Made by a program: the position numbers and the translations under genes. Under the pieces are notes generated by a model, which was not told the DNA's origin, ran no database searches, and saw nothing but the letters and a program-made list of their open reading frames with translations. Shown here piece after piece: positions 1 through 64,000 of a DNA stretch of 64,000 nucleotides (the first letter of the stretch is position 1; each line of letters begins with the position of its first letter). This DNA is from Bacillota bacterium (lineage in GTDB: Bacteria; Bacillota; Clostridia; Christensenellales; UBA1431): the NCBI GenBank assembly GCA_049324235.1, contig JBMOLJ010000017.1:45701-109700 (forward strand). The letters are read 5' to 3'.

Positions 1-2
1 TG

Positions 3-1718
3 GACCTTGCGGGCATGGTTGCGGGTACGAAATACCGCGGGGAGTTCGAGGAGCGGGTCAAGGCCGCGCTCGATGAGCTGAAAAAGGCGGGGAACGTCAT
101 ACTGTTCATTGACGAACTGCATACGATTATAGGCGCGGGGGCGACCGAGGGCGCCATGGACGCGGCCAATATTCTAAAGCCTGCGCTGGCGCGCGGGGAA
201 ATCCAGGTGATCGGCGCTACCACGATGGATGAGTACCGCAAGCATATTGAAAAGGACGCGGCGCTGGAGCGCAGGTTCCAGCCGGTTGCCATCGGGGAGC
301 CTTCCAAAGAGGAAACGCTGCATATCCTGGAGGGGCTTCGGGACAGGTACGAGGCGCATCATAAGGTGCGCATCACCGATGAAGCCCTGCGCGCGGCGGT
401 TGACCTGTCCGACCGCTATATCAGCGACAGGTTCCTCCCCGACAAAGCGATCGACCTCATGGACGAAGCGGCCTCCCGCGTGCGGATAAAGAGCCTTGTG
501 GCGCCGCCCGACATCAAAGAGCTTGAAACCAGGCTCGCCGCGCTTCGGAAAGAAAAAGAGGAGGCCATTGCAAACCAGAATTTCGAGCGCGCGGCATCGG
601 TGCGCGACGATGAGAGAGCCGTTTTGGATTCCATGAAACGGCTGCATGAGGAGTGGGAAGAGCGGTCCCGCCGGAGCGAAGTGACGGATGAGGATATCGC
701 GTCAATCGTGTCTTCGTGGACATCCATACCGGTGACCAGGCTCACCGAGGACGAATCGCAACGCCTGCTCAAGCTCGAAGAGGTGCTGCATGAGCGCGTA
801 ATCGGGCAGGATGAGGCGGTGGAAGCGATTTCGCGCGCGATCCGCAGATCGAGCGCCGGACTGAAGGACCCCAAGCGGCCGATAGGTTCGTTTATCTTTC
901 TCGGCCCGACCGGCGTGGGAAAGACGGAGCTGTCCAAAGCCTTGGCCGAGGCAATCTTCGGCGACGAAAACGCCATGGTGCGCATCGATATGTCCGAATA
1001 CATGGAAAAGCACACGGTATCGAGGCTGGTCGGATCGCCGCCCGGTTATGTCGGCTACGATGAGGGCGGGCAGCTTACGGAGAAAATACGCAGGCGCCCG
1101 TATTCCGTAATATTGTTTGACGAGATTGAAAAAGCGCATCCCGATGTATTCAATATTCTGCTGCAGGTCATGGAAGACGGCCGGCTCACAGATGCGAAGG
1201 GCCGGACGGTGGACTTCAAGAACACCGTGGTCATTATGACCTCGAATGTGGGGGCAAGCAACATTGGCAAGAAGCGTGCGATGGGCTTTGGAACCCAGGA
1301 CGAAAAAGCCGGATTCGCGAGCACGAAGGATATGCTGCTCGAAGAACTCAAGAGAACGTTTAAGCCAGAGTTCCTGAACCGTGTGGATGATATTATCGTG
1401 TTCCACCCGCTTGATGAGGAGCATACGCGCAGGATTGCGGGCCTGATGCTCAGGAACGTGGCAAAGCGCCTTCATGAGCGCGACATCCATATCACCATAT
1501 CGGATGCGGTGGTAGACTATCTGGCGAAGGAAGGGTTCGACCCGGTCTACGGGGCGCGCCCGCTCAGGAGAGCCATACAGCAGCGCGTGGAGGACGCGCT
1601 GTCCGAGGAACTGCTTGCGGGAAACGTGCAGATAGGCGACAAGATACTGGCTTATATGGAAGATGGCAAGCTGGCGTTTAAAAAGGAGCCTGCTTTGGAA
1701 GAGGAAAAAGTGAAATAA
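3..1718 (+). CDS. clpC: ClpC-type AAA+ chaperone / Clp protease ATPase subunit, 5'-truncated by the window edge
   Basis: The ORF is open to the window start in frame 3 (..[20 protein letters not shown]..). It has a short UVR-like linker [13 protein letters not shown] rather than a long ClpB M-domain. The second AAA+ module has Walker [10 protein letters not shown], Walker [11 protein letters not shown] and [10 protein letters not shown]. Confidence 0.9.
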
Positions 1719-1729
1719 CACAGCGGAAT

Positions 1730-1761
1730 AAAGGCATACCGGAACACCGGTATGCCTTTTG
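1730..1761 (+). terminator. Intrinsic terminator after clpC
   Basis: Hairpin aaaggcataccgg-aaca-ccggtatgccttt followed by T-rich ttgcg, 12 nt after the clpC stop. Confidence 0.8.
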
Positions 1762-1827
1762 CGTATGCAACACTCTTGCGGATGAGAAAAACTGTTGCCT
1801 GGCAGGCGGTTTGATTTGGCAAACGCG

Positions 1828-1857
1828 TTGACACGGAAGCGGCAACGCACGTACAAT
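1828..1857 (+). promoter_or_regulatory. Sigma-A-type promoter
   Basis: TTGACA (1828-1833), 18-nt spacer, TACAAT (1852-1857). A GGAAGGAG RBS and the ATG at 1889 lie downstream. Confidence 0.6.
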
Positions 1858-1888
1858 AGCAGGGGAAAAGGGGGAAGGAGCATACGGT

Positions 1889-2401
1889 ATGGAGAAAACA
1901 TCACGGGAAACCTGCTTGCATCCGGCAGGGAAGGACCGTCCGGCGGTGATGGTGCAAAAGGACCATCCTGAAATAGAATTCCGCGGGTGTATGGACACGC
2001 TGGACGCAGCTTTCCTCCTGACTGCTGTGCTGGCGCAAAAGGAAAACGACGAAGCAGTGGCCGGTGCCTTGTGGGAGATGCAGGCGTTTGCGCGCAGCAT
2101 CACGCGCGCGCACGCAACTATGACGCCGATGGAAATGACGGAGCTGATGCATCTTACGCCGGAAAGGATACACGTGCTTTCGCACAACCCTCCCGGCGGA
2201 TGGCTGCATATGGGAAAAGACACGACAGAGCTTATGGCGTACGTCAACCTTTTGCGCACGCAGGTGCGCACGGCGGAACGCGCTGCTGTGCGCGCGTTCC
2301 GCGGCCGCGACGACATCATCGGCGCGCTCAATATCCTCTCCAGCGCCGTGCATGTCCTGCTTTGCAGGATGCAAGCTGAGCAGAAAGGCATACAGGTATG
2401 A
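1889..2401 (+). CDS. PduO-type cob(I)alamin adenosyltransferase-like helical-bundle protein; lacks the usual N-terminal TGDxG segment
   Basis: By eye it matches the PduO-type pattern: RGCMDTLDAAFLL (yGtlDELn-like), LWEMQAFARSI, LRTQVRTAERAAV (aRtvcRRAEr-like), ALNILSSAVHVLLCR (ylNRLSDlLFvlaR-like). GGAAGGAG RBS. Confidence 0.45.
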   Translation: MEKTSRETCLHPAGKDRPAVMVQKDHPEIEFRGCMDTLDAAFLLTAVLAQKENDEAVAGALWEMQAFARSITRAHATMTPMEMTELMHLTPERIHVLSHNPPGGWLHMGKDTTELMAYVNLLRTQVRTAERAAVRAFRGRDDIIGALNILSSAVHVLLCRMQAEQKGIQV

Positions 2402-3210
2402 TTACGACGGGGGTATCCACGGCCAGCTTTTTCGGGAAGGTGTTTACGGAGGAAGCCGTTGAGCATATTGCAAAAATGGGCGCGCCGGTTTGCGAAGTGT
2501 TCCTGGATACGTTCAGCGAGTACGAGCAGGATTTCGTCTGCATGCTCAGGGAACGGACAGAGGCAAACGATCTTCGCGTGCAGTCGGTGCACGCCATGTC
2601 CACGCAGTTCGAGCCGCAGCTCTTTTCCATAAACACCCGCCAGCAAAGGGATGCGCGCGCCATGCTGGAAAAAGTCTTTCAGGCCGCGCGCACGCTTGGG
2701 GCACAAATGTATGTGTTCCACGGGCCGCCCGCTTTTAAGCGGACACTGAAGCTCCTTAACGACTATGCGCGCCTGGGCACGATCGTGTCCACGCTTTCGG
2801 ATCTGGCCGGGGAATACGGCCTGCGTTTTACATGGGAGAACGTGCACTGGTGCGCATACGGGCACGAGCATTTTGCCCACCGCCTGCTCGAGCATGTACA
2901 GAGCGAGAACCTGTATTTTACGCTGGACATCAAGCAGGCGGTGTTATCCGGTCACACGGTGGGCGAATACATCGAGGATATGGGAGAGAGGATTGCCAAC
3001 GTGCACCTGTGCGACTATTTTCGGGCGGAGGACGGGAACATCTACACATGCCTGCCGGGCAAGGGCGAACTCGATCTTTTGTGGTTAAAAGAAGCATTAA
3101 TACGCCGCGGATACGACGGATCGGTCATACTGGAAGTGTATTCGAGCAACTACCAGACATTTTCGCAATTACACGAAAGCTATAAAATGGTGCAGGAAGC
3201 ATTCAGGTAG
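2398..3210 (+). CDS. Sugar phosphate isomerase/epimerase, xylose-isomerase-like TIM barrel family
   Basis: 270 aa with the AP-endonuclease-2/xylose-isomerase-like pattern (VHA..., YVFHGP, FTWENV, ANVHLCD, ILEVY). Its ATG overlaps the upstream stop by 4 nt (ATGA). Confidence 0.75.
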   Translation: MITTGVSTASFFGKVFTEEAVEHIAKMGAPVCEVFLDTFSEYEQDFVCMLRERTEANDLRVQSVHAMSTQFEPQLFSINTRQQRDARAMLEKVFQAARTLGAQMYVFHGPPAFKRTLKLLNDYARLGTIVSTLSDLAGEYGLRFTWENVHWCAYGHEHFAHRLLEHVQSENLYFTLDIKQAVLSGHTVGEYIEDMGERIANVHLCDYFRAEDGNIYTCLPGKGELDLLWLKEALIRRGYDGSVILEVYSSNYQTFSQLHESYKMVQEAFR

Positions 3211-3215
3211 AATGC

Positions 3216-3743
3216 TTACGGGATGAACTTTTTGATCAGTTCGTTTACCCAGAGGCGCTGCGGGCCTTCTACAATGACGAAAGGCCGTTCGGCCGCCTGT
3301 TCGTCGGCCTTGAAAAGCAGGATGCGCGGACCCTGGCGGCGTTCGTTTTCCCAGATCTGCGTATGGAAAAGCACATAATCGGCATACCCTTCCTTATGGA
3401 TGATCAGCGTTATCTCGCCCCACGGCTTTTTGAGGATGTCTTTGAAATGCTCGTCTTCGAGGATGGGGACCCGTATTACCGGCGTTTTGCCGTCGGACAG
3501 TGTAGAATAACGTTTGTTTGTTTCCACCACGATGACCTCCGCCCCTTCGATTGGCTGCATGCTCATGCCGTCCAGTACTTCGGGGACGATGTCGCCGTAC
3601 GGAGGATAAACGACAGGGTCAGGATTGAAAACGGAAACTGTTTCGGGGGTAAGCAGCAGCGAAGCCGACAGGATGAGTATTACCACGCATAAACCGATGC
3701 GGAAAGAACGATACTTAAATAGGTTTTTGATGGATGAAAACAC
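3216..3743 (-). CDS. Hypothetical membrane-anchored protein
   Basis: The long ORF was trimmed to the GTG at 3743, which lies 8 nt after AAAGGGAG. An N-terminal hydrophobic anchor FRIGLCVVILILSASLLL is followed by a soluble domain. I recognised no family. Confidence 0.5.
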   Translation of the reverse strand: MFSSIKNLFKYRSFRIGLCVVILILSASLLLTPETVSVFNPDPVVYPPYGDIVPEVLDGMSMQPIEGAEVIVVETNKRYSTLSDGKTPVIRVPILEDEHFKDILKKPWGEITLIIHKEGYADYVLFHTQIWENERRQGPRILLFKADEQAAERPFVIVEGPQRLWVNELIKKFIP

Positions 3744-3914
3744 GCTGATCACTCCCTTTGGTATCCCTATACATTGATGTGTATGCGGAGGAAACGGATG
3801 CGCATGCATGGTATAATGGGTTATCATTCCATAAAATCCAGGATATGGCGAAAGGTGTGGACGGTCATGGGGAAAGGACGAAAGCAGGAAGGCCTGCGGT
3901 TTTGTTTTAATCAC

Positions 3915-5276
3915 ATGATGCAGGAAATGCTCCCGGAGCTGGGAGTATCGGAACAGGAAATCGCGGGACTGGCGGGCCGGATTGAGCGCGCAGCAAAGAA
4001 CATGGACGATAAACGCGGCGTAATGGCCTGGCGCGACCTGCCGTACAGCCAAAAGGACGTTGTGGAGGAGATAAAGAAAACCGCGCAATGGGCAAAAGAA
4101 AACTTTGATTATTTTGTTTTGCTGGGCATCGGCGGTTCCGCACTGGGGCCTCTGGCGGTACACCGCGCGCTGAATCCCGCATATTACAACGATATGGACG
4201 CAAGAAAGCGCGGCGGTCCTAAAATCTATATCGAGGACAACATAGACCCCGAGCGCATGCAGGCGCTGCTTGATGTGATAGACGCAGGGCGCACGCTGTT
4301 TTATGTGGTTTCCAAATCCGGGGCCACGTCCGAAACCATGGCACAGATGATGGTTATAACACAGCTTTTACATGCGCTGTATCCCGAAGGAACGGGCGGG
4401 CACGTCATTATGGCGACGGACGCCAAAAAGGGGAATCTGAACATCATCGCAAAGCGTGAGGGGAACAGGACTTTCGTCATCCCCGAAGGCGTGGGCGGAC
4501 GCTTTTCCGAGCTTTGTCCCGTCGGGCTGCTGCCCGCGGCAATAGGCGGTATTGATATAGAAGCCCTTTTGGAAGGCGCGGCGCAGATGGACGCGCGCTG
4601 CACCACGCATGATGTTTGGAAAAACCCGGCGTATCTGGGGGCCGTGCTGCAGCTGCTGTACATGCGGAAAGGGCGCAACATCTCGGTGATGATGCCCTAT
4701 ATAGACGCGCTGAAATACGTCGCCGACTGGTACGCGCAGCTCTGGGCCGAATCGCTGGGCAAACGGGTCGACCTTGACGGGCGCGAGGTGTTCGCGGGAC
4801 AGACGCCGGTAAAGGCGTTAGGCGTGACAGACCAGCATTCGCAGCTGCAGCTCTATACCGAAGGCCCGCAGGATAAGGTGGTCACTTTCATCGGCACGGA
4901 CGCATACCGCAACGACGTATACATCCCTAACGCCTATCCCGATATCGATGGGATAAGCTTTTTGGGCGGGCACACGCTGGGTGAGCTGATCAAAGCCGAG
5001 CAGGCGTCCACGGAATATGCACTGTGGAAAGCAGGCCGCCCGAGCCAGACGATATGGCTGCCCGAGATCAGCGCGAATACGATCGGCCAGCTGTTGTATT
5101 ATTTCGAGGTGCAAACGGCGTTTGCGGGAGAACTGCTGAACATCGACGCGTTCAACCAGCCGGGGGTCGAGGAAGGGAAGAACGCGACATATGCAATGCT
5201 CGGAAAACCAGGATATGAAGAAAAGAAGGCCGAGCTCAATAAGCGCAAAACACTAAACCAAAAGTACGTTTTATAA
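3915..5276 (+). CDS. pgi: Glucose-6-phosphate isomerase
   Basis: Firmicute-type PGI motifs: LLGIGGSALGP, VVSKSGATSET, IPEGVGGRFS, LWAESLGK and the C-terminal NQPGVEEGKNATYAMLGKPGYEEKKAEL. I chose the ATG at 3915; an alternative ATG is at 3867. The track ORF starting at 3774 is an upstream extension. Confidence 0.9.
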   Translation: MMQEMLPELGVSEQEIAGLAGRIERAAKNMDDKRGVMAWRDLPYSQKDVVEEIKKTAQWAKENFDYFVLLGIGGSALGPLAVHRALNPAYYNDMDARKRGGPKIYIEDNIDPERMQALLDVIDAGRTLFYVVSKSGATSETMAQMMVITQLLHALYPEGTGGHVIMATDAKKGNLNIIAKREGNRTFVIPEGVGGRFSELCPVGLLPAAIGGIDIEALLEGAAQMDARCTTHDVWKNPAYLGAVLQLLYMRKGRNISVMMPYIDALKYVADWYAQLWAESLGKRVDLDGREVFAGQTPVKALGVTDQHSQLQLYTEGPQDKVVTFIGTDAYRNDVYIPNAYPDIDGISFLGGHTLGELIKAEQASTEYALWKAGRPSQTIWLPEISANTIGQLLYYFEVQTAFAGELLNIDAFNQPGVEEGKNATYAMLGKPGYEEKKAELNKRKTLNQKYVL

Positions 5277-5297
5277 AAAGTTGAAAGCAGGCGTACA

Positions 5298-5879
5298 ATG
5301 AGCAATTTTTTCGCGTACCTGTCTAAAATGAAATATATACGGCGCTGGGGGCTGATGCGCAACACCCGAGATGAGAACATCCAGGAGCACAGCCTGCAGG
5401 TGGCCATGATAGCGCACGCGCTGGCTAAAATAAAGAATACGCTTTTCGGCGGGGACGTGGATGTATGCCGCGTATTGGAGCTCGCGGTCTTCCATGAGGC
5501 GGGCGAGGTCATCACCGGCGACCTGGTGACGCCCATCAAATACTATAACGTGGAAATCAAAAAAGCGTATAAGGAAATAGAGGACGTAGCCAATAAAAAG
5601 CTGCTGGACATGCTCCCCGGGACGCTCAAAACGGTATACGCGCCGCTGCTGTCGCAGGACAGGCTGCAGTCCGGGCAGGAATGGCGCATCGTGAAGCAGG
5701 CCGACAGGATATGCGCTTACCTCAAATGCGTGGAGGAACTGAAAACGGGGAACAGCGAATTCCAGCGCGCGAAGGAAAAGATAAAAGCAGACATTGACGC
5801 AATGGACGCGCCTGAAGTGAAGTATTTCATGCGCGAGTTTGCCCCGGCGTTTGATCTGACGCTGGATGAACTGAACTGA
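5298..5879 (+). CDS. HD-domain 5'-deoxynucleotidase, YfbR-like
   Basis: MKYIRRWGLMRNTRDENIQEHSLQVAMIAH and FHEAGEVITGDL are typical HD-phosphohydrolase YfbR-family motifs. Confidence 0.8.
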   Translation: MSNFFAYLSKMKYIRRWGLMRNTRDENIQEHSLQVAMIAHALAKIKNTLFGGDVDVCRVLELAVFHEAGEVITGDLVTPIKYYNVEIKKAYKEIEDVANKKLLDMLPGTLKTVYAPLLSQDRLQSGQEWRIVKQADRICAYLKCVEELKTGNSEFQRAKEKIKADIDAMDAPEVKYFMREFAPAFDLTLDELN

Positions 5880-5883
5880 TAAA

Positions 5884-5909
5884 AAGGCCCGGAGTTTTCT
5901 CCGGGCCTT
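5884..5909. terminator. Bidirectional intrinsic terminator between convergent genes
   Basis: Hairpin aaggcccggag-tttt-ctccgggcctt, flanked by an A-run on one side and T on the other. Confidence 0.7.
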
Positions 5910-5923
5910 GTACGTGCGCATTG

Positions 5924-6427
5924 CTATTCAATAAGTTCCCCGTAATCCAAACCATTCTCTTCTTCCAACTCCTTAACCAGCAGCGCGCGGACATAGCCGC
6001 GGTCAGTGGTGGTTGAATAGATGAAGAAACCCTGGCCGTAATAGAACCGAACAAGGCTGAACAAGCGCGAGGACGAATGCAGCAGGATCGCTTTGAGGCC
6101 TAGCGCGCGGCATCTTTTTTCCACTTCCTTTATGAGCGCGCGCCCCACGCCGCATCCCTGGGCCATGAGCTTGACGCCGAAACGGGAGATGTATGCAAAC
6201 CCGTCGAACACCTGAAAGCGTACGGAGCCGGCCGGTTCACCGTCCAAATAAGCGATAAGGACGGTTTTTTTCGCCATGTCCCGCAGGATATCCTCTTTTG
6301 TCTCTTTAAGCGCTGCCACCTGCGGCGATTCGATTGCGGACGCGTATTTTTTGAACGCTTCCTGCGTGATGTCAAAAACAATGCCGGCGTCCGCGGGGGC
6401 AGCCTCGCGGATGGTTAAATGCTTCAT
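5924..6427 (-). CDS. GNAT-family N-acetyltransferase
   Basis: 167 aa with the acetyl-CoA-binding motif QGCGVGRALI. AGGTGG RBS. Confidence 0.8.
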   Translation of the reverse strand: MKHLTIREAAPADAGIVFDITQEAFKKYASAIESPQVAALKETKEDILRDMAKKTVLIAYLDGEPAGSVRFQVFDGFAYISRFGVKLMAQGCGVGRALIKEVEKRCRALGLKAILLHSSSRLFSLVRFYYGQGFFIYSTTTDRGYVRALLVKELEEENGLDYGELIE

Positions 6428-6437
6428 TTGCCGCCAC

Positions 6438-7394
6438 CTATTTCATGAGGATTGCCATGACCGCTTTCTGGGCGTGCAGGCGGTTTTCCGCCTCCTCAAA
6501 TACGACAGATTGCGGCCCGTACATCACCTCGGCGGTGACCTCCTCGCCGACATGGGCGGGCAGGCAATGCATGAATATGGCGTTTTCACGGGCGATCTTC
6601 ATGAGCGCAGCGTTTACCTGATAAGGCTCGAAGAACGCTTTGCGCTCCTGCGCCTCACTTTCCTGGCCCATGCTCGCCCACACGTCGGTATATACCGCGT
6701 CCGCATCACGCGCGGCTTCCTTCGCATCGGTAGTGATCTCAACGGAGCAGCCTGTCTTTTTGGCGTTTATCTTCGCGAATTCCTGTATGAGTTTGTCCGG
6801 GGCGTAGCCTTCGGGGTGGGCAACAGAAATACTGACGCCCAGCTTGGTGCATGCGATCATCAGCGAGTGGCAGACATTGTTGCCGTCGCCGATGAAGGCC
6901 ATCTTCAGACCCTTGAGCATGGCTTTGTTTTCATAAAGAGTAAGCAGGTCCCCCAGCGCCTGGCAGGGATGGTACGCGTCGGTCAGTCCGTTGATGACGG
7001 GTACGCGGCTGTATTTGGCAAGTTCCACCACGTCCTGCTGGGAGAACGTGCGAATCATGATTCCGTCGACCATGCGCGAGATGGTCTCGGCCGTGTCCTG
7101 TATACTCTCGCCCCGCCCAAGCTGTATATCGCCTGTATTCAGATACAGGCCCATGCCGCCAAGCTGGAATATGCCGGTTTCGAAGGACACGCGGGTGCGC
7201 GTGGAGGATTTTGCAAAGATCATAGCAAGCGTTTTGCCCTCCAGCAGCTTGTGCGGTATGCCTTCCTTCTGCTTCTTTTTCAGATCGAGGGCGAGTGCCA
7301 GGATCTGAAGGATTTCGTCTTCCGTATATTCCTGCAGGCACAAGAGGTGCTTGGAAGAAAAGGGCGCTTTTGCGGTGTACTGTTCCAGGATCAT
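6438..7394 (-). CDS. argF: Ornithine carbamoyltransferase
   Basis: Motifs STRTRVSFE, HPCQALGD and HCLPAH. I set the start at the ATG at 7394 (MILEQY..), directly after the argD stop. The track ORF extends further upstream. Confidence 0.92.
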   Translation of the reverse strand: MILEQYTAKAPFSSKHLLCLQEYTEDEILQILALALDLKKKQKEGIPHKLLEGKTLAMIFAKSSTRTRVSFETGIFQLGGMGLYLNTGDIQLGRGESIQDTAETISRMVDGIMIRTFSQQDVVELAKYSRVPVINGLTDAYHPCQALGDLLTLYENKAMLKGLKMAFIGDGNNVCHSLMIACTKLGVSISVAHPEGYAPDKLIQEFAKINAKKTGCSVEITTDAKEAARDADAVYTDVWASMGQESEAQERKAFFEPYQVNAALMKIARENAIFMHCLPAHVGEEVTAEVMYGPQSVVFEEAENRLHAQKAVMAILMK

Positions 7395-8626
7395 AGGGGT
7401 ACCTCCTTTGGGTTCTGAGGCGTTGATACGCTCAAAAAAATGGAATCCAGGCATTTGATCAATGCGTCGACATGCTTATGCTGAATGATGAGCGGGGGGA
7501 GGAAGCGCAGCGTATTGTTTGCGGCCATGCCGATAACGAAGCCCTTTTTCAGCGCTTTCGCTGCAATATCGTGCGCTGCGACGGATTCGACAAGCTGCAT
7601 GCCGAGCATGAGACCCATGCCGCGCACATCCTTGATGAGGGCGGGATAAGCTTCCTTGAGTTTCTGCAGCGCCTGTTTGAAGTATGCGCCCGTCTCCACC
7701 GTATGCTCCATAATATTTGTATTCATAAGTTCATACAGCACGGCAAGCCCGGCTGTACAGGCAAGTGGATTGCCGCCGAAGGTCGAACCGTGGTCGCCGG
7801 GCTTGAACGCATTCGCCACTTCCTGCTTGGCTAAGAACGCGCCGATGGGAATGCCATTGCCAAGAGCCTTCGCAAGCGTGAAGATGTCAGGCTCGATCCC
7901 GAAATGCTCGTAGCTGAAGAGCTTGCCGGTGCGGCCCATGCCCGTCTGCACCTCGTCGAGTATCAGAAGCAGGCCGTGGCTTTTGCAGATCTCCTGTAGG
8001 GCTACAAGGTATTCCCTGGAGCATTCGATTACGCCGCCCTCGCCCTGTATGGTCTCGACCATGACCGCGCAGGTCTTTTCATTGATGGCGGCTTCCACGG
8101 CTGCGGCGTCGTTGTAGGGCACGTTAACAAAGGAAGGCGGCATCGGCTCAAAGGGAATGTGGTATTTTTCCTGTCCGGTCGCCGCCAGCGTCGCCAGTGT
8201 GCGGCCGTGGAAGGACTGCTTTGCGGTGATGATCTCGTAGCGCTTTTCGCCTTTATCGAAAAAGTATTTGCGCGCAAGCTTGATGGCGCCCTCGTTTGCT
8301 TCCGCGCCCGAGTTCGTGAAAAAGACACGGTCGGCGCAGCTGTGGGACACGAGCGCCTGCGCCAGCCTGGCCTGCGGCTCAATATAATACAGACTGGATG
8401 TATGGACGAGTTTCTCCACCTGCTCCTGTACAGCGGCTGTGAAGCGCGGATGCGCATACCCTAAAACGTTGACCGCGATACCCGCAAAAAAATCGATATA
8501 AGGCTTGCCCTCGGTATCGAAAAGCGTGCAGCCGTCGCCGGAGTCGAACGCGACCGAGAAGCGCGGCCCGAAGGTGTTCATGAAATACTTTGCGTCCAGT
8601 TCTTTTATTTGCTGCAGATCTTTCAT
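7391..8626 (-). CDS. argD: Acetylornithine aminotransferase (class III PLP)
   Basis: Motifs FFTNSGAEANEGAIKLARK, ILDEVQTGMGRTGK and TLAKALGNG (PLP lysine). GAAAGGA RBS. Confidence 0.9.
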   Translation of the reverse strand: MKDLQQIKELDAKYFMNTFGPRFSVAFDSGDGCTLFDTEGKPYIDFFAGIAVNVLGYAHPRFTAAVQEQVEKLVHTSSLYYIEPQARLAQALVSHSCADRVFFTNSGAEANEGAIKLARKYFFDKGEKRYEIITAKQSFHGRTLATLAATGQEKYHIPFEPMPPSFVNVPYNDAAAVEAAINEKTCAVMVETIQGEGGVIECSREYLVALQEICKSHGLLLILDEVQTGMGRTGKLFSYEHFGIEPDIFTLAKALGNGIPIGAFLAKQEVANAFKPGDHGSTFGGNPLACTAGLAVLYELMNTNIMEHTVETGAYFKQALQKLKEAYPALIKDVRGMGLMLGMQLVESVAAHDIAAKALKKGFVIGMAANNTLRFLPPLIIQHKHVDALIKCLDSIFLSVSTPQNPKEVPL

Positions 8627-8640
8627 TGCCAGAATCCTTT

Positions 8641-9513
8641 CTAATCCTTGGTGACCATCGTGCCGATGCCCTTGTCGGTGAATATTTCCAGCACGATGGG
8701 GTGCGGTATTGTGCCGTTGAGGATATGCGTGCGGTTGACGCCTTTTTTGAGCGCCTGTACGCAGCCGAGCACCTTTGGGATCATACCGCCTTCGATCATG
8801 CCAGAATCGATCGCGCTGTATATCTCGCTGACGGAGATCACTGGAATCAGCGTGGAAGGGTCGTCGCGCTCAGTGCGTATCCCGTCGATGTCGGTAAGAA
8901 ATATGAGCTTTTCCGCGTGCAGCGCCGCGGCCAGTTCGCCTGCGACGGTATCCGCGTTGATGTTATAGCTCTCTCCGTTTTCATCTACGCCGATTGGTGC
9001 GATGACGGGGATGAATTCATCGTCGGTAAGCAGCTTGATTACATTCGTGTTGATGCTTTCGATATTGCCCACGAAGCCAAGATCCTCACCGTCCATCAGC
9101 GGCGCCTTCGTGCAGCGGATCAGGTTTGCGTCGATCCCGCAAAGGCCGATGGCCCTGCCGCCCATCGCGTTGAGGCTTGCCACGATATCCTTGTTGATCT
9201 TGCCGGTTAAAACCATCTGCACAGCCTCCATGGTCTGGGCGTCGGTGATTCGCAACCCGTTATGGAAGCGCGTGGGTATATCGAGGCGCTTTAAAAGCGT
9301 GTTGATCTCCGGTCCGCCGCCGTGTACCACGATGGGGTTGACGCCGACATATTTCAAAAGCGTGATATCCTGCATAATCGTTTTCGTGATATGGTCTTCG
9401 AGCATGGCGTTGCCGCCGTACTTGATGACGACGGTCTTTCCGCTCAGAACCTGTATATAGGGCAGCGCCTCCAGCAGGACATTGGCGTTGTTGATCATTG
9501 CATCCATATTCAT
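8641..9513 (-). CDS. argB: Acetylglutamate kinase
   Basis: Motifs VIKYGGNAM, VVHGGGPEI and NINADTVAGELA. AAAGGAG RBS. Confidence 0.92.
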   Translation of the reverse strand: MNMDAMINNANVLLEALPYIQVLSGKTVVIKYGGNAMLEDHITKTIMQDITLLKYVGVNPIVVHGGGPEINTLLKRLDIPTRFHNGLRITDAQTMEAVQMVLTGKINKDIVASLNAMGGRAIGLCGIDANLIRCTKAPLMDGEDLGFVGNIESINTNVIKLLTDDEFIPVIAPIGVDENGESYNINADTVAGELAAALHAEKLIFLTDIDGIRTERDDPSTLIPVISVSEIYSAIDSGMIEGGMIPKVLGCVQALKKGVNRTHILNGTIPHPIVLEIFTDKGIGTMVTKD

Positions 9514-9533
9514 GGTATTGCTCCTTTCCGGCT

Positions 9534-10571
9534 TTAAAGGTACAGGGGAAGGGCGGTAAGGCCCGCCGTTTCTTCAAGGCCGAAAATAATATTCATGTTC
9601 TGTACTGCCTGCCCGGCGGCTCCCTTGATAAGGTTATCCAGCGCCGATACAAGCACCAGGCGGTTCACGCGCTCATCAAGCACGAAACCGATGTGACAGT
9701 AATTCGATCCGTTGACGAACTTGACCTCGGGCAGGCCGTCCTCGTATACTTCCACAAAAGGCTCGCCCCCGTAGAACGACTGCAGGCAGTCAAAAACATC
9801 GCGCCTGGTAAGAGGCCTTGCCGGAGTGCAGTAAACCGTTGTAAGGATGCCCCGCTTGGTGGGGAGCAGATGCGGCGTGAAGCTGAGGGCTACTGTATGC
9901 CCTGCCAGCAGGGAAAGCTCCTGCTCGATCTCGGAGGTGTGGCGGTGTTTTGCGATGTTGTACGCCTTGATATTCTCATCCACCTCACAGAAATGCAGCG
10001 CGTTCGACAAGGACCGCCCGGCGCCCGTCGCGCCCGATTTTGCGTCGATGATGATGCTGCTATTGTCGATCAGCCCGTTTGCGACAACCGGCGCAAGCGG
10101 GAGTATGCCGCACGTTGTATAGCAGCCCGGATTCCCAATCAGGCGCGCGCTTTTGATGCTGTCGCGGTGGAGCTCGGGCATACCGTACACCGATTGCGCC
10201 AGAAGGCCGGGGCTCGAGTGCGGCTGGCCGTACCACGCTTCATATACGGCGGCGTCGTTGTACCGGTAATCGCCGCTTAAGTCTATCACAATTTTGCCTG
10301 AATCGAAAAGCTCGGGGATCACCTTATTGGAAGCGCCGTGGGGCAGGGACGTGAAAATGACGTCGCTGTCTTCGGTGACGGTGTTATAATCATATTCTTC
10401 CAGGGCAGGGAGCCTGACCGTACGCAGGCTGGGGTACATCGCATGCAGCTCGCTTCCGGCGACGCTGTGCGAGGTGACATGCATAATATGCACGTTATTA
10501 TGCATGGATAGCAGACGCACAAGTTCGGCGCCCGCATAGCCTGTTGCCCCTAAAACGCTCGCTCTGATCAT
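9534..10571 (-). CDS. argC: N-acetyl-gamma-glutamyl-phosphate reductase
   Basis: Motifs VLGATGYAGAELVRLL and the catalytic-Cys region GNPGCYTT. I set the start at the ATG at 10571, 9 nt after AGGAGG. The track ORF has a 67-codon upstream extension. Confidence 0.92.
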   Translation of the reverse strand: MIRASVLGATGYAGAELVRLLSMHNNVHIMHVTSHSVAGSELHAMYPSLRTVRLPALEEYDYNTVTEDSDVIFTSLPHGASNKVIPELFDSGKIVIDLSGDYRYNDAAVYEAWYGQPHSSPGLLAQSVYGMPELHRDSIKSARLIGNPGCYTTCGILPLAPVVANGLIDNSSIIIDAKSGATGAGRSLSNALHFCEVDENIKAYNIAKHRHTSEIEQELSLLAGHTVALSFTPHLLPTKRGILTTVYCTPARPLTRRDVFDCLQSFYGGEPFVEVYEDGLPEVKFVNGSNYCHIGFVLDERVNRLVLVSALDNLIKGAAGQAVQNMNIIFGLEETAGLTALPLYL

Positions 10572-10617
10572 ATAAAATGGCCTCCTGTTTTTGCCTGTAA
10601 AATAATAATACTTTTCG

Positions 10618-10647
10618 ATTATACAATTAAATGCATAAAAATGCAAG
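10618..10647 (-). promoter_or_regulatory. arg operon promoter with an overlapping ARG-box-like operator
   Basis: On the minus strand: TTGCAT (10646-10641), 17-nt spacer, TATAAT (10623-10618). The 18-mer AATGCATAAAAATGCAAG (10630-10647) resembles the ARG box TnTGAATwwwwATTCAnw, with one mismatch per half-site. Confidence 0.5.
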
Positions 10648-10812
10648 CGGTCCATCAAAAAAATCCGAGGGGAAATTCGATGGTTTTTGTTTAGCCTGGA
10701 AATGAAATTAGCTTTCAGCTTCCAGAATTTGTACCATATTGTATTATACATTTTCGCTTCCGGCTTGTACATCGTAAATCTCTACGGAATACGCATGTGT
10801 TTGGAGCAACAG

Positions 10813-10841
10813 TTGAAAAACCTTTTTCCTCGTGGTATAAT
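10813..10841 (+). promoter_or_regulatory. Promoter of the proS leader
   Basis: TTGAAA, 17-nt spacer ending in TGg, then TATAAT (extended -10). Confidence 0.65.
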
Positions 10842-10847
10842 GCAGGA

Positions 10848-11092
10848 TATTCAAGGCGATGAAGGGGAACGGCTGCAGTGTAAAGCGCCATAGAGAGCCT
10901 GCCCGAAGGCTGAAAGGCAGGCGCGCACGGCTCCAGCTTCCCGTCCCGGAGCAAGCAGGATGGAAATGCCAGTATATCCCGCCGTATGCGCCGCGTTAAG
11001 GCGCTTATAAGAGGGTTTGCGCTTTGTGCAAACCAATTAAGGTGGTACCGCGAAACATGGCTTCGTCCTTATTAGGACGGAGCTTTCATTAT
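10848..11092 (+). promoter_or_regulatory. T-box leader (tRNA-sensing riboswitch) controlling proS
   Basis: GA/K-turn-like gcgatga and an AGAGA box lie near the 5' end. The conserved T-box sequence AAGGTGGTACCGCG is at 11039-11052. It is followed by the terminator gcttcgtcct-tatt-aggacggagc and a T-rich tail (11060-11090). I could not assign the specifier codon with confidence. Confidence 0.8.
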
Positions 11093-11115
11093 TAATGAGA
11101 CAGGAGCAAGGAATA

Positions 11116-12564
11116 ATGACAAAAGAAGAAAAACAGGGGTTCGTCACCCATATTACGCCTAAAGACGAGGACTTTTCGCAGTGGTATACGGACGTAATAC
11201 TCAAAGCCGACCTGGTGGACTATTCGGACGTGAAGGGCTGCATGGTCATCAAGCCGTACGGCTATGCCATCTGGGAAAACATACAGAAAGAGATGGACCG
11301 CCGGTTCAAGGAAACCGGGCATAAAAACGCATATTTCCCGCTGTTCATCCCGGAGAGCCTTCTGGCCAAGGAAGTGGAGCATGTGGAAGGGTTTGCCCCT
11401 GAAGTCGCATGGGTGACGCACGGCGGCAATGAGAGGCTCCAGGAAAGACTGGTCGTCCGCCCGACTTCCGAGACCATCATCTGCAGCATGTACGCCAAAT
11501 GGATACAGTCCCACCGCGACCTGCCTGTGCTCATCAACCAGTGGTGCAACGTCGTGCGCTGGGAAAAGAGCACGCGCCCCTTTTTGCGCACGTCCGAGTT
11601 TTTGTGGCAGGAGGGGCATACGGCGCATGTCGATTACGAAGACGCGCAGAAAGAGACCATCAAGATGCTTAATGTTTACGAGGAATTTGCGCGCAATGTG
11701 CTGGCAATCCCCGTCGTGACCGGCCAGAAGAGCGAAAAGGAGAAATTCGCGGGCGCGCAGTCCACGTATACGATGGAAGCGATGATGCAGGACGGGAAGG
11801 CGCTGCAGATGGGCACCTCCCACAACCTGGGCGAGCACTTTGCAAGGGTGTTCGATATCCAGTACCTCGACAAGGACGGGAAGCTTAAATACGTGAACCA
11901 AACGTCCTGGGGCACGTCCACGCGCATGATCGGCGGCCTGATCATGGTACACGGCGATGAGCGCGGGCTGGTGCTGCCGCCCAAGGTCGCGCCCATACAG
12001 GTCGTGATACTGCCCATCGCCATGCATAAGGAAGGCGTCCTGAATAAGGCGGAGGAAATCTACCAAAGCCTTGTGCAGGCCGGTCTTCGGGTAGAGCTGG
12101 ACGACCGCCAGACCCAGAGCGCGGGATGGAAATTCAACGAGTGGGAACTGAAGGGCGTTCCCGTGCGGCTGGAGATCGGCCCGAGGGATATCGCGAACAA
12201 TCAGGTGTTCGTATGCAGGCGCGATACGCTTGAAAAGACCGCGCTGCCCATGGAAGGGCTGGCCCAAAGCCTGAACGCGCTGCTTGACGACATACACGCC
12301 ACGATACTGCAAAAGGCCGCGGATATGCGCGAGGCGCGTACGTATATGGCGACCGATTTTGAGGAGTTTACCGAAGGCATCGTAGAGAAGAAGGGCTTTG
12401 TGAAGGCGATGTGGTGCGGTGAGCGCGCGTGCGAGGATGCCATCAAGGAAAAGACGGGCGCAACGACGCGCTGCATGCCGTTTGAGCAGGAAAGCCTGGG
12501 CGACGTATGCGTGCATTGCCAAAAGCCGGCCAGGGCCATGACGTACTTTGCGCGGGCCTACTGA
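11116..12564 (+). CDS. proS: Prolyl-tRNA synthetase, archaeal/eukaryote-like type
   Basis: FSQWYTDVILKADLVDYSDVKGCMVIKPYGYAIWE plus class II motifs (FRDE-like RPFLRTSEFLWQEGH, GTSHNLG). The C-terminal Zn-type domain ends in ARAY. I set the start at the ATG at 11116, after GGAGCAAGGA. Confidence 0.92.
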   Translation: MTKEEKQGFVTHITPKDEDFSQWYTDVILKADLVDYSDVKGCMVIKPYGYAIWENIQKEMDRRFKETGHKNAYFPLFIPESLLAKEVEHVEGFAPEVAWVTHGGNERLQERLVVRPTSETIICSMYAKWIQSHRDLPVLINQWCNVVRWEKSTRPFLRTSEFLWQEGHTAHVDYEDAQKETIKMLNVYEEFARNVLAIPVVTGQKSEKEKFAGAQSTYTMEAMMQDGKALQMGTSHNLGEHFARVFDIQYLDKDGKLKYVNQTSWGTSTRMIGGLIMVHGDERGLVLPPKVAPIQVVILPIAMHKEGVLNKAEEIYQSLVQAGLRVELDDRQTQSAGWKFNEWELKGVPVRLEIGPRDIANNQVFVCRRDTLEKTALPMEGLAQSLNALLDDIHATILQKAADMREARTYMATDFEEFTEGIVEKKGFVKAMWCGERACEDAIKEKTGATTRCMPFEQESLGDVCVHCQKPARAMTYFARAY

Positions 12565-12654
12565 TCCGTAAAACGTGGATTGCACACGAAGGCTTTATTA
12601 TGCTAAAATATATAAAACGGCGATGGAGTACCGCCGGAAAACCGCTATTGAGCT

Positions 12655-12690
12655 AATGACTCCTGCTATGCAGGAGTCATTCTTTTTATT
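12655..12690 (+). terminator. Intrinsic terminator after proS
   Basis: A 12-bp perfect stem aatgactcctgc-tat-gcaggagtcatt followed by cttttta. Confidence 0.8.
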
Positions 12691-12704
12691 CGGGAGGGGA
12701 AAAG

Positions 12705-14492
12705 ATGCTGGAGGGTACCCATGTAATTCTGGATCGGTTCTGTGAGAAGATTGCGGGCTTGATGCCGATTGCGGCGTCTTTGGACAATCAGGAGATGGCG
12801 GCTGGCCTGGAGAAGCAGCTTCAAAAGGTTCGGAACGTAGAATTCCATATCATGATCCTGGGTTTGTTCAAAAGGGGCAAGTCGACCCTGATAAACTATT
12901 TTTTGAGCGCGAAGCTTCTGCCGACGGGAGTTGTACCGGTCACGTCCGTGGCGTCATACATCCGGTTCGGCGAAATTCCGCAGGTAAAAGTAATATTCAA
13001 GGACACATCGGAAATTATGATCTCAACGGAGCAAATCGACGCGTATGCGTCCGAACGGGGAAATCCCGGCAACGAAAAGAACGTTGACCGCATCGAAATA
13101 TATTATCCGTCCGCGTTTCTGAAAAACGGCGTTGTCCTGGTGGATACGCCCGGAACCGGGTCGACAAACATCGAAAACACGAAGGAAGCCTACAGGTTCT
13201 TGCCCGAAGCCGATGCGGCGTTATTCCTGCTTTCCTCGGACGCCCCTATTTCAGAGCTGGAATTGAACTACCTGTCGGAGGTAAGGAATTATTACGAGAA
13301 AGTTTATATCCTGCAAAACAAAACGGATCATCTCGCCCATGATGAACGGGAAGAGGTCGTTGCATTCACGGAGCGTATCATAAAGCAGGCTTTCGGGGAA
13401 AAGATGCAGGTATTTCCGGTATCCGCAAAACTTGCCATGGAAGGCAGGCTTGAAGGCGATGATATAAAGATACGCGACAGCGGCATGGCGCTTTTTGAGG
13501 AGGAGCTTGAGGGCTTTCTCGTTGAGGAACGGGCTTTTTATATGCTCAGCAGCAACAAAAGAAAGATTCTGAGCATGATAAAAACACTGGAGGAGAACAT
13601 CTGCTTCCAGATCGACATGCTGCAGGCGCCGATCGGCATCGTCCAGTCAAAAGTGAAGCAGTTCGAGGAAAAGATCGTACAGATTGGCAGTTTGAAAAAG
13701 GAATGCATGGCTATTCTGGGCGTGGACCTTGATGAGGTGATGGAGGAATTCCTCATCGATATCGGCTTATTTAAGAAGGAGACCGGTGAGAGCATCAAAC
13801 GCGATCTTACGGAGTATTTCAATGAGCACAAGCACAGCGCCAAACACTCCGAGCTGAAAGAATCCCTGGAAAAGAGACTGCAGGACGGGATCAGGAAAGC
13901 GTTCAGCACATGGAACAGCATCCAGGAAGAAAAAATGAAGACCGCATTCAAAAGGGTGGCTGACAGATTTGCATCGCAGCTCAATAACGCCCAGGAACAT
14001 ATCAACGACATTACACAGGAGGTCTTCGGATTCAGACTGCTTGAAAACGTGGATACCGTGGATATTCAGGATAATAAGCTGTTTTATTTCAGATTCAGCG
14101 CAGGGAACGCGTCATTGCTTGTACCCGATATGAAGTCGCTCAAGTTCCTGCTTAACAAGGAAAAAAAGGCGGAGTTCATGCTCGAGAACGTATTGGGCCA
14201 GGTGGGCGTGGAACTGCAGAAAAACGCTGACGGCTTAAGATGGAGTTATGTCCAGAAGTTCAAAGACAGCAAGCGGATGTTTGAATCGATGTATCAGGAG
14301 AAGGCCGATGCGGTTGTTTCCACAGTCCGGAAAATGATTGCCCAGGCAGTGGAAAAACGCAACGAAGAAGAAGGCAGGGTAGAGAAGAGGGTCGAATATC
14401 TGCGGGAGACGCGGGAAAGGCTGATCCGGGAGAAACACAGCGTCGAGTCCATGGATTTATCGGACACAAAGCAGAAGGAAACCGTTAGTTAA
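12705..14492 (+). CDS. Bacterial dynamin-like GTPase (single copy)
   Basis: G1 GLFKRGKST, G3 DTPG and G4 NKTD, followed by about 350 aa of helical, Glu/Lys-rich stalk. GGGAGGGG RBS. Confidence 0.75.
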   Translation: MLEGTHVILDRFCEKIAGLMPIAASLDNQEMAAGLEKQLQKVRNVEFHIMILGLFKRGKSTLINYFLSAKLLPTGVVPVTSVASYIRFGEIPQVKVIFKDTSEIMISTEQIDAYASERGNPGNEKNVDRIEIYYPSAFLKNGVVLVDTPGTGSTNIENTKEAYRFLPEADAALFLLSSDAPISELELNYLSEVRNYYEKVYILQNKTDHLAHDEREEVVAFTERIIKQAFGEKMQVFPVSAKLAMEGRLEGDDIKIRDSGMALFEEELEGFLVEERAFYMLSSNKRKILSMIKTLEENICFQIDMLQAPIGIVQSKVKQFEEKIVQIGSLKKECMAILGVDLDEVMEEFLIDIGLFKKETGESIKRDLTEYFNEHKHSAKHSELKESLEKRLQDGIRKAFSTWNSIQEEKMKTAFKRVADRFASQLNNAQEHINDITQEVFGFRLLENVDTVDIQDNKLFYFRFSAGNASLLVPDMKSLKFLLNKEKKAEFMLENVLGQVGVELQKNADGLRWSYVQKFKDSKRMFESMYQEKADAVVSTVRKMIAQAVEKRNEEEGRVEKRVEYLRETRERLIREKHSVESMDLSDTKQKETVS

Positions 14493-14550
14493 AACGGAGC
14501 ATTTGTGTAGCTTCTTAAAACGATATAATATATAATATCCTCATGTAATG

Positions 14551-14574
14551 AGCGGGGGATTACCATCCCCCGCT
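14551..14574. terminator. GC-rich hairpin between convergent genes; weak U-tract
   Basis: agcgggggat-tacc-atcccccgct. Only ttgcgg follows it on the plus strand. Confidence 0.4.
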
Positions 14575-14585
14575 TTGCGGATAGA

Positions 14586-15401
14586 CTACTGTTCCCGGGC
14601 CAAAGGCAGCTTTTTACGCGTAATGCGCCAACGGTAGAAAATGTATTTTGCAATCAGTTTGGCAGGAAAGATTACGGAAAGAAAATGCAGGAAGTGGTTG
14701 AAAACGCCGGGGATGTAAATCGGCTTGTTCCTGAATACGCAGTCAATGGTATTTGAAGCGATCGTCCCTGTTTCAAGCGTCGTAATGCGTCCGAGGAAGC
14801 CCTGCGTGTCGATGTTGTTGATGTTTTCCTCGTTGGTGCGCATTCCGGCGGGGCAGAGGATGGTTAAAGAGCCGTTATTCTGGCGTATCTCTTCGCGCAA
14901 TGCCAGGGAAAAATTGATGACCATCCGCTTTGTTGCCGCATAGGTTGCCTTGAGGGGCATGGGATAGAACCCTGCAAGGCTTGCGACGTTGATGATGAAA
15001 AATTTGTTTTTGTGCGGAAATCTTGCAATATAATGGCTTATATCTAGGGTGGCTTCCGAGTTGATGCGGATGATTTTGCATAACGCATCCCTGCTCTGGT
15101 CCTCTGCCGGACCCTCAAAATCCAGTCCGGCCACGTTGATTGCCATCCAGGGTTCAATCCCGCGCAGCGCTATATCCGAGAAGATCTCCTTGCGTGCGTC
15201 CATGTGCATGAGATCGCACGGGAAGCTGACAGTTTTGATATCATAGGTGCTGGCAAGGCCGCGGGCAAGGCTCTCCAGCTTCTCCCTGAACAGGTCGGTC
15301 AGATAAAGATTATATCCGCGGCGCGCGCACTCTACTGCAAACGCTTTGCCGAGGCCCCCTGTTGCGCCGGTAATAAGCACGTATTTTTCCACATAGCTCA
15401 C
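14586..15401 (-). CDS. Short-chain dehydrogenase/reductase (SDR)
   Basis: Motifs LITGATGGLGKAF, NVAG and YAATK. The start is GTG at 15401, or more likely GTG at 15392 after AGAGGTG. Confidence 0.85.
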   Translation of the reverse strand: MSYVEKYVLITGATGGLGKAFAVECARRGYNLYLTDLFREKLESLARGLASTYDIKTVSFPCDLMHMDARKEIFSDIALRGIEPWMAINVAGLDFEGPAEDQSRDALCKIIRINSEATLDISHYIARFPHKNKFFIINVASLAGFYPMPLKATYAATKRMVINFSLALREEIRQNNGSLTILCPAGMRTNEENINNIDTQGFLGRITTLETGTIASNTIDCVFRNKPIYIPGVFNHFLHFLSVIFPAKLIAKYIFYRWRITRKKLPLAREQ

Positions 15402-15506
15402 CTCTTGTAAACATTATACAGAATCATGGCAAAATAGTCAATCAAATGTTTAATGCAAATGATTAATTCAAGCGATTAAATCGGTTGTTGACATTCTGCA
15501 ATAATT

Positions 15507-16403
15507 ATGATACCCTGCACATGGGGTGATTATGTGCAAGCAGACCAAAGGACAGTGCTCATCACGGGCGCAACCAGCGGAATCGGCCTTCAAACAGCAA
15601 AGATACTCGCGCAAAAAGGATTTGCGGTCATGGGCGTCGGACGTTCGCAGGAAAGGATCGACGCCGCGCTTAAATACCTTGATAACAGCAAGGCCTGTTA
15701 TTTTCTGGCTGATCTGGCGTCCCAGCAGCAAATCAGAAGGCTGGCGGCAGAGGTCAGGGAGCATTTGAACGGCCGGGGGCTCGATGTTCTGATCAACAAT
15801 GCCGGTACCTTTTACAGTTATTATGCGCTTTCCGACGAAGGGGTGGAGATGCAGTTCGCCGTGAATGTTGCTGCGCCATATCTCCTTTCACATTTACTAT
15901 ATGAGGATTTGAAAAAAGTGCAGGGCAGGATTATTATGCTCAGTTCGGGATCCCATTACAAGACCGCGGTGCATTGGAACGATATACAGCTTTCACAGCA
16001 TTACAGGCAATTGCAGGCGTACAAGCAGACCAAGCTGTTTGCCGTGCATCTTGCCAGAGAGTTCAATAAGCGTTTTAACGGCGTGCGCGCTTTTGCGGCC
16101 GACCCCGGGCTGGTCAACACGGAAATGGGGCTGAAGTATACCAAAGGCGTTGCAAGGGTGATCTGGAAATACAGGAAAAGGCTGGGGGTCCAAACGCAGG
16201 AGGGAGCAAGGACGCCGGTATATCTCGCGACGGAAAAAGACCTTGGTGAAGATATATACTGGAAAGACGGCAAACCGAAGGCGCCGGCAAGGAACGCAAT
16301 GCGCAACGATTTTTCGCAAAGGATTTGGGAGTATTGCGAGAGGATATGCGCCATCGATTCAAATAGAGTAATTGAAGAAGGGGAGCACTGTGGAACAGAG
16401 TAG
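15507..16403 (+). CDS. Short-chain dehydrogenase/reductase (SDR)
   Basis: Motifs LITGATSGIG, NNAG and YKQTK. The start is ATG at 15507, or alternatively GTG at 15534 after GGGGTGA. Confidence 0.85.
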   Translation: MIPCTWGDYVQADQRTVLITGATSGIGLQTAKILAQKGFAVMGVGRSQERIDAALKYLDNSKACYFLADLASQQQIRRLAAEVREHLNGRGLDVLINNAGTFYSYYALSDEGVEMQFAVNVAAPYLLSHLLYEDLKKVQGRIIMLSSGSHYKTAVHWNDIQLSQHYRQLQAYKQTKLFAVHLAREFNKRFNGVRAFAADPGLVNTEMGLKYTKGVARVIWKYRKRLGVQTQEGARTPVYLATEKDLGEDIYWKDGKPKAPARNAMRNDFSQRIWEYCERICAIDSNRVIEEGEHCGTE

Positions 16404-16959
16404 GAGACAGGCCGTTATGCAGAAGGTGCTGCAGGCGGCGATAGACTGCATTGAAGAATATGGCGTGCAGAAAACGACTATACGGGCCATTGCGTCTAAA
16501 GCGGGCCTGAACAGCGCGGCCATAAATTATTATTTTGAAAACAAGGATGAGCTTATCAGGCAGGCGCTCGATCAAACGCTTAAAAATGCTTTTGACGTTT
16601 CGCATATCAACTTCCGGGAGGACGATTCGCCGGCCCGGTTGCTCGAACGGCTGTTCGAGCATTGGCTGGAGGGAAACCGGAGATATCCCGGCATCATCCG
16701 CGCCTATTTCTATGAACCGTTCGTCAACCAGTATTACAATGATGCGGGCATGGTCAAGCTGAAAGCTTTTGTACAAGAGGTTGAAAATTTGATGGTGCGC
16801 CACGGCATGGAGCAGTCACCAGAAAACTCCATGAAGGTCCGCTGGGTGTTTTCCGCTTTTTTTAACAACATTCTTTTGCCCGGGCTGCTGGGGGAGGATA
16901 TCGTTGCGGACGAGGACGCCGGAAAACGGTTTCTGAAACTGCATTATCAGTTATTCTAA
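16372..16959 (+). CDS. TetR/AcrR-family transcriptional regulator
   Basis: N-terminal HTH TTIRAIASKAGLNSAAINYYFENKDEL. It overlaps the upstream SDR by 32 nt if ATG 16372 is used; later starts at 16390 and 16417 are possible. Confidence 0.85.
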   Translation: MKKGSTVEQSRRQAVMQKVLQAAIDCIEEYGVQKTTIRAIASKAGLNSAAINYYFENKDELIRQALDQTLKNAFDVSHINFREDDSPARLLERLFEHWLEGNRRYPGIIRAYFYEPFVNQYYNDAGMVKLKAFVQEVENLMVRHGMEQSPENSMKVRWVFSAFFNNILLPGLLGEDIVADEDAGKRFLKLHYQLF

Positions 16960-17010
16960 ATGGATGGAGAAGCAACCGTCAGGGCTTTTGAGCAGAAAAT
17001 CATATAAACG

Positions 17011-17031
17011 GTGACCTCAGGGTCACTTTTT
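17011..17031 (+). terminator. Intrinsic terminator after the TetR gene
   Basis: gtgacc-tcag-ggtcac followed by ttttt. Confidence 0.6.
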
Positions 17032-17079
17032 CATTAGTTGTAGCCGCTTTAATCCTATGCAATTTTTAATGAAAACTAT

Positions 17080-17110
17080 TTGACACCTGGAAAATATTGT
17101 GGTATATAAT
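17080..17110 (+). promoter_or_regulatory. Promoter of hsp20-htpG
   Basis: TTGACA (17080-17085), then a 17-nt spacer ending in TGG to TATATA, or a 19-nt spacer to TATAAT (17105-17110). Confidence 0.65.
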
Positions 17111-17120
17111 GAGTAAGGAA

Positions 17121-17147
17121 TTAGCACTCAACGAACGAGAGTGCTAA
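17121..17147 (+). promoter_or_regulatory. CIRCE operator (HrcA binding site)
   Basis: TTAGCACTC-aacgaacga-GAGTGCTAA, an exact match to the CIRCE consensus TTAGCACTC-N9-GAGTGCTAA, about 10 nt downstream of the -10. Confidence 0.9.
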
Positions 17148-17181
17148 CAAAAACAATGAAACGTGAAGGGAGTTGTTAATC

Positions 17182-17625
17182 ATGGCAGGATTGGTACCGT
17201 TCAACAGGAACAGGAGCCTCAGGACAAGCGGCTGGGAAGGTTTTCACAACATGCTTGACGACTTTTTCAACGATACATGGCTGCCTGCACGGAGCCTGAT
17301 CAACGACACATTCAAGGTGGATGTTGTCGAAACAGAAAAAGAATATACCGTCGAAGCGGAACTGCCCGGCGCAAAAAAGGAAGAAGTAAACGTGGTGTTC
17401 AATGACGGCAGGCTGACCATCGCCGTAAAGCGGGAAGAAAACGTGGAGGAACAGCAGAAAAACTATATCCACAGGGAAAGGCGCTTCAGCTCCATGCAGA
17501 GGTCCGTCTATCTGGCAGATGCCAGGGCGGACGGCATAAAAGCCAGGATGGAAGACGGCGTGCTGCATATTACTGTGCCGAAACAGGAAAAGGCAGAGAA
17601 TACGAATAAAATTGAGATTGAATAA
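17182..17625 (+). CDS. Hsp20/alpha-crystallin small heat-shock protein
   Basis: Alpha-crystallin domain VDVVETEKEYTVEAELPGAKKEEVNVVFNDGRLTI...GVLHITVPK. ATG at 17182, 9 nt after GAAGGGAG. Confidence 0.9.
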   Translation: MAGLVPFNRNRSLRTSGWEGFHNMLDDFFNDTWLPARSLINDTFKVDVVETEKEYTVEAELPGAKKEEVNVVFNDGRLTIAVKREENVEEQQKNYIHRERRFSSMQRSVYLADARADGIKARMEDGVLHITVPKQEKAENTNKIEIE

Positions 17626-17635
17626 CTGACGGATA

Positions 17636-17675
17636 CAGGACGCATAAAAGGGCCATTGGCCTTTTATGCGTCCTG
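17636..17675 (+). other. Very stable intercistronic stem-loop between hsp20 and htpG
   Basis: An 18-bp stem with one bulge: caggacgcataaaagg(g)cc-att-ggccttttatgcgtcctg. No U-tract follows, so it is more likely a partial terminator or an mRNA stabiliser. Confidence 0.5.
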
Positions 17676-17698
17676 ACTTGCAAAAAGGAGTGACGAAA

Positions 17699-19567
17699 TT
17701 GGCGAAAAAACAGTTTAAGGCCGAATCCAAAAGGCTGCTGGACCTCATGATCAACTCGATCTATACGCACAAGGAGATTTTTTTAAGGGAACTCATTTCG
17801 AATGCAAGCGATGCTATAGACAAGATCTATTATAAGGCTTTGACAGATGAGAGCATTGGGTTCAATAAGGATGATTACTATATAAAGGTTTCTATTGATA
17901 AGGAAAACAGGATACTGAGGATTTCCGATACGGGAATCGGCATGACCAGGGAAGAACTGGAGGACAACCTTGGGATCATCGCAAAAAGCGGATCGCTGAC
18001 GTTCAAGAAGGAGAACGAATTAAAGGACGGATATGACATCATCGGCCAGTTCGGCGTCGGATTCTATTCGGCGTTCATGGTTTCCGATACCGTTACCGTC
18101 ATCAGCAGGGCGTTTGGCAGCGAGCAGGCTTTCAAATGGGAATCGAACGGTTCGGACGGCTACACCGTTGAACCGTATGAAAAGGACGCCGTCGGGACGG
18201 ACGTTATTCTTAAGATAAAGCCGAATACAGAAGAAGAAAACTATGATGCGTATCTTGAGGAATACAGGGTAAGGTCGATTATCAAGAAATACTCGGATTT
18301 TATAAGATACCCGATTAAAATGGATGTTACGGCGAGCAAGCTGAAGGAAGGCAGCGAGACGGAATACGAGAAGGTTGCCGAAGAACAGACGATCAACAGC
18401 ATGGTCCCCATTTGGAGAAAGAATAAAAACGAACTGACCGACGAGGATTACGAGAACTTCTATTCCGAAAAACACTATGGGTATGATAAGCCGGTAAAGC
18501 ACATCCATATCAGCGTTGACGGCGCTGTGCGGTATAACGCGATTTTGTTTATTCCTCAGAGCATTCCTTTTGACTACTATACGAAGGAATACGAAAAAGG
18601 GCTGGAACTGTATTCAAACGGTGTTCTCATTATGAATAAATGCCCGGACCTGCTGCCTGACTATTTCAGCTTCGTGAAAGGTCTGGTCGATTCCGAAGAC
18701 CTTTCCCTGAACATTTCCAGGGAGATACTCCAGCATGACAGGCAGCTCAAGCTCATTGCAAAGAACATCAGGAACAAGATCAAGAGCGAATTGCTGGCTA
18801 TGCTCAAAAACGAAAGGGAAGCATACGAAAAATTCTATGAATCCTTCGGAAGACAATTAAAGTTCGGCGTCTATAACGATTTCGGCAGCAACAGGGAAAT
18901 GCTGCAGGACCTGCTAATGTTTTATTCATCGACGCAGGAAAAGATGGTGACGCTGGACGAATACGTGGAAAGGATGCCGGAAGGCCAGAAATACATATAC
19001 TACGCTTCCGGTGAGACCTATGACCGGATCAAAAAACTGCCGCAGACCGAACTTGTGGCCGAAAAAGGATACGAAATACTGTACTTTACGGAAGATATCG
19101 ACGAGTTCGCGATCAGGATGCTGATAAACTATAAGGAAAAGGACTTCAAGTCGGTTTCAGGCGGCGACCTCGGCATTGAAACGGAAGAAAAGGCCACAGA
19201 GGATAAGGGCGATGCGGAGCTGTTTGCAAGCATGAAGGACATACTTTCCGATAAAGTGAAGGATGTCCGTGCATCCAGGCGTCTGAAGCGCCATCCCGTG
19301 TGCCTGACCAACGAGGGCGAGCTTTCCATAGAAATGGAAAAAATACTCAGCGCGATGCCCAACAACCCGCATATGAAAGCGGAAAAGGTTTTGGAAATCA
19401 ACGAGAACCACGAAGTGTTCAAGGCATTGAAAGACGCCTTTCAAAACGATAAGGAGAAATTCAGGCTTTACACGGACCTGTTATACTCTCAGGCGCTGCT
19501 CATCGAAGGCCTGCCTCTTCATGACCCCGTTGAATTCGCCGATAATCTGTGCAAGGTAATGGTGTGA
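17699..19567 (+). CDS. htpG: Molecular chaperone HtpG (Hsp90)
   Basis: Motifs [38 protein letters not shown] and [15 protein letters not shown] start at 17699, 8 nt after AAAGGAG. The track ORF begins 11 codons upstream. Confidence 0.92.
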
Positions 19568-19570
19568 AAA

Positions 19571-19612
19571 AGAGCCGCTTGTCAGGGCCAGTGACCTGAT
19601 AAGCGGCTCTTC
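19571..19612 (+). terminator. Terminator hairpin after htpG
   Basis: The outer stem agagccgctt/aagcggctct extends through gtcagg/cctgat. It is followed by tcattca, a modest U-tract. Confidence 0.6.
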
Positions 19613-19667
19613 ATTCATGGAGATTATTAAGCAGGAATTTCGGCGGGCGATATGTAATACTGGAAAT

Positions 19668-19814
19668 AATTAGGGCATACTGAATAAGTCGTTTTACGAC
19701 TTATTCAGTGCGGGCAATTGCCCGCACTGAAATTCTAATGCCTTAATTACGCCGCCTGAATAACACAAAAATACCTCTATAGCCGCATAGCGGCGGCATT
19801 TTTGTGTTATTCAG
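19668..19814. repeat. Cluster of nested and tandem perfect inverted repeats (a structured element)
   Basis: An outer pairing aattagggcat (19668-78) / atgccttaatt (19738-48) matches 10 of 11. It encloses hairpin ctgaataagtcg-tttt-acgacttattcag (19680-19708) and the palindrome agtgcgggcaattgcccgcact (19707-19728). A third hairpin follows: ctgaataacacaaaaat...atttttgtgttattcag (19756-19814). Confidence 0.6.
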
Positions 19815-19914
19815 CAAGGTCTAATTGCCGGACAGCCTTTCAGAGACGGTTGAAAGTGTGCCACAAGAAAAACCTGTTTCAGGGAAATAATATGAGTGAT
19901 CGGATGGTGATAAC

Positions 19915-21321
19915 ATGAATGCTTTTGCCGTACGCGCGGGATATCTGCTCCCGCATCCTCCCATAATCGTTCCCGGGGTCGGCGGGGGAAGGGAAACTGA
20001 GGCAGCTAAAACGATCGCTTCCATGGAAAGAGTGGCGGAGGAAATCGGACGGCTGCGTCCCGATACCGTCGTGCTGCTTTCCCCGCACGCGCCGGTTTTC
20101 AGCGATTATGCGTTCATGTACGATGCGCCTGTACTGAAAGGGGACCTGAAACAGTTCGGCACAAATGCCGAAGTCTCTTTTCATCAGGACAGCGCGTTGC
20201 GCGTGGAGATTGAGCGCCGGATGCAAGCAAACGGCATACCGGGCGGCGCGCTGGACGAATCGGTGATGCGCAGGAATCAGATCAAAAACACGCTTGATCA
20301 TGGCGCCGTGGTTCCGCTGTATTTTGCCGGGGCGAAATACAGCGGATTCAAGCTCGTCGTGCTGTCGGCGCCGGCGCTGGACATGCAGATGCTCTACAGG
20401 CTGGGGTACGTGATACGGGAAGCGGCTGAAGCTCTGGGCAGGAAGATTGCGGTCGTTGCCAGCGGCGACCTCTCGCACAGGGTCAATGCAGAAAGCCCGT
20501 ACGGGGCCTGCCCGGAAGGAGAACAGTTCGACAGTTTTATCAACGGTTCGCTGGAGGCTAACGATATTCCAAGGCTGCTGTCCGTTGACCATGCCCTGAG
20601 GGAGAAGGCGGGAGAGTGCGGCTACCGCCCGCTGGTCATGCTTTGCGGAGCGTTTGACGGGGTCAGGGCCGGTATACAGGTGCTGTCCTACGAAGCGCCG
20701 TTTGGCATCGGCTACGGCGTAGCAGCGTTCAGGCCCGTGGCCTATAGCGGTACCAGCGCGTTTGATGAGGCGCGGACGATGATTTCGAAAGGCAAAAACG
20801 AAAGCATGCATGTGCGGATAGCCCGTAAAACGCTTGAGAGCTATGTTCGGGACGGCAGGACGCCTGAACCTAAAGATTTCTTGGAATACGGAGAGGATGC
20901 GGGAATTTTCAGCCAACCGGCAGGCGTGTTCGTGTCCATCAAAAAATTCGGGGAGCTTCGGGGATGCATCGGTACTACGGGACCAACCACGGATTCCGTA
21001 GCGGAAGAGATCATCCAGAACGCGGTCAGCGCCGGTACGCGCGACCCGCGTTTTCCTCCTGTGACCGCCGACGAACTGGAATATCTGGATTACAGCGTCG
21101 ATGTGTTGAATCCGCCGCAGCCTGTTTCGTCCAAGGATGAGCTGGACCCTTCGGTGTACGGCGTAATCGTAGAAAATGGCTATCGAAGGGGCCTGCTCCT
21201 GCCCGATCTCGAGGGCGTGGACACCGTGGAAAGGCAGCTTGAAATCGCCTGCAAGAAAGCGGGAATAGACCCTGAGGGGGAATATGAAATTTCGAAGTTC
21301 ACCGTTACGAGATACAGGTAG
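19915..21321 (+). CDS. Fusion protein: class-III extradiol dioxygenase subunit-B-like (LigB/Memo superfamily) domain plus an AMMECR1 domain (AmmeMemoRadiSam system protein A-like)
   Basis: N-terminal half: [32 protein letters not shown]-terminal half: [18 protein letters not shown]...RDPRFPPV...[18 protein letters not shown], which are AMMECR1 hallmarks. Confidence 0.8.
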
Positions 21322-21338
21322 AGCGGGGTGAGATGCGT

Positions 21339-22196
21339 ATGAAACAGGCCATGTATTATGAAAAAATGGATGAAACCATGGTCAAATGCATGCTCTGTCC
21401 GCACGGCTGCCGTCTAAAGCCCGGACAGACGGGGATTTGCCATGCGCGCAAAAACATTGACGGCGACCTGTTTTCCCTGAACTATGGAAAGGTAACAGCT
21501 CTTGCGCTCGACCCGATAGAGAAAAAGCCGCTGAAGCGGTTTTTCCCCGGGAGCATGATTCTTTCGGTCGGGAGCTTTGGTTGCAACCTCAAATGCTCTT
21601 TTTGCCAGAATTGGCAGATATCCCAGTCGGAACAGGCTGGTAGGGACGCCACGCCCGAAGAACTGGCAGCGGCGGCGCAAAAGGCGGCCGATGCCGGAAA
21701 CAACATCGGGTTGGCGTATACCTACAACGAGCCGTCGATCTGGTATGAATTCGTATACGAATGCGCCGCGTTGGCGCATGAGCGCGGCCTGAAAAACGTT
21801 TTGGTCACCAATGGCTATATATCCAAAGAACCTATGGAGATGCTTCTGCCTCACATCGATGCAATGAATATAGATCTGAAATCTATGACCTCCGGGTTTT
21901 ACCGCAGCCTGTGCAAAGGGGAGATTGGGTTCGTGCAGGATACAATCAGGCTGTGCGCCGATGCCTGCCACGTCGAGGTGACGACCCTGCTCATTCCAGG
22001 GGAAAACGATTCGGAGGATGAGGTACGCGCCCTGTCTCAATGGCTTGCGTCGGTTTCGCCGGAGATTCCGCTGCACCTGACGAGATACCATCCCGACTAC
22101 AGGATGGGAAAACCGCAGATGGAAAGGGAAAGGCTGTTTGACCTGGCTGAGATTGCGGGGAAAACCCTGCGCTATGTTTTCTGCGGCAACGTTTAA
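21339..22196 (+). CDS. AmmeMemoRadiSam-system radical SAM enzyme (PflA-like activase family)
   Basis: N-terminal Cys-rich KCMLCPHGCRLKPGQTGICHAR and the radical-SAM CNLKCSFCQNW (CxxxCxxC). ATG at 21339 after GGGGTGAG, 18 nt after the upstream stop. Confidence 0.8.
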   Translation: MKQAMYYEKMDETMVKCMLCPHGCRLKPGQTGICHARKNIDGDLFSLNYGKVTALALDPIEKKPLKRFFPGSMILSVGSFGCNLKCSFCQNWQISQSEQAGRDATPEELAAAAQKAADAGNNIGLAYTYNEPSIWYEFVYECAALAHERGLKNVLVTNGYISKEPMEMLLPHIDAMNIDLKSMTSGFYRSLCKGEIGFVQDTIRLCADACHVEVTTLLIPGENDSEDEVRALSQWLASVSPEIPLHLTRYHPDYRMGKPQMERERLFDLAEIAGKTLRYVFCGNV

Positions 22197-22240
22197 GTAT
22201 ACTGTTATTATGCATATTAAACCGGCCATATCCAAAGGTG

Positions 22241-22267
22241 AAACCGCGATAATCATCGCGGTTTTTT
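22241..22267 (+). terminator. Intrinsic terminator
   Basis: aaaccgcgat-aatc-atcgcggttt followed by ttt. Confidence 0.8.
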
Positions 22268-22304
22268 GGTACACATTTTCCCTGTTATTTATAACATTTA
22301 TACC

Positions 22305-22333
22305 TTGACATCCTGCGTTGCTGTTACTATATT
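22305..22333 (+). promoter_or_regulatory. Promoter of the kinase-HAD-kinase operon
   Basis: TTGACA (22305-10), 17-nt spacer, TATATT (22328-33). Confidence 0.6.
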
Positions 22334-22341
22334 ATAATTAC

Positions 22342-22364
22342 ATTCAGTATTCTGAATAATGAAT
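22342..22364 (+). promoter_or_regulatory. 23-bp palindromic operator, copy 1
   Basis: In ATTCAGTATTCTGAATAATGAAT, 10 of 11 symmetric positions pair (ATTCAnTATTC-N-GAATAnTGAAT). It starts 9 nt after the -10. The 24-nt string cattcagtattctgaataatgaat is identical at 26478-26501. Confidence 0.7.
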
Positions 22365-22503
22365 CAATATACGCTATGTGCGTATTTGTAAAGTCGGTTT
22401 TGCCACATAAAGGTTGTATACCAGATTCAAAAGGTACAATTACGGCAAGGGTGCTCAAAAAACCGGAATGATTTTGCTCCAATAAATTAAAGGAGGACTT
22501 ATC

Positions 22504-24039
22504 ATGGCGAAGTACTATGTCAGTTTTGATTGCGGTACGCAAAGCACAAAAACGGCGATTTATAGGGATGATACGGTTTGCATTGCGGAGGAGTCCATAC
22601 CGACCATAATCAACTATCCTGTCGCCGGATGGGCGGAGATGGACGCCGATCACTATCTGCAATCGGTGCGGGAGGGCATCAAAAGTTGCCTGCAAAAGAG
22701 CGGGATCGACCCGAACGATATCCGCGCCATCTGCGGCGACGGCATCATCTGCGGAATCGTAGGCGTGGACGGGGACGGAAATGCGATCACGCCGTATATT
22801 CCTTATCTGGACTCACGCGGGGCCGAGGACGCAAAATGGATCAGGAACAACCTGGAGCCGATATGGATTGAGGAAAGCGGAAACGCCATTGTTGACGCGT
22901 TCGAACCGCCGGTGATAGCGCGCTGGCTGATCAAAAACCATGATGAGTTCAAAAAGCGCGGCGCAAAGGTCCTGAACAACGGGCCGTACGTCCTGTCGCG
23001 TCTTGCAAAGCTGAAAGCCGAAGATACCTTTATCGATTGGGCTACGCTTTCGGGGTGGCTGATCGGCTATGACGCGGCTGCGAAAACCTGGTCCAGGAAG
23101 CAGATGGACAGCCTTGGCATCCCGATGAACCTGCTTCCCAAAATCGTTAAGCCATGGGACATCGTAGGGACGCTTTGCGCCGAGGAAGCAGCGCTTATAG
23201 GCCTGCCTGCAGGCATCCCCATTGCAGCGGGTGCGGGTGATACCATGCAGTCCAACTTGGGCTGCGGGCTGGTCGAGGCAGGGATGGCCGCCGACGTTGC
23301 CGGAACGGCGGCGATGTTCACGGTCATGGTTAACGGAATCAACGAAAACCTGAGCCGCAATTCCGGGCTGTTCTATTCCATCGGCACGCTGCCCGACACC
23401 TACTTCTATTGGGGGTACATCCGTACAGGCGGCCTGTCATTAAGGTGGTTCAGGGATAATGTCTGCAAAAGAGAAGGGGACAACACATTCTACGATGAAA
23501 TCCAGGAAGCAGCCAAAAACGTTCCTGCAGGTTCGAACGGCACGCTGTTCTTCCCGTACCTGCAGGGCGGGAGCGGCAGCCTGGAAAATGCCAGCGGCTG
23601 TTTCGTCAATCTGACAACCGCTTCCGACCGCGGGGAAATGTGGAGGGCAATACTCGAATCGATCGCGTACGAGTATCTGTCCCAGGCCGACAGTATGAGG
23701 GCGCATGGCATTGGCATCGACCGCGTGATCATCACGGAAGGCGGGAGCAAAAGTGACCTGTGGAACCAGATCAAGGCCGACGTGTTCGACGCCAAAACGC
23801 TCACGCTTACCAGGGCGGAAGGGGCCGTAATGGCCAACGCCCTCGTTGCCGCCTATGCGGTGGGGGATATACCGGACCTGAAAAAAGCCGTTGTCGAACA
23901 GGTTGCGATTAAAAACACATATTCGCCTGATACGGAAAACACGAAATACTACAGAAAGGCGTTTGAACTCCAGCAAAAACTCATCAGGGAGAAAATGACC
24001 GGGGCGTTCGACAGCCTCGCCGAACTCAGGAGAATTTGA
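22504..24039 (+). CDS. FGGY-family carbohydrate kinase (paralog 1)
   Basis: N-terminal SFDCGTQSTK (actin-fold phosphate-1 motif), GWAEMD, GAGDTMQ and the C-terminal FGGY_C pattern ITEGGSKSDLWNQIKADV. AAAGGAGG RBS. Confidence 0.85.
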   Translation: MAKYYVSFDCGTQSTKTAIYRDDTVCIAEESIPTIINYPVAGWAEMDADHYLQSVREGIKSCLQKSGIDPNDIRAICGDGIICGIVGVDGDGNAITPYIPYLDSRGAEDAKWIRNNLEPIWIEESGNAIVDAFEPPVIARWLIKNHDEFKKRGAKVLNNGPYVLSRLAKLKAEDTFIDWATLSGWLIGYDAAAKTWSRKQMDSLGIPMNLLPKIVKPWDIVGTLCAEEAALIGLPAGIPIAAGAGDTMQSNLGCGLVEAGMAADVAGTAAMFTVMVNGINENLSRNSGLFYSIGTLPDTYFYWGYIRTGGLSLRWFRDNVCKREGDNTFYDEIQEAAKNVPAGSNGTLFFPYLQGGSGSLENASGCFVNLTTASDRGEMWRAILESIAYEYLSQADSMRAHGIGIDRVIITEGGSKSDLWNQIKADVFDAKTLTLTRAEGAVMANALVAAYAVGDIPDLKKAVVEQVAIKNTYSPDTENTKYYRKAFELQQKLIREKMTGAFDSLAELRRI

Positions 24040-24044
24040 AACTG

Positions 24045-24076
24045 ATAAGGTGCGGCCTGAGAAGGCCGCACCTTAT
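24045..24076 (+). other. Strong intra-operon stem-loop
   Basis: A 13-bp perfect stem ataaggtgcggcc-tgagaa-ggccgcaccttat with no U-tract, between kinase 1 and the HAD gene. Confidence 0.5.
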
Positions 24077-24102
24077 GAAAAAGCATTTTAAGGAGAGCAC
24101 AG

Positions 24103-24798
24103 ATGAAGGTTGCCATTTTGGATTTCGACGGAACGCTTTTTGATTCTGCGCCGTTCTGGGAGAATACGATCAATACCTTTTTGCTGGAGCGGAACATCAC
24201 GCCGCCTCAGGACATTCTGGGCATTGCAAAACCTCTCGGCATCAGGGGCTGCGCGGAGCTGTTCAAAGAAAGGTTTGATATACCGGATGATACCATGGAG
24301 ATCGTGACTGCCTGGCGGTCGGAGGTAGGTAAGAACTACCGGTATACCATACCGCTCAAGGAATATGCCCGTGAGTACATCAATTATCTTCTGGACAAGG
24401 GGATCAAGGTCTGCATGGCAACGGCCATGGAACGGGAATTTTTCACCCCCGCCCTCATCCGCACGGGCATCTATGATCTTTTTGAACTGATCGTCACCAT
24501 CGAGGATGTAAAGGCGGACAAGAACAGCCCGAAGATATTCCTTCACTGTGCGGAGCATTTCGGGGTTACTCCCGCGGATTGCACCGTATTCGAGGATTCC
24601 TACAAAACCGCAGAAATCTGTCAAAAGGCAGGCTTTCATGTGATAGGCGTGGACGACGGCGTGTGCAAGAGCGATTTCGAAAAGATGCAGCCGTTTTGCG
24701 AGAGGTATATTTTCTCGTTCCGCGAATTGCTGGACGGGTATGAACCTGCGCCCAACATAGAAATGGAGCGGGCCAAAGATGCTATTGACGTTCTATAA
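24103..24798 (+). CDS. HAD-IA superfamily hydrolase (phosphatase / beta-phosphoglucomutase-like)
   Basis: Motif I DFDGTLFDS, motif II ATAM, and motifs III/IV K...FEDS. TAAGGAGAG RBS. Confidence 0.8.
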   Translation: MKVAILDFDGTLFDSAPFWENTINTFLLERNITPPQDILGIAKPLGIRGCAELFKERFDIPDDTMEIVTAWRSEVGKNYRYTIPLKEYAREYINYLLDKGIKVCMATAMEREFFTPALIRTGIYDLFELIVTIEDVKADKNSPKIFLHCAEHFGVTPADCTVFEDSYKTAEICQKAGFHVIGVDDGVCKSDFEKMQPFCERYIFSFRELLDGYEPAPNIEMERAKDAIDVL

Positions 24799-24858
24799 CT
24801 GAACAAAAATTTGTCAACGATACAAAAGTGCCTGATAAATTGAATAGGAGGAATGGTT

Positions 24859-26415
24859 ATGCCTAAGTATGTGGCAGGAATTGACGCCGGTACGACAGGG
24901 ACGACAGTGATGATAGCGGACACCGCGGGAAACGTCGTTGGGAGCGCATACAGGGAATATGCCTGTATTTACCGGCATCCTGGCTGGGTGGAGCAGGATA
25001 TGAATGCGATTTGGACGGCGATATGCGAAGCTTCCAGGGAAGCGATCGCGAAAACCGGCGTGGACCCCAGGGATATCGGTTCATTGGGCTTATCCAGCCA
25101 GCGCGGGACCTTTGCGGCCATAGACAGGGACTGGAACGCGCTGCATGATTCCATCGTGTGGTGTGACATGCGCGCGGGCGAGGAAGTGGAGTGGATAAAG
25201 AACAATATCGGCGCCGACAGGTTCCACGATATTACCGGCCTGCCCCTTTCAGGGCTGTGGTCTTTCGCCAAATTCAAGTGGGTGATGGACAAAAATCCCG
25301 AAATCTATGAAAAGGCGTGGAAGTTTGTAAACGGGCAGGAATGGTTCCTGCACAAGCTGGGTTCCGAGGTGCTTTTCTCCGATCCCGCATCGCTGACGAT
25401 GAACGGTATGATGGACATCTCCAAACTGCAATGGTCGGACGAGCTTTTACACGCTATCGAATTTGATACGGACAAGCTGCCTCCTATTTCCACGCCGATG
25501 ACGCAAATGGGCGTGATTTCCAAACAGGCGGCTGAAGCAACGGGCTTCGCGGAGGGCATGCCGATCTGTTCGGGCGGGGGCGACCAGCAGTGCGCGGCCA
25601 TTGGTTCGGGCGTTATCCGCGAGGGGCTTTCGGAAATAACGATCGGGACATCCTCGGTCATGGTGGCGCATGTGGACAGCAGCAAGCCCGACCCGGACCA
25701 GGCCGTTTTCTTTGGGGGTCATGCCATACCGCACAAGTGGGATATGGAAGGCGGCGCTTCCTCATCGGGCGTAAACCTGCGGTGGTGGAGAGATACATAT
25801 GCGCAGGCTGAAATCGGCCTTGCAAAGTCCATGGGGACAGACCCCTATGAGCTGATCGGCATGCAGGCCGAGAAAGCGCCGGTCGGCTGCAAGGGCTATA
25901 TGGTTTTCCCGTTCATGACAGGGCAGGTTACCCCGTATTATGTTGACAACGCGCGGGGCGGATCCCTCGGGCTTTCCCTGATACACGACCGCTCCATGAT
26001 GGCGCGTGCGGTCATGGAAGGCGCGGCCTTTGAACTGCGCATGATCGTAGCCGCGATGGAAAAGGTGCTGGGCAAGCCGTTTGACGCCGTCAGGCTTTCG
26101 GGCGGCGGAGCCAAGTCGCCGTTATGGTGCCAGATACAGGCGGACATGTACGGAAGGCCTGTCGAGCAGCTCAGGACGCAGGAGTGCACCACGCTCGGAG
26201 CGGCCATACTGGGCGCTGCGGGAGCCGGTTTATTCGCGGGCATAGAGGAAGCGGTTGAAAACATGGTGCATCCGTTCGGTATGATTGAACCGAATATGTC
26301 CAATCACGGAATATATACCGACATGTTTGAAATTTTCAGGAACGCTTTCCTGGCGCTTCGCGACGCGAATGTATATAATGATCTGGCTGCGGTGTCCGCA
26401 AAACATTGGGGCTAA
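24859..26415 (+). CDS. FGGY-family carbohydrate kinase (paralog 2)
   Basis: Motifs GIDAGTTGTT, GWVEQD, SQRGTF, GGGDQQCAAIG and LSGGGAKSPLWCQIQADM. I prefer the ATG at 24859, 7 nt after AGGAGG; the track start at 24853 abuts the RBS. Confidence 0.85.
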   Translation: MPKYVAGIDAGTTGTTVMIADTAGNVVGSAYREYACIYRHPGWVEQDMNAIWTAICEASREAIAKTGVDPRDIGSLGLSSQRGTFAAIDRDWNALHDSIVWCDMRAGEEVEWIKNNIGADRFHDITGLPLSGLWSFAKFKWVMDKNPEIYEKAWKFVNGQEWFLHKLGSEVLFSDPASLTMNGMMDISKLQWSDELLHAIEFDTDKLPPISTPMTQMGVISKQAAEATGFAEGMPICSGGGDQQCAAIGSGVIREGLSEITIGTSSVMVAHVDSSKPDPDQAVFFGGHAIPHKWDMEGGASSSGVNLRWWRDTYAQAEIGLAKSMGTDPYELIGMQAEKAPVGCKGYMVFPFMTGQVTPYYVDNARGGSLGLSLIHDRSMMARAVMEGAAFELRMIVAAMEKVLGKPFDAVRLSGGGAKSPLWCQIQADMYGRPVEQLRTQECTTLGAAILGAAGAGLFAGIEEAVENMVHPFGMIEPNMSNHGIYTDMFEIFRNAFLALRDANVYNDLAAVSAKHWG

Positions 26416-26438
26416 CTCGGCAAAATCAGTAATAGGTA

Positions 26439-26466
26439 TTGACATACGCGTATATATAATTATAGT
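26439..26466 (+). promoter_or_regulatory. Promoter of the RuBisCO-like protein gene
   Basis: TTGACA (26439-44), 16-nt spacer, TATAGT (26461-66). Confidence 0.55.
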
Positions 26467-26478
26467 ATAAAAAGCAGC

Positions 26479-26501
26479 ATTCAGTATTCTGAATAATGAA
26501 T
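26479..26501 (+). promoter_or_regulatory. 23-bp palindromic operator, copy 2
   Basis: ATTCAGTATTCTGAATAATGAAT, identical to 22342-22364. It lies 13 nt after the -10 and 23 nt before the RLP start codon. Confidence 0.7.
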
Positions 26502-26524
26502 TAATTGTTAAGGAGGAGCATGGT

Positions 26525-27841
26525 ATGAGCGGCAAAAGGAATTACGATCCCATTATTTTCTGCCAGTATGAATCACTGAATATGGAAGATTTCGTGGTAG
26601 CGACGTATCTGATGAGCGCGGAGACCACAGACGTATTGATGCGCGCGGGCGCAGTGGCTGTGGAGCAAACCACCGGCACGTGGGCGCGCGTCCCCGATGA
26701 AACGGAAGAGGTCCGGCAAAAGCATGTCGGGCGCGTAATTTCCGTGTATAACATTCCCGGCTACGAGATATCCTGCCCGGACAGAATCCGTACCTGCATC
26801 GTACAGATAGCATTCCCGTGGAGGAACTTCGGACAGCAGATGCCCGAGATGCTTTCCAGCGTTTTCGGAAACATCTCCCTCGTTGACAACCTGAAACTGC
26901 TTGACCTGTATTTCCCCAAGAGCTTTGTGGATGGGTTTAAGGGGCCGAAATTCGGGACGCAGGGCCTTAGGGACTTGCTCGGCATCCAGGACCGCCCGCT
27001 GACCATGGCCATGATCAAGCCCTGCACCGGTATACCCGTTGATGTTATTGAGCGCCAGTTCTATAATCTGGCCGTTGCGGGCGTCGACATCATAAAGGAC
27101 GACGAACTCATCGCCGACCCCGTGCATGCCCCGTACTATGAGAGGCTGGAAGCCTGCCTCCGCGCATCCGACAAGGCTTTTAAAGAGACCGGTAAGCGCA
27201 CGATTTATTTCCCCAACATAACCGACCGTCAGGACAGGATGTTTGAAAAGGCCCATAAGTCCATCGAGATGGGGGCACAGGCGCTGATGATCAACGCGCA
27301 TGCGTCGGGTTACGGCTGCCTGACTGCGCTCTCCTGCGACGAGAGCATCAACGTCCCGCTGCTTGCACATCCCTGTTACGGCGGCGCATCCTTCCTGAGC
27401 CCGACAACGGGAATGTCTTCAAGCCTGGTGTTTGGCAAATACATGCGTCTGGAAGGAGCCGACATCGTTGTTTACAACTGCGCATACGGAAAGGTTCCGG
27501 GTCTGGTCGACCGCTATGTGCGCATAGGGCAGAGCCTGCTCTCCAAATTCTATGACCTCAAACCGGCATTCCCGAGTCCGGCAGCAGGACTCCATCCCGG
27601 TATGGTACCCACCGTTATGAGCGATCTTGGACCGGATACCCTTCTCGGAGCCGGTGCAGGCATGCATGCGCATCCGATGGGCATGAAGGCCGGTATTGAC
27701 GCGCTTTTGCAGGCTGCAGAGGCTTGGAAGCTGAATATCCCGCTGGAAGAGTACGGCAAGGATCACCCCGAGCTTCAGGCGGCACTGGACATCTGGGGCG
27801 TTTATGACCCCCATAAGAGCATCTTCGAATTAACCAAATAG
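26525..27841 (+). CDS. RuBisCO large-subunit-like protein, form IV (RLP); not a carboxylase by motif content
   Basis: It aligns by eye to RbcL: EQTTGTWA (ESSTGTWT), VFGNIS (GNVFGF), DRPLTMAMIKPCTG (IKPKLG, second Lys replaced by Cys), AGVDIIKDDE (GLDFTKDDE, with the carbamyl-Lys/Asp/Glu triad kept), AHPCYGG (H327 region). There is no GKLEG loop-6 lysine. PSPAAGLH replaces PVASGGIH. Confidence 0.85.
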   Translation: MSGKRNYDPIIFCQYESLNMEDFVVATYLMSAETTDVLMRAGAVAVEQTTGTWARVPDETEEVRQKHVGRVISVYNIPGYEISCPDRIRTCIVQIAFPWRNFGQQMPEMLSSVFGNISLVDNLKLLDLYFPKSFVDGFKGPKFGTQGLRDLLGIQDRPLTMAMIKPCTGIPVDVIERQFYNLAVAGVDIIKDDELIADPVHAPYYERLEACLRASDKAFKETGKRTIYFPNITDRQDRMFEKAHKSIEMGAQALMINAHASGYGCLTALSCDESINVPLLAHPCYGGASFLSPTTGMSSSLVFGKYMRLEGADIVVYNCAYGKVPGLVDRYVRIGQSLLSKFYDLKPAFPSPAAGLHPGMVPTVMSDLGPDTLLGAGAGMHAHPMGMKAGIDALLQAAEAWKLNIPLEEYGKDHPELQAALDIWGVYDPHKSIFELTK

Positions 27842-27851
27842 TGGGGGTTGG

Positions 27852-27889
27852 GAAAGCGTGTGCTTAACGTACACGCTTTCGCTTTCTTT
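27852..27889 (+). terminator. Intrinsic terminator after the RLP gene
   Basis: gaaagcgtgt-gcttaacgt-acacgctttc followed by gctttcttt. Confidence 0.7.
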
Positions 27890-28055
27890 GACGCATCAAA
27901 GCGCATAATGTATGGTTATAAAAGCGGCTATGTCGCAAACCTGAAATACTATATCAAAGAAATACGTATGAATTCCACCAATGTCAACGTGGCGATAACA
28001 TCCTGTTACGGCTAATCATTTAATATAGTACGACATCGATTTACATAAATGAAGG

Positions 28056-28084
28056 TTGCGGGACACGTCATAACTTGTTATACT
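28056..28084 (+). promoter_or_regulatory. Possible promoter of kinase 3
   Basis: TTGCGG, 17-nt spacer, TATACT. It lacks the palindromic operator seen at the other two promoters. Confidence 0.35.
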
Positions 28085-28194
28085 ACAAATAATCAAAACG
28101 ACATATCGGCAATCCCCATTTTCATATGAAGCATTGGCAGCGATAGCTCCGATAAATATATTTTCCCAAAAAAATAATACAGGAGGTTACTACA

Positions 28195-29715
28195 ATGGCG
28201 AAGTACATTCTTGGTATCGATGACGGGCTCACCAATTCCAAGGCGGTATTGTTCACGCTCGACGGAAAAGAACTGGGTTCCGCGAGCAGGCATTTTGAAG
28301 TGAGCAGCCCCAAACCCGGCTATGTTCAGGCCGATCCGGTTCAGCTTTGGGAGAACACCGCGGACTGCATCAAGGAGGTTATTGAAAAGACCGGGGTTGA
28401 CCCTGCTGAAATCGGTGCGATCGGCGCTACCGGATTCGGAAATGGCGCTGTCTTTATCGCAGCCGACGGGTCTCCCGCGTATGCTGCTTTTGGCTCGAAC
28501 GACGGCCGTGCCGTCGATATAGCGCAAAGGCTGAACGATTCGGGTGCGGGCGCTGAGATTTTCAAGATCAACGCGACGGGCGCCGGGTCGTGGCAGCCCT
28601 TGACCCAGGCGCTCTGGCTGAAAGAAAACGAACCCGAGGCGTATGCCAAAATCGATTGGCTCTGCCAGTGCAAAGACTGGATCAATTTCAAGCTTACCGG
28701 TAACCGGATGACAGAAAAGAATGACGTTTCGGGCGCCGGATATATCGATTTTTCCACGGGTGAATACAACAAAGAAATATTCTCGCTGTACGGTGTGCCT
28801 GAACTGGCCGATAAGGTTGCCCCCATGGCGGAGTTCAGCCACTCGATCGTCGGTACTGTCAACGCAGAGGCTGCAAAACGCACAGGCCTCAAGGAAGGGA
28901 CGCCGGTCGGCGCAGGCATGATGGACGTTGCGGCCTGCAGCATCGGAACCGGCGTTATCGATGAAAAATATGCGTGCGTCATTGTGGGAACATGGTCCAT
29001 AAACCAGGTGATCATCGATCGTCCCCTCCCGAACATGACCTCCGTGCAGTTCTTTGATCTGCCCGGTAAAATTCTGAGCCTTTCCGGATCGGCAACTTCC
29101 GCTACAAACGTCGAATGGTTTGTCACCGAGTTCGGACAGGGATGTGCTGTGGAAGCCAAGGAGCGCGGGATATCGAAATACGATATAGTGACGGAAAAAG
29201 CCGCAACCATCCCCGCCGGCGGAACCAGCGTGCTGTATCTGCCGTTCATCGGCATGCCCAACGTCCATGCACGCGGACGCGCAGGCTTCTCCAACATTGC
29301 CATGGGCCATACGTTTGCCGACCTGGCGCGCGCCCTGTTTGAAGGGATCACCTTCGAGCACAAGCGCCACATCGATATCATCAAGAGCCAGGGAGCATCC
29401 GTCACGGCTGTCCGTCTGGCAGGCGGCGGAGCGAAGAGTCCGTTCTGGAGCCAGATGTTTGCCGATATCCTCGAAGTGCCGGTCGAAGTGGTCGGGGTTG
29501 CAGAACTCGGAGCGCTTGGTACGGCCATTGCCGCGGCTCTCGGCGCCGGAATCTACAAAGACTATGACGAGGCGCTCGGGAAGGCGGTTGAAATCAAGAA
29601 GACGTTCTATCCCATCGCCGAAAACACCAAGGCATATATGAACCGTTACAAGAGCTGGCAGGCTTTGGTGCAAACGATGATCGCCGGTTGGGATAAGGGT
29701 GGAATCGAACCGTAA
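28195..29715 (+). CDS. FGGY-family carbohydrate kinase (paralog 3), L-xylulose/3-keto-L-gulonate kinase (LyxK)-like
   Basis: Motifs [40 protein letters not shown] (compare E. coli LyxK WLKEHEPERYAQIG...DYLRWCLTG, as I recall it), [10 protein letters not shown] and [29 protein letters not shown]. Confidence 0.85.
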
Positions 29716-29744
29716 GCAAGGTGCTATTGCTGGAATCCTGGCTG

Positions 29745-29773
29745 GGCCGCCGTAACAAACACGGCGGCCTTTT
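29745..29773 (+). terminator. Intrinsic terminator after kinase 3
   Basis: ggccgccgt-aacaaac-acggcggcc followed by ttttgcg. Confidence 0.8.
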
Positions 29774-29902
29774 GCGTAGGGCTTTTCATATACAGCCCTC
29801 ACCACACACGGGGAATGATTCGTGCGGCGTTTTGACAGCAAGGACATATATGTTATAATGGACAATAGATGAATTTGCAAATGAGAAGGAAAAAATCACA
29901 GT

Positions 29903-30835
29903 ATGACTATGAAATTACTGACCAAACAGGGCGAGATCGTTGCAAAGCTGGCAAGACAGCTTCTTACGGTTTCACCCGGGTATCGCCTGCCCAGCGTAAG
30001 CGATTACTGTAACATGTTTTCCGCGGGCGCCGGCACTGTGCACGCCGCCTTGCGCACGCTTACAAATTCCGGGGCGATTGAGCTGGAGATTCATGGTCAT
30101 CAGGGGACGGTAATTACGGGTCTCAACCGCATGATCCTTTGGAAATTCAGCCTGAACACGCTGTTTTACGGAAGTATGCCCCTGCCGTACACATCAAGGC
30201 TGCAGGGCATGGCTACCGCGATATACGAGCAGTTTGAGGAAGCGGGCATCCCGTTCAGCCTTGCATATGTGCGGGGCGGCCGCATGCGCATCCAGAGGCT
30301 GCTGGACAAACACACGGATTTTGCCGTCTGCTCCCGACTTACCGCCAGGCTTGCGCGAAAAGAGTATCCGGAGCTTTTTACGGTGATGGATTTTGGGCAC
30401 GAAAGCTATCTCACCCACAGCATGCTGGTTTTCTCAAAACCAGGCATCACCGCCATTGAGGACGGCATGCGCGTAGGCGTTGACGAATCCTCCTATGACC
30501 ATCCGGAGCTGGTAAAGGTTGCCAGCCGCGGCAAAAACGTGACGTTCGTACCGCAAAGCTATAACCAGATCATATCCAAGATACGAAAAGGCGAAATTGA
30601 CGCTACGGTATGGAGCCTTGATGAAATCGAGGAAAAGTATCCGGGGCTGAACATGGTGCCCGCTGAAAACTCGGAAGAAATGAAATCCATTACCTATGAG
30701 AGCGCCTGCGCGGTCATACTCATCCGCGAGGATACGAAGTTCTGCGCGTCTATTCTGCGCGAGGTGCTTGATCTGGAAAAACTCAGCAGGATACAAAAAG
30801 AGGTCATGGACGGGCACAAGACGCCGTCATATTAA
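29903..30835 (+). CDS. YhfZ-type transcriptional regulator (GntR-like winged HTH plus a periplasmic-binding-protein-like C-terminal domain)
   Basis: The N-terminal region LPSVSDYCNMFSAGAGTVHAALRTLTNSGAIELEIHGHQGTVI is a GntR-like wHTH. The roughly 230-aa C-terminal domain has an alternating beta-alpha pattern, as in E. coli YhfZ (family assignment from memory, not from a search). Confidence 0.6.
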   Translation: MTMKLLTKQGEIVAKLARQLLTVSPGYRLPSVSDYCNMFSAGAGTVHAALRTLTNSGAIELEIHGHQGTVITGLNRMILWKFSLNTLFYGSMPLPYTSRLQGMATAIYEQFEEAGIPFSLAYVRGGRMRIQRLLDKHTDFAVCSRLTARLARKEYPELFTVMDFGHESYLTHSMLVFSKPGITAIEDGMRVGVDESSYDHPELVKVASRGKNVTFVPQSYNQIISKIRKGEIDATVWSLDEIEEKYPGLNMVPAENSEEMKSITYESACAVILIREDTKFCASILREVLDLEKLSRIQKEVMDGHKTPSY

Positions 30836-31051
30836 CTATATTTAGACCTATCGCATGGTATACTACACGAGGAACCCGGAAGGATTTCTCGAGCGGAATC
30901 GCGCCATTCTTCTCTGCATCCCCCCTTTAACGAAAGTCTGTTGTCATTATATTGAAATGCGCTTACGGATGTTCAATATCCGGCTAATGCTTGACATTTT
31001 ATCCAATGCTTTCTACTCTTGTAAGATAACATCAAGAAAAAGGACGGTAAG

Positions 31052-32542
31052 ATGGCGGAGAATACGAACAGACTGGGTTACCTGATGGAAATGCTGGATA
31101 TTTCGGGCAAGGAATTGGCGCAGGCGCTGACCGTCGATGCAACGACGGTCAGCAAATGGAAGAACAACCAGCGCAAGCTGACATACAAATCAAAGTATAC
31201 CCGGAAAATCGCAGGGTACTTCCTTAACAGCGCAATGCAGAGCAAGCGCGGGAAGATCACCGCCCTGCTCACAGCATACATGCCGGAGCTGAATATTGGC
31301 AGCGAGCATCAGCTCGTCGATGCGCTATGCCTTTGGCTGACCGAAAAGGGAACCGAACCGCCGGTGATGGTCGGGAGCACATCCGTAAACAGGTTTGCCC
31401 CTGAAAACGGCTATGTCGCCAACGTAAGGGTCTATACCGGCTATAAAGGGATAATGGAGGCGCTGGCGACATTCTGGGAATACACATTAACGCTTCCGTA
31501 CGGACAGGAAATACTCCTTGCAGATTACAGGGATATCAATTTTGACGAACAGGACCCGTCCGACATCGTCCGCATGATGAAGTTTTTCATTGACGCCGCA
31601 GAATACGGGCATACGATAAAGATCATCGACTGCGCTACGGATGTATTCAGGCCTTATGTGGCCATATTCCGCTGGCTGCCGATGTATCTTTCGGAAAATG
31701 TTCAAGTCTGGCGCTATCAGGATTTCATGAAGAGGGAGACCCGCATGAGCACCTTTGTATTGCCGGGGGAAATAGTGCTTAGCAGCTTTGCGGTTGACAC
31801 GTTGCCGGGAGTGCACCACAGCATGATATTTCATGACAGGGATACCGTCCGTTTCATGGAAGACAGCGTGCGTGCGATTCTGGCAAACTCCAAAAAAATG
31901 ATAGAGACGATTAAAGCCGCGGATGTATTGCGAATGCTGGAGATACTCGACGGCCATCTGAAGTCGCGGCAGCTCACGTACATGCTCAACCCCGTCCCTA
32001 CATTCAGGAATATGCCAATAAGACTGCTCAGGGAGATACTCGAAGAAAACGGAGTGGAGGAAGGCATCATTAGCATATGCTTGGAGGCAAACCGGAGAAC
32101 GCGCGCGGTCAGGGACCGGTGCAGATATATACAGATTTACGATCTGGACGCTATGGAGGCCCGGGTGCACAGCGACTTTATTGTCGATTACGACCTGTCG
32201 GCCATATGCGGCAAAAGGATAACGGTTCCGAAAGCATGCTATAAAAGGCATTTGGAATACCTGCTGGGCATCAAAAGCTCGGAAAACTATTCCATGACAA
32301 TGACATCGTTTTCAGCGCTCGGGCTGCTGTCCACCACGATAAGCATCATCGTCCAGGATGACAGCCTGGTCGTGGCCTGGGATCCGGAGCGGTATCCACG
32401 GAGGATGTACTGCATGGACCTTCAGGTGATAAACGGTTTTTATACGTATATCGAGGACCTTTGGAAAGCGATACCTCCTATTTGCAAGGATGACGGCTGG
32501 AAGTGCAAACAGCTCAACAGAATGATACAGATGCTGACATGA
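31052..32542 (+). CDS. XRE-family HTH regulator with a large uncharacterised C-terminal domain
   Basis: The N-terminal region LGYLMEMLDISGKELAQALTVDATTVSKWKNNQRK is a Cro/C1-type HTH. I could not assign the remaining roughly 430 aa. Confidence 0.7.
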   Translation: MAENTNRLGYLMEMLDISGKELAQALTVDATTVSKWKNNQRKLTYKSKYTRKIAGYFLNSAMQSKRGKITALLTAYMPELNIGSEHQLVDALCLWLTEKGTEPPVMVGSTSVNRFAPENGYVANVRVYTGYKGIMEALATFWEYTLTLPYGQEILLADYRDINFDEQDPSDIVRMMKFFIDAAEYGHTIKIIDCATDVFRPYVAIFRWLPMYLSENVQVWRYQDFMKRETRMSTFVLPGEIVLSSFAVDTLPGVHHSMIFHDRDTVRFMEDSVRAILANSKKMIETIKAADVLRMLEILDGHLKSRQLTYMLNPVPTFRNMPIRLLREILEENGVEEGIISICLEANRRTRAVRDRCRYIQIYDLDAMEARVHSDFIVDYDLSAICGKRITVPKACYKRHLEYLLGIKSSENYSMTMTSFSALGLLSTTISIIVQDDSLVVAWDPERYPRRMYCMDLQVINGFYTYIEDLWKAIPPICKDDGWKCKQLNRMIQMLT

Positions 32543-32580
32543 TTGGCGAAAAATTGGCATAAAAAATTAAAATAAATATA

Positions 32581-32609
32581 TTGACAATACGTTGGCATGA
32601 GTTTATACT
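32581..32609 (+). promoter_or_regulatory. Promoter of the amine-utilisation-like operon
   Basis: TTGACA (32581-86), 17-nt spacer, TATACT (32604-09). Confidence 0.65.
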
Positions 32610-32654
32610 GTCTGTAATCACTGAGGGAATTAGAAAAAGCAAAAAACGGCAATG

Positions 32655-32729
32655 GCGTCTTTGGAGCAGAAGCTCCCAAAGGCGCTTTAATTGTTTACAA
32701 GGGCGTAAAAACACATTACGCCCTTTTCC
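32655..32729 (+). promoter_or_regulatory. Leader with a 13-bp hairpin followed by an intrinsic terminator (candidate attenuator or riboswitch of unknown class)
   Basis: Hairpin gcgtctttggagc-agaa-gctc(c)caaaggcgc (32655-85), then aagggcgtaa-aaacaca-ttacgccctt followed by ttcctatt (32699-32729). This lies about 85 nt upstream of the permease ATG. Confidence 0.5.
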
Positions 32730-32814
32730 TATTGGTTACGATCCTTCCAATGGCGGGAGATTTTAATCATATACACATTATTTTCAACCATCATGAAGGA
32801 TTGGAGGTTTTTTT

Positions 32815-34245
32815 ATGGCAGGGACGAAGAAATTAGGCCTGTTCAGTGCGGTAAGTACATGCGTCGGGCTGATTGTAGCGACGAGCTGTCTGGTATCTTT
32901 GGGAACAGGGTCCGGTTTGGCGGGGGCCGGGTTTGCTATACCGTTGGCGATAGCGGTTGTCCTTAACATGTTTATTGCGTTATCATTCGGAGAACTTCAT
33001 GCCATGATGCCCAATGTTACCGGAGGCATGGGACAATATACCGCGACGGCGCTGGGACCTGTTCCGTCCATTATTTCGAACATATCGGCGTACGTGTTCT
33101 GCATGGCGTTTGCGGCAAGCGCGGAGGCCGTGATGTGCGGACTTGTTTTTACGCAGGCCTTTGCGCCGGACTGGAACCCGTTGGTTGTGAGTACGGTGGT
33201 AACGCTGATACTGCTGGCAGCCAACTTCAGAGGGATCGACATGTTCGCAAGGATACAGAATGTGACCGTTACGCTGCTGATCGGCTCGCTGGCTGCGCTC
33301 GCGATCCTAAGCTTTTTCATGATTGCGCCCGGTCAGCCTGTGACTACGGTGGAAACCCCGGCGATTACCGGCTTTGGCGATCTCGCAGGCCTGGCCGCAA
33401 TCGGATTCTGGCTGTTTATCGGTGTTGAATTTGTAATACCGATTTCCAAGGAACTACGCAATCCCAAGAGGGACGTTTTGCTCGCTATGGTTATCGGCCT
33501 CGTCGTATTGTTTGTGGTACAGCTGCTCTTAGGGATCGGTATGACCAATTATGTTCCCCTTTCCGTACTTTCCTCGGAAGCCATGCCCCATATAGTGTTT
33601 GCGCAAAGCCTTCTGGGTGATGTGGGCAAGTACTGGATGGGAATTATTACGTTGCTTGCCGGCGTCAGTACGCTCAATACGGTGCTGGCCAGTTCGACCA
33701 GGATCACAGCAGGAATGGCGGAAGGCGGCATGCTTCCCAGGTTCTTTGCAAAGGAGAACAAAAAGGGAGTACCCTTTGGAGGCTTGCTCTTGCTTACCGG
33801 AAGCATACTGGGCATTGTCCTAACGGGCCTTGGGAACTCTGCTGACCTGATCACTATGATTCTCACAGGCTCCTGCTTCTGGCTTGTTTCCTATATTATT
33901 ACGCATGTTAACGTACTGGTCCTGAGAAGAAGGTATCCGCAGCGCGCGGCGGCGTGGAAGTTCAAGCTGTTTGGAATACCGCAGATAATAGGGATTATCG
34001 GCTGTGTGTATATGATTATCAACATCAGCCCGGATCCGGATGCCAAGACCATAATATTTACGGTATTCGGCATAGCGCTCGGGTTGCTCATTACCTATGC
34101 AACGGTCTGGACCAAGTTCGTTATGAAAAAGGGCATTTTTGAGCACGTTCCCATCGAGGCGGTCATTGCAGGAGGGCCGGTTGGCAGGGAAATGGATGAG
34201 CCGGAAACGCAGCCTGGTGTTGCCGCGGGCAAGAGCGCCATATAA
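32815..34245 (+). CDS. APC-superfamily amino acid/amine permease
   Basis: 476 aa with about 12 hydrophobic segments and an APC-type N-terminus (LGLFSAVSTCVGLIVATSCL). GGAGG RBS. Confidence 0.85.
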   Translation: MAGTKKLGLFSAVSTCVGLIVATSCLVSLGTGSGLAGAGFAIPLAIAVVLNMFIALSFGELHAMMPNVTGGMGQYTATALGPVPSIISNISAYVFCMAFAASAEAVMCGLVFTQAFAPDWNPLVVSTVVTLILLAANFRGIDMFARIQNVTVTLLIGSLAALAILSFFMIAPGQPVTTVETPAITGFGDLAGLAAIGFWLFIGVEFVIPISKELRNPKRDVLLAMVIGLVVLFVVQLLLGIGMTNYVPLSVLSSEAMPHIVFAQSLLGDVGKYWMGIITLLAGVSTLNTVLASSTRITAGMAEGGMLPRFFAKENKKGVPFGGLLLLTGSILGIVLTGLGNSADLITMILTGSCFWLVSYIITHVNVLVLRRRYPQRAAAWKFKLFGIPQIIGIIGCVYMIINISPDPDAKTIIFTVFGIALGLLITYATVWTKFVMKKGIFEHVPIEAVIAGGPVGREMDEPETQPGVAAGKSAI

Positions 34246-34268
34246 GCAGTTTAGAGGAGGTGGAAAAA

Positions 34269-35633
34269 GTGGTACTGGATATTTTAACGGGTGCGGAAAT
34301 GCTTACGCATGACGACGTAAAGCAACGGATAAAAGAACAGGATATCGAAATGATTCGGCTCGAGTACACGGACATCCTGGGCGTAAACCGGGGCAAAATG
34401 ATGCCGGCGGAGATGATCGATGAGGTATTCGAAAAAGGCATATGCTTCGGCGCGGGCACCTTGTGCATGGGCTTTAACAACAGCGTGGCCCTTAGCCAGG
34501 GATTTTCAGAGACCATAGATGATATGAAAGTCATTGCGGACCCGTCGACCTTCGTCGTACTGCCGCACGAGGATAAGACTGCACTCATCATAGGCGACCT
34601 GTATTATCTGGGAAAGCCCATGAATCAGTCTCCAAGAGTGTTTTTAAAGAAGATCGTTTGGGAGTACCATAAGCTGGGATTTGACCCCATCGCGGCAAGT
34701 GAAGTTGAGTTTTTCGTCTACAAAAAGCAGCCTGAAGGCGGGGTGGCTCCCTACACAAACCAGCTTGCAAACTGTTATACCAGCAATAAAAGGATCGATC
34801 CATTGGGATTTCTATCCAAGCTTACCAAGACGTTTAAAAACATGGATTTCAATGTGCTCTACATGAACCACGAGTATTATCCCGGCCAGTTTGAATACAA
34901 CTGGTCGCACGCAAAGGCCGTCCGCTGCGCCGATGAAACGGCGTTGTTCAAGAGCCTGAGCAAGGATATTGCGGACATGAACGACATGATGGTTACCTTT
35001 ATGGGCAAGCCCAAATTATCCGAAGGCGGGAGCGGCTGCCATTTCCATATTTCCCTCAACGATCTGGAAACAGGAAAAAACGTTTTCGGCGATGTGCAGA
35101 AGGATGACGGCATTGCGGACATCATGAAGCATTTTATCGGGGGAATCTGCAAGCACGCGCTGCCGCTGACGGCTTTCCTGTCGCCGACCGTCAACTGCTA
35201 CAAGCGGTACCAGCCCGATTCCTTCGCGCCTATCTATGTGGGCTGGGGCTATGACAACAGGACGACGTACATCCGCATCCCGCAGGAGCGCGGGCAGGCG
35301 ACACGCGTTGAGGTCCGCGCTGCAAGCGCGGCAACCAACCCTTATCTGGCCCTTGGAGGAATACTGGCCGCCGGACTGGATGGAATCGTAAACAGGATTG
35401 AGCCTCCCGGCGTGATAGAAGGGGACTTCTATCACGATAAAGAGCACGCGAAGGAAGTAGTGCCCCGGAGCCTGTTCAGGGCGATCTCGTTGCTGGAGGA
35501 GGACGAATGGTTCTGCGATTGCGTGAGCAGGGAACTGATCGATGCTTTTGTCAAGTTGAAGAACCTTGAGATCAGCGACTTTACCAAATTTGTTACGGAC
35601 TGGGAATGGAATACGTATTCGTACCATATTTGA
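34269..35633 (+). CDS. Glutamine synthetase-family ligase (gamma-glutamyl-amine synthetase-like; GmaS/PuuA-like)
   Basis: GS catalytic-domain motifs: EVEFFVY, GSGCHFHISL, NCYKRY, NRTTYIRIP, NPYLALGGILAAGLDG. I prefer GTG at 34269, 8 nt after GAGGAGG; the track start is 34260. Confidence 0.8.
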   Translation: MVLDILTGAEMLTHDDVKQRIKEQDIEMIRLEYTDILGVNRGKMMPAEMIDEVFEKGICFGAGTLCMGFNNSVALSQGFSETIDDMKVIADPSTFVVLPHEDKTALIIGDLYYLGKPMNQSPRVFLKKIVWEYHKLGFDPIAASEVEFFVYKKQPEGGVAPYTNQLANCYTSNKRIDPLGFLSKLTKTFKNMDFNVLYMNHEYYPGQFEYNWSHAKAVRCADETALFKSLSKDIADMNDMMVTFMGKPKLSEGGSGCHFHISLNDLETGKNVFGDVQKDDGIADIMKHFIGGICKHALPLTAFLSPTVNCYKRYQPDSFAPIYVGWGYDNRTTYIRIPQERGQATRVEVRAASAATNPYLALGGILAAGLDGIVNRIEPPGVIEGDFYHDKEHAKEVVPRSLFRAISLLEEDEWFCDCVSRELIDAFVKLKNLEISDFTKFVTDWEWNTYSYHI

Positions 35634-35660
35634 TGGATTTTAAGTGGAGGGGAAACGGAT

Positions 35661-36557
35661 ATGTGCGGCATAGCGGGCGTTATTTCAAAAACAAAAACGG
35701 ATATTGCACAGGGGCTGGTGTCCATGCTCGAGCTGATTCAGCACAGGGGGCCGGACGCAAGCGGCATCGCGGTATACGGGGGCAAAGACCACATCATCCT
35801 CAGAGCGACCATGAAAGGAAAACCCCTGTCGGCCTCGCTCATGGAAACGGTGGGGAAATACGCGACGGTACTTGGGCAGCAGATAGGAGACTGGAGCAGG
35901 CCGCTCATTTTCTCGGAAATGCGTCTCGAAATCCCCGAGGAGGATATCCCGTCGCTGCATGCGGCGATCAACAAAGTGCCCGGGCTTACCGTCCATTCCA
36001 TCGGAAAAGGGATGAAGGTATATAAAGAAGGCGGACCGGTAGCCAATCTCAAGGCGAACAACAGGATCGACGCGGTCTCTGCCACGCACGGCATTGGCCA
36101 CGTGCGGATGGCGACCGAAAGCGCGGAGGACATCAACGCGGCCCACCCGTTCGTTTCCCCGTTTTATCCCGGACTCTCCATCGTACACAACGGGCAGTTT
36201 ACGAACTATTTCAACATGCGCCGCTTCCTTGAAGCAAAGGGCGCTGTGTTTAAGACGATGAACGATTCGGAGGCCGCCAGCCACCTTATTGCCTATGCGA
36301 TGCGGGAAAACGGCGGGGACCTTCATGAGGCCCTGCAATATGCGCTCGATATGCTCGACGGCGTGTTCTGCATCATAGCGTCCACGGCAACGCAGATGGG
36401 GTTTGTAAAGGATAAGCTTGGCATAAAGCCCCTGCTGGTATTTGAAACCGATGAAATGGTCATGTTCGGCTCCGAGCAAATCGAGTTTACGGCGCTTTAT
36501 CACGATGTGTTTGCGGATGAAATGAGTCCCGGGGAGGTGAAGGTATGGAATATTTAG
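35661..36557 (+). CDS. Class-II (Ntn) glutamine amidotransferase, GltB-domain-1 / MgsA-like
   Basis: N-terminal MCGIAGV (catalytic Cys after Met removal), HRGPDASGIA, GHVRMAT, HNGQFTN. Confidence 0.85.
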   Translation: MCGIAGVISKTKTDIAQGLVSMLELIQHRGPDASGIAVYGGKDHIILRATMKGKPLSASLMETVGKYATVLGQQIGDWSRPLIFSEMRLEIPEEDIPSLHAAINKVPGLTVHSIGKGMKVYKEGGPVANLKANNRIDAVSATHGIGHVRMATESAEDINAAHPFVSPFYPGLSIVHNGQFTNYFNMRRFLEAKGAVFKTMNDSEAASHLIAYAMRENGGDLHEALQYALDMLDGVFCIIASTATQMGFVKDKLGIKPLLVFETDEMVMFGSEQIEFTALYHDVFADEMSPGEVKVWNI

Positions 36558-37270
36558 ATGCGGCAAATATGAAGCCCGGGGAGCTGAATGCAGCCATCAG
36601 GGATAGAATGGCCGAGGGCATAACGGAATTTACGGTAAAGAACGCGCATTCGATGCACAACATGTTCGCGGGACTGACCGGGGATTGCAGCATAAGGATC
36701 GAGGACAGTACCGGCCTGTATACCGCAAGTTTTATGGAAGGCCCCCGCGTCGTGGTAGACGGGAACGTGGGATGGTATGCGGGCGACGATATGATGGGCG
36801 GGGAACTGCTCATCAAAAAGAACACCGGATGCAACATAGGCGCATACATCAACGGCGGTACCATCGTCGTCTACGGGAGCACCGGCAGCCGGGTGGGCTA
36901 TGGCATGAAGGGCGGAACCATCATCGTATGCGGCAACGCGGGACGCTGGGCGGCCCAGATGTCCATGGGCGGAAGCCTGGTCGTGCTGGGAGAGATGGGG
37001 AGACAGATCGGCGAATCAATGTATAGGGGGGCCATATTCACATGTGATCCGCAGGCGGGCGATAAGCTGGGCGGAAACGTGTTTTTGGACGAGATAACAG
37101 TACAGGAAGCCAGTGCGTTATCCAGGCTTTTTAAGAAGTATGAGATCGATGCGCATCCTGAAGCATTCAAAGTCGTCCGTCCGGTTTCATCGGGAAGGCA
37201 TACATACGTTTTGTTCAAACCGGAACTTGCGCCTGAAGGGGCGAAAAAGCATGCGGCGGCGAAGGGGTGA
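36545..37270 (+). CDS. GXGXG-motif protein, glutamate synthase C-terminal beta-helix domain / MgsB-like
   Basis: Repeated G-x-x-G-x-x-G beta-helix turns: DGNVGWYAGDDMMGGELLIKKNTGCNIGAYINGGTIVVYGSTGSRVGYGMKGGTIIVCGNAG. It overlaps the upstream stop by 13 nt. Confidence 0.85.
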   Translation: MEYLDAANMKPGELNAAIRDRMAEGITEFTVKNAHSMHNMFAGLTGDCSIRIEDSTGLYTASFMEGPRVVVDGNVGWYAGDDMMGGELLIKKNTGCNIGAYINGGTIVVYGSTGSRVGYGMKGGTIIVCGNAGRWAAQMSMGGSLVVLGEMGRQIGESMYRGAIFTCDPQAGDKLGGNVFLDEITVQEASALSRLFKKYEIDAHPEAFKVVRPVSSGRHTYVLFKPELAPEGAKKHAAAKG

Positions 37271-37275
37271 GACAG

Positions 37276-38583
37276 ATGAGCGATACAAAAAGAATAACAG
37301 AGCCGGTAAACGCCCAGCACGGGGTGTGGAGCAAAGAGACGCTTGCCGAGATCGATTATAAGGCAGGCGCCGGAAAACACAGGATCAGGGGCTGCGCAAC
37401 GCCCAGGCGCATGCCGGGGTTTGACGACCTCATGATCCTGCCGGGGCAGCTCACGCGCATGACGATCGACACCTACCGCGAGGACTGTGAAACGCGGACC
37501 GTTCTGGGAAAGCGCTTCGCGAAAAAGCCGCTGATTATCGAAACGCCCGTGATGATTGCTGGAATGTCCTACGGCGCGCTGAGCAAGGAGGCAAAGATCG
37601 CCCTTGCAAAAGCGTCGTCCATCGTCGGGACGGTAATAAGCAACGGCGAGGGCGGCATACTGCCCGAGGAGCTAGAACATTCCTACAGGCAGTCGATACA
37701 GGTGCTGGCCAGCCGCATGGGCTTTACAAAAAGGAACCTTGAAGTGGCCGACATGCTCGAATTCCTGTACGGCATCGGCGCAAAGCCCGGCCTTTCAGGC
37801 CATCTCATGGGCAGCAAGATCACCGCGGAGATCGCAGAGCAGAGGAAGATACCGGTAGGGATCGACCTGCACAGCCACCCGAGAAGCGGCGACTCCTTCG
37901 GGGCCGACGATATGGTCATCAAGATGGAGCAGATGCGCGAGCTGACCAACTATGAAGCGCCGATATTTGTAAAGATCGCCGCGGGCCGCGTGCGCGAGGA
38001 CATTAAGATCGCGGTGAAGCTGGGCGTGGATGGTATCATACTCGACGGCTGCCAGGCGGGGACGGGAGCGGCGCCGGTGATGGCGGCGGATCACCTGGGG
38101 ATACCAGCGATGCCCGCATTGGTGCAGGCAGTCCGCACGCTGGAGGAAATCGGCCTGAAAGATGAGGTGAGCCTAATCATATCGGGCGGCGTCAAGGACG
38201 GGGCGGATCTCGCGAAGGCGCTTGCCATAGGCGCCGACGCCGTCGCCATAGGCACTGCCGCCATGGTGGCCATGGGATGCAGGGTGTGCATGCGCTGCCA
38301 TACGGGCAACTGCAGCTTCGGAATCGGCACGCAGGACCCGGAGCAGAGGAAAAATCTGGATATCGACGCCGCCGCCCAGAGGGTGGCCAACTATATCAGC
38401 GCGATGACGGCCGAAGCCGTGCTGCTTGCCAAGGCGGCCGGAAAATCAAAGCTCAAAAACCTTGAGAGAGAGGACCTGCGCGCGCTGACGCTGGAGACCG
38501 CGGCCATGACCGGCATACCGCTCGTCGGGAGCGATCTGGTGATCGGCGAGGGATTCGGGTTTACCGCAAACAATAAAATCTGA
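37276..38583 (+). CDS. FMN-binding glutamate synthase-family protein, GltB-domain-2 / MgsC-like
   Basis: Motifs IAGMSYGALS, ILDGCQAGTGAAP, ISGGVKDGADLAKALAIGADAVAIGTAAMVAMGCRVCMRCHTGNCSFGIGTQDPE. ATG at 37276 after AAGGGG. Confidence 0.85.
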   Translation: MSDTKRITEPVNAQHGVWSKETLAEIDYKAGAGKHRIRGCATPRRMPGFDDLMILPGQLTRMTIDTYREDCETRTVLGKRFAKKPLIIETPVMIAGMSYGALSKEAKIALAKASSIVGTVISNGEGGILPEELEHSYRQSIQVLASRMGFTKRNLEVADMLEFLYGIGAKPGLSGHLMGSKITAEIAEQRKIPVGIDLHSHPRSGDSFGADDMVIKMEQMRELTNYEAPIFVKIAAGRVREDIKIAVKLGVDGIILDGCQAGTGAAPVMAADHLGIPAMPALVQAVRTLEEIGLKDEVSLIISGGVKDGADLAKALAIGADAVAIGTAAMVAMGCRVCMRCHTGNCSFGIGTQDPEQRKNLDIDAAAQRVANYISAMTAEAVLLAKAAGKSKLKNLEREDLRALTLETAAMTGIPLVGSDLVIGEGFGFTANNKI

Positions 38584-38602
38584 TGGTCGGAGTGTGTCGT
38601 TT

Positions 38603-38914
38603 ATGAGGATACAGCAGCATCCAATTCTGAAAACATTCGATAAAGGAAAACGCGTCGCCTTTGAGTTTGACGGCAAGGCAATGGAGGGATACGAGGGCGA
38701 ACCGGTCGCCGCCGCATTGCGGGCGGCAGGCGTGATGACCCACCGTCATACCACGCGTTTTGGCAATCCACGGGGAATCTTCTGCGCGATAGGCAGGTGT
38801 ACGGACTGTGTGATGGTGGTGGATGGGAAACCCAATATGAGAACCTGCGTAACGCCGCTTCGCGAGGGTATGAAGGTCGAGACACAATTTGGAGCGGGTG
38901 CGAAAAAGGGGTAG
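38603..38914 (+). CDS. Small (2Fe-2S)-binding subunit, HcnA / sarcosine-oxidase-alpha N-terminal-like
   Basis: Motifs FEFDGKAMEGYEGEPVAAAL and GIFCAIGRCTDCVMVVDGKPNMRTCVT. ATG at 38603 after GGAGTG; the track GTG is at 38594. Confidence 0.75.
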   Translation: MRIQQHPILKTFDKGKRVAFEFDGKAMEGYEGEPVAAALRAAGVMTHRHTTRFGNPRGIFCAIGRCTDCVMVVDGKPNMRTCVTPLREGMKVETQFGAGAKKG

Positions 38915-38920
38915 GCGTTT

Positions 38921-40525
38921 ATGGACAGATATGAGCTAATCGTGATCGGAGCAGGTCCGGCCGGGCTGTGTGCGGCAATCGAGGCCGCATCCTCGGGTAT
39001 GAAGACTATAGTTTTCGATGAAAACGCGCGTCCGGGCGGACAGCTTTTCAAGCAGATACATAAATTCTTTGGTTCAAAAGAGCACAGGGCAAAAAAAAGA
39101 GGTTTCAGGATCGGTGAGGAGCTTTTAAAACAGGCGGAGGATGCGGGAGTCGATGTCAGGCTCAACGCTACTGTTATGGGGATATTCCAGAATAAAGAAA
39201 TTACCGTGATGACCGGTGACCATATAGAGCATTTCAAGGGGGATAACATCGTTGTTGCGACCGGGGCGTCCGAGAACATGGTCGCTTTCCCGGGCTGGAC
39301 CCTGCCGGGCGTAATGGGGGCGGGCGCGGCGCAGACACTGATGAACCTGCACGGCATTAAACCCGGGGAAAGAGTTTTGATGGTAGGCTCGGGAAACGTC
39401 GGCTTGGTCGTGAGTTTTCAGCTTTTACAGGCTGGCAGCGAGGTTGCGGCGATTATCGACGCCGCGCCGCGTATCGGGGGATACGGTGTACACGCGGCTA
39501 AAGTCGTACGCACGGGCGTCCCCGTGTATCTGTCGCATACGGTCATTCAGGCCCAAGGCGAAGACCGTGTGACCGGCGCCGTCATCGGCGAGGTGGATAA
39601 GAACTGGCAGATTATCGCGGGTTCTGAAAAGCATCTTGAGGTGGACGCCATATGCCTGGCGGTAGGGCTTTCGCCGATGTCCCAGCTTACCCGGATGACC
39701 GGCTGCAAAATGGCCGATTCGCCTGCGAAGGGCGGGCTGGTGCCGGTTTGCAACACCTTCGGGGAAACCTCGGTGCAGGGAATATTCTGCGCCGGTGACG
39801 TTTCCGGGATTGAGGAAGCAAGCTCGGCCATGATTCAGGGGTATATCGCAGGCGCAGCCGCCGCAAGGCGCAGCGGATACATAACGGATGAAGTGTTTCT
39901 GAAGAAGGAGCAAAAGCTGTATGCGTCCCTTGGGCAGTTAAGAGGGGGCATGTTCGGCGGCAAAAACAAGGGACGAACGGATTTGACGCATACGGATGAG
40001 GGCGTTCCCCTGTCTGAAACGCTGTTGAAAAAGGGCTATATCGGTGAAACGGAGATATTGAATTTTCCGGGGGCAAACGGATATAAGAAAAAAGGTATTC
40101 ATCCGGTGATCGAGTGCACCCAGAATATCCCGTGCAATCCGTGCCAGGATGCCTGCGCCAAAGGATGCATCGTCGTCGGCAAGAACATTACAAGCCTGCC
40201 GGTGGTCTCGGAACAGGCCCAGTGCACCGGTTGCGGCATGTGCGTGGCTTCCTGCCCGGGTCAGGCCATTTTTCTCATCGACGAAGATTATGCCAAAGGG
40301 TTCTCAGCCGTTTCGTTGCCGTATGAATTGCTGCCGCTCCCCAAAACAGGGGACAGGGGCGTTGCGCTGGACAGAAGCGGCAAAAGCCTTTGCCCGGCTG
40401 AGATTGTGGCCGTGAAAACGGCAAAAGCCATGGACGAGACAGCCATATTGACGATGAAGGTTCCCGCCGAGATGTCGTCAAAGGCGCGGTTTTTCAGGCT
40501 GGAAGGGGTGTCGGATGATGAATGA
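38921..40525 (+). CDS. FAD/NAD(P)-binding pyridine-nucleotide-disulfide-type oxidoreductase subunit (HcnB/OoxA/LhpE-like) with a C-terminal ferredoxin-like Cys clusters
   Basis: Two Rossmann motifs, VIGAGPAGLCAAIEAA and MVGSGNVGLVVSF. The C-terminus has CNPCQDACAKGC and CTGCGMCVASCPGQA (4Fe-4S-type). Confidence 0.75.
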   Translation: MDRYELIVIGAGPAGLCAAIEAASSGMKTIVFDENARPGGQLFKQIHKFFGSKEHRAKKRGFRIGEELLKQAEDAGVDVRLNATVMGIFQNKEITVMTGDHIEHFKGDNIVVATGASENMVAFPGWTLPGVMGAGAAQTLMNLHGIKPGERVLMVGSGNVGLVVSFQLLQAGSEVAAIIDAAPRIGGYGVHAAKVVRTGVPVYLSHTVIQAQGEDRVTGAVIGEVDKNWQIIAGSEKHLEVDAICLAVGLSPMSQLTRMTGCKMADSPAKGGLVPVCNTFGETSVQGIFCAGDVSGIEEASSAMIQGYIAGAAAARRSGYITDEVFLKKEQKLYASLGQLRGGMFGGKNKGRTDLTHTDEGVPLSETLLKKGYIGETEILNFPGANGYKKKGIHPVIECTQNIPCNPCQDACAKGCIVVGKNITSLPVVSEQAQCTGCGMCVASCPGQAIFLIDEDYAKGFSAVSLPYELLPLPKTGDRGVALDRSGKSLCPAEIVAVKTAKAMDETAILTMKVPAEMSSKARFFRLEGVSDDE

Positions 40526-40838
40526 AATATTGGACCGCAGCCTTGATCTGGGGGAGTTTGTCCCGCAGCCCGATGACGGTATGATCATTTGCCGCTGCGA
40601 GGAGATTACCAAGGGCGAGATACGCAAAGCCGTACACGACGGCATGCGGAACCTGACGGAAATCAAGCGGTATCTGCGTGCGGGCATGGGGCTTTGCCAG
40701 GGCCTTTCCTGCAGCCGTCTCGTACGGGCCATCGTCGCAAAGGAACTCGGGGTTTCTCCGGCAAAACTGGAGCTGTCATCGCCCCGCTCTCCTGCACGCC
40801 CGGTAGAGATGCGTGTCTATGCAAACGAATTGAGGTGA
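40515..40838 (+). CDS. BFD-like (2Fe-2S)-binding protein
   Basis: CRCEEITKGEIRKAV...GMGLCQGLSC matches the BFD-like [2Fe-2S] pattern. It overlaps the upstream gene by 11 nt. Confidence 0.75.
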   Translation: MMNEILDRSLDLGEFVPQPDDGMIICRCEEITKGEIRKAVHDGMRNLTEIKRYLRAGMGLCQGLSCSRLVRAIVAKELGVSPAKLELSSPRSPARPVEMRVYANELR

Positions 40839-40843
40839 AGGCA

Positions 40844-41968
40844 ATGACGAAGACAGCCGGGGTCATCATCATCGGCGGCGGTGTGATCGGATGCGCGGCG
40901 GCGTATTATCTCGCTTTAAAAGGCGTAAAAAGTATCGTCCTGGAAAAAAACGAAATAGGGCATGGCGGATCAAGCAAGAACGGCGGCGGTGTAAGGCAGT
41001 CCGCGCGGGACAACAGGGAACTGCCGCTTGCCATGTTCGGCGCCGAATGCCTGTGGCCAGGGCTGTCCGACGAGCTGGGCGTTGATGTGGAGTACTGCAA
41101 AAAAGGAAACCTGCGCCTCGCAAAGACAGAAGAGCATATCAGGATTCTTGAAAAACTCGTGGAGAACAGCCGCGCCGGGGGCTTGAAGGTGCAGATGATA
41201 ACCGGTGACGAAGCAAGGGAAATCTGCCCCTATATGTCCGAAGAGGTGATCGGCGCGAGCTGGTGTCCGACCGACGGGCATGCCAATCCCATGCGCACAA
41301 CGCTCGGCTTTTACAAAAGGGCGCGCGAACTCGGGGCGCGCTTTATCACGGGTGAAAATGTGTTGGAAATAAAAAAAATTAAGGGCCGGGCGCGGCAGGT
41401 GATAACAAACGCGAACGTGTATGAGGGGGAGACCGTTATCCTGGCTGCAGGATACGAGTCCAGAAGCATTGCCAATACCGTGGGGATAGACGTGCCGATG
41501 CAGCGGGTGCTGCTTGAAGCGCTGGTGACCGAGCCCCAGCCAAAAATGTTTGAGCAGATGCTTGGTACGGCCGCAGCCGACTTTTACGGACATCAGGCAA
41601 AGCACGGATCGTTTGTGTTCGGGGGTTCGGGCGGCCTTGAACCGTATATCTCCGAAGTGCCGGAACCGGCCACAACCAGCACGACCGCGCCTTCCGTTTG
41701 CAGAGCCATCATAAAATACTTTCCGGTTTTGAAGGAAGCGAAAATCGTACGGTCATGGGCGGGTTGGATAGACGATTGCGCCGACCATGTTCCGGTCATC
41801 AGCAGGGTTGACGAGGTGCCCGGGCTTATACTCGCCTGTGGCTTTTCGGGGCACGGCTTTGGAATATCCCCGGTGGTCGGGCTGCTGCTGAGCGAGCTTG
41901 CGACCGGTGTGAGGACATCCCTGTACCTGAACGCGTTCAGGTACGACCGTTTTGCGGCAAGAGCATAA
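40844..41968 (+). CDS. FAD-dependent amine/imino-acid oxidoreductase subunit (sarcosine oxidase beta / HcnC / OoxB / LhpB-like, DAO family)
   Basis: N-terminal GVIIIGGGVIGCAAAYYLA and C-terminal FSGHGFGISPVVG. ATG at 40844 after GAGGTGAAGG. The track ORF carries an 85-codon upstream extension in the same frame. Confidence 0.8.
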   Translation: MTKTAGVIIIGGGVIGCAAAYYLALKGVKSIVLEKNEIGHGGSSKNGGGVRQSARDNRELPLAMFGAECLWPGLSDELGVDVEYCKKGNLRLAKTEEHIRILEKLVENSRAGGLKVQMITGDEAREICPYMSEEVIGASWCPTDGHANPMRTTLGFYKRARELGARFITGENVLEIKKIKGRARQVITNANVYEGETVILAAGYESRSIANTVGIDVPMQRVLLEALVTEPQPKMFEQMLGTAAADFYGHQAKHGSFVFGGSGGLEPYISEVPEPATTSTTAPSVCRAIIKYFPVLKEAKIVRSWAGWIDDCADHVPVISRVDEVPGLILACGFSGHGFGISPVVGLLLSELATGVRTSLYLNAFRYDRFAARA

Positions 41969-41986
41969 TAGAAAGGGGAATATAGA

Positions 41987-42391
41987 ATGGAGTTTACGAG
42001 AGTCAATTATTCATCAGGTGCGCCATTGGAGGAGAAAGTCGGTTACAGCCGTGTGGTGAAAGCCGGTCCCTTTGTTTTTGTGGGAGGCACGACGTCTGTT
42101 TTACCCGATGGAAGCGTATACGGAGAGAACGACCCGTATGCGCAGACGAAGTATGTCCTGGAAAAGCTTATCGGGCTGATCGGGGAGGCCGGAGCCAAAC
42201 CGGAGGAGGTCGTACGGGTCAAGGTATATGCCACGGACATGAAAATGTGCGGCGAAATCACCCGGGCGTATTCCGAATTCTTTAAAGAAATAAAGCCGTT
42301 GTGTACGGTCGTAGGCACCTCGGCGCTCAACCGTCCGTCGCAGCTCGTTGAAATTGAGATGGACGCGATCATCGGCGCAGCCGCAGGATGA
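41987..42391 (+). CDS. RidA/YjgF-family reactive-imine deaminase-like protein
   Basis: 134 aa with the YjgF/Rid pattern (YSRVVKAGPFVFVGGTTS..., VRVKVYATDM, VEIEMDAI). Confidence 0.75.
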   Translation: MEFTRVNYSSGAPLEEKVGYSRVVKAGPFVFVGGTTSVLPDGSVYGENDPYAQTKYVLEKLIGLIGEAGAKPEEVVRVKVYATDMKMCGEITRAYSEFFKEIKPLCTVVGTSALNRPSQLVEIEMDAIIGAAAG

Positions 42392-42536
42392 AATTCCATA
42401 GTCCTGGGTTGATGTTGATTAAAGAACTGCCTTTTCAATCTAACACCAGCAAAAGGCTACTAAGAAGCTGTTGTTTTTTACTTTTATGCATATTTTATGG
42501 TATAATCAAAAAGCATGATTTCTGGGAGGGAAAAAC

Positions 42537-42794
42537 TTGAAAGTACAAAAAAGCAACGGGACGCTTCAGGATTTTGATATCGAAAAGATTAAGCTGGTGA
42601 TTGGGCGGGTTTCCGATGAGGTTGATGAATCATTGAATTCAAGCGATATCAATACGATAAGCAAAGAGGTTCTGGAAACCGTGAAACGCGAGCATAACGA
42701 AGTGGTTGTACACAGTGATTTGAGGCAAATTGTATACAAGGCTTTAAAAGATTACGGTTTTACGGATGTTGCCAATGCATATATGCGGGGATAA
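42537..42794 (+). CDS. Stand-alone ATP-cone domain protein
   Basis: The TTG start follows GGGAGGG. VQKSNGTLQDFDIEKIKLVI...VHSDLRQIVYKALKDYGFTDVANAY matches the ATP-cone fold pattern of NrdR/NrdA N-termini. Confidence 0.65.
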   Translation: MKVQKSNGTLQDFDIEKIKLVIGRVSDEVDESLNSSDINTISKEVLETVKREHNEVVVHSDLRQIVYKALKDYGFTDVANAYMRG

Positions 42795-42800
42795 TTAAAG

Positions 42801-43135
42801 CAAAATAAAACAGCCTGCAAAAAAAATGCAGGCTGTACGCGTTTTAGGGATAGTCTCGGAGCAAATAGAAAGCTCCAGAGAATCTTTATTGAAGCTAACA
42901 TCCCTTTGCAGTCCGCTCAAGGCCGTTTCATCTTCCGAACCAACTCTAACTTCCTGTTACTCCTATGAACCTTTCGTTCATACTTTCTCATTCCGCTATC
43001 ACTGGCTCTTCCGGTATAGGGAACTGTTTCCACTAATGTGGACCTTTCGTTCGCCAAACCTTCTCCCGTATTCATCATACGGTGCTTTCCTGCTCCGTTT
43101 GTTTTGCTTCTTAGGTTATCCCTGGAGCTTGTTTT
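42801..43135 (-). ncRNA. Candidate non-coding RNA of unknown class; tentative
   Basis: A roughly 300-nt stretch with no credible ORF. It is strongly pyrimidine-rich on plus and purine-rich on minus, with 13 GGA triplets on the minus strand. An 11-mer acctttcgttc is duplicated (42969-79 and 43042-52). Local hairpins include atgaac-ctttc-gttcat and ccgta-ttcatca-tacgg. The only good terminator (42810-36) reads on the minus strand. Confidence 0.3.
42810..42836. terminator. Hairpin terminator whose U-tract lies on the minus strand
   Basis: acagcctgca-aaaaaaa-tgcaggctgt. On the minus strand it is followed by ttttatttt; on the plus strand only by acgcgtttta. Confidence 0.6.
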
Positions 43136-43335
43136 CATTTTACACACCCATTACAATAAGAACAAATGCAAAAAACATTCAAATAGCATTAAAATGCCAA
43201 AATATCCTGATAAAAGCACCGTAATGCTTATTATTTTGAATGATTGATTAAATTATTGAATAAAAATATAAATCATCCTGTTATTTTTAGCCTCTATGAT
43301 ATAAAATATCCATAGGAATTTGGAAGGTGATAGGA

Positions 43336-44277
43336 TTGTCGATCGTTACAATTTCGAGGCAGATAGGCAGTTTGGGCGACGAAATAGCTGCATCGTTGTC
43401 CCGTAAATTGGATATGGAACTCATTGTACGGGACAGGATCATAAACGAATGGCTTCCCGAAAACACTAACGACTATGTGCGGCGCATGCTTGCTGAAAGC
43501 CCGAAATTTTTTTTAAACCAGATGGAAGACGGCGTCAGCTTCAAAGAATATATCGAACAGCGGCTGATAGCGTTTGCACAGCATACACCCGCGATCATAA
43601 TCGGCATGGGCGCGCAGGTCATTTTTTCTTCCCATCAGGATGCCACAAACATCAGGATCATCGCCTCCTTTCAGACGAGAATCAACCGCATCAAAAAGCA
43701 ATTCGGCATCGGCGACACAGAGGCCGAAAGCATCCTTTTTACAACCGATAAAAAGCATAAACGTTATATTGCGACACTGTATGGCGTGGACTGGGCCGAC
43801 CCCACGCTTTATGATTTGACCGTCAATACGGATGCTGTCGGCGCCGATGAATGTGTGGAACTGGTTTGTTCCATGGTAAAAGAAAGGGTACGCCTGCGGC
43901 AGGAGAATCAAACGGAAACGGACATATCAAAAAACGAAATACAGAATTGCGTTTTCAGGCATCCAGCCGAAAGCGAATTTGCAAAGATTCTGGACATGTA
44001 TAATATCGACTGGAAGTATGAGCCCAAGACGTTCCCCGTTGAGTGGGACGCCGAGGGAAATGTTACCATGGCGTTCAGTCCTGATTTTTACCTGCCCAAA
44101 TTTGATACGTACATTGAAATCACCACGATGAACCAGAAATATGTCACCATCAAAAACAAAAAAGTGAGAAAGCTCAGGGAATTGTATCCCGGCATTAATG
44201 TAAAGATCGTTTACAAAAAGGATTTTCATGCGCTGCTGAGAAGGTTCGGAGATGTGATAGGAAGTGAAGAAGCATAA
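43336..44277 (+). CDS. Fusion protein: cytidylate-kinase-like family (AAA_33-like) N-terminal domain plus a PD-(D/E)XK / TnsA-N-like nuclease-fold C-terminal domain
   Basis: N-terminal part: SIVTISRQIGSLGDEIAASLSRKL...IIGMGAQVIF...RYIATLYGVDWADPTLYDLTVNT, the cytidylate-kinase-like-2 pattern. C-terminal part: ESEFAKILDMYNIDWKYEPKTF...AFSPDFYLPKFDTYIEIT...KKVRKL, an E...PD...ExT/K-type core. I prefer TTG at 43336 after GGAAGGTG; the track GTG is at 43327. Confidence 0.6.
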   Translation: MSIVTISRQIGSLGDEIAASLSRKLDMELIVRDRIINEWLPENTNDYVRRMLAESPKFFLNQMEDGVSFKEYIEQRLIAFAQHTPAIIIGMGAQVIFSSHQDATNIRIIASFQTRINRIKKQFGIGDTEAESILFTTDKKHKRYIATLYGVDWADPTLYDLTVNTDAVGADECVELVCSMVKERVRLRQENQTETDISKNEIQNCVFRHPAESEFAKILDMYNIDWKYEPKTFPVEWDAEGNVTMAFSPDFYLPKFDTYIEITTMNQKYVTIKNKKVRKLRELYPGINVKIVYKKDFHALLRRFGDVIGSEEA

Positions 44278-44817
44278 ATGGATACGCCGAAGATAAAGAG
44301 GATCGTTTTTAGCGAAACGGAAATTATGGATAAAGTCGCGGAGTTGGGTAAAAAGATCAGCGAGGATTACAGAGGGAAGGATCTTCTGCTTATCAGCATC
44401 CTTAAGGGAACGTTTATCTTTCTGGCCGACATCACAAGAAAGATCGACATCCCGGTGGAGATCGACTTCATGTCCATAGGCCTCTACCCCGGAACGACCA
44501 ACCAGACCGGCATAGTGCGCATCACCAAGGACCTGGATTCGGATATTACGGGAAGGCACGTACTGGTCATCGAGGATATTATCCGAACAGGGCTGACGAT
44601 AGGGTATCTCATCCAGAACATGGAGTCCAGGAAGCCTGCCAGCATCAAGATCTGCACGCTGCTGGACAATCCCGCGCAAAGGCTGGTGAACATACCGGTA
44701 GCGTACAGCGGATTCAAGGTCCCCGATGTATCGCTTGCCGGGTATGGCATGGACATAAAGGGGTATATGCGCAATTTGCCCTATATCGCCGAAGTCGATG
44801 AAAAATATAACGCCTGA
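44278..44817 (+). CDS. hpt: Hypoxanthine phosphoribosyltransferase-family protein (variant PRPP loop)
   Basis: It is collinear with bacterial HprT (ILKG, DFMS, KDLD, GYGMD, RNLPYI). The PRPP motif reads VLVIEDIIRTGLT instead of EDIIDxGxT. The ATG directly abuts the upstream TAA. Confidence 0.8.
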   Translation: MDTPKIKRIVFSETEIMDKVAELGKKISEDYRGKDLLLISILKGTFIFLADITRKIDIPVEIDFMSIGLYPGTTNQTGIVRITKDLDSDITGRHVLVIEDIIRTGLTIGYLIQNMESRKPASIKICTLLDNPAQRLVNIPVAYSGFKVPDVSLAGYGMDIKGYMRNLPYIAEVDEKYNA

Positions 44818-45162
44818 TGCAGCCTGAGAGTGCAAAAACATTGCCGTCACCGGCAAGATAACACATTGTGATTAGAATCTGCATTCCTCCCCAAAATCCT
44901 CCTTGATGCATCAAATCTTTCACTTGACAGAGATCTTTCCTCAATGTTAAAATTCCTTATCTCTTTGCACTGCATGTACTACAGTACAAACTGATCAGGC
45001 GATGGGCTTATGCCGGTCCATGCAGCCGGGCCAAAAGTGGCAGCAGGTCAAATCTTACATGCCTGTGGGACAGAACAATGTTTCCGCAGGTGTTTTTTTA
45101 TCCGCGGAAACATGATAAATGCATTGCCCTAGAGCTATCATAATGAATGCCGGAGAGGCATC

Positions 45163-47706
45163 ATGATGGAGGAGTGTTCTATGCATTTGAACAACCTAAC
45201 ACCCTGGGGCCTGACGAGTGAACAGGCAAAAGAACTGCAGAAAAAATACGGCAGGAATGAACTTACCCCCCGGAAAAAGGAGAGTTTCCTGCGTAAAATT
45301 TTTGAAGTTGTAGCTGAGCCCATGTTTCTTTTGCTGATCATAGCCGCTGCGATCTATTTCATACTCGGCGAGCCTCGCGACGGGATTATCATGCTCGTTT
45401 TTGTTTCAGGCGTTATCAGCATCGACATTTTTCAGGAATGGAAAACCGATAAAACGCTTAATGCGCTCAAGGACTTATCCGCACCCCGCGTGAAGGTAAT
45501 CCGCGACGGCGTAGAAAAAACGATCAACAGCGCCGATCTGGTTCCGGGCGATCTGATGCTTATTTCAGAAGGCGTAAAGATTCCGGCTGACGGCAGGATT
45601 GTTAAAGCAAGCGACCTTTGCGTGGACGAATCCTTGCTCACAGGCGAGCCGGAGGGCGTATGGAAAGTCACCGTGGATCAGGCCGAGCATGACAGCAGGG
45701 ACTATTGGCGGCGCGACACCTGCTACGCGGGGACGCTGGTGACGCAGGGCCTGGCCGAAGTAGTTGTGGAAAAAATCGGCCCGATGACGGAATACGGCAA
45801 GATCGGCAAAGACGTTGCCGAGGCGCCGGATAGGCCGACGCCGCTGGAAAAGCAGACGGGCAAGCTCGTCAAGCTGTGCGCCGGTATTGCCGCCGTGCTT
45901 TTTGCACTGGTCAGCGGGATAACGTATCTGAACCTCCCGGAGCTCATCTTTAAGGACCGGATCATCGAAAGCATTTTGTCGGGCATCACCCTGGCTATGG
46001 CCATGATCCCCGAGGAATTCCCCGTCATTCTCACGGTTTTCCTCTCGATGGGAGCCTGGCGTCTGGCAAAAAAGCATTCGCTTGTCAGAAGGCTTCCTTC
46101 GGTGGAGACGCTGGGCGCGGTCTCCGTGCTTTGCGTCGATAAGACCGGCACGATTACCATGAATCAAATGACCGTGCGCGAAATCTGGGCAAAGGATGGC
46201 GACGCTGACAATCTGTGCAGAGTGATGGGTATGGCATGTGAAACCGCAGCCTATGATCCCATGGAAAAGGCGATGCTTTCCTATTGTGAAAGCCGCAATG
46301 TTTTAAAAGAACAGCTTTTTGCGGGCGTACTCTTGCTCGAGTACCCGTTTACCAATGAGAGCAAAATGATGGGGCATGTGTGGAAGCGGGAAACGGAAGT
46401 GGTGGTTGCCGCCAAGGGTTCGCCGGAAAGCATACTGCCCCTTTGCAAAATGTCCGATGCCGAGCGCAGGGTAGTGCACGAAAAAATTCTTGAAATGTCG
46501 AACGAAGGCCTGCGCGTTATTGCGGTCGGGGAAATGAGAATAGAGAGTGAAGACGAGGCGCCCGGGACATTGCAGGAATGTGCATTGGAGTTTTGCGGAC
46601 TTGTCGGGCTCGCCGATCCGCCGCGGGAGTCCGTAAAGGAAGATATCCAACAGTGTGTCAAAGCGGGCATACGCGTCGTGATGATCACCGGTGACAACGG
46701 AAATACCGCAACGTCTATCGCAAGACAGATCGGAATGCCGGGGTGTCAGAAGATCATAACGGGCAACGAAATCAGCGAAATGACAGACGAGGAGCTGCGC
46801 GAAAAGATCCGCGACGTGAGCATATTTTCCCGGGTCGTGCCGGAGCATAAGATGCGCATCGTCAAAGCGTTCAAGGAAAACGGCGAGGTCGTCGCGATGA
46901 CAGGCGACGGAGTCAACGATGCGCCTGCCCTGAAATATGCGGACATCGGTATTTCAATGGGCAAGCGCGGGTCGGAGGTTTCGCGGGAGGCGGCCGACCT
47001 CATCCTGCTCGATGACAATTTCTCGACGATCGTGGACACCGTAAAGGACGGCAGAAGGATATTTGACAATATCCAAAAGGCTGTAGGGTATGTTTTCACC
47101 ATACACATACCTATCGCGCTTGCTTCGTTGCTTGCGCCTATGCTGGGGATCACGGCAGCCGCGTTGATGCTGCTTCCCCTGCACATCGTTTTGCTCGAAC
47201 TGGTCATCGACCCGACGTGCTCGATTGCCCTTGAACGCCAGCCTGCGGAAAAGAACATCATGGACCGCCCGCCGCGCAAACGGAATGAGAAGATACTGAA
47301 TATGCATATATTGGCAAAAAGTATTGCCCAGGGCCTCATGATCTTTGCCGCCTCGTTTGGGACGTATTATTTAAACATCCTGAATGACCCCATGAATCCG
47401 GCGTTTGCGCGCACGATGGGCATGGCTGTCATATTGATCAGCAATATACTGCTCGTGCAGGTAAACAGCTCGAACCACGACTTATTCTTTCATTCATTCA
47501 GACGGCTGGTCAAAGACAAGGTTATATGGCTCGTAAGCGCCGGTCCGCTTATCCTGCTGCTCGTTATGATCTATACGCCATTGCATCAATTTTTAAAACT
47601 CTATCCGCTGTCTTTTGCTCAGTTGCTTTTGGCGGTGGGCATTGCGATTATTGCGACAATGTGGTATGAACTGGTGAAGCTGATGAAGCGCGTTAAGAAT
47701 GGCTGA
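45163..47706 (+). CDS. Cation-transporting P-type ATPase, type IIA (Ca2+-ATPase-like)
   Basis: Motifs TGEPE, CVDKTGTITMNQM, MITGDNGNTA, TGDGVNDAPALK. The N-terminal region LTSEQAKELQKKYGRNEL is a cation-ATPase N domain. The start may instead be ATG 45181. Confidence 0.88.
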   Translation: MMEECSMHLNNLTPWGLTSEQAKELQKKYGRNELTPRKKESFLRKIFEVVAEPMFLLLIIAAAIYFILGEPRDGIIMLVFVSGVISIDIFQEWKTDKTLNALKDLSAPRVKVIRDGVEKTINSADLVPGDLMLISEGVKIPADGRIVKASDLCVDESLLTGEPEGVWKVTVDQAEHDSRDYWRRDTCYAGTLVTQGLAEVVVEKIGPMTEYGKIGKDVAEAPDRPTPLEKQTGKLVKLCAGIAAVLFALVSGITYLNLPELIFKDRIIESILSGITLAMAMIPEEFPVILTVFLSMGAWRLAKKHSLVRRLPSVETLGAVSVLCVDKTGTITMNQMTVREIWAKDGDADNLCRVMGMACETAAYDPMEKAMLSYCESRNVLKEQLFAGVLLLEYPFTNESKMMGHVWKRETEVVVAAKGSPESILPLCKMSDAERRVVHEKILEMSNEGLRVIAVGEMRIESEDEAPGTLQECALEFCGLVGLADPPRESVKEDIQQCVKAGIRVVMITGDNGNTATSIARQIGMPGCQKIITGNEISEMTDEELREKIRDVSIFSRVVPEHKMRIVKAFKENGEVVAMTGDGVNDAPALKYADIGISMGKRGSEVSREAADLILLDDNFSTIVDTVKDGRRIFDNIQKAVGYVFTIHIPIALASLLAPMLGITAAALMLLPLHIVLLELVIDPTCSIALERQPAEKNIMDRPPRKRNEKILNMHILAKSIAQGLMIFAASFGTYYLNILNDPMNPAFARTMGMAVILISNILLVQVNSSNHDLFFHSFRRLVKDKVIWLVSAGPLILLLVMIYTPLHQFLKLYPLSFAQLLLAVGIAIIATMWYELVKLMKRVKNG

Positions 47707-47727
47707 AGAACCTGCGTAATAGCCGTC

Positions 47728-47758
47728 AAGCCCTGTTGTGGAACAGGGCTTTTGTTTT
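47728..47758 (+). terminator. Intrinsic terminator after the P-type ATPase
   Basis: aagccctgtt-gtgg-aacagggctt followed by ttgtttt. Confidence 0.8.
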
Positions 47759-47877
47759 AGAGGCCTTGGTGATAAAATACTACGGGATGGATGCAAATGA
47801 AATGTATGGATATTGCGAAGGATGCCGGGTATGGCACGGGAAATATCTCCCGGCTTCAACGCTTCGGGGTGTTTGAA

Positions 47878-49173
47878 ATGGAATCATTGGCGATTTATGT
47901 TTTATGTGCGGTGTCCGTTGTCCTGTGTATTTTCGTGTTCCTGCTCTGGCGGCGTCTCTCGAAGGCGTCCGGCCCGGCCGAACACCGTATAGTAAGCATG
48001 GAGCAGGCGCTGTCCGCGCAGTTGCACCGCTCCATGCAGGACAACCTTGCGCAGTTTTCCATGCAGCGTGACGAGATCAACGCGCAAATGGCGCGCATGA
48101 TGCGGATGCTGTCGGCGGACATGGGGCGGATGAGCGATACGCAGCAAAACAGCCTGAAAGGTATGAGCATGCAGCTCGTCGAGATGGTGCGTTTAAACCA
48201 GCAAAAGCTGGATGAAATGCGCCTGACCCTCGAAAGAAACGTGAAAGCAATGTCCGACGAGAACGCGAAACGCCTTGATGAAATGCGCCGGACCGTGGAT
48301 GAAAAGCTCCAGACCACGCTGGAGAGCCGCCTCAACCAGTCCTTTGAGCTGGTAAGCAAAAGGCTGGAACAGGTATACCGCGGCCTGGGCGAGATGCAGG
48401 CGCTGGCCGAGGGCGTGGGCGACCTCAAGCGCGTGCTCTCCAACGTGAAGGTGCGCGGCACATGGGGCGAGATACAGCTTGGCGCGCTGCTCGAGCAGAT
48501 GCTCGCGCCTTCCCAGTACGCGTGCAACGTTGCCGTCAGGCCGGGTGCGGCCGAGCGCGTAGAATACGCCATACGCTTGCCGGGTAAAGACGAGGATGGG
48601 ACAGTCGTTTTCCTCCCCATCGACGCGAAATTTCCGCAGGAAGCCTATCTGCGCCTGGCCGAGGCCGCGAGGGACGGCGATGCGGCCGCCGTGGAGCTTC
48701 AGGTGAAACAGCTTGAAAGCATTTTAAAAGCGCAGGCCAAACTGATCATGGAGAAGTATATCCATCCGCCGTACACGACCGACTTTGCGATCATGTATCT
48801 GCCCACGGAGGGGCTGTATGCCGAAGTGGTGCGCAGGAACGGGTTTCTCGAAACGCTGCAGCGGGATTACCGCGTGTCAGTCGCCGGACCGTCCACGCTC
48901 ACTGCGCTTTTGAACAGCCTGCAGATGGGGTTCAGGACGCTTGCAATCGAGAAACGCTCCAGCGAAGTGTGGCAGCTTTTGGGTGAGTGCAAAAAAGAGT
49001 TTGGAGAATTTGCGGTGATACTAGACAAGACCAGGAAGAAGCTGCAGGAAGCGGTGAATACTATGGAGAGCGCACAACAGAAAACGCGCAGGATCGACCG
49101 GAAGCTGCGGGCGGTCGAGATAGAAGAAACCTGTGCGTTGGAGGATGACATTGAGGGAGACATGCTTGCATGA
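47878..49173 (+). CDS. rmuC: DNA recombination protein RmuC
   Basis: An N-terminal TM helix and a Gln/Met-rich coiled coil, then the RmuC core RGTWGEIQLGALLEQ...FLPIDAKFP...MYLPTEGLYAE. ATG at 47878 after GGGGTG. Confidence 0.85.
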   Translation: MESLAIYVLCAVSVVLCIFVFLLWRRLSKASGPAEHRIVSMEQALSAQLHRSMQDNLAQFSMQRDEINAQMARMMRMLSADMGRMSDTQQNSLKGMSMQLVEMVRLNQQKLDEMRLTLERNVKAMSDENAKRLDEMRRTVDEKLQTTLESRLNQSFELVSKRLEQVYRGLGEMQALAEGVGDLKRVLSNVKVRGTWGEIQLGALLEQMLAPSQYACNVAVRPGAAERVEYAIRLPGKDEDGTVVFLPIDAKFPQEAYLRLAEAARDGDAAAVELQVKQLESILKAQAKLIMEKYIHPPYTTDFAIMYLPTEGLYAEVVRRNGFLETLQRDYRVSVAGPSTLTALLNSLQMGFRTLAIEKRSSEVWQLLGECKKEFGEFAVILDKTRKKLQEAVNTMESAQQKTRRIDRKLRAVEIEETCALEDDIEGDMLA

Positions 49174-50204
49174 AAAACGATAGACGAAAACCCGCGTTCA
49201 TTATTTTTCTATTGACTGTTATCTCATTATTGGCAGGCTGCCAAACAGGGGACGGGGCGGAAACCGCCACGCAGACAAAGTTCATGCTGGGGACGGTGAT
49301 AACGCTCACGTCGTATCAAAAAGATGCGGACGACGCACTGAGCGCCGCGTTTGACCGAATCGCACAGATTGAATCCGAAATGAGCGCCAAAAAAGCGGGT
49401 ACAGAAATCGATACACTGAACACAAAGGGGACGAACAAGCTTACATCGGACGTTTTTTATGTTCTGAAGAAAGCGCTGGAAATGGCAAAACTGTCCAAAG
49501 GGGCGTTTGATCCCACGGTCCTTCCGCTGAGCAGGCTCTGGGGGATTGACGACGATACAAAGGCAAAGATAGTTCCTGCCGCGAGGGAAATCGAAAAGGC
49601 GCGCGCTCTCGTGGACTATAAAAAAGTGGGACTTGACGCAAAAACCCGGACCGCCGCTATTCAGACGGGTATGGGCGTGGACCTTGGCGGTATTGCAAAA
49701 GGCTACGCGGCGGATGAAGCCCGGCGTATTTTCAAAGAAAAGGGTGTTAAGAGCGCGATTCTGGATCTTGGCGGGAACGTTGTGGCCATCGGGAACCGGC
49801 CGGACGGACAGCCGTGGCGCATCGGCATCCGTGACCCGCGCGCCCGGGAAGAGGGCGGTTACTACGCCGTGCTTTCAGTCAGAGATCAGGTTGTCGTGAC
49901 GTCCGGCGACTACGAACGCTATTTTGAGGTGAACGGGGTGCGGTATCACCATATTTTCGATACCGCGACGGGGTATCCCGCAAAAAATGGTGTAATAAGC
50001 GCGACAATCATATCAGGGAATTCTACGGAGGCGGATGCCTTGTCCACCGCGGTATTCGTGCTTGGCGTGGAGAAGGGCCTGGCGTTGGTGGAGTCCGTTG
50101 AGGGGACGGAAGCGGTTATTGTGACGGACGATAAAAAGGTGTACACAACGCCGGGAATCAGGGACAAGGTGGAGATCGTCTCAAAGGAGTATGTGCTGCA
50201 ATGA
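49170..50204 (+). CDS. apbE: FAD:protein FMN transferase (ApbE family lipoprotein)
   Basis: Lipobox LLAGC, with motifs FDPTV, DLGGIAKGYA, TSGDYERYF and HHIFD. Its ATG overlaps the rmuC stop. Confidence 0.88.
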   Translation: MKNDRRKPAFIIFLLTVISLLAGCQTGDGAETATQTKFMLGTVITLTSYQKDADDALSAAFDRIAQIESEMSAKKAGTEIDTLNTKGTNKLTSDVFYVLKKALEMAKLSKGAFDPTVLPLSRLWGIDDDTKAKIVPAAREIEKARALVDYKKVGLDAKTRTAAIQTGMGVDLGGIAKGYAADEARRIFKEKGVKSAILDLGGNVVAIGNRPDGQPWRIGIRDPRAREEGGYYAVLSVRDQVVVTSGDYERYFEVNGVRYHHIFDTATGYPAKNGVISATIISGNSTEADALSTAVFVLGVEKGLALVESVEGTEAVIVTDDKKVYTTPGIRDKVEIVSKEYVLQ

Positions 50205-50554
50205 AAAAGGGTGATATTGCAATTTTTGCGGCTCTTCTGGTCATTGCCGCTCTTTTGTGGTGGGCGTTCTCGGCTTCTCCCGCTGGTGACACGGTGTATG
50301 TCGTGGTTCAGAAAGACGGGCAGCAGGTCCTCATGACGCCTCTTAACGGGACCGATACATTTTGGGCAGATGCGCACAACAGGGTTGTGATAAAAGACGG
50401 AAAGGTACATATGGAATGGTCGGACTGTTACAATCAGGTATGCGTTCACGCGGGCAGCATCAGCCAAGCGAACCAGCAGATCGTGTGCCTGCCCAACAGG
50501 GTGGTTGTCCGGCTGGAAGCAAAAAATGCCGCGCTTGACGGCATGACATATTAG
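50201..50554 (+). CDS. NusG domain II-containing membrane-anchored protein
   Basis: An N-terminal TM helix, then WSDCYNQVCVHAGSISQANQQIVCLPNRVVVRLE, the typical NusG_II family ending. It overlaps the apbE stop (ATGA). Confidence 0.75.
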   Translation: MKKGDIAIFAALLVIAALLWWAFSASPAGDTVYVVVQKDGQQVLMTPLNGTDTFWADAHNRVVIKDGKVHMEWSDCYNQVCVHAGSISQANQQIVCLPNRVVVRLEAKNAALDGMTY

Positions 50555-50570
50555 GAGGTATACGAAGGGC

Positions 50571-51119
50571 ATGAACAAGGTGAGGCGCATGGTGCTCCTT
50601 TCGCTGCTCGTCGCAATGGCCTCCGCGGTGCATTATATCGAGGGGCTGGTGCCCGTGCTCATTTCCGGGCTGCCGGGCGTGAAACTGGGCCTTGCAAACG
50701 TATTTTCGCTGTTCGCGCTAGTTTCGCTGGGGGCGGGCGACGCCTTTATCGTTGTGGTACTCAGGTGCCTGCTGACATCCGTTGTCTGGGGTCAGGCGGT
50801 AAGTCTGGCCTACAGTCTCGCCGGCGGCCTGTTGAGCACGCTGGTGATGTGGATTTTTTACAGGTATTTAAAAGAACGCTTGAGCCTGTACGGCATTAGC
50901 GCTGCCGGCGCGTTCTTCCATAATGTCGGACAGCTTTTTGTTGCGGCGCTGATACTGCAAAGCGGCTATGTCTTCGGGTATCTGCCGGTTATGACGGCCG
51001 TAGCCGTGCCGACGGGGCTCTTTGTGGGCATGCTCACGCAAATGGTCAAAAGAGCGGTGGACATGACCGGAATATTGCGGGAAACGGGAAACGGAGGCAA
51101 AAATGAGCGGAAGCCTTGA
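50571..51119 (+). CDS. Gx transporter family protein (formerly 'heptaprenyl diphosphate synthase component I'-like)
   Basis: 182 aa with 5 TM segments: LSLLVAMASAVHYIEGLVP...GVKLGLANVFSLFAL. Confidence 0.7.
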   Translation: MNKVRRMVLLSLLVAMASAVHYIEGLVPVLISGLPGVKLGLANVFSLFALVSLGAGDAFIVVVLRCLLTSVVWGQAVSLAYSLAGGLLSTLVMWIFYRYLKERLSLYGISAAGAFFHNVGQLFVAALILQSGYVFGYLPVMTAVAVPTGLFVGMLTQMVKRAVDMTGILRETGNGGKNERKP

Positions 51120-51579
51120 CGAAGCATATATGAAGGAAGCTATAGCAGAGGCGGAAAAAGCGCTGGCGCTGGACGAAATCCCCATAGGCGCCGTCGTGGT
51201 TTTTGAAGGCCGCGTCATCGGGCGCGGCCATAATCTTCGGGAGACAACGGGCGACCCTACGGCGCACGCCGAAATGCTGGCGCTTCGCGAGGCCGCAAAA
51301 GTGATCGGGCACTGGCGCCTGATTGGCTGCACGCTCTACGTCACGCTGGAGCCCTGCGCCATGTGCGCAGGGGCTGTCATCAACGGGCGCGTGGACCGCG
51401 TCTGCTTCGGCGCGTATGACCCGAAAGCGGGCTGCTGCGGAACGCTTTATGACCTGCCGGGAGAAAAGAAATTCAACCACCATCCGGGAGTGGAGGGCGG
51501 CGTGCTGGAAAACACGTGCGCCGCGCTTTTGAAGGATTTCTTCGCCCGGAAACGGGCGGAACAGAAAAAAGAAGAGTAA
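51103..51579 (+). CDS. tadA: tRNA adenosine(34) deaminase
   Basis: The CDA zinc motifs HAEMLALREA and PCAMCAGA. Confidence 0.92.
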   Translation: MSGSLDEAYMKEAIAEAEKALALDEIPIGAVVVFEGRVIGRGHNLRETTGDPTAHAEMLALREAAKVIGHWRLIGCTLYVTLEPCAMCAGAVINGRVDRVCFGAYDPKAGCCGTLYDLPGEKKFNHHPGVEGGVLENTCAALLKDFFARKRAEQKKEE

Positions 51580-51607
51580 AGAGTCGATAAAAAACGACAT
51601 AGCCGCC

Positions 51608-51629
51608 AACCGCCCGTAGGGCGGTTTTT
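51608..51629. terminator. Terminator between convergent tadA and the ABC operon
   Basis: aaccgccc-gta-gggcggtt followed by ttt. A T-run is also present downstream on the minus strand. Confidence 0.7.
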
Positions 51630-51658
51630 CTATGGTAAAATAGGTTTGCGGGTTATTC

Positions 51659-52351
51659 TTATTCTTCCGAAGAATACGGATGCGTGCCCAAACGGGCGCG
51701 TGCCGAAACCATAAAGTCCGCATCATTGCGTTTTTCGTCGATTAATTCGATTGTGTCCGTGATCTGCACGGGCGGGCCGGTGATGACATGGACCGTGTCG
51801 GCGAGGCGCAGCGCTTCCTCGGGATAATGCGTTACGAGTACGAGCAAGCGGTTGAGCTTTTCTTTTTCCAGCAGCGTAAAAAGCGTTTCCTTCGCCTGCG
51901 CGTCGATGCCGCGGAACGGTTCGTCCAGCAAAAGCACATCGCCGTTGTAGGCCAGCGCGCGCGCAAGCGCGACGCGCTGGCGCATGCCGCCGCTCAGTTC
52001 ACAGGGGAGCTTCTCGGCAGATTCCGTCAGTCCCACGCGTTTAAGCCAATCCACCGCGCGTTCATGCGCATCATTGCCGCCTATAACCTGCTCGACGTTA
52101 TCGGACGCGCTTATCCAGGGCAGCAACCGGTCCTCCTGAAAGGCGAACGATACCTTTTGGTTGTCCGTGAACGTAACCGAACCGGAGTCCGGAAGCACGA
52201 TACCGGCCAGGATGTTGAAGAGCGTCGTTTTCCCGCTCCCCGACGGCCCGAAAAAACACACGCAGCCCGAATCGGGCAATTCAACAGAAAAATCCGAAAG
52301 CACTTTTTCATCGCCGAATGATTTTGAGATTTTATCCAATATGACAGCCAT
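51659..52351 (-). CDS. ABC transporter ATP-binding protein (NitT/TauT-type)
   Basis: Walker A GPSGSGKTT, signature LSGGMRQRVALARAL, Walker B LLLDEP. Confidence 0.88.
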   Translation of the reverse strand: MAVILDKISKSFGDEKVLSDFSVELPDSGCVCFFGPSGSGKTTLFNILAGIVLPDSGSVTFTDNQKVSFAFQEDRLLPWISASDNVEQVIGGNDAHERAVDWLKRVGLTESAEKLPCELSGGMRQRVALARALAYNGDVLLLDEPFRGIDAQAKETLFTLLEKEKLNRLLVLVTHYPEEALRLADTVHVITGPPVQITDTIELIDEKRNDADFMVSARARLGTHPYSSEE

Positions 52352-52371
52352 AGATTCTCCCGATAGGCGTG

Positions 52372-53154
52372 TCAGTCACGCACATTGTATTTTTGGCCTG
52401 CCCTTTTGAGCAGCAGCATAAAGCCTTTTTCCAATATAAAACTTAAGATGATGACCACGGCGGTCCACGCAAACACGTCGGTTGTCTCCAGATATATTTT
52501 TGCGCTATAGAGTTCTGTTCCTATGGAGTGCTTGGGGACACCCAGCACCTCGGCCGCAATGCCCGCCTTCCAGGCAAGGCCAATGCCGATATTGCAGGCG
52601 GCGACGAAATACGGCATGACCGAGGGAATGTAAATGCGTTTGAGCGTTTTGGAGGGGCTGAAACGGAAGACCTTAGCCATCTCCAGAAGCTTCATGCTGG
52701 TGTTCTGTATCCCTTTGTACACGTTCTCCCAGATGATGGGAAAGACCATCAAAAAGGCTGCGAAAACGGGGACACTGCCGGTATTGAGCCATATCAGCGC
52801 AAGGATGATGAACGACGAGACCGGCGTTGCGCGGATGACGCGGATGACGGGATAAAAAAGATCGTGTACGAAAGAGGACATCCTGGCCAGTACGGCAACG
52901 ACGATGCCTGCGACCACGGCCAGCAGGAAGCCCAGCACGATCCTTCCGAGCGATGCGAGCGTAGAGGCCCAGAAAGCGCTTTGTCCGGCAAGCTCAAAAA
53001 GACGCGCAAGTACCTGAGCAGGAGATACGACGAGTATCTCCTGCCCGACTATACCGTACACGGCATACCAGATAAGCAGCCATATGACGGCGATCATAGT
53101 TTTTCTGAGTATGCGTTTCCTAAAATTATTTGGCGATGTAATAGAACGCCTCAT
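52372..53154 (-). CDS. ABC transporter permease (NitT/TauT-type, BPD_transp_1)
   Basis: 260 aa with 6 TM segments and an EAA-like loop (MAKVFRFSPSKTLKRIYIPSVMPY). Confidence 0.85.
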   Translation of the reverse strand: MRRSITSPNNFRKRILRKTMIAVIWLLIWYAVYGIVGQEILVVSPAQVLARLFELAGQSAFWASTLASLGRIVLGFLLAVVAGIVVAVLARMSSFVHDLFYPVIRVIRATPVSSFIILALIWLNTGSVPVFAAFLMVFPIIWENVYKGIQNTSMKLLEMAKVFRFSPSKTLKRIYIPSVMPYFVAACNIGIGLAWKAGIAAEVLGVPKHSIGTELYSAKIYLETTDVFAWTAVVIILSFILEKGFMLLLKRAGQKYNVRD

Positions 53155-54136
53155 TCGGGAGTTTGCCTCCTACAGATTTCGGGTTTGCCGCAAAAAGGAC
53201 ATTCAGGACAGGCTGCAGCATCGTTTTCATGGCTTCGCCGTCCACATAGACGATGTTGCAGTTGGGAATGGCCTTTTCCGCCAGCGCCGCAGATGTGAGG
53301 ATACCGTATTTCTCGATAAGGGCCGACGCTTCTTTGACATTGCCGTTTACATACTCGGTGGAGGCCTTGTACTCTGCGAGGAAATCTTTTAAAGCCTGCG
53401 GATTTTGCTCTGCAAAATCCTTGCGAACGATCATGACGCCCATCGCGAGTTCGCTTTGCTCGTTGCCTTTGATGCCGTTCCATTCTTTTGTAAGGTTCAG
53501 CGCGACACGGACATTTTTGTTCTTCTGCGTGACCGTGGTGACGAACGGCTCGGGAAGCATGGCGAGATTTACCTTGCCCGACGAAACCAGTGTGGCAAGT
53601 TCGGAATGCTCGGCCTTGTATTCGATGTTCACATCTTTCTCGGGGTCGATGCCGTTTTTGGAAAGAATGTAATCCAGCGCGTATTCGGGCGTTGCGCCCT
53701 GCCCGGTCGCGTAAACCGTTTTGCCTTTCAAATCGGCAAGCGATTTTACCGTATTGCCGTTTTCAACAACGTACAGCACGCCCAGCGTGTTGATCGCGAG
53801 CAACTGGACTTTTCCGTTGGTCTTGTTATACAGGGATGCGGCCAGGTTCGTGGGTACGGCTGCAATGTCAACCTCTCCCGTGGTGATCTTCGCAACAATA
53901 GCGTCCGGGGCACCGGTGAGATTGAACGTATAATCGTTTTTCGCCGTGCCCTTATTCATATCATCCATTATTTTGGCAAGCCCCATGCCGGTCGGGCCGA
54001 TGAGCGCCGCAACGTTCACCTTTGTTTTTGCTGCCGCAGGGGTTGCAGAGGGAGCGGTCTGGTTGGCTGTACAGCCTGCTACGAGCGCCAGTATCAGAAC
54101 GAGTGCTGTGAACAGTACAATAGTCCTTTTTTTCAT
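53126..54136 (-). CDS. ABC substrate-binding lipoprotein (NMT1/THI5-like / aliphatic-sulfonate-type SBP)
   Basis: ATG at 54136 follows GGAAGGTGG. Signal peptide with lipobox LALVAGC. The family call is by fold-pattern resemblance only, and the substrate is unknown. Confidence 0.75.
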   Translation of the reverse strand: MKKRTIVLFTALVLILALVAGCTANQTAPSATPAAAKTKVNVAALIGPTGMGLAKIMDDMNKGTAKNDYTFNLTGAPDAIVAKITTGEVDIAAVPTNLAASLYNKTNGKVQLLAINTLGVLYVVENGNTVKSLADLKGKTVYATGQGATPEYALDYILSKNGIDPEKDVNIEYKAEHSELATLVSSGKVNLAMLPEPFVTTVTQKNKNVRVALNLTKEWNGIKGNEQSELAMGVMIVRKDFAEQNPQALKDFLAEYKASTEYVNGNVKEASALIEKYGILTSAALAEKAIPNCNIVYVDGEAMKTMLQPVLNVLFAANPKSVGGKLPNEAFYYIAK

Positions 54137-54180
54137 AATTACCACCTTCCATTTTTTTTGAAATGATATACTGTAATGCT

Positions 54181-54861
54181 TTATTGACATAAAGACTGCA
54201 GTCCGGCCTTGTTGAGGATGCGGATATGTTTCCCGTTGCGCTCGATCAGCCCCGATTCGGTGAGCGCATCCAGCGCGCGGTAGAGGGAGGCGCGGCCGAG
54301 GTTCAGCACTTTAGCGAGGTTTTTCAGGCTTACCGGAAAATAAACCGCGGTTTCTCCCTCGGAGATGTCCAGCAGGTACCAGGCCAGCCTGCTTTCGGCA
54401 CTGGCTTGCGTAAAGCTGTCTATTTTCCGGTTTAAAAAACGTATCCTCTGCGATAAAAACGCCAGATAGTTCTCGACCAGCGTGAAATTCCGGCGCATGC
54501 ATTCCGTCAGCAGGTCCTGCCGTATGAACAGGATTGCGGACGGTTCCAGCGCTAGGACTTCGGACACATACTCTTCGTCATCCTGAAACAGAATGGCGGC
54601 CCCGAAAAGGCATGGAGGGGTCAGGCGGTTGAGTATGACCGTATGTCCCGCGCTTTTTTTACGCACTTCGGCCTTGCCTGAGAGCAAAATGCCAAGGCTC
54701 CTGCGGTAATGGTTTTTGCTGTAGATGATCTGGCCGCTCTCGAAACGCAGCATTTCCGCACGGCTGTCGCTGAGCATATCCTGCAGGACATCGGAGTCCA
54801 CGCCACGGAAAAGATCGATGGACTTCAAAAGATCCATGAAGTTTTTATCGGCTGAAACCAT
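54181..54861 (-). CDS. Crp/Fnr-family transcriptional regulator
   Basis: A cNMP-binding-like N-terminal domain (LFRGVDSDVL...) and the C-terminal HTH NLAKVLNLGRASLYRALDALTESGLI. Confidence 0.85.
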   Translation of the reverse strand: MVSADKNFMDLLKSIDLFRGVDSDVLQDMLSDSRAEMLRFESGQIIYSKNHYRRSLGILLSGKAEVRKKSAGHTVILNRLTPPCLFGAAILFQDDEEYVSEVLALEPSAILFIRQDLLTECMRRNFTLVENYLAFLSQRIRFLNRKIDSFTQASAESRLAWYLLDISEGETAVYFPVSLKNLAKVLNLGRASLYRALDALTESGLIERNGKHIRILNKAGLQSLCQ

Positions 54862-54984
54862 GGGCCCTCCCGCAATAGTGTCTCACATGATACATTATTA
54901 TAGATGGATGCGGCAGATTCGTCAATGAGATATTTTTCAAATTTATGGAAAGTTTTATGCAATCAAGGGCAGACAGGTAAAGAA

Positions 54985-55013
54985 TTGCAAAACACACAGT
55001 GCATCTGTATAAT
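54985..55013 (+). promoter_or_regulatory. Promoter of the CoA-transferase operon
   Basis: TTGCAA (54985-90), 17-nt spacer, TATAAT (55008-13). Confidence 0.65.
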
Positions 55014-55099
55014 GGACAAGGATGCAACAAGACGGCTTTGGACGCAGGGCAAGGCAAGAGTCTGGCATATTATCAAAAGTTTGCGGAGGTAGCATAAGG

Positions 55100-55762
55100 T
55101 TGAAGCAGAAAATCATGTCTGCACAGGAGGCGCTTGCGCCCGTTAAACCGGGCGCATCCATTATGATTGGGGGTTTTTTGCAAAGCGGATCGCCCGATTG
55201 CCTGATCCGGGCGCTGGTCAGGCACGGCGCGGACGGGTTATGCATCATCAGCAGCGATTCGGGAAACGAACGCACGGCGGGGCCGGAACTGATGGGTAGC
55301 GGACTGGTCAAAAAAGTAATCAATTCCTATATAGGGTGCAATCCGGTAACGGTCAGGATGATCATGGAAGGCAGGATAGAATCCGATGTGTATCCCATGG
55401 GCACCTTTGTGGAGAAGATACGCGCGGGCGGTTGCGGCCTTGGAGCGGTGATTACCGACGTCGGGCTGGGCACGCTGTATGCCGAAGGCAAACCCACCAT
55501 CGAACTGGAAGGGAAAACATATCTGATTGAGATGCCGCTCAAAGCTGATGTCGCTATTATTCACGGCGCAGTGGCCGATGAACGGGGAAATCTGGCGCTC
55601 AGGGGCACCGCGCATAATTATACGCTGTGGATGGCGATGGCCGCAGATTACGTAGTTGCCGAGGCGGACGAGATCGTGTCGGTGGGCGTGCTCGATCCGG
55701 AGACGGTCGACGTGCCCGGCATACTGGTCGACGCGCTGGTAAAGGCAGGTGACGCCGCATGA
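55100..55762 (+). CDS. Family-I CoA-transferase, subunit A (AtoD/ScoA-like)
   Basis: Motifs SAQEALAPVKPGASIMIGGF and GAVADERGNL. TTG at 55100, 10 nt after GGAGG; an alternative ATG is at 55115. The track ORF starting at 55022 is an upstream extension. Confidence 0.85.
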   Translation: MKQKIMSAQEALAPVKPGASIMIGGFLQSGSPDCLIRALVRHGADGLCIISSDSGNERTAGPELMGSGLVKKVINSYIGCNPVTVRMIMEGRIESDVYPMGTFVEKIRAGGCGLGAVITDVGLGTLYAEGKPTIELEGKTYLIEMPLKADVAIIHGAVADERGNLALRGTAHNYTLWMAMAADYVVAEADEIVSVGVLDPETVDVPGILVDALVKAGDAA

Positions 55763-56391
55763 ATACGAAGGAGTTGATCGCGAGCCGCATCGCGCAGTTG
55801 CTATGCGACGGAGAGGTCGTAAACCTTGGCATAGGCATCCCGACTCTGGTTCCGCGTTTCGTGCCGGATGGCGTGGACATCCTGTTGCATTCGGACAACG
55901 GGATACTGGGCATCGGTCCCGAGCCGGAGCCTGAGGCGCGCTCGCGCGATCTTATCGACGCGGGAGGAGAATATGCAACGGCCTTGCCGGGCGCGGTTTT
56001 CCTGGACAGCGCGACAGATTTCGGGCTGATCAGGGGCGGCCACCTGGACGTGGCCGTGCTGGGCGCGCTGGAGGTGGACCAGTACGGCGGGATTGCGAGC
56101 TGGGACATCCCGGGCGTGCGCTCGCACGGGATAGGCGGATCCATGGACCTGTGCACCGGCGCGAAAAGGGTCATCGTGGGCATGACGCACTGCAACAGGG
56201 ACGGCGCGTCAAAGGTGCTCAGGCGGTGCCGTTTGCCGCTCACTGCCACGGGCGTGGTGAAGACCGTCGTCACCGACCTTTGCGTGATGCAGGTGGAACC
56301 GCCGGTGCTGGTGGTCACCGCGCTCATGCCCTGCGTAACGAAGGAAATGGTGCTGTTGGCAACGGAAGCCGACCTGGAATTCAGGATATAG
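55759..56391 (+). CDS. Family-I CoA-transferase, subunit B (AtoA/ScoB-like) with SDNG in place of SENG
   Basis: It is collinear with E. coli AtoA (VNLGIGIPT..., GGSMDL, KVLRRCRLPLT). Codon 46 is GAC (55894-55896), so the motif reads HSDNG where AtoA has QSENG. Confidence 0.85.
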   Translation: MNTKELIASRIAQLLCDGEVVNLGIGIPTLVPRFVPDGVDILLHSDNGILGIGPEPEPEARSRDLIDAGGEYATALPGAVFLDSATDFGLIRGGHLDVAVLGALEVDQYGGIASWDIPGVRSHGIGGSMDLCTGAKRVIVGMTHCNRDGASKVLRRCRLPLTATGVVKTVVTDLCVMQVEPPVLVVTALMPCVTKEMVLLATEADLEFRI

Positions 56392-56405
56392 AATGGTTAA
56401 ATTGG

Positions 56406-56451
56406 AGCGGGGCCGTAACTGCGATAATGCGGAGTACGGCCCCGCTTTTTT
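56406..56451 (+). terminator. Intrinsic terminator after the CoA-transferase operon
   Basis: A 12-bp stem agcggggccgta...tacggccccgct followed by ttttt. Confidence 0.85.
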
Positions 56452-56526
56452 ATCGATTTTTATGGTAAATGGATTAAAACCATATTATGATTATGAGAAA
56501 GGTTTTCAGTGAGAGGATATCAGCCT

Positions 56527-57228
56527 ATGGCGTTCATTGAACTGGAGGAAGTCCAAAAAACATACCGTATGGGCGAAGTCCTTATCCATGCGGTTGACAA
56601 AATAAGCTTCTCGGTTGAAAAGGGCGAGTTCGTGGTCATCGCGGGGCCGAGCGGGGCCGGAAAGACGACGGTGCTCAACATCATCGGCGGCATGGATACG
56701 TGCGACGGCGGACGCATGACAATCGACGGCGAGCTGGTAAGCGGATACGATGCCCGCAGGCTGACGCAGTACCGCAGGCACGATATCGGCTTCGTCTTCC
56801 AGTTTTACAATCTGGTGCACAACCTGACCGCCCTGGAAAACGTCGAGCTTGCGTCGCAGATCTGCGATAATCCGCTGGACCCTGACATCATTCTCAACGA
56901 GGTTGGCCTGTCCGGGCGGAAAAACAATTTTCCCGCACAGCTTTCAGGTGGCGAGCAGCAGCGCGTTGCCATTGCGCGCGCGCTTGCCAAGAACCCGAAG
57001 CTCATGCTCTGCGACGAGCCGACGGGCGCGCTCGACTATGTCACGGGCAAGCAGATACTTAACCTCCTTCAGGAAACCTGCAGGAAACGGGGCATGACCG
57101 TTATTGTGATCACGCACAATTTAGCCATTGCGCCCATTGCCGACCGCGTAATCAGGATCAAAAACGGAAAGGCAAGCGATATACGCATCAACGAGAACCC
57201 TGCTTTAGTGGGAAGCATCGAGTGGTAG
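56527..57228 (+). CDS. ABC transporter ATP-binding protein (MacB/LolD/FtsE-like)
   Basis: Walker [10 protein letters not shown], signature [15 protein letters not shown], Walker [12 protein letters not shown] at 56527 after GAGAGGA. Confidence 0.88.
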
Positions 57229-57229
57229 C

Positions 57230-59749
57230 ATGAACGAAACGCTGATAAAAAACCTTTTCAGGGAAATATGGCGCACAAAAGCGCGCTTTCTTTCGATCCT
57301 CATCATATCCATGGTGGGTGTTGCTTTTTTTGTGGGCGTAAGGAGCTCGGGTCCGTCCATGAAATCGTCGGCGGACGCATATTTCGACGGGCACGATATG
57401 GCGGACATCATGATCGTTTCCTATGGCAGCCTGTCGGAAAACGACCTTGACGCCATACGCGCTGTGGAAGGTGTTGACACAGTGCAGCCGGGCATGACCG
57501 GCGATGCGATGATGCAGTACGAGCAGGACGGGTCAAAAACCGAGATCGCCATAACGCTCCGTTCGATGCCCATCAGGCAGACGGACCCCGAATGGAACGG
57601 GAAGCCCGCCGTTATCAAATTGCCCGACGCGGATATCGACACGCAGCCGGACGTATGGCTGAACCGGCTGGAGGTAGCAGCGGGCAGGCTGCCTGCAAAC
57701 GATTTTGAATGCATCATAGATTCCAGGATAACGCTTTCGACCGACATCGGCATCGGGGACGTGGTTGCATTCTCCAACAACGGAACAGCACGTGATCTCC
57801 AGATCGTCGGAATCGCGGATTCGCCGCTGTATATTTCGTACAGCCGCGGCAACAGTACGCTGGGGAACGGCAAAAGCGGCGGTTTTGTTTATGTTTCGGG
57901 AAATATCATAAAGGCGCTGGGGCCAAAACTTCCCGTGACGGCAAAGCTCTTTGCGAGCTACTCGACCATTGACGTAAAGGTCGCGGGCGCAAAGGAACTC
58001 GATTGCTTCGGCAAAGAATACGCAGCGCTGGTCGACACGGTCAAACAACGCATCGAAAAACTCGACGACAACGAAAAGGATGCATGGAAGGTCAACCTTA
58101 GGGAAAAGAACAACGAAAGCTACGCAAACTACAAGGACGCCGCCGACAGCCTCGATACCATCGGACAGGTATTCCCGCTGATATTCTTTATTGTTGCGGC
58201 GCTGGTCAGCTTGACGACCATGACGCGCATGATAGAGGAAAAGCGTGTGCAGATCGGAACCTTAAAGGCGCTCGGGTTCGGTACGGGCCTGATCATTTCC
58301 GAATACTTGGCCTATGCAATCGGCGCAAGCCTCATAGGCGGCATGGCCGGTGTCATCATAGGGTATCAGTTCTTCCCGCCGCTGATCCTGTCGTCCTACG
58401 GCGTTGTGTACTCGATTACCTCCTATGCGCCGGTGCTCAATACGTTGCAGGCGGTGATTGCCGTTTTGGCGGTGGTGGGCAGCACTGCGCTCGCAACGCT
58501 GCTGGCGTGCAAAAAGGAACTGCGGGCAATGCCCGCAGCACTCATGCGGCCGCGGGCCCCGCGCAAGGGCAAACGCATCTTTTTGGAGCGTATTCGAATC
58601 ATCTGGAAGCGGCTGTCGTTTACCCGTAAAGTCACGCTGCGCAACCTTTTCAGGTACAAGCCGAGGTTCTTCATGAGCGTGATCGGTATCGCGGGAAGCT
58701 GCGCGCTTCTGGTTACCGGTTTTGGGTTGCAGGATTCGGTTCTGGGGATGTACGATAAACAGTTCGGCGAATTATGGCACTACGATATGACCGGCTATCT
58801 GGCAAAGAACCAGACGCCGTCCGAGAACAAGGCCTTGTCGGACAGCCTTCCGAAACGGCCGGATATTGACAGCGTGCTGTTTGCGTATGAGCAGGGGATA
58901 GAGATCACAAATCCCGCAAACGGCAAGGTCTATTCCGCGTATTTAAACGGTATTTATGACGAAAATACGTTTTCCAAGATGATCAGCCTGAAGACGGAGG
59001 ACCGTCCGCTGAAACTCACCGACGAAGGCGCCGTCATCACGCAGAAGATCGCAAACGCCCTGAAACTGAAAACCGGCGATACCTTGGTCTTTACGCTGGA
59101 TTCAAAGGAATACAAGGCAAAGGTATCGGGCATAACCGAGAACTATATTTTTCATTACGTTTATATGAACGACGCGTATTACCGGAAAGTTTTCGATAAA
59201 CCTATGCCGTTCAACCAGTTCAGGCTTGGCGTCAGCGACGACGAAAAAGGGGATGCGATAGCGAAAGAACTGCTCTTGGACGAGCGGGTGGCCATGGTGG
59301 TGAGCATATCGAAATTCAAGGATACGCTCAAAGACATGGTCACGACGATTAATTCCGTTGTATGGGTTTTGATCGTATCTTCGGCCGTGCTGCTGTTCGT
59401 GGTGATGTTCAATCTGACGAATATCAACATCGCGGAAAGGGAAAGGGAACTGGCCACGCTCAAGCTCCTCGGGTTCTACGACAGGGAGACGTATCAGTAT
59501 ATCTACCGGGAGAACAGGTTCCTCACTGTGATCGGAGCGGCGGCGGGCCTTTTCCTGGGCGTGTGGATGCATTATCTGGTGACAAACTCGATAGAGGTTG
59601 GCAACGCCATGTTCGTGCGAGAAATCGAGTTTACGAGCTATATATTTGCGGCCGTTCTGACCATGGCTTTTTCGGAAATGGTAAACGTGGTCATGCGGCG
59701 CAGGATCCGCCGCATCAATATGGTGGAATCCCTCAAGAGCGTTGAATGA
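57230..59749 (+). CDS. ABC transporter permease with two FtsX-type modules and large extracytoplasmic domains
   Basis: 839 aa. Two copies of the FtsX 4-TM pattern (..RVQIGTLKALGF.. and ..ERELATLKLLGF..), each preceded by a large soluble loop. Confidence 0.85.
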   Translation: MNETLIKNLFREIWRTKARFLSILIISMVGVAFFVGVRSSGPSMKSSADAYFDGHDMADIMIVSYGSLSENDLDAIRAVEGVDTVQPGMTGDAMMQYEQDGSKTEIAITLRSMPIRQTDPEWNGKPAVIKLPDADIDTQPDVWLNRLEVAAGRLPANDFECIIDSRITLSTDIGIGDVVAFSNNGTARDLQIVGIADSPLYISYSRGNSTLGNGKSGGFVYVSGNIIKALGPKLPVTAKLFASYSTIDVKVAGAKELDCFGKEYAALVDTVKQRIEKLDDNEKDAWKVNLREKNNESYANYKDAADSLDTIGQVFPLIFFIVAALVSLTTMTRMIEEKRVQIGTLKALGFGTGLIISEYLAYAIGASLIGGMAGVIIGYQFFPPLILSSYGVVYSITSYAPVLNTLQAVIAVLAVVGSTALATLLACKKELRAMPAALMRPRAPRKGKRIFLERIRIIWKRLSFTRKVTLRNLFRYKPRFFMSVIGIAGSCALLVTGFGLQDSVLGMYDKQFGELWHYDMTGYLAKNQTPSENKALSDSLPKRPDIDSVLFAYEQGIEITNPANGKVYSAYLNGIYDENTFSKMISLKTEDRPLKLTDEGAVITQKIANALKLKTGDTLVFTLDSKEYKAKVSGITENYIFHYVYMNDAYYRKVFDKPMPFNQFRLGVSDDEKGDAIAKELLLDERVAMVVSISKFKDTLKDMVTTINSVVWVLIVSSAVLLFVVMFNLTNINIAERERELATLKLLGFYDRETYQYIYRENRFLTVIGAAAGLFLGVWMHYLVTNSIEVGNAMFVREIEFTSYIFAAVLTMAFSEMVNVVMRRRIRRINMVESLKSVE

Positions 59750-60058
59750 GAAGGGGCGAAAATAATGAAAAAACGCCTTGAAATACGTGTTTTTATTGTG
59801 TGCTTTGCGGGTACATATTAGCATCGGGAGTTTTTGCTAAAGAGAGGCGTTGTTCATGAAAACCTGTATCTGCAAAAATATAAAAACGAAAATAATTTTA
59901 ACAATGGCGTTGCTCTTTTTCATTTACTGCACGTGTTTCAGTTTTACGCCTGCCCTGGCGTGAATCGGGGAGCCCATAGCAAAAACAGTTCAGACAAGCG
60001 GGGACATGTTCAGACGATGCCGGCTTGTTTTTCATTTATGGATTTTTGCCAAGTTCTG

Positions 60059-61768
60059 TTATTCAAAGGATTTGACAGGCTCTGTCGTGAATACGAACCG
60101 GACCGAGCCGGTGCAGCCGTCAGGCAATAAGGAAAAATTGTTGTATGCCTCGCCCAAAGCCAGTACCGCGTCCTTTCTCGCGTTTAAATCATCGACGGAC
60201 CCGTTGACGCCCCGGCTGAAATCATGTACGCCCCGGCTGTATTGCTCCATGCCCGATGCAATATCCGCAGCGTTATCAGTCAACGACTGTGAACCCTTGC
60301 TTAAAGCCTCGCCGTTTGAAGCAAGCGTATCCAGACCGCCGGACAGCTTTGCGGCGCCCTTTTTGAGCTGCGCAAGGCCTTCGGAGAGCTGGCTGAGTCC
60401 ATCGGCGATATCCTGCGTGTTTTTGCTGAGCGCGGGAAGCGAATCGAGAAAAGGCGAAAGCGCATCAAGTGAACCCTGCAAGCGGGAAGCGAGAGTCTGC
60501 AGGCCAGATGCCGACGTTTCCAGGCCCGTATGCGCTGCAACGGCGGACTGCAGCGCGGCGACCATGGCCGGGTCCACATTGATGGAGGCGAGCTCCTCGG
60601 GCGATAATGCGGCTAGCGCGTTGCTCAGCGGTTCCAGGCTCGCAAGCAGTTGAGACAGATCATTTAACGATGACGCCAAATCATTAAGCGAATCAATCTG
60701 GCCGGTTGCATCATTCAGATTGGCCGTATCCGTGTTGGCGGTGTTAATGGCCTCGGCCAGCGCCTGTGCGCCATCCTTCAGGCGGGCGCCGCTATCCGAA
60801 ATACCGGCAATACCGTCCGCCAGCTCGGAAAGCTTGTTTTGCAGCGCTTCAATACTGCCGATATATGCCGAAAGGCTCTTGTTGAAATCCGACATGCCGC
60901 TGCTGTAAGCATTCGTCGCATCGCTGATTTTCTTTCCGCCGCTATCTATATCTTTAAGACCGCTTTGCAAGGAATCGAGCGGCTCCATATTCCCGATATC
61001 GTCGGCTGTAAGCATGCCCGGCACAGCCATTGTGGTCATCGCGTCCAATGCGAAATCTTTTACGGTAGCCGTAACCGTAAAATGATCCGAAATGCCCAGC
61101 GCATCGCCATCCATGTTCAGGCTTTCAGATAGTCCGGGCAGCCCGAATCCGGCGACCATAACCGTATCGCCCTGGTCGATGATCTTGCCGTTATCCACGG
61201 TGATGTCCGAAAAGAGATTCGCAGGCAGCTCGATCATGGTGATCATCGTAAAAGGCGTAAACAGTTCTTCCAATGAGCCGTTGATGCGTTTCATGTGGCG
61301 GTCGAAGTTCGTAAACTTAGCGCTGATGCTTACCTTGCCGCTTTTGCCCGCAAGATCGCCGGGGGAGATAGCCTTCCCGTCCAGCGTATAGGAAAATATG
61401 CATTCAACGGGCAGCGCATGAAGGCTTGTGCCCTGATAGTATACGTCCTCTCCGCCGGCCTGCCAGGTGATGGCCTCGCCTTTGACAACGGGGTTTATAC
61501 CCGGCGTGATGGATTTAACGCTTTCAAGGTTCGACCTGTCGGCAAGCCTCTCTGCTCCCTTGGGCGTTTTGAGATGTACGCTTACAGTGATGGAATTGAC
61601 TTTTCCGGTTGCGTCCGTATCGGCATAGACCGTCTCGTTCTTCTGCCCGGGCGGAACGGGCTGTGCGCCCAAGGATGCTGTCGCACGGGAACCTGGGGCA
61701 TGCAAAACGAAGGCAAACACTATCGCCAATACAATGAGCATAACGGCAAAAGCTTTTTTCTGATTCAT
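60059..61768 (-). CDS. Signal-anchored extracellular protein with a YhgE/Pip-like N-terminal domain and Leu/Ala/Ser/Gly-rich coiled-coil repeats
   Basis: ATG at 61768, 9 nt after AGGAG. N-terminal anchor AFAVMLIVLAIVFAFVL. The central roughly 250 aa consist of degenerate heptads (..LSELADGIAG.., ..LSQLSEGLAQLKKGAAKLSGGLDTLAS..). There is no C-terminal TM block. Confidence 0.65.
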   Translation of the reverse strand: MNQKKAFAVMLIVLAIVFAFVLHAPGSRATASLGAQPVPPGQKNETVYADTDATGKVNSITVSVHLKTPKGAERLADRSNLESVKSITPGINPVVKGEAITWQAGGEDVYYQGTSLHALPVECIFSYTLDGKAISPGDLAGKSGKVSISAKFTNFDRHMKRINGSLEELFTPFTMITMIELPANLFSDITVDNGKIIDQGDTVMVAGFGLPGLSESLNMDGDALGISDHFTVTATVKDFALDAMTTMAVPGMLTADDIGNMEPLDSLQSGLKDIDSGGKKISDATNAYSSGMSDFNKSLSAYIGSIEALQNKLSELADGIAGISDSGARLKDGAQALAEAINTANTDTANLNDATGQIDSLNDLASSLNDLSQLLASLEPLSNALAALSPEELASINVDPAMVAALQSAVAAHTGLETSASGLQTLASRLQGSLDALSPFLDSLPALSKNTQDIADGLSQLSEGLAQLKKGAAKLSGGLDTLASNGEALSKGSQSLTDNAADIASGMEQYSRGVHDFSRGVNGSVDDLNARKDAVLALGEAYNNFSLLPDGCTGSVRFVFTTEPVKSFE

Positions 61769-61951
61769 GGCAAACAACTCCTAGCTGGCCCCGAAGCCTT
61801 ATCAGCCGGTGTGTTTATTCATCGTAGCATATTTTGTTTTCGAGTTAAACACACTATGTATGGAATTTGGGTATGTTTTTTCATGTTAATACAGGAGTTT
61901 TTGCCACAATCAGTACATTTTTGTTCAAAATTGGTAGGGTTTTCTTTCAAC

Positions 61952-61979
61952 TTGACGCCTAAATAATGGGGTATATATA
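61952..61979 (+). promoter_or_regulatory. Possible htrA promoter
   Basis: TTGACG (61952-57), 16-nt spacer, TATATA (61974-79). Confidence 0.45.
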
Positions 61980-62012
61980 GAAATACAGAAGAAAGAAAGG
62001 AGAAACGGCGTG

Positions 62013-63281
62013 ATGGAGCAGGAGCCAAGAGACTTAATCAAAGAACCGTATACGGGGGGAATGACAGAAAGCCCCGGTCCGGCTACCGGTGCAAATCCCT
62101 ATCAATACAATATAAACGGCGCTTCGGGCGCCACGACTCCGCCGAAAAAAAGGAAGGGAGGGTTTATCGCGCTGGTGATTGCCTGCAGCCTCGCAACAGG
62201 AACGCTTGGCGGTGTTGCGGGTGCGCTCGTTGCAGGGCAACCTGCGCAGACGGTGCAAAGCAGCACAGCGGCAGAAAACAATACAGCATCCAATGACAGT
62301 GCGAATACCAGCCTAGAGGACTCGACGAAAACGGTTGCGGTTGGTGACGGGCAGACGCTTACAGTGGCGCAGATAACGCAGAAGGTCGGGCCGAGCGTGG
62401 TGGCCATTTCAACAAAAAGCCAGGGCGTGACCACGGGGCAGGGCGGATTCAACACCGAACAGGTCACAGGCGCGGGTTCGGGTATTATCATCAGCTCTGA
62501 CGGATATATTGTCACAAACGAGCACGTGGTTTCCGGCGCGTCCTCTATCACAGTCCGCACGCAGGACAGCAAGGAGTACACCGCAAAAGTGGTCGGGTCT
62601 GATTCGCAGACGGATATCGCGCTTTTGAAAATCGAGGCCAACGGGCTGACTGCAGCAACGCTGGGCGATTCCAGCGCGATTAAAGTGGGCGAACTCGCCG
62701 TGGCTATCGGCAATCCGCTGGGGGAACTGGCGAATACGGTGACCGTGGGTATCATCAGCGCGCTGGACAGAGATATTGATATCGACGGACAGACCATGCG
62801 CCTTTTGCAGACCGATGCCGCCATAAACCCGGGGAACTCGGGCGGCGCGCTGATAAACGCGTATGGGCAGGTAATAGGCATAAACACCGCAAAAACATCC
62901 GCTGTTGGCGTTGAGGGGCTGGGGTTCGCCATACCCATCAACGACGCAAAACCGGTCATCGAAGCGTTGAAGACCAAAGGCTATGTCTCGGGAAGGACGA
63001 AGCTGGGCATCTATACGCGCGATATCGATGAGCAGACAGCGTCGATGTATAACATGCCCCAGGGCGTTTACGTCGTATCCGTCGAGCCTTTCAGCGGGGC
63101 GGAAATTGCAGGGATCAAAGCTGGTGACGTCATTACCGGGTTTGACGGACAAACCGTTAAAACAACAGCGCAGATCAACGAAATAAAAAAGAAACACAGC
63201 GTGGGCGATACGGTGAGCTTTACGCTGGTGCGGAACGGTCAAACGATTAACGGAAGCATCAAGCTGGGCGAAGACAAATGA
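62013..63281 (+). CDS. htrA: HtrA/DegP-family trypsin-like serine protease with a PDZ domain
   Basis: Catalytic triad context VTNEHVV / DIALLKI / GNSGGALIN. An N-terminal TM anchor and a C-terminal PDZ domain (GVYVVSVEPFSGAEIAGIKAGDVI). Confidence 0.9.
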   Translation: MEQEPRDLIKEPYTGGMTESPGPATGANPYQYNINGASGATTPPKKRKGGFIALVIACSLATGTLGGVAGALVAGQPAQTVQSSTAAENNTASNDSANTSLEDSTKTVAVGDGQTLTVAQITQKVGPSVVAISTKSQGVTTGQGGFNTEQVTGAGSGIIISSDGYIVTNEHVVSGASSITVRTQDSKEYTAKVVGSDSQTDIALLKIEANGLTAATLGDSSAIKVGELAVAIGNPLGELANTVTVGIISALDRDIDIDGQTMRLLQTDAAINPGNSGGALINAYGQVIGINTAKTSAVGVEGLGFAIPINDAKPVIEALKTKGYVSGRTKLGIYTRDIDEQTASMYNMPQGVYVVSVEPFSGAEIAGIKAGDVITGFDGQTVKTTAQINEIKKKHSVGDTVSFTLVRNGQTINGSIKLGEDK

Positions 63282-63311
63282 TGTGCTCTAAATCGTTTTG
63301 CCATACATAGA

Positions 63312-63345
63312 AACGCCTCCTGCCGCCACAAGCGCAGGAGGCGTT
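63312..63345 (+). terminator. Hairpin after htrA (no clear U-tract)
   Basis: A 12-bp perfect stem aacgcctcctgc-cgccacaagc-gcaggaggcgtt. Confidence 0.5.
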
Positions 63346-63555
63346 CGGCCATTCTGAATACCTCAGGGACGATGTTGTTATCGTTTGCTTTGCACCCGGC
63401 GGCAACTCCCTGAATAGTATAAACTGTGATTGCGAATCCTATGAGGTGCAAAAGAAATGTCCTCACCTGTCAGGGAGGAATAATTTTGATGAATTGGGGC
63501 TTGTAATTCGTAAGATAAAGTGATAAACTTGAGGCAATTCTAGGAGGATGCAGTA

Positions 63556-63681
63556 ATGCTGATCGCTCTGGCCACAATGTTTTTCCTGTTTATTAGCTTT
63601 AGCTACTTTGTTAGCTACGGCTATTACTGGTTTAGCAGGAAAACATCGTTGGCTTTTAGCGGAGGATCGGCTGCACAATAG
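63556..63681 (+). CDS. Candidate 41-codon aromatic-rich leader peptide upstream of DAHP synthase
   Basis: It is not in the supplied track because it is under 60 aa. ATG lies 8 nt after AGGAGG. It translates to MLIALATMFFLFISFSYFVSYGYYWFSRKTSLAFSGGSAAQ; 12 of 41 residues are Phe/Tyr/Trp, with 11 of them in codons 9-26. Confidence 0.45.
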   Translation: MLIALATMFFLFISFSYFVSYGYYWFSRKTSLAFSGGSAAQ

Positions 63682-63701
63682 GTAAAGCTGTTTCGGATAC
63701 C

Positions 63702-63743
63702 AACCGCGAAGGCTCATCGATGTGAGACTTCGCGGTTTTTGTT
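63702..63743 (+). terminator. Intrinsic terminator (attenuator) between the leader ORF and aroF
   Basis: aaccgcgaag (63702-11) pairs with cttcgcggtt (63728-37), with an inner ctc/gag extension, followed by tttgtt. It lies 21 nt after the leader stop and 32 nt before the aroF ATG. Confidence 0.7.
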
Positions 63744-63774
63744 ATGTTTACGGAAAATAAGGAGGGAGAAAGAA

Positions 63775-64000
63775 ATGATCGTGATCATGAAGCCTGAGGC
63801 ATCGGATGAAGAGATTAAACCGATCGTGGAAGAACTGAACGATAAGGGGATGCAGGTACAAATCAACAGAGGGGTGGGATGCACGGTGCTTGGCGTATTG
63901 GGAGACACGCTTTCGATCGACAAGGAGAATATCGAGCTTCGAAAGGGTGTAGAACGCGTGATGCCGGTGCAGGAACCGTATAAGAAAGCGAACAGGAAGT
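63775..64000 (+). CDS. aroF: 3-deoxy-7-phosphoheptulonate (DAHP) synthase, type I-beta with an N-terminal ferredoxin-like regulatory domain; 3'-truncated by the window edge
   Basis: It is absent from the supplied track because the ORF is open at the window end. ATG follows GGAGGGAG. MIVIMKPEASDEEIKPIVEEL...GCTVLGVLGD...VERVMPVQEPYKKANRK parallels the Thermotoga-type DAHPS N-terminus (MIVVLKP...ERTVIGIIGD...VLKPYKLVSR, from memory). Confidence 0.75.
   Translation, partial: MIVIMKPEASDEEIKPIVEELNDKGMQVQINRGVGCTVLGVLGDTLSIDKENIELRKGVERVMPVQEPYKKANRK

Follow-up and report, generated by a model that had tools for sequence, protein, structure and literature searches.

Amino acid genes in Firmicutes are usually described as being under the control of T-boxes, TRAP, or riboswitches. 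The leaders of the proteobacterial pheL-pheA, trpL-trpE, ilvL, and thrL systems each carry their own Shine-Dalgarno (SD) sequence and start codon, a run of codons for the end product of the pathway, and a terminator before the structural gene, and their transcripts form the alternative pairings designated 1:2, 2:3, and 3:4. A single leader of this kind can sense several amino acids, for which ilvL and thrL provide the precedent. As described in 2010, leader peptides were essentially unknown beyond Proteobacteria and Actinobacteria. Among Firmicutes, a His leader is found in bacilli before hisS paralogues or hisZ (PMC2965389), and a Leu-rich leader precedes ilv-leu in S. aureus (PMC5794164). 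These are amino-acid-specific peptides in a T-box-dominated phylum, as is the leader reported here, but they concern other amino acids and genes and come from Bacilli.

Two described systems are associated with aroF. In C. glutamicum (Actinobacteria), a leader peptide with aromatic codons, aroR, precedes this DAHP synthase gene, as the original prediction for our locus had correctly stated. Read-through increases there under Phe limitation (Neshat et al. 2014, as summarized in PMC11802643). A Phe-Tyr-Phe motif is all that is reported for aroR, and the likeness to our locus is functional only. The second system, uORFC-13-1, is a predicted upstream open reading frame (uORF) located exclusively upstream of aroF, with a ribosome binding site, runs of U that encode Phe, and an adjacent terminator (Brewer et al. 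2021, PMC8632094). Its 24 sequences, each with at least one Phe codon, derive from Acholeplasma and from environmental samples whose organisms are unknown, and its authors put it forward as a sensor of Phe incorporation (PMC8632094). Compared by description only, uORFC-13-1 and our leader both consist of a uORF with Phe codons and a terminator, associated with aroF. A distant kinship of the two within one family is conceivable but by no means implied, and Rfam gave no hit to it here. Beyond these reports, the literature searched contained no leader-peptide attenuator for aroF or for Clostridia, and an earlier mention in subscription literature is possible.

We analyzed a stretch of 64,000 nt (the window) from a Bacillota bacterium of the Christensenellales, which ends within an aroF gene. 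Sequence and modeling together make it quite probable that this gene is preceded by a ribosome-mediated (leader-peptide) transcription attenuator, which most likely turns aroF on when charged aromatic tRNAs are scarce. The control probably extends to an aroF-aroB operon. The protease gene upstream ends at 63281; the hairpin that belongs to it, at 63312-63345, has no T tract on the + strand. The features that follow it are:

63501 to 63529, + strand: promoter-like site, predicted, with -35 box TTGTAA (63501-63506), 17-nt spacer, and extended -10 box TGaTAAACT (63521-63529)
63542 to 63547, + strand: SD sequence AGGAGG of the leader, 8 nt 5' of the ATG at 63556
63556 to 63681, + strand: leader ORF of 41 codons plus TAG (stop codon at 63679), product MLIALATMFFLFISFSYFVSYGYYWFSRKTSLAFSGGSAAQ
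63580 to 63633, + strand: putative regulatory codon run, codons 9-26, with six Phe, four Tyr, and one Trp
63558 to 63592, + strand: region 1 (anti-antiterminator), predicted by minimum free energy (MFE) folding to pair with 63634-63671 when the full-length leader is not translated
63644 to 63662, + strand: region 2, predicted 5' strand of the antiterminator, within codons 30-36
63702 to 63722, + strand: region 3, 5' arm and loop of the terminator, common to antiterminator and terminator
63702 to 63749, + strand: intrinsic terminator, with hairpin 63702-63737 (3' arm 63723-63737) and T tract 63736-63749
63760 to 63766, + strand: SD sequence AGGAGGG of aroF, by inspection
63775 to 64000, + strand: 5' end of aroF, with ATG at 63775-63777, truncated where the window ends

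The SD sequence, the 41-codon ORF, its 11 aromatic codons among codons 9-26, the terminator, and the aroF start all lie exactly where the original prediction had placed them. The truncated aroF product matches PF18152 (E 8e-22), the N-terminal ferredoxin-like domain of DAHP synthase. The terminator hairpin folds with a ΔG of -21.4 kcal/mol and is made up of AACCGCGAAG-G-CUCAU/CGAU/GUGAG-A-CUUCGCGGUU, then TTTTTGTTATGTTT. A simple consensus scan for terminators did not pick it up, since the scan takes loops of 3-8 only and this stem has interruptions. The promoter boxes, which were read from the sequence and are likewise predicted, were not flagged by a promoter consensus scan (8 of 12 matches plus the TG). 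Both elements show up through folding and through comparison with the closest relative, designated L003, in whose alignment the boxes and their spacing are also kept.

The SD sequence of the leader gives an anti-SD duplex of -10.2 kcal/mol, whereas the remaining start codons of these regions have a median of -2.2. The aromatic residues (F9, F10, F12, F15, Y17, F18, Y21, Y23, Y24, W25, and F26) are far denser than expected: when the 300 nt preceding aroF were dinucleotide-shuffled 5000 times, 11 in 18 codons never arose, and 7 in 10 codons arose five times. The window as a whole has 869 ORFs that encode 20 aa or more, and this one is the most densely aromatic of them. Compared with the classical proteobacterial leaders, to which it has no sequence relation, it belongs to a Clostridia lineage and is long, its 11 regulatory codons being scattered among Ser and Gly in a run of 18. 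The codon for Phe34 falls within region 2 and was counted against the attenuator reading. A word-index homologue search with the 41-aa peptide gave no matches, the exact sequence does not occur in the protein collection, and the small-protein families of Pfam and NCBIfam did not match it.

Attenuation further requires that two RNA structures exclude each other. The original prediction had proposed that 63652-63662 pairs with 63704-63713. This pairing exists, but its extent had been understated, because unbiased folding recovered a longer structure in which 63644-63662 pairs with 63704-63722. Taken alone, the complementarity of regions 2 and 3 is only modestly above chance: the duplex of the upstream segment with the terminator 5' arm has -18.5 kcal/mol, versus a shuffled mean of -13.5 (z -2.2, p 0.033). 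When a bound ribosome was modeled, on the assumption that base pairs never span it, the antiterminator depended on ribosome position as had been predicted. With the ribosome on codons 9-24 and polymerase at 63724, the antiterminator module had a modeled ΔG of -29.1 kcal/mol and a per-base pairing of 0.75-1.0 across most of 63704-63722; for a ribosome stalled on the aromatic codons, the mean pairing probability over 63702-63722 was 0.79, and the pairing of 63644-63662 with 63704-63722 forms with a probability of about 0.9. The per-base range of 0.75-1.0 also applies to region 2, for a ribosome on codons 12-24. For a ribosome at the stop codon, the modeled antiterminator had -1.7 kcal/mol and a mean probability of 0.07. 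This dependence of the modeled thermodynamics on position is shown by the analysis, as are the sequence elements and their conservation.

The earlier view that a ribosome at the stop codon covers 63652-63662 holds for the outcome but not for the means. The antiterminator is indeed blocked in the model, but the ribosome, at about 63664-63693, would sit between the two strands and obstruct the helix sterically. In trpL, region 2 comes after the stop, whereas here it is part of the ORF and precedes the stop by 17-35 nt. In the MFE structure of the untranslated full leader, 63558-63592 pairs with 63634-63671 and the terminator is formed, and regions 1-3 as modeled would give a 1:2, 2:3, and 3:4 layout like that of the classical systems. 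A transcript that is not translated and stops at 63724 is likewise predicted to rearrange in part into the antiterminator (probability 0.73). The default-off state needs the pairing of regions 1 and 2 to form first. In every modeled state, equilibrium folding of the full transcript favors the terminator. Therefore, the switch must be kinetic, as in classical attenuators.

On this basis, the following sequence of events can be proposed. Transcription would start near 63536, and the 41-codon leader would be translated. If Phe-, Tyr-, or Trp-tRNA were scarce, the ribosome would stall within codons 9-25 and hold region 1 off region 2, leaving region 2 (63644-63662) to pair with 63704-63722 once the terminator 5' arm had been transcribed. 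The antiterminator would block the terminator, and polymerase would continue into aroF. If all three charged tRNAs were plentiful, the ribosome would translate through region 2 to the stop codon at 63679 and keep the antiterminator from closing around it, the hairpin at 63702-63737 would form, and the transcript would end in the T tract. In the case of no translation, regions 1 and 2 would pair and termination would likewise be expected. We infer that the ribosome stalls, that it stays close in time to polymerase, and that read-through changes. Johnson et al. in 2020 reportedly found that transcription outruns translation in B. subtilis; if this also applies here, a switch timed by the ribosome would be harder to operate.

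L003, a Christensenellaceae MAG, is the sole close relative in the collections searched, and no sequence from a scan of metagenomes exceeded 67% identity to the window aroF. Its gene order matches that of the window (htrA-like protease, leader, aroF, and aroB), and its aroF is complete, encoding 338 aa with PF18152 plus PF00793, with aroB next. The promoter, the SD sequence, and the in-frame aromatic ORF are all kept, and the terminator is near-identical. Codons 1-28 of the ORF remain in frame, with five synonymous changes and four aromatic-for-aromatic swaps. The region 2 bases CATCGTT and AGCGG are also kept, but in another reading frame, which indicates that they are conserved as RNA. When the window pairs were projected onto L003 through a MAFFT alignment, many appeared broken, because indels are misaligned in the divergent 3' half of the ORF, which maps unreliably. 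For this reason, L003 was folded independently, and the same three-helix antiterminator topology was obtained.

The original prediction had also suggested a comparison of orthologs, and this bore it out: related Clostridia carry aromatic-rich mini-ORFs, variable at other positions and followed by terminators. With a threshold of at least five aromatic residues per 10 codons, 55 of the 79 aroF loci of Clostridia and Treponemataceae have such an ORF, whereas the chance level for 79 loci is 5.8 (mean of dinucleotide shuffles) or 5 (reverse complements). A good SD sequence precedes 74% of these leaders but only 10% of control start codons. In most loci, the interval from leader to aroF holds a strong terminator, at a median of 38 nt past the leader stop, and complementarity of the upstream segment to the terminator 5' arm reaches p<=0.05 in 15 of 48 loci, versus about 2.4 expected. 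The leaders are 26% aromatic overall, and Phe, Tyr, and Trp are all present in 29 of 48. Carriers, many of which are gut Clostridia, include dozens of species from Christensenellales, Oscillospiraceae (Flavonifractor, Intestinimonas, Pseudoflavonifractor, and Lawsonibacter), Clostridium, Terrisporobacter, and Treponemataceae. None of these leader elements is annotated as such; public records hold hypothetical or nameless peptides. The attenuation interpretation of the original prediction is supported.

The peptides themselves are clade-specific, and their non-aromatic positions vary among orthologous upstream regions. In the Oscillospiraceae clade, the terminator shows compensatory changes in 10 of 18 pairs. 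The ORF block GAUUUAUGGGCGCC of this clade may serve as the antiterminator strand: 70% of cells pair, versus 28-48% in slid controls, and changes on both sides occur in just two pairs, which is suggestive rather than settled. The Arg-Phe codon pair CGA-UUU is found in 24 of 25 sequences of the clade, and RF(S/Y/F) or Gly-rich motifs turn up again in other clades. Pairing with the terminator arm accounts for only part of this conservation. Together with the in-frame conservation of the hydrophobic N-terminal half in the window and L003, these motifs leave room for a peptide that, atop the attenuator, does more than passively read out tRNA charging. It could act as a nascent-chain arrest element that senses free aromatic amino acids, as TnaC does for Trp, or be released as a membrane micro-protein coregulated with aroF. 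We consider such an added role rather improbable.

Several other explanations compete with aromatic attenuation. The translated ORF could control the terminator as a general sensor of slowed translation, caused by antibiotics or stringent conditions, rather than of aromatic tRNA charging. The drug-induced bmrCD and tylosin-resistance (yxjB) leaders of Firmicutes have the same combination of leader ORF and alternative hairpins, and any stall in codons 9-25 would yield the same fold. However, the controlled gene encodes the entry enzyme of the aromatic pathway, and richness in Phe, Tyr, and Trp is the one property common to otherwise unrelated leaders across clades, which makes a general sensor improbable.

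The ORF could also encode a small hydrophobic membrane peptide that has a function of its own, to whose translation the terminator is unrelated, or which has a second role besides attenuation. The hydrophobicity of residues 2-26 would suffice for a membrane helix, and that half is in frame in both the window and L003. This alternative, which the original prediction itself had raised, is weakened by the conserved 3' bases of the ORF, which lie in different frames in the two genomes, and by leaders from other clades such as MTDFSFVRFSGYTSFGHSLAVVRA and MNKNYFYYYYFSQTHTGAYL, which are neither membrane-like nor hydrophobic. In addition, homologues were found only as copies linked to aroF; the copies precede it, in most loci with the terminator between. 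A membrane peptide of this kind is therefore very improbable.

It is likewise highly doubtful that a protein, tRNA, or small ligand acting on the leader RNA controls the terminator (as in a T-box, a TRAP-like system, or a riboswitch) while the ORF is incidental. Such control is usual for amino acid genes in Firmicutes, and the window itself has a T-box at 10850, before proS, which the T-box model found. Candidate aromatic-sensing RNA elements have been proposed for the region 5' of Enterococcus aroF, and synonymous sites are strongly conserved in some sister clades. T-box leaders resemble the aroF leader in sensing tRNA charging and in having a strand common to antiterminator and terminator, but they do not need translation, and their specifier loop and T-box sequence are missing here. 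Correspondingly, Rfam searches of 63200-64000 at E<=10, with the T-box family RF00230 included, gave no family match, nor did 40 related loci at the gathering score or the covariance models of the Phe, Trp, His, Leu, and Thr leader families. Arrays of the TRAP type (9-11 (G/U)AG triplets with 2-3 nt spacers) are represented by no run of even four in the window leader or in the related loci. Moreover, the SD sequence, ATG, and open frame persist across clades whose nucleotide sequences are unrelated. Finally, an ORF that arose by chance, next to an ordinary terminator or an insulator separating the protease gene from aroF, might be entertained since the hairpin of the protease gene has no T tract on the + strand, but the shuffle tests, the conservation in L003, and the recurrence in 55 of 79 loci make this scarcely credible.

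Under the favored reading as an aromatic attenuator, the entry step of the shikimate pathway is apparently under the control of an aromatic leader peptide in this genome and in dozens of species. Annotation pipelines could give these ORFs names, and models of aromatic amino acid supply by gut anaerobes would gain a regulator. The leaders would also be natural reporters of how closely in time transcription and translation proceed in Clostridia.

The interval directly upstream of aroF, the DAHP synthase gene, carries a compact series of regulatory elements, which the original prediction had interpreted as an attenuator. A re-reading of 63000-64000 recovered every one of the components it had named, from the Shine-Dalgarno (SD) sequence, leader ORF, and aromatic run to the terminator and aroF start. 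Leader codons 9-26 include six codons for Phe, four for Tyr, and one for Trp. Neither the promoter-like site nor the terminator, with its interrupted stem, was picked up by a consensus scan.

Elements of the aroF leader region
63501-06 and 63521-29, + strand: promoter-like site read from the sequence (-35 TTGTAA, 17-nt spacer, extended -10 TGaTAAACT)
63542-63547, + strand: SD AGGAGG, 8 nt 5' of the leader ATG
63556 (ATG) to 63679-63681 (TAG), + strand: leader ORF of 41 codons from the ORF listing of 63000-64000, peptide MLIALATMFFLFISFSYFVSYGYYWFSRKTSLAFSGGSAAQ
63702-63737, + strand: terminator hairpin from folding, dG -21.4 kcal/mol, followed by TTTTTGTTATGTTT
63775, + strand: aroF start ATG, with 75 residues inside the window before its end

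Farther upstream, 3' of an htrA-like protease gene, lies a GC-rich hairpin at 63312-63345 (aacgcctcctgc...gcaggaggcgtt). The + strand carries no T tract after it, whereas on the complementary strand TTTCTATGTAT comes next; the hairpin may terminate weakly or in both directions.

When folded as an untranslated, full-length RNA (z -3.0 versus shuffles), the leader is predicted to form a long hairpin in which 63558-63592 (region 1) pairs with 63634-63671, along with an inner hairpin (63594-63623) and the terminator. UUUAGC (Phe, then Ser AGC) occurs in five copies in this leader (63594-63662), and the AGCU cores of the repeats pair to form the inner hairpin. The repeat is also found in leaders of several other clades (aroF loci L003, L004, L013, L083, and L129).

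Translation was modeled by holding every base unpaired from the first of the ORF through 14 nt beyond the A-site codon, which amounts to assuming that no base pair spans a bound ribosome, on a transcript ending at 63724, ahead of the terminator 3' arm. With the ribosome at codons 9-24, 63644-63662 (region 2) pairs with 63704-63722 as an antiterminator of three helices (ACAUCG/CGAUGU, UGGCUUUU/GAAGGC-UC-A, and GCGG/CCGC), whose core is the 10-bp pairing of 63652-63662 with 63704-63713 originally proposed. The module has a dG of -29.1 kcal/mol, with probabilities of 0.75-1.0 for most bases and a mean of 0.79 over 63702-63722. It is weaker with the ribosome at codon 26 (-23.2 kcal/mol) and absent with the ribosome at the stop codon (-1.7 kcal/mol, probability 0.07). 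For the full transcript at equilibrium, the terminator is favored in all modeled states, so that the switch must operate kinetically, like that of the E. coli trp leader. Just 3' of the leader stop, 63686-63696 (AGCUGUUUCGG) is by eye a second, weaker complement of 63704-63714 (9/11 positions). This segment would lie under a ribosome positioned at the stop codon and carries little probability in the modeled ensembles (at one base, ~0.2 for the untranslated state).

The elements have a defined order and spacing, are conserved, and adopt an alternative fold that depends on the modeled position of the ribosome. In untranslated RNA, pairing of regions 1 and 2 would form first. When charged tRNAs are scarce, ribosomes would stall on the aromatic codons; one at or close to the stop would block the antiterminator helix by occupying region 2 in passing and then sitting between the strands. 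Ribosome and polymerase would be near enough in time for such a switch. On the basis of computation and comparison, we consider it quite likely that this locus is a ribosome-mediated aroF attenuator whose regulatory codons are those for Phe, Tyr, and Trp.

A scan with an alignment of aroF N-termini, using one genome per species, returned 80 loci, of which the 79 with sufficient upstream sequence are counted here. The comparison of ortholog upstream regions called for by the original prediction revealed recurrent aromatic mini-ORFs whose peptides differ clade by clade. A density of at least five aromatic residues per 10 codons was observed in 55/79 loci (shuffled mean 5.8; reverse complements 5), and of at least seven in 12/79 (shuffled mean 0.05; reverse complements 0).

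Leader peptides by clade
Christensenella: STRFFxxFGFNGFYRWxFFAC
Ventricola-like gut MAGs: FSFVRFSGYxxxGxxLAFVRA
Oscillospiraceae (including Flavonifractor plautii, Intestinimonas, Pseudoflavonifractor, and Lawsonibacter): SFxFSYGWARFMGAGFFGMEK
Clostridium and Terrisporobacter: KFYSFFYFMFWGFYFSAGYFFC
Treponemataceae, which extend the element beyond Firmicutes: MNKNYFYYYYFSQ

An SD duplex of -6 kcal/mol or lower accompanies 74% of leaders versus 10% of other start codons, with some selection bias because the best in-frame start was picked. The curated leaders (n=48) have a median of 32 aa and 26% aromatic residues, and 29/48 have all of Phe, Tyr, and Trp; among nonaromatic residues across the family, Ser and Gly are the most frequent. 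A general translation-stress sensor is a possible alternative, which would leave aromatic richness as a common feature unexplained.

Most loci have a strong terminator between leader and aroF (median 38 nt beyond the leader stop). The post-aromatic segment is complementary to the terminator 5' arm at p<=0.05 in 15/48 loci (~2.4 expected), and in many loci this partner strand begins at most ~10 nt from the stop codon. In Oscillospiraceae, compensatory changes affect 10/18 predicted pairs, which belong almost entirely to the terminator stem. Leaders of this clade (L027-L075; alignment A3, columns 44-76) also contain the block GGCUGGRCUCGAUUUAYGGGNNCCGGCUWUUUUG within the ORF, conserved even at synonymous sites (CGA-UUU in 24/25 sequences) and in about half of the sequences a near-perfect complement of the invariant GCUCAUUGA in the terminator 5' arm. 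The block is flanked on either side by aromatic codons, which a simple stalling model leaves unexplained.

The element is absent from some loci: in some of these aroF is internal to an operon, and others have another kind of 5' UTR or have kept the terminator and lost the ORF. Two Oscillospiraceae MAGs (L042 and L057) retain the promoter and family-typical terminator (GAAGCUCAUGG...) with the ORF between them gone, and may represent a decayed or differently controlled attenuator. Three Clostridium spp. (L061, L077, and L082) lack an aromatic leader and have runs such as UAGUAGAAUAGUAGGAUAGUAG near the aroF SD, with spacing that does not match TRAP sites. Leaders of three Treponemataceae MAGs (L064, L065, and L070) lack an SD; in the first two the ATG is 6-7 nt downstream of a TATACT box, so that by sequence they look like leaderless mRNAs. 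In a Christensenellales MAG (L002 = L016, about 2755-2925), the aromatic ORF (MESKRRYSFFFGW...) stops at a TAG within CGCTTTAGCGGCTAT, a string encoding RFSGY in another frame in sister clades; this could reflect two overlapping small frames or an assembly frameshift. In L001 (ENA ERZ1761048 contig_7268), aroF and leader both look frameshift-broken versus near-identical contigs such as L086-L100, probably through assembly error.

The nearest of the 80 loci, from a Christensenellaceae MAG (L003), shares 76% identity across the aroF fragment and the gene order htrA-like protease, leader, aroF, aroB. Its -35 and extended -10 boxes are kept, an SD is present, and the terminator is almost identical. 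Its leader peptide, MNIVLATMFFWFISFSFYFSYGWFNFTKFHRLLAVSRNKY, shares the frame of the window leader over codons 1-28, with five synonymous changes, four aromatic-for-aromatic swaps (Y/F, F/Y, Y/W, and Y/F), two aromatic residues gained, and one lost. The antiterminator-strand bases CATCGTT and AGCGG are kept, but the window reads them in frames 1 and 0 and L003 in frames 0 and 2, and therefore the 3' part is conserved as RNA rather than protein. Folding L003 independently again yields the three-helix antiterminator when the ribosome is stalled, but not when it is at the stop. Both this frame change and the nonhydrophobic leaders found in other clades weaken the idea that the ORF makes a membrane peptide with a function of its own. 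The conserved N-terminal half of the peptide may have a second role.

Rfam 15 yields no match in 63200-64000, even at E<=10, and none at gathering score in 40 related loci. It does detect three elements elsewhere in the window.

Other RNA elements detected with Rfam
10850-11073, + strand: T-box leader, 98 bits, directly 5' of ORF 11095-12564
12610-12672, + strand: fluoride riboswitch, just 5' of ORF 12705-14492
44981-45075, + strand: NiCo riboswitch

ORF 11095-12564 encodes a proline--tRNA ligase (TIGR00408, E 2e-188). With a T-box in front of this gene, the organism uses T-boxes besides the leader peptide. Pfam and NCBIfam hold no family for five representative leaders, and TRAP-like triplet arrays occur in none of the loci. 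By exact look-ups, several Oscillospiraceae leaders are already called as genes in public data, unnamed or as "hypothetical protein." These negative family searches, together with the retention of SD, ATG, and frame across unrelated sequences, contradict a leader RNA bound by a protein, tRNA, or ligand in which the ORF is incidental. Chance is excluded: in the 300 nt 5' of aroF, 11 aromatic residues in 18 arose in 0/5000 dinucleotide shuffles and seven in 10 in 5/5000, and the leader ranks first in aromatic density among 869 window ORFs (at least 20 aa, both strands). Complementarity between the segment separating aromatic run and stop and the terminator 5' arm is modestly above shuffles (z -2.2, p 0.033).

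Related systems have been described. A review (PMC11802643), citing Neshat et al. 2014, presents the C. glutamicum aroR leader (Phe-Tyr-Phe) 5' of aroF as established and responsive to Phe limitation, and an attenuator peptide rich in Leu is reported for S. aureus (PMC5794164). The predicted uORF motif uORFC-13-1 of Acholeplasma and environmental sequences (Brewer et al. 2021, PMC8632094), compared with the window leader by description rather than alignment, also combines Phe codons and a terminator 5' of aroF. Naville and Gautheret (2010, PMC2965389) reported a His leader in bacilli and stated that no other leader peptides were known outside Proteobacteria and Actinobacteria. A search of freely accessible literature found nothing on a Clostridial aroF leader-peptide or uORF family.

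The window leader is the first member to be recognized of a broad family in Clostridia that lacks annotation; the type of attenuation is itself already known. The 75-residue aroF fragment matches the DAHP synthase ferredoxin-like domain (PF18152, E 8e-22), and in the Thermotoga enzyme this N-terminal domain is an allosteric Tyr/Phe sensor. If such sensing holds here, aroF would be controlled at two levels, by the leader and by the allosteric domain.
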